Positions 1-16,934 of a stretch of DNA of 16,934 nt are shown one piece after another (the stretch's first letter is position 1; every line of letters starts with the position of its first letter). The stretch is from assembly GCA_964244895.1 (NCBI GenBank), contig CAXTKV010000111.1, positions 1 to 16,934 of the forward strand, in the 5' to 3' direction. The stretch comes from an uncultured Deinococcales bacterium (GTDB lineage Bacteria > Deinococcota > Deinococci > Deinococcales > JAAFIG01). A program made the position numbers and the translations under genes. The notes beneath the pieces were generated by a model, which ran no database searches, was not told where the DNA came from, and saw only the letters and a program-made list of their open reading frames with translations.

Positions 1-658
1 CGATCTTGTTCTGGGACTGTTCGACCTGAACCTGCAACAGCGCCAGGGCTTCATTTTTGGCGCGACTTGATTGCGACAGGCTGGCCTGAGCCTGCTGGAA
101 GTTGGCTTCGGCCTGCGCCAGGTTGGCCTTGCTGGTTTCCAGATCGGTCTGGGATAGGCCACCGATCTTGTAGACGCTCAGGTTGGCCTCGTAGGTTTTG
201 CGAGCCTTGTCGAGGCTGATCTGGGCGCTTTCCAGGGATGACTGGTTTTGCGTGGTGGTTTCCGGTGTCTTGCGCTGGCTGGTCGAGAGGTTGATCTGCG
301 CGGTCTTGAGCTGCAATTGCGCATCCGTCAGTTGCTGGCGAAGGCTGGTGTCGTCGAGCTTGAGGATCGTCTCGCCCGCCTGAACCTTCTCGCCCTCGCG
401 CCGGAATACCGTCACGACCTGACCGCTGGTCTGCGCGGCGATGCTGCTGTCCACGGTCGCCTCGAGCGTGCCGCTGACGGAACGGCTGGTGGTCAGCGCG
501 CCCGCGTTGACGGTGATCGCCCGGACTGAGGTGGGCGTCTGGGTCGAGGCGACGGGTTTGGTCGCCGCGTCGGTCTGGCCTTGCGCGCTTGGGCGCGTGC
601 AGGCGACCAGCGTCAGGGAAAGCGTGAGCGCGAGGATGACGGGTGCGTTTCGTGGCAT
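1..658 (-). CDS. Efflux periplasmic adaptor subunit (HlyD/MFP family), lipoprotein; truncated by left window edge
   Basis: Not in the ORF track because it is open at the edge. Manual translation from ATG 658 gives MPRNAPVILALTLSLTLVAC (lipobox), then SGTLEATVDSSIAAQTSGQVVTVFRREGEKVQAGETILKLDD (lipoyl/barrel-sandwich half-motif), then a long Gln/Ala coiled coil. It lies downstream of two TolC-like genes. Confidence 0.9.
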   Translation of the reverse strand, partial: MPRNAPVILALTLSLTLVACTRPSAQGQTDAATKPVASTQTPTSVRAITVNAGALTTSRSVSGTLEATVDSSIAAQTSGQVVTVFRREGEKVQAGETILKLDDTSLRQQLTDAQLQLKTAQINLSTSQRKTPETTTQNQSSLESAQISLDKARKTYEANLSVYKIGGLSQTDLETSKANLAQAEANFQQAQASLSQSSRAKNEALALLQVQVEQSQNKI

Positions 659-752
659 GGGAAACTCTCTTTCGAACTCGAGCTGGACGGTTTGCGGCGG
701 CACTGGAAAACGGTCTTGGGTCAGGATTTGTGGTTTTGATTGCGCTTTTTTG

Positions 753-794
753 CGTCCTGGACGGTGCTAAAGAATGCGAACACCGTCCAGGACG
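753..794. repeat. REP-like inverted pair (perfect 14-bp stem)
   Basis: CGTCCTGGACGGTG (753-766) and CACCGTCCAGGACG (781-794). Each arm has its own CGTCC-W-GGACG palindrome. T-runs flank it on the + strand. Confidence 0.85.
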
Positions 795-807
795 GTTTTT
801 TTGGTGA

Positions 808-1878
808 TCAGCTGGCCGGAACCAGACCCGCCACGTCCGTGCCGGACGCGGTCGAAAGGGACGCCAGGGCGCGCCAGTACGAATCCACCGACTGCGTGTA
901 CGTGAACTGCGAGCGCAGCGTCGAGACTTCGGTCTGCTGCAACTGCACCCTCGAGATCGTGCCGCTCTTGAACTTCGTCTGATCCTGGCTCAGGCTGGAA
1001 TTGGCGTTGTCCAGATTCTGCTTGGCGATGCGCACGTTCTCGAGCGCGTTCGAGACGCTGCGGCTGGCGTCGCGCAACTGCGTCACGGCGTTGGATCGGG
1101 TCGTGTCCAGCGTGCGCTGCGCGTTTTCCAGGGTCGTCTTGGCGTCGCGCAGCGTGGCGGGCGGGGTGTAATCGTTGTCCGAAAGCCGCACGTTCAGGTC
1201 AGCCAGTTGCACGCTCTGCGCGGCCTGCAGGACGCTCGGCAGGCGGGCCTCGAGCCCTTTTTCCAGGGTACCGATGTCAAATTTGACTTCCTTGAAGGCT
1301 GGCGGTGCGCCGACCGTCAGGTTGCCCGCACTGCTGGTGCCCAGGTAGACCTCGAGCCGGTTCGAGAAGATCGGCAGGTTGGCTTTGGCGTCCGCCAGGC
1401 TTTGCTTGCTGGACGACAGCGTGCTTTCGGCTTTGCTGACATCGAGCGCCGTGCCGTTCTTGGCGGCGAGTTTCGCCTTGGCGATGTCCAGGTTGCGCGA
1501 ATCGAGCGCGATCTGCGTCTCGAGCACCTTGATGTTTTCCTGGCCTTCAAACAAGTTCAGGTACGCGCCCAGCACGCCGCTCACGACTTCCAGGCGTTTG
1601 GCGCTCAATTGGACGGTGTTCAGCGTGGCCGTGTTGCGGGCCTGCGTCAGCGTCACGACCAGCGTGCTCGGGTCGGCTTCCTTGGCGGCCAGATCGGCCT
1701 GTGCGTTTTTGAGTGTGGCCACCGAAGAGGCCAGGTCTGGGCCTTTGGTGAAGGCCTGCTGAATGGCGTTCGTCAGGGTCAGCGCGGCGGTCTGGCCGAA
1801 CGCCAGTCCCGCGGTGGCGCTCAGCGCAAGGACACTCAAGAGCTTCTTGGATGGGAGAGCGAGCGTGATTGGGTTCAT
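808..1878 (-). CDS. TolC-family (OEP) protein, short form apparently lacking beta-barrel segments
   Basis: 356 aa with signal peptide (...AGLAFG|Q), LTLTNAIQQAFTKGPDL start, and two OEP repeats (AKLAAKNGTALDV; KFKSGTISRVQL). The start overlaps the upstream stop (ATGA, 1875-1878). Confidence 0.85.
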   Translation of the reverse strand: MNPITLALPSKKLLSVLALSATAGLAFGQTAALTLTNAIQQAFTKGPDLASSVATLKNAQADLAAKEADPSTLVVTLTQARNTATLNTVQLSAKRLEVVSGVLGAYLNLFEGQENIKVLETQIALDSRNLDIAKAKLAAKNGTALDVSKAESTLSSSKQSLADAKANLPIFSNRLEVYLGTSSAGNLTVGAPPAFKEVKFDIGTLEKGLEARLPSVLQAAQSVQLADLNVRLSDNDYTPPATLRDAKTTLENAQRTLDTTRSNAVTQLRDASRSVSNALENVRIAKQNLDNANSSLSQDQTKFKSGTISRVQLQQTEVSTLRSQFTYTQSVDSYWRALASLSTASGTDVAGLVPAS

Positions 1879-3227
1879 TCGGTGGCTCCTTGAGGGACGA
1901 GTTTGAAGGTTCCGATGGCGTTTTGCAGTCTGTAAACCGCGATCATGGTCGTGGCGGTGGCGCTCTCGAGGTCGCGTTGGGCTTGCAAGACGTTGACAGT
2001 GGCTTGTTGCAGGTCAATCGCAGTGTTCAGACCGGACTGGTTGCGGGCGGTCGCCGTCTCGAGGGTTTTTCTGGCCGTCTCGAGCGTGCTCTGAGAGACC
2101 TTGATGCGCGCCCTGGCGGTGATCACGTCGCTGTAGCGTTGTGCCACGTCCAGGGCGGCGGCCCGGCGGGTCGATTCCAGGCTGGCCCTGGCGTTGTCCA
2201 GCCCGGTCTGCGCCGCGTTGATGCGCGCGTCGCTCGATGGCGCGAGAATCGGAATGTTGGCCGAAACCGAGACGCTCACGCCGGTTCCGGTCGTGCTGCT
2301 CGAATTGTTGTTGAGCGGAACGGTTCCGGTCACGGATGCATTCCCCGTCTGGAAGTTCAGGCTGGTCTGTACGCTCGGGCTGCCGAGTCCGCCCGCCGTC
2401 AGCTGCCCGTAGCCCAGGTTGACGCTCGCGTTCGGCAAGAATCGGTCGCGCTGGGCGCTGCTGAGCGAGTCCTCGGCGTCTTGCACGCGTGAAATGGCCT
2501 TGAGCACGTCCGTCCGCCGTTCCAGTGCGGCCCGCGCGAGCGCTTCCGGTGTTCCCTGCGGCGGCTCGAGTTCCATCGGGGCGGTGGTCAGTTTGGTGCC
2601 GTTGGCGACACCTAAATTCGCCAGGTTGATCTGCAACGTGTTCTGCGCGGTCAACAGCGTCGATTGCGCCGTAGCCAGCGTCTGCTGGGCGCTCAGCAGA
2701 TCGGTCAGGGCAATCTGACCGTTGGTGTATTTCAGGTTCGCCACCCGCAGTTGCGCCTCCGCGAGCTTCTGGTTGGCGCTGGCGACATCCGCGTCCAGCC
2801 CCGCCGTGCGCGCGTTGAAATACGTGCTGAGCGTGGTTAAGGTCAGGCTGTTGCGCGTATCGCGCAAATCCAGCGCCGCGCGTTCAAAGGCGCGCTGGGC
2901 GCTGCGAATGCCGTCGTAGGTGGCCGACCACGGCAGCACGGAGGCGCTGGCGGTCACGGACAGTGAAGCCGCTGCGTTGGCATCTTTGGTCGAATCCGTC
3001 GGTTGGGTCAGGTTGTAGTTGCCGCCCGCCGAAAGGTTGATGCCCGTGGCGGCCTGCGCGGTCTCGAGGCTGCGTTGGGCGTTCTGGTAGGTCAGCGTCG
3101 CGATCTGCCAGTCCGGTGTGGCGCGCAGGCTCACGAGCGCGTTCTCGAGGCTGAACCCCGCGTCCTGAGCCAATGCGGCGCTGCCCAGGCACGCGAGCAG
3201 AGCGAATTTGAATGTTCGAGCGGTCAT
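1875..3227 (-). CDS. TolC-family outer membrane efflux protein
   Basis: 450 aa with signal peptide (SAALA|Q), FSLENAL start, OEP motifs KYTNGQIALTDLL and RNQSGLNTAIDL, and amphipathic beta segments. GGGAGGAA SD at 3236-3243 (minus strand). Confidence 0.9.
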   Translation of the reverse strand: MTARTFKFALLACLGSAALAQDAGFSLENALVSLRATPDWQIATLTYQNAQRSLETAQAATGINLSAGGNYNLTQPTDSTKDANAAASLSVTASASVLPWSATYDGIRSAQRAFERAALDLRDTRNSLTLTTLSTYFNARTAGLDADVASANQKLAEAQLRVANLKYTNGQIALTDLLSAQQTLATAQSTLLTAQNTLQINLANLGVANGTKLTTAPMELEPPQGTPEALARAALERRTDVLKAISRVQDAEDSLSSAQRDRFLPNASVNLGYGQLTAGGLGSPSVQTSLNFQTGNASVTGTVPLNNNSSSTTGTGVSVSVSANIPILAPSSDARINAAQTGLDNARASLESTRRAAALDVAQRYSDVITARARIKVSQSTLETARKTLETATARNQSGLNTAIDLQQATVNVLQAQRDLESATATTMIAVYRLQNAIGTFKLVPQGATE

Positions 3228-3316
3228 CAGTTGGGTTCCTCCCTGTGGGACAGACTGAACGAAGTTCTGCGAAAAAGCTGAGCGCGGTTCGTGAACCCGG
3301 TGTGAACGGCAGTCTG

Positions 3317-3371
3317 TTGACTGACCGTCAGTTCAGTCGAGTGAATATACACTAGACTGACGGTCAGTCAA
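3317..3371. promoter_or_regulatory. Two palindromic repressor operators (TetR-family-like), ACTGAC-N-GTCAGT
   Basis: TTGACTGACCGTCAGT (3317-3332) and its exact reverse complement ACTGACGGTCAGTCAA (3356-3371). One overlaps the -35/spacer and the other lies just downstream of the predicted +1. Confidence 0.8.
3344..3371 (-). promoter_or_regulatory. Sigma70-type promoter of the efflux operon
   Basis: Minus strand reads TTGACT (3371-3366), 16 nt, TATATT (3349-3344), pointing at the first tolC-like gene. Confidence 0.7.
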
Positions 3372-3802
3372 TTCGATGTCAGCTACATTTCCTCTCCCTT
3401 CTGGACAGTACATTTCCTTCAATGACGGGTTGCGAACGCAAACCGAACGCTGCTTTCAACGCCAAAAGTTTCACGCCCCAATGGTTTACGCGCCAGAATC
3501 CCGAACGGTTTCAGACTTGTTCATCTTCACGACCGCCGTCAGGTTCCGAGCCAGGAATAGGTGGCCAAGCCGGAACCAAACAGTTCCACCCGACCATCGC
3601 GCGATCTCGTCCCGAGGCCAATATGGACTGCGTTCGATTGGATGTCGTCAGTCGAAAGGACCAACGCTCGAGCATCGGGCGCGCTCGCGTTCGTACCCGA
3701 GACGCTGCCGCGATCCCCGCCCCGAGACGCGACGCACCGAGGGATGGTTTTTCGTGCTCGCGCGAGACAAAATGCGCGTATTTCGTCAATTCTGATCGAC
3801 AC

Positions 3803-3865
3803 AAAGACCGTCCAGGACGAGATGAATCGCGTTTTTAAGCGATATTTTGCGTCTGGGACGGTTTT
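3803..3865. repeat. REP-like inverted pair downstream of thiolase
   Basis: ACCGTCCAGGACG (3807-3819) and CGTCTGGGACGGT (3850-3862), same family as 753-794. Confidence 0.75.
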
Positions 3866-3909
3866 ATTCGACTTTGAAAACGTGTAAAAATTGCTTCTCG
3901 AGGCGCGGT

Positions 3910-5085
<1,176 letters not shown>

Positions 5086-5113
5086 GTCACCTCCGAATAC
5101 GTTGCGTGCCCGA

Positions 5114-5122
5114 ATTCTAGCA
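5114..5122 (-). promoter_or_regulatory. Extended -10 element (TGCTAGAAT) for thiolase
   Basis: Reverse complement of ATTCTAGCA, about 30 nt upstream of the ATG. Confidence 0.5.
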
Positions 5123-5221
5123 CCGGGGTTTTCGGCTGAAATGGGTGGTTCAGGTGCAATCATTCCCCATTTGAATGCTGCAGACGGCGCGTTCTCACGC
5201 GGTACTCGTACACTCGGGGCG

Positions 5222-8200
5222 GTGAGCGCCGCGTCTCTCGAGATCAAACTCTTCGGCGGTCTGGAACTGCGCGGGTCGGATGGTGCGCCGCTCGCGCTGC
5301 CATCGAGGGTCGCGCGTTCGTTGCTGGCGTACATCCTGACGCACCGCGACCGATCCCACCCGCGCGAGCGACTGATCGCCGTGTTCTGGCCGGACTTGCC
5401 CCAGCAGACGGCGCGCAGGCGGCTTTCTCAGGCGCTCTGGCGCATCCAGCAGGTACTCGGTGATGGTGTTCTTGAGGCCGATGTCTTGGCCGTGCGACTG
5501 AACCCGAGCGCCCCGATCCGGCTCGATCTCGAATCTTTCGAGGCTGCGTTCGGCATTGACCAGACCGGCGCGATTTCCACAGGGCTCTCCTCGGAGCGCC
5601 TTTCACAAGCGATCCAATCGTTTCGTGGTGCGTTCCTGGACGGACTCGACGACGACTGGGTGCTCGAGGCCCGCGAGGCGTTCCGCGAACAGTACCTGGT
5701 CGGCCTGGAGCGCCTCGGTAGGGACGCGGAAGCCTTCGGCAGTTTCGATCGCGCCCTCGAACTCGCCCGCCGGGTGGTGATTCTGGAGCCGATGCGGGAA
5801 CAGGCGCACCGCGAAGTCATGCGCTTGTGCCTGATTCTCTCTCGTCCGCGCGAAGCCTTAGAGCAGTACGAGCGCTGCCGCCGGGTCATGCTCGAAGAAT
5901 TCGGCGAACAGCCCGACGCGCAGACCAGGGGTCTTTACCAGCGCATCCAGATCGGTGAATCGAGCGCACAGCCCGGAACCTCACCCCTAGAGGTCGGCGC
6001 CAGCCTGCCGATGGTCGGGCGAGAGCGCGAGCGCGGCCTGCTGCTCGAGCACCTCGAGATGGCGCGTACAGGCCGCGGCGGGGTGGTGATGCTGGAAGGG
6101 GAACCCGGCCTGGGCAAGACCAGGCTTCTGAACGAACTCGCGCAGGATGCCGTCTGGCGCGGCTTCGAGGTCAGGTGGAGCCAGGGTCAGGAATGGGTCG
6201 CGCTCGAGCCCTACGCGCTGGTGCGGCAAGCCATAGAAACCGGACTGACCCCGATCCGGGCGGAACTGATCGCCGCGCAGCTCGAGCGCACGTGGTTGTA
6301 CGAGGCCGCGCGGGTCATTCCAGCTTTTGCAGCCTTTCAGAACGCCTCGCTGCCGCGCGTGCCACTCGAGGCCGAGCAGGACGGGACGCGATTGCGCGAG
6401 GCGCTCGTGCAGACCTTGAAGTCGCACGCTGCCGCCGCTCCGCAGGTCGCGATCTTTGATGACCTGCAATGGGCGGATGAGGCCAGCGCGGAGCTGCTGG
6501 TGGCGCTCGCCAGACAGCTTTTTACGGAATCGGTGCTGGTCGTGCTCAGTTACCGGCTGGACGAGGCCCGAGAGCGACCCGCCGTCTGGAATGCGCTACA
6601 GGCGATCGATGGCAGTTTTTGCCGAGCCAGGATCGCCCTCGAACCGCTCTCGAGCGCCGAGACGGGACAGCTCGTTCGTCGCGCGCTCGGTTCGGCCTCC
6701 GAGACGCCGTTCGCGCAGCGCCTCGGCGCTGAAGCCCAGGGGAATCCTCTTTTGGTTCTCGAAACGCTTCGGGCTGTGCTCGAGCACGGCGGTCTGGAGG
6801 ATGACCGGACGGAGCTTCCGCTGCCCGCCACGGTACGCGAGGTGATCGTGGCTCGCCTGACGCGGCTTTCGCCGCCAGCCCGAGCCGTCCTGGACGCAGC
6901 GGCGGTCATCGGTTCTAGCCCCGATGTCGAGCTCTGCATCGCCGCGAGCCGCCAGAATCCGACTGACACGCTCGCGTTGCTGGATCAGCTCGTTCGGCGG
7001 GGATACCTGGCGGAAAGCCCGACCGGATTGCGCTTCACGCACGACAGGCTGCGCCAGATCGTCTACGGCGAACTGATCGAGACCGACCGCCGCGCAATTC
7101 ACCGCGCCGTCGCTGAGGCGCTCGAGCGCCGATCCGACCGGGCGTTCGAGTTGCTGGCTCGACATTTCGACGAAGCGCTCGCGTGGGACAAGGCGCTCGA
7201 GTACCACCGCCGTTCGGCGGAACGCGCCATCGGGCTGCAAGACTACCAGGGCGCGCTGGTTCACCTCGACCGCGCGCTCAGCCTGGCCGATCCCCTCGGG
7301 TTGGATCTGGAAGAACGCTACGCGCTGCTCGAGCGGCGCGTCGAAGCGCTGGGCGTCCTGAACCGCCGACCCGAGCACGCGGCTGACCTGGAACGGATGG
7401 AGCGCCTGGCCGAAGGGAATCCCGTCCGGCTCGGGCGCGTCCGCTGCGGTCAGGCGCGTTTGCTGGTGGCCACGGGTCAATTTCAGCAAGGGAGCGACCT
7501 GGCCAGAACGGTGCTCGAAGATGCGCACGCCCGAGTCGATCACCTTCAGCAGGCCGACGCCCTGCGCGTGCTGGCGACGGTAGCGACGCGCACGGGGCGC
7601 AGGATCGATGCGCTGCCCATGAACCGCCAGATCGTCGAACTCTACCGGCTGGCCGAACACCTTCCGAGGCTGGCCACGGCGCACCGCTCCCTGGCGCAGA
7701 CGCTGATGCTGTTGCAGCATCTCGACGAGGCGCACCGCGAAATCATGGTTGCGCTCGGGCTTCACCGAAGGCTCAAAGACCGGATCGGAATCGCGGCGGA
7801 TGTGGCGGTACTCGGGCATGTCTGGCGATTCCGGGGGCAGCTCGCGCGCGCGGTGGCCTGCTACCGATTCGACCTCCAGACCAGCCGATCCATCAAGAAC
7901 CGCACCGGTGAGGGCTCGAGCCTGATCAACCTGGCGCAGGTCAGCGCTCGGTTGAACCTGCTCGGAGAAGCCATCCGGTGCTACGCGCAAGCGGTCGAGG
8001 TGTTCGCGGCGATCGACGACCCCGAAGGCGAAGCCAGCGCGCGGTACAACCTGGCGAGCTTGCAAGCTGGCTGGCTCGGGGATCACCAGGGGGCGCTCGA
8101 AAATCTGGAGGCGGCGCGAAGTTTCTTTGGGCGCGTGGGTGATGCCAACGGGCTGGCGTACTGCCTGCTGATCGAGGGAGAGATGGCGCTGGATCTCGAC

Positions 8201-9043
8201 GAGTACGACCGGGCGAGCGAGTTGCTGAACGACGAAATCCTTGTTTCGCAGACCCTCAAAAACCGCTGGTTGGGTGGACAGTACGACACGACCCTGGCGG
8301 AACTCGAGATTCGAAAAGGTCATCCCGAGCGCGCCCTGTCGCGCATCGAACGCGCCGAGGAACGCTGCCGGAGCCTGAAGTTGGACGCGCTTCTGGCCGG
8401 TCTGGTCGCCGCTCGTGCGGAAGCCCTGCTGGCGCACGGTCAACCCGAGGCCGCCTTTCGAGCGACCGCAGATCTCGAGGACGCAGATTTCAAGCTCGAG
8501 TTCGTGCGCCACCGCGCCCTCGTTGCGCTCGGACGCGATGCCGATGCGCTGGCATCGCTCGACAGAGCCCACGCCAGTCTGATGCGCGCACTCAGTGGAC
8601 TCGCGCCGGAGGATCGACGACGAAGCCTCCAGCGCATCTCGAGCCACCGCGCCATTGTTGAAGCCTGGGAAAACGCGCACCTCAAACGCGTCACCGCGCG
8701 CCTTCCACGGCTCGGTGCGCCGACGGGTCGGGGTTTGCGCGACGACGAGTACGTCGAGGTCAGCTGGACGCTCTTCTCGCCCGAAGACGACACCGCGCTC
8801 GACAAGGCGCTGCGTCGGCAATCGCAGCTCGCGCGCCTGCTGCGAGAAGCCTTTGATCAGGGAGCCGCACCGACCGTAGAAGACCTCGCGCGCGCGCTCG
8901 AGGCGAGTCCCGCGACGCTCAAACGCGACCTTTCTGCCTTGCGTCAATCCACGGGGCGGGTTCGAACCCGCGGGACGCGAACGCCCGAAACCGTGCCATC
9001 CATCGATCGCCCGGAGCCCCTTGAGATCCCCGTTTCGCGCTGA
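5222..9043 (+). CDS. Large SARP-family regulator: winged HTH + BTAD + STAND AAA ATPase + TPR + C-terminal DUF1670-like HTH
   Basis: [11 protein letters not shown]...RSLLAYIL...[11 protein letters not shown]...[11 protein letters not shown] (SARP N-terminus); [13 protein letters not shown] (BTAD); MVGRERE, Walker A GEPGLGKT, Walker [32 protein letters not shown]-like helices; terminal [20 protein letters not shown]...TRG. Start placed at in-frame GTG 5222, 7 nt after TACACT. Confidence 0.88.
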
Positions 9044-9183
9044 GTGAATCGCTCGAACCGTGACGCGGTGGGATTCGACGAATGCGGCGACCAGTGGGCG
9101 ATACGGGTGCGCTCGGGATGTACGCGAAGCGCGAGTGCGAAATTGATCCGCGTGGAACGGTGTTCTTGCGACCTCAAACTGAG

Positions 9184-9204
9184 AAATACCGTCCTGGACG
9201 CAAA
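9184..9204. repeat. Single REP-like unit
   Basis: AAATACCGTCCTGGACGCAAA matches the family consensus in reverse orientation. Confidence 0.7.
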
Positions 9205-9385
9205 TATGAAGAGGCGCTCACGGACGCTCGTTTTTGCGCGGAGGCTCGAGGACGTGCGCGCTCGTGCCAGATTCCACGGCTCGAACGAGGCTCCAACCGA
9301 CGGCTCATTTTGCGTAGACAGCCGCGAGAGACCCCGCGCCTAGCCTCGATGCAGCCCCGCAGTCGCGGGCGCAAAGGGAGGCGCG

Positions 9386-9865
9386 ATGAAAAAACGAACG
9401 ATGAGAAAACTGTTGATCTCGCTGGTGGTGGCTGGAAGCCTGCTGGCTGGAGGGTCGCAAGCCCAGTCCGCCTACGCGGGTGGCGGCTTGGCGCTCAATC
9501 TGGTCACCGGGACGCTGCTGTTCGGTTTCGATCTCCAGGTCGGGTCTGACGACTTGTTCACCAAAGACTTCGGCGGTCGCTTCGACGCGCAACTGTTCGT
9601 CACACCGGGTTTCAATCTGGCGCTGGGTCTGGACGTGTACGGTCGCTTTTTGACTGGACGGATCGCGCCTTACCTCGGTTTCGGCGGCCAGATCGTACCG
9701 ACGACCGACCCGCTTTTGTTCATCGTTCACGGGCTGGCGGGCGTGGATTTCCGGATCTCCAGGCCCGTCAGTCTGTTTCTCGAGCTGACGCCTGGGCTGG
9801 CGATTCAGGGCGGAGCCACGGCGTTCGATATCGGCATCAATCTGGGTGTTCGAGCGCGGTTCTAA
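9386..9865 (+). CDS. Small outer-membrane beta-barrel protein (probably about 8 strands)
   Basis: Signal peptide (GSQA|Q), alternating Gly/hydrophobic strands, C-terminal LGVRARF with terminal Phe (BAM-type signal). GGGAGG SD at 9376-9381. Confidence 0.8.
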   Translation: MKKRTMRKLLISLVVAGSLLAGGSQAQSAYAGGGLALNLVTGTLLFGFDLQVGSDDLFTKDFGGRFDAQLFVTPGFNLALGLDVYGRFLTGRIAPYLGFGGQIVPTTDPLLFIVHGLAGVDFRISRPVSLFLELTPGLAIQGGATAFDIGINLGVRARF

Positions 9866-9905
9866 AGACCACTCGCAGCGAATCGAGATTCAAACAGGAG
9901 GCACC

Positions 9906-10364
9906 ATGAAGAATCGAATGGAACTGAAACTGCGATTGCTGGTGGTCCTGAGTGCGACCGCCGTGGGATTGACCTCTTGCCCTGGGGGTTCGGCGGGGCA
10001 ATCGGGCATTTCCGGTCAGGTCACGGCTCCCCAGGGTGGCACGATCAACGCGACCGAAGTCGCCGCGTGTCCAGTCAGCGCGGGCTCGTTCAGTTGCGCG
10101 AACGCGAAGTCCGTCACGCTCAGCGGGACGGGCGCGAGCGCAGCCTTCCAGCTCAAGGATTTGACCCCCGGCCAGTACGTCGTGGTCGCGATCAAGGACG
10201 CGAACGGTTCGGGATCGCTCGATGTTGGGGATTGGTACGGAACCTACCCGACGCCGAATTCACCCACGCCGGTCACGCCACCTTCGAGCAACATCAACTT
10301 CCAGATGGGCGTGATCGCGTCGGCAACGTCCATTCAGGGTCTGGGCGGACTCGTCGGTCGTTAA
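9906..10364 (+). CDS. Lipoprotein with beta-sandwich domain and Dx[DN]xxG Ca-binding-like loop
   Basis: AGGAGG SD immediately before ATG 9906; lipobox LTSC; ISGQVTAP...LTPGQYVVVAIKDANGSGSLDVGDWYG. 152 aa. Confidence 0.8.
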   Translation: MKNRMELKLRLLVVLSATAVGLTSCPGGSAGQSGISGQVTAPQGGTINATEVAACPVSAGSFSCANAKSVTLSGTGASAAFQLKDLTPGQYVVVAIKDANGSGSLDVGDWYGTYPTPNSPTPVTPPSSNINFQMGVIASATSIQGLGGLVGR

Positions 10365-10410
10365 GCTCGGGCGCGCCCGGTCGGGCCGGGAACCGGGCGC
10401 GCTCGAGCTT
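10363..10410. terminator. Strong GC hairpin after the lipoprotein gene (probable terminator or mRNA 3' stabiliser)
   Basis: AAGCTCGGGCGCGCCCGGT / ACCGGGCGCGCTCGAGCTT form a 19-bp stem with one G-U pair. The U-tract is weak. Confidence 0.6.
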
Positions 10411-10423
10411 CGTATGGTTCGGT

Positions 10424-10903
10424 GTGGAAACCATCGCTGACGTTCTGTTCGTGGTGCTGTGGGTCGCCGGATTGGGATTGACCTTCATCCCGCTCGTTCC
10501 GGCGACCTGGATCATCTGGGGAGCGGCCTTGTTGCACGCGCTCTTGACTGGATTCAAGCCGCTCGACTGGACGTTCCTGATCGTCCTCGCATTGATCGCG
10601 CTGGTGACGGTCTTCATCGATAATTTCGCCGCCGCCTGGGGTGCGCGCAAGTTCGGCGGCTCGAGCGCGGCGGGTTGGGGCGCGCTTTTTGGCGGAATTC
10701 TGGGCATTTTCCTGGGGCCGATCGGCTTTCTGATCGGGCCGTTCGCGGGCGCGGTCGGGGCTGAAATGCTCGTCTCACGTCGCAACCTCGAGGATGCCGT
10801 CAAGAGCGGTATCGGCACGTTGGCGGGCATGCTGGGCGGCATCGGTGCGAAGCTGGTGGTTCACGCCGCAATGGGTGTGCTGGTGCTGATCAAGATTTTT
10901 TGA
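10424..10903 (+). CDS. DUF456 (YqgC-like) membrane protein
   Basis: GLGLTFIPLVPAT...AWGARKFGGS..GWGALFGGILG..GPIGFLIGPFAGA pattern. In-frame GTG at 10424 gives 159 aa; TATGGT lies 5 nt upstream. Confidence 0.85.
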   Translation: METIADVLFVVLWVAGLGLTFIPLVPATWIIWGAALLHALLTGFKPLDWTFLIVLALIALVTVFIDNFAAAWGARKFGGSSAAGWGALFGGILGIFLGPIGFLIGPFAGAVGAEMLVSRRNLEDAVKSGIGTLAGMLGGIGAKLVVHAAMGVLVLIKIF

Positions 10904-10912
10904 ATTTCAGCG

Positions 10913-10958
10913 ACACCGTCTGGCACGCAAATTGATAACGTCGTGCTGGACGGTGTTC
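10913..10958. repeat. REP-like inverted pair
   Basis: ACACCGTCTGGCACG (10913-10927) and CGTGCTGGACGGTGT (10942-10956). Confidence 0.75.
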
Positions 10959-11130
10959 CTGAGAAAGCGCCTCGGGTCGTTCGCGCGATTCTGCTCGAGG
11001 AGATGGCCGAAGTCTGACGGAACGCGTCTGCGGGGACGTTGCTCGCATCCCATTCGACATCTCGAGCAGCGACCGGGACTCGAGATCGCACTCGTTCGAG
11101 CTTGAATCCCGCTTGCCGTAGACTTTATTC

Positions 11131-11367
11131 ATGCTGACGCTTTATTCCCGCCCCGGTTGCCACCTCTGCGAGATCGCCAAGGAACGCCTCGAGCGCGCCG
11201 GGATCGACTTTCGGGAGCGGAGCATCGCCGGGGATGCGAGCCTCGAGGATGCTTACGGCTGGGACATTCCCGTGCTGGTGGACGAGACTGGACGGACGCT
11301 GATGAAGGGCGTGTTCACCGATTCGCGCATCGCGTCGCTGAACGACGAACGAAAGCTCGGGATTTGA
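11131..11367 (+). CDS. Glutaredoxin-like protein (DUF836 type)
   Basis: LTLYSRPGCHLCE (CxxC) and YGWDIPVL. 78 aa. TAGACT lies 6 nt before the ATG. Confidence 0.9.
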   Translation: MLTLYSRPGCHLCEIAKERLERAGIDFRERSIAGDASLEDAYGWDIPVLVDETGRTLMKGVFTDSRIASLNDERKLGI

Positions 11368-11374
11368 AAACCTC

Positions 11375-11428
11375 GCGCCCTGGACGGCGTTCTCAAAATC
11401 ACGATATCCGCGTCTGGGACGGTCTTCT
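11375..11428. repeat. Two REP-like units in direct orientation
   Basis: GCGCCCTGGACGGCGTTCTC (11375-11394) and GCGTCTGGGACGGTCTTCT (11410-11428). Confidence 0.7.
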
Positions 11429-11500
11429 TGGAATCGTTCCGCCGTCCTCGAGAAACGCGCGGCGTTGTCTTCACAGAAACGCGGTTTAAGATAGCGTCGT

Positions 11501-12481
11501 ATGCATCCAGACCTGATTCGCATCGGTAACTTTCCCATCGCCTGGTACGGCGTCCTGATCACGCTCGGCGTGCTGATCGGCAGCGTCATCGGTACGCGAT
11601 TGGCGGAACGGCGCGGCCTGAACGTCAACCTTTTTTCCGACATGATCGTCTGGACGGTGCTGTGGGGCGTGGTCGGCGCGCGCGTGTTCTATATCCTGAC
11701 CTCGCTTGATCAGTTCCGTGGCGCGAGCCTGCTGCAACTGATCAACATTCGGCAGGGCGGCATCTCGATTCACGGCGGCGTGGTCTTCGGGATTTTCGTG
11801 ATCCTGTACTACCAGTGGCGCTACAAGATCAACTTTTACCGCTACGCCGACCTGATGGTTCCAGGATTGGCGTTGGGCGTGATCGGCGGGCGATTGGGCA
11901 ATTTCTTCAACGGTGCGGACACGATGGGTCGTTTGACCAACTGGCCGATTTCTTTCACCTGGCCGAATCCCGGCACGCCGATCCTGGGCATTTTCAAATC
12001 GGACGCGAACTGGACTGGAATGCCGGGTTTGTGCGTGACCGCCGTGGAAACGAAGGTCATCCCAGCGGTTTTCTGCCAGGGGCAAGCCCTGCGCGGCCCC
12101 GTTCACCACACGCAAATCTACGGCGTGATCATCGGCATGGTGCTGGTCGTGGCGGCCTTCTACTGGCTGCGCTCCAAGCGCCCCGGCTGGGTGATGTGGC
12201 AGTTCGTACTGTGGTACAGCCTGCTGCGCGCGGGCATCGAGGAGACGTTCCGGTTGAACCCGTTGTGGTGGAAGGTCTACCTGAACGAGGGCGTCAACGC
12301 GCCCGGCATCGGCTTGTTCACGGCCACGCAGCTGTTCTCGATCCCGATCGTGCTGCTGGCGATCTTCATGCTGATGCGGCTTGCCCGATCCCCGATTCCG
12401 CCCGCCGAACCGGTTCCCGTGCCGGTCGGTATTCCGTCCAGCCCGAGTCCAGCCCAGACCAAAGGTCGAGCCAAACGGTGA
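11501..12481 (+). CDS. lgt: Prolipoprotein diacylglyceryl transferase
   Basis: IAWYGVLI, GARVFY, GGISIHGG, GRLGNFFNG (Lgt signature), HHTQIY, YSLLRAGIEETFR. Confidence 0.95.
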   Translation: MHPDLIRIGNFPIAWYGVLITLGVLIGSVIGTRLAERRGLNVNLFSDMIVWTVLWGVVGARVFYILTSLDQFRGASLLQLINIRQGGISIHGGVVFGIFVILYYQWRYKINFYRYADLMVPGLALGVIGGRLGNFFNGADTMGRLTNWPISFTWPNPGTPILGIFKSDANWTGMPGLCVTAVETKVIPAVFCQGQALRGPVHHTQIYGVIIGMVLVVAAFYWLRSKRPGWVMWQFVLWYSLLRAGIEETFRLNPLWWKVYLNEGVNAPGIGLFTATQLFSIPIVLLAIFMLMRLARSPIPPAEPVPVPVGIPSSPSPAQTKGRAKR

Positions 12482-12485
12482 AGCC

Positions 12486-13925
12486 GTGACGCTGGCCGTC
12501 GTGATTCTGGCCGCAGGGCAGGGCACGCGCATGAAGAGCGCGCTGCCGAAGGTGCTGCACAGGGCCGCCGGGCGCGAGATGCTCGATCACGTGATCCGCG
12601 CGGCGCGCTCGCTCGAGCCTGAAAAGGTGGTCGTCGTGACCGGTCACGGTGCGGATCGGGTCGAGGCTCGGTTTGCCGAAGAGGGCGCAATTTTCGTGCG
12701 GCAACTCGAGCAACTGGGAACGGCTCACGCGTTCTTGCAGGCGAAAGCCGCGCTGGAAGGTTTCTCGGGCGAGATCCTGGTGTTGTACGGCGACACGCCG
12801 ATGCTGCGCCCGGAAACACTGAAGGCCGTCCTGGACGCGCATCGCGTTTCTGGCGCGGGCATGACGGCCATCACCTCGGTGCTCGAGAACCCGAGCGGGT
12901 ACGGGCGGATCATCAGGGGCTCGAGCGGTGACGTGCTGAAAATCGTCGAGGAGAAAGCCGCCAGCCTGGCGGAAAAAGCCGTCAAGGAAACGAATTCGGG
13001 CGTGTACGTCTTTTCCAACCGCGCGATGGAACTCGCGGCCAGCATCACCAACGACAACCCGGCGAACGAGTTCTACCTGACGGACATCCTCGAGCGCTAC
13101 CGCGCGGTCGGGGATCGGGTGATCGCCTTCCCGGTCGACGACTCCACCGAGTTGCTGGGCGTCAACGACCGCGTGCAGCTCGCGTTTGCAGAAAAAGTGC
13201 TGCGCGACCGGGTGCGAAACCGCTGGTTGCGCGCGGGCGTGACGATGCTCGACCCGGCCAACACCTACATCGACGATACCGTTCACCTGGAACCGGACGT
13301 GATCCTCTACCCCGGCGTGTTTCTCGAGGGGCAGACCCGGATCGCGCGCGATTGCGTGATCGGCCCGCAGTCCAGATTGACGAACGCGAGCCTGGAAGCG
13401 GGTGTGACGGTTCACGGCTGGACGGTGATTCAGGATTCCAGTCTGGGGGCGGGATCGGATGTCGGGCCGTTCGCGCGCTTCCGTCCGGGCGTGCGCCTGG
13501 ACGAGGGCGTTCACGTCGGCAATTTCGTCGAGGTCAAGAACTCGAGGCTGGGGGCGGGTTCCAAGGCGGGTCACCTGGCGTACCTGGGCGATGCCGACAT
13601 CGGCGATGAAGTCAACATCGGCGCGGGCACGATCACCGCGAATTACGACGGGCTGGGCAAGTACCGTTCCAGCATCGGTTCGGGCAGCTTCATCGGCTCC
13701 AACACCACCATCATCGCGCCGCGCAGCATCGGCCAGGGCGCATACATCGCGGCGGGCAGCGCCGTCCACGACGATGTTCCCGATGGAGCCCTGGCGGTCG
13801 CTCGAGGCAAGCAGCGCAACCTCGAAGGCTGGTCGGAACGCTTCTGGCGCAAGGGGCTCGAGAAAATCGCGGTGGGCAAATTCTCGTTCTTGCGCAACTG
13901 GTTGTCTTCACGCCCGCGTCATTAA
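12486..13925 (+). CDS. glmU: Bifunctional UDP-GlcNAc pyrophosphorylase / glucosamine-1-phosphate N-acetyltransferase
   Basis: ILAAGQGTRMKSALPKVLH, QLGTAHA, GYGRIIR, EFYLTD, GVNDR, GNFVEVKNS, HLAYLGDA, GAGTITANYDG. In-frame GTG start 4 nt after the lgt stop. Confidence 0.97.
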   Translation: MTLAVVILAAGQGTRMKSALPKVLHRAAGREMLDHVIRAARSLEPEKVVVVTGHGADRVEARFAEEGAIFVRQLEQLGTAHAFLQAKAALEGFSGEILVLYGDTPMLRPETLKAVLDAHRVSGAGMTAITSVLENPSGYGRIIRGSSGDVLKIVEEKAASLAEKAVKETNSGVYVFSNRAMELAASITNDNPANEFYLTDILERYRAVGDRVIAFPVDDSTELLGVNDRVQLAFAEKVLRDRVRNRWLRAGVTMLDPANTYIDDTVHLEPDVILYPGVFLEGQTRIARDCVIGPQSRLTNASLEAGVTVHGWTVIQDSSLGAGSDVGPFARFRPGVRLDEGVHVGNFVEVKNSRLGAGSKAGHLAYLGDADIGDEVNIGAGTITANYDGLGKYRSSIGSGSFIGSNTTIIAPRSIGQGAYIAAGSAVHDDVPDGALAVARGKQRNLEGWSERFWRKGLEKIAVGKFSFLRNWLSSRPRH

Positions 13926-14129
13926 ACTGTGGGAACCTCGGGCTGGGCTTCATCATCGGAAGACCAAGTCCGCTCGCGCAATCGATCCAAATTGCTCTAC
14001 TGTGCGTATACCAAGATAGTGGGCTCGGTGCTTGATCCCCAAGGTTGGCCCCAATGATCGGGAACGTGACAAACGCAACTGGCGTTGGGCACTAGAATCG
14101 ACTCAGATAAAGCGTTCAAGGAGGCACTT

Positions 14130-14327
14130 ATGTTCGGACTCGGTGGACCAGAAATCATGATCATCCTCGTGCTCGCCCTCGTGCTGTTCGGAGCCAAGAA
14201 CCTGCCGCAGCTCGGCAAGAGCCTCGGCCAGGGCATCCGCGAATTCAAGGGTGGGCTGAACGAAGTCCGCAGCGACATCGAAAAGTCGCTCGAGGATGAA
14301 CCCAAGAAGCCCGAGACCAAGGCCTGA
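14130..14327 (+). CDS. tatA: Twin-arginine translocase TatA/E subunit
   Basis: MFGLGGPEIMIILVLALVLFGAKNLPQLGKSLGQGIREFK. AAGGAGG SD at 14118-14124. Confidence 0.95.
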   Translation: MFGLGGPEIMIILVLALVLFGAKNLPQLGKSLGQGIREFKGGLNEVRSDIEKSLEDEPKKPETKA

Positions 14328-14335
14328 ACCCGACC

Positions 14336-14376
14336 TCGAGTACGGGTTTCTGTTGCTTTGAGAAACCCGTACTCGA
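14336..14376. other. Perfect 16-bp intercistronic hairpin between tatA and tatC
   Basis: TCGAGTACGGGTTTCT (14336-14351), 9-nt loop, AGAAACCCGTACTCGA (14361-14376). No U-tract. Confidence 0.8.
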
Positions 14377-14393
14377 CGGTACGAGACCCAATC

Positions 14394-15179
14394 ATGGCGA
14401 CCCGCGTTCAGACCAATGAGGCTTACAAGGAAGCGCCGCTGCTCGATCACCTCGAGGAGTTGCGCTCCAGGATCATCTACGCCGTGCTGGCCTGGGCGGT
14501 CGCCTCGGTCGGCGGCTGGTTCCTGGTCGAACGGATTTACGCGGCCCTCAAGCGTCCCGTCGAGGCGTACCAGAAAACGGGCGGCAACGTCCAGATCGTC
14601 GCCAGTGGCGTGACGGACAAGCTTTTGATCTCGTTTCAGATCGCAGCTTTCGCCGGTTTGGTGATCGCCATGCCGATTGTGGTGTATCAGCTCTGGGCGT
14701 TCGTCGCTCCCGGATTGACGCGCCAGGAACGGCGCTGGGGCGGGCCGTTCGTGCTGGGCTTGGGTATTTCGTTCGGCCTGGGCGTGCTGTTCGGGTATTA
14801 CGTGATTATCCCGAGCGCAATTCCGTTCCTGCTGGGGTTCGGTCCGCTGGCGGACGTGCCGAACATCCTGATGATCGGCCAGTACATCTCGACGGTCACG
14901 CTGTACCTGGCGGTCTTCGGGCTGGTGTTCCTGCTGCCGCTGTTCATGTTCTTGCTCGGCAAGATCGGGCTGGTCAACGCGCGCTTCCTGTCCACTTACC
15001 GCCGCCACGCGATTCTGCTGATCACGATTCTGAGCGCGGTCATCACGCCGACGCCCGATCCCTTCAACCTGGCCTTGATGGCCGTTCCGATGTACTTGCT
15101 CTTCGAGTTGGGCATTTTGATGGTTCGTTTCGCGCAGCGTCCCGGACGCGCGGTCGAGGCAACCCCGAGCGACGACTGA
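14394..15179 (+). CDS. tatC: Twin-arginine translocase TatC
   Basis: PLLDHLEELRSRI, YQLWAFVAPGLTRQERR, RRHAI...AVITPTPDP, LFELGI. Confidence 0.96.
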   Translation: MATRVQTNEAYKEAPLLDHLEELRSRIIYAVLAWAVASVGGWFLVERIYAALKRPVEAYQKTGGNVQIVASGVTDKLLISFQIAAFAGLVIAMPIVVYQLWAFVAPGLTRQERRWGGPFVLGLGISFGLGVLFGYYVIIPSAIPFLLGFGPLADVPNILMIGQYISTVTLYLAVFGLVFLLPLFMFLLGKIGLVNARFLSTYRRHAILLITILSAVITPTPDPFNLALMAVPMYLLFELGILMVRFAQRPGRAVEATPSDD

Positions 15180-15199
15180 ACACGCTTCCTGAGATTCAA

Positions 15200-15250
15200 A
15201 GAACACCGTCCTGCGCGCGTTTTCCGATCTGCGTGCGGGACGGTGTTCTC
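15200..15250. repeat. REP-like inverted pair after tatC
   Basis: AGAACACCGTCCTGCGCGC (15200-15218) and GCGTGCGGGACGGTGTTCT (15231-15249) form a stem with G-U pairs. Confidence 0.8.
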
Positions 15251-15353
15251 GTCAACCACAGCATTCTCGAACCCTGAATATAGAGTCTCGAGAAGCCGCC
15301 AGGATTGAGGCTCGAGTCCTCGCGCTGAAGGATTGAAACGGTAGACTTCCGGC

Positions 15354-16448
<1,095 letters not shown>

Positions 16449-16455
16449 TCCAGAA

Positions 16456-16483
16456 TCAGCTCGAGGTTTGTGTCTCGAGCTGA
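16456..16483. terminator. Hairpin after DAHP synthase gene
   Basis: TCAGCTCGAG (16456-16465) / CTCGAGCTGA (16474-16483), 8-nt loop, no clear U-tract. Confidence 0.45.
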
Positions 16484-16492
16484 AGAGATTTC

Positions 16493-16535
16493 TCGTGCTG
16501 GACGCACAGCCATTCGAGAACACCGTCTAGGACAC
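16493..16535. repeat. REP-like pair (one partial unit)
   Basis: TCGTGCTGGACGC (16493-16505) and GAGAACACCGTCTAGGACAC (16516-16535). Confidence 0.65.
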
Positions 16536-16540
16536 GAATT

Positions 16541-16934
16541 ATGCTGAAAAACCTGTTCGATATCTTCCTGAAAGCCACCGATCCGCGCCCAAATTACACG
16601 GGTTCGCGGTGCTTGGTCGAAAAAAACGTGGTCGGCGGCTGCGATCTGTGCATGCAAGCCTGCCCGCACGACGCGGTGCGGATCTCGGATCGGGTCGAGA
16701 TCACGGAGTCCTGCACGGGCTGCGGGTTGTGCGTGCAAGCCTGCCCATCTGGTGCGCTCGAGTACGACGTGGTGGGCGTGCTGGGCGTGCTGAAGGATCA
16801 GGGCGTGCGTGTGGAGCCTCAGGAGCCGCCAGCGTCCAGGATCGCGTGCTCGAAAGTGCCGGGGGACGGCTTCAAGCTCGAGTGTCTGGCTCGGGTCAGC
16901 CCCGCGATGGTCATGGCATCTCAGGCCTGGGGTC
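16541..16934 (+). CDS. 4Fe-4S dicluster (poly)ferredoxin-type protein; truncated by right window edge
   Basis: Manual translation: MLKNLFDIFLKATDPRPNYTGSRCLVEKNVVGGCDLCMQACPHDA...ESCTGCGLCVQACPSGAL, with one C-x9-CxxCxxxCP and one CxxCxxCxxxCP motif. Confidence 0.9.
   Translation, partial: MLKNLFDIFLKATDPRPNYTGSRCLVEKNVVGGCDLCMQACPHDAVRISDRVEITESCTGCGLCVQACPSGALEYDVVGVLGVLKDQGVRVEPQEPPASRIACSKVPGDGFKLECLARVSPAMVMASQAWG

What the first reader, a model, noticed from the sequence alone, without database searches (positions are those of the whole stretch)
808..3227. Complementary TolC pair: a barrel-less subunit coupled to an extra-stranded subunit, possibly a hetero-oligomeric or two-tier exit duct
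Seen: aligning the two proteins by eye, the helical OEP segments match but the beta-hairpins do not. In repeat 1 the 450-aa protein has GINLSAGGNYNL...SLSVTASASVLPW (about 2928-3044), where the 356-aa protein has only DPSTL. In repeat 2 the long protein has about 66 aa with four strand-like segments (ASVNLGYG, SVQTSLNF, NASVTGTV, VSVSVSANIP; about 2244-2441), where the short one has only DYTPP. The genes overlap by ATGA. Established: canonical TolC is a homotrimer with 4 strands per protomer and a 12-stranded barrel. Inference, two alternatives: (a) a 2:1 heterotrimer (6+6+0 = 12 strands), or (b) an 18-stranded homotrimer plus a membrane-free helical trimer that lengthens the tunnel across a wide periplasm. 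Similar pairs may be common in this lineage but annotated only as 'TolC family'.
Basis: partly seen in the sequence, partly recalled or inferred. Interest (0 to 1): 0.75.

Follow-up and report, generated by a model that had tools for sequence, protein, structure and literature searches.

The report
Two-storey TolC duct with barrel-less spacer
Two overlapping TolC-type exit-duct genes in a Deinococcus-group bacterium encode one protein predicted to have six membrane strands instead of the usual four and one predicted to have none, a pairing kept across the phylum, and they likely form a two-storey efflux duct in which the strand-less protein lengthens the tunnel across an unusually wide cell envelope.

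Summary
Both genes are OEP/TolC-fold. AlphaFold2 gives the 450-aa protein (A) six amphipathic strands (2+4) and the 356-aa protein (B) none. B's hairpins are replaced by short conserved DP and DNDYTP turns. The operon is A-B-adaptor-RND pump; a second pair in the genome serves a MacB-type ABC exporter. The pairing is near-obligate in Deinococcota: 167 of 170 loci picked by A carry B, and the three misses are cut by contig ends. The same 6+0 pattern occurs in Atribacter-like metagenome loci. How the two assemble is not shown. Home-made covariation analysis gives a modest B-to-B side-by-side signal, little for A-A and none for A-B. This leans against the 2:1 heterotrimer and towards a B trimer under an 18-stranded A trimer. 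When the genes separate, B stays with the adaptor and pump. Odds: two-storey 0.5, A2B 0.2, mixed rings 0.15, unconnected 0.15. Six-stranded TolC models and barrel-deficient TolC-like proteins are each in print; eight searches found no paper on the pair. New variant of a known machine.

The parts
1875..3227 (-). Gene A, 450 aa: OEP/TolC-fold outer-membrane subunit with a signal peptide and six predicted membrane strands
2940..3038 (-). A repeat-1 beta-hairpin (residues 64-96), the normal two strands
2256..2432 (-). A repeat-2 four-stranded meander (residues 266-324)
2316..2390 (-). The extra hairpin of A (residues 280-304) with the conserved periplasm-side LNFQTG turn
808..1878 (-). Gene B, 356 aa: all-helical OEP/TolC-fold protein with a signal peptide, no lipobox and no beta-barrel part; its start overlaps A's stop (ATGA)
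1660..1674 (-). B top turn 1 (D69-L73) in place of hairpin 1; D and P kept in over 90% of weighted homologues
1159..1179 (-). B top turn 2 (D234-P240) in place of hairpin 2
1..658 (-). 5' part of the periplasmic adaptor (MFP) gene, lipoprotein-type N-terminus, long helical hairpin; it continues on contig C163 and is followed there by an RND transporter gene
3317..3371 (-). Sigma-70-like promoter (TTGACT-16-TATATT, 3371-3344) overlapped by a 21-nt inverted repeat, likely a repressor operator
   Evidence: operator role inferred

Best explanation
A and B are the two exit-duct proteins of one efflux operon (A-B-adaptor-RND pump), and they likely work as two storeys: A would form a trimer whose 3 x 6 strands make an 18-stranded outer-membrane pore, and B would form a membrane-free helical trimer that docks under A by its strand-less top and onto the adaptor by its TolC-type bottom tips, lengthening the tunnel by about 10 nm. 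Shown here: the operon, the folds and strand counts (models), the fixed pairing, the long adaptor hairpin. Weakly supported: B packs side by side against B. Inferred only: trimer number, the A-on-B docking surface, a sealed tunnel, and drug or metabolite efflux as the job.
For: (1) B-B lateral covariation. Contacts seen inside the protomer (H3 with H6/H8) were mapped by the internal repeat onto the between-protomer face (H7 with H2/H4; that face is interprotomer in TolC and VceC per passages of PMC8277102). On 369 B sequences the mean z was 1.03 (shifted-template null sd 0.18; cross-validated inside-protomer controls 1.12 and 1.56). It repeats in two disjoint clades (0.61, 0.64). It exceeds all 12 neighbour-swap nulls (0.77 against 0.06-0.54) and holds at A's depth (0.62-0.77). 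A ring with one B has no such contact. (2) A-B lateral scores stay at null level: -0.02/0.18, -0.04/0.11, -0.05/0.22 with 315 pairs, mispaired nulls -0.19 to 0.32. (3) B's two adaptor-binding tips are its most conserved segments (1.81 and 1.86 bits), its top turns come next (1.80, 1.56), and A's first tip is average (1.20). (4) In the three true lone-B loci B sits with an adaptor and a pump (L095, L361, L379). The two true lone-A loci show no adaptor in the stretch fetched (L084, L350). In G041 (100% complete, 4,326 bases withheld) B is the only OEP gene found. (5) An 18-stranded trimer of six-stranded protomers was modelled for two Brachyspira TolCs (bioRxiv 10.1101/2025.01.03.631275, passages). 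(6) The need exists: the membranes of D. radiodurans are about 95-100 nm apart (PMC12088418, passages), and the adaptor arms here are 65-72 residues in 157 of 163 loci.
Against: A-A lateral covariation, which an A trimer should give, was not detected: 0.03-0.21 in real data, inside its nulls. A mostly canonical OEP control gave 0.56 at a third of the depth. The B-B result is post hoc: simple band tests showed no B-B excess (p 0.27-0.66), and on the paired-only alignment it is 0.36 against nulls up to 0.32. A-tip to B-top covariation is barely above null (0.22 against 0.00-0.16), and the adaptor-tip test was blank. Six plus six plus zero gives the canonical 12 strands without further assumptions. 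One B storey would not bridge 95 nm. The 6+0 link across phyla may be one ancestral event.
Confidence: 0.5

Rival explanations
1. A2B heterotrimer: two A and one B close one 12-helix tube, and the two A supply a 12-stranded barrel.
For: The strand arithmetic restores the TolC number. The pairing is near-obligate. A and B identities track each other (Spearman 0.88 over 237 pairs), though shared inheritance gives that too. B has no lipobox (1 lipobox-like match in 237), so it needs a partner to reach the outer membrane. A does not show the homotrimer signal.
Against: It predicts no B-B contact, yet B-B is the only between-subunit signal found. A-B lateral signal is absent. An intact B-adaptor-RND operon stands in a genome with no A found (G041). 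A's H6-H7 pair stays packed up to the membrane (D240-A357, Q259-Q340), so each A would have to spread six strands over 180 degrees from helices covering 120 (geometric inference).
Confidence: 0.2
2. Mixed architecture: an A2B cap in the membrane with one or more B trimers stacked below, or another B-rich ring such as AB2.
For: It accounts at once for B-B signal present and A-A signal weak, and for the fixed 6+0 pairing.
Against: No A-B lateral covariation. AB2 alone leaves six strands that cannot close a membrane barrel (established: membrane barrels have eight or more strands; recalled). It needs more assumptions.
Confidence: 0.15
3. Co-regulated but not sealed together: B3 on the adaptor carries cargo through the thick peptidoglycan and releases it into the outer periplasm, and A3 is a separate wide pore.
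For: No A-B covariation in any geometry. The 95-100 nm envelope of D. radiodurans is longer than pump plus one B plus one A (about 40 nm by helix length, inferred). Barrel-deficient TolC-like proteins occur with pumps in single-membrane Firmicutes (PMC8809574, section 8). B alone in G041.
Against: A keeps a full 10-nm helical domain with a conserved second tip (G399 100%, R395 89%), which suggests a docking partner. B's top turns are conserved. The genes are translationally coupled in most loci (223 of 237 abut or overlap).
Confidence: 0.15

Closest known systems
TolC/OprM outer-membrane factors (Pfam OEP PF02321; PDB 1EK9, 1WP1)
   Same: Two OEP repeats, the same helical fold (Foldseek TM 0.69-0.72 to TolC), G-turn tips, operon with adaptor plus RND or MacB-type ABC transporter.
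   Different: Known members are homotrimers with four strands per protomer (PMC8277102 section 58). Here the protomers have six and zero, and they come as a fixed gene pair. Both fall far below the TIGR01844 cut-off (90 and 57 bits against 225).
Brachyspira pilosicoli TolC proteins BP951000_RS05600 and RS09000 (bioRxiv 10.1101/2025.01.03.631275)
   Same: Six strands per protomer, modelled as an 18-stranded trimer (passages).
   Different: Models only. No strand-less partner is mentioned in the passages read. I did not check which repeat carries their extra hairpin.
TolC-like proteins of monoderm Firmicutes, e.g. C. difficile (PMC8809574)
   Same: TolC-like proteins in pump operons whose model has an omission in the barrel domain (section 8).
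   Different: Those hosts have one membrane and the protein was proposed to sit in the S-layer. B is in two-membrane bacteria and is paired with a six-stranded subunit. The paper's S6 figure was not seen.

Membership tests
OEP/TolC superfamily (A and B) | Two OEP repeats above the Pfam cut-off | tested here: met
   A 160 bits, B 74.5 bits, cut-off 22, two stretches each
OEP/TolC superfamily (A and B) | TolC helical fold (long H3/H7, stacked H2/H4 and H6/H8) | tested here: met
   Models; Foldseek top hits all OMFs
OEP/TolC superfamily (A and B) | Encoded with a periplasmic adaptor and an inner-membrane transporter | tested here: met
   Adaptor in the window and RND on the adjoining contig; RND in 29 and MacB in 49 of 105 pair loci with longer flanks, nothing seen in 22
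Canonical outer-membrane factor (A) | Four membrane strands per protomer | tested here: not met
   Six strands in the model, all amphipathic
Canonical outer-membrane factor (B) | Four membrane strands per protomer | tested here: not met
   No strands; turns of fixed short length in 238 of 238 rows
Canonical outer-membrane factor (A and B) | Homotrimer | tested here: inconclusive
   Covariation hints at B-B contact and does not detect A-A; oligomer number not measurable
TIGR01844 TolC family outer membrane protein | Score above the curated cut-off of 225 bits | tested here: not met
   A 90, B 57.2 bits
OprM/NodT-type lipoprotein OMFs | N-terminal lipobox cysteine | tested here: not met
   B has no cysteine and A's signal peptide ends in AxA; lipobox-like motif in 1 of 237 A and 1 of 237 B
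Tripartite efflux pump | Export of substrate across both membranes | not testable with these tools
   Needs knock-outs and transport assays

The most novel reading that the evidence does not exclude
B is a self-stacking spacer: OMF-type tips at one end and adaptor-like helical turns at the other let B trimers dock head to tail, so that A3-(B3)n-adaptor-pump forms a length-adjustable tube able to cross the roughly 100-nm envelope of Deinococcota. The hint is weak: covariation between B's top turns and its own bottom tips is 0.71 against 0.36-0.56 in 16 nulls, with windows chosen after seeing the data.
Probability: 0.2. Interest if true: 0.9.

Novelty: new variant of a known kind. Interest (0 to 1): 0.7.

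Why it matters
Every solved tripartite pump uses one homotrimeric exit duct sized for a proteobacterial periplasm. In the Deinococcota sampled here no ordinary four-stranded TolC was found; the ducts come as this 6+0 pair, used by both RND and MacB-type pumps. Either outcome would be new: a heteromeric TolC, or a four-part pump with a membrane-free spacer and an 18-stranded pore. It makes an open question testable in tractable, harmless hosts (Thermus, Deinococcus): how do trans-envelope machines cross the very wide envelopes of deep-branching two-membrane bacteria?

Tried and rejected
Complex prediction (B 47-340 x3 with A 380-418 x3): verdict 'no answer', score 0.00 in two runs, controls not folded; not used as evidence. 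A2B, A3 and A3B3 at full length exceed the tool's size. A-B gene fusion: two long open frames suggested one, but A and B are separate ORFs there; no search for longer fused forms was run. B as a decayed pseudogene: rejected, the turn lengths are fixed and about 125 representatives at 50% clustering keep them. The extra A segment as a surface loop like TolC's: rejected on the model and the alternation pattern, though length alone does not separate them. Unguided A-B covariation: top scores no higher than the mispaired control (7.4 against 8.1). Band tests for lateral contacts: B-B not significant; A-A H7-H4 p 0.005, not repeated (p 0.17). Adaptor-tip covariation with A or B tips: blank at 163 triples; the first adaptor alignment was contaminated with B sequences and was redone. 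Edge conservation of A against B: no clear difference. Head-to-tail B stacking: mostly explained by phylogeny. PMC10665443 uses 'barrel-less' for MlaD, not TolC (passages). L047 was dropped from all covariation sets because its A-like piece is incomplete.

Full report
Observation. The minus strand carries a 450-aa gene (A, 1875-3227) and a 356-aa gene (B, 808-1878) that overlap by ATGA, followed by an adaptor (MFP) gene that runs off the window. Both match Pfam OEP twice, and their models match TolC-type structures first. The A model has six strands, two in repeat 1 and four in repeat 2, each with one hydrophobic and one polar face. The B model has none.

Context. The neighbouring contig C163 overlaps the window's start by 14 bases, completes the adaptor and continues into an RND transporter. 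Five close relatives have the same RND operon (L010, L011, L013, L046, L121). A promoter-like site with an overlapping inverted repeat lies upstream. The genome has one more OEP locus, again an A+B pair, followed by an adaptor and a MacB-type ABC exporter. Named relatives are Deinococcales, Meiothermus, Calidithermus, Thermus and Deinococcus, so the host is a Deinococcota bacterium.

Co-occurrence. Of 72 loci found by a B motif, 66 have A upstream, 5 are cut by a contig end and 1 is incomplete. I fetched 170 loci picked by A: the top 30 of each of three searches plus 80 chosen from their lists, not all listed matches, with some repeats. Of these 167 have B, and the 3 misses reach a contig end. 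A further 109 loci gave 102 pairs, 5 A alone (4 at contig ends) and 2 B alone. True lone genes are few: A in L084 and L350, B in L095, L361 and L379. Five Deinococcaceae genomes without A had no OEP match at all. I saw no four-stranded OEP among the Deinococcota loci read; strand counts for homologues rest on alignment, not on models. Strand-less B proteins also carry Dictyoglomaceae and Ca. Atribacteria labels. In metagenome loci of the Atribacter-like group and one more distant group, the partner again shows two plus four strand-like segments by eye (L126, L128, L133, L139, L146, L148, L150). These are related lineages, so the pattern may be one ancestral event.

Assembly. No tool here could fold the full oligomers, so I used covariation. 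Within chains it recovers the expected helix pairs. Between A and B it finds nothing above mispaired controls. Simple band tests for side-by-side contacts were negative for B-B. One strong B pair, L56-P239, was the exact repeat image of an inside-protomer pair, L73-V223. I then built a 48-cell template from inside-protomer contacts and moved it onto the between-protomer face, H7 against H2/H4; passages of PMC8277102 name that face as interprotomer. B scored 1.03, A 0.11, A-on-B -0.02 and B-on-A 0.18, with null sd about 0.18 and cross-validated controls 1.12 and 1.56. B's score repeated in two disjoint clades, beat 12 of 12 neighbour-swap nulls and held at A's depth. A control of 157 mostly canonical OEPs, which includes 3 A-type and 10 long-insert sequences, scored 0.56. 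Against this: with only the paired sequences B fell to 0.36 with nulls up to 0.32, and A rose to 0.15-0.21, still within its nulls. One intended negative control scored 0.29-0.41. The test was designed after looking at the data. I read it as modest evidence that B touches B, and no evidence that A touches A or B sideways.

Mechanism. A ring with a single B cannot give a B-B contact, so A2B is disfavoured. B keeps both canonical bottom tips as its most conserved segments, and its two top turns are nearly as conserved. When the genes part, B stays with adaptor and pump, and one complete genome has B as its only OEP. I therefore favour B3 as a membrane-free tube on the adaptor with A3 above it as an 18-stranded pore (0.5). 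The missing A-A signal is unexplained by this model and keeps A2B (0.2) and mixed rings (0.15) alive. The membranes of D. radiodurans are about 95-100 nm apart (PMC12088418, passages). That gives a reason for a spacer, but one storey adds only about 10 nm (periplasmic domain about 100 A in PMC8277102). Either several B trimers stack, the envelope pinches locally, or the duct is not continuous (0.15). The hint for head-to-tail stacking is weak. Efflux as the function follows from the RND and MacB partners and was not tested.

Comparison with what is known. Both proteins belong to the OEP superfamily and fail the four-strand feature of canonical outer-membrane factors. Six-stranded protomers and 18-stranded trimers were modelled for Brachyspira (bioRxiv 10.1101/2025.01.03.631275, passages only; supplements closed). 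TolC-like proteins with a barrel omission were noted in single-membrane Firmicutes (PMC8809574, passages and section 8; figure S6 not seen). PMC8277102 was read in passages and the first part of section 58, and only its first 300,000 characters are held. Eight full-text searches (listings only unless named above) found no paper on a fixed six-plus-zero pair; subscription journals are not covered. An earlier unchecked note of this scan describes the same pairing in another genome (e1-7161791); it is not independent evidence.

Verdict. A real, conserved and apparently undescribed variant of the TolC exit duct. The anatomy and the pairing are solid; the assembly is a testable inference. Interest 0.7.

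Noticed in passing
G000:C74:12367-19364 (L002, L007, L009): Second A+B pair of this genome, followed by adaptor, ABC ATPase, MacB-type permease and a small signal-peptide protein, next to a two-component system.
   Followed up: partly
P0205-P0209, P0215, P0218, P0224-P0226: OEP proteins with a long strand-like insert in repeat 1 instead of repeat 2, possibly a second, independent six-stranded type; their neighbours are unknown.
   Followed up: no
ESM Atlas hit rank 10 for P0002: A cluster of 332-aa 'outer membrane efflux proteins', commonest in Pseudomonadota; its length suggests another strand-less type.
   Followed up: no
L379:1627-5201 (G041): Intact TetR-B-adaptor-RND operon with no A gene beside it and none found in the genome.
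   Followed up: partly
L390:1860-4413 (G060): A is in several frame pieces while B is whole; either decay of A or an assembly error.
   Followed up: no
window 679-691, 753-794, 3804-3865: A short palindromic element (core CGTCCTGGACGGT) recurs between genes, a REP-like repeat; one copy forms a hairpin between B and the adaptor gene.
   Followed up: no
window 9386-9865 (+): 159-aa signal-peptide protein with alternating strand-like segments and a C-terminal Phe, no Pfam match; looks like a small outer-membrane barrel.
   Followed up: no
window about 5075-9043 (+): Large SARP/BTAD-AAA-TPR regulator with a C-terminal DUF1670/helix-turn-helix region, divergent from a thiolase gene.
   Followed up: no
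adaptor genes of 163 pair loci: The rising arm of the adaptor hairpin comes in steps of about 65 and 72 residues, a few at 79 and 98; heptad-sized length tuning.
   Followed up: partly
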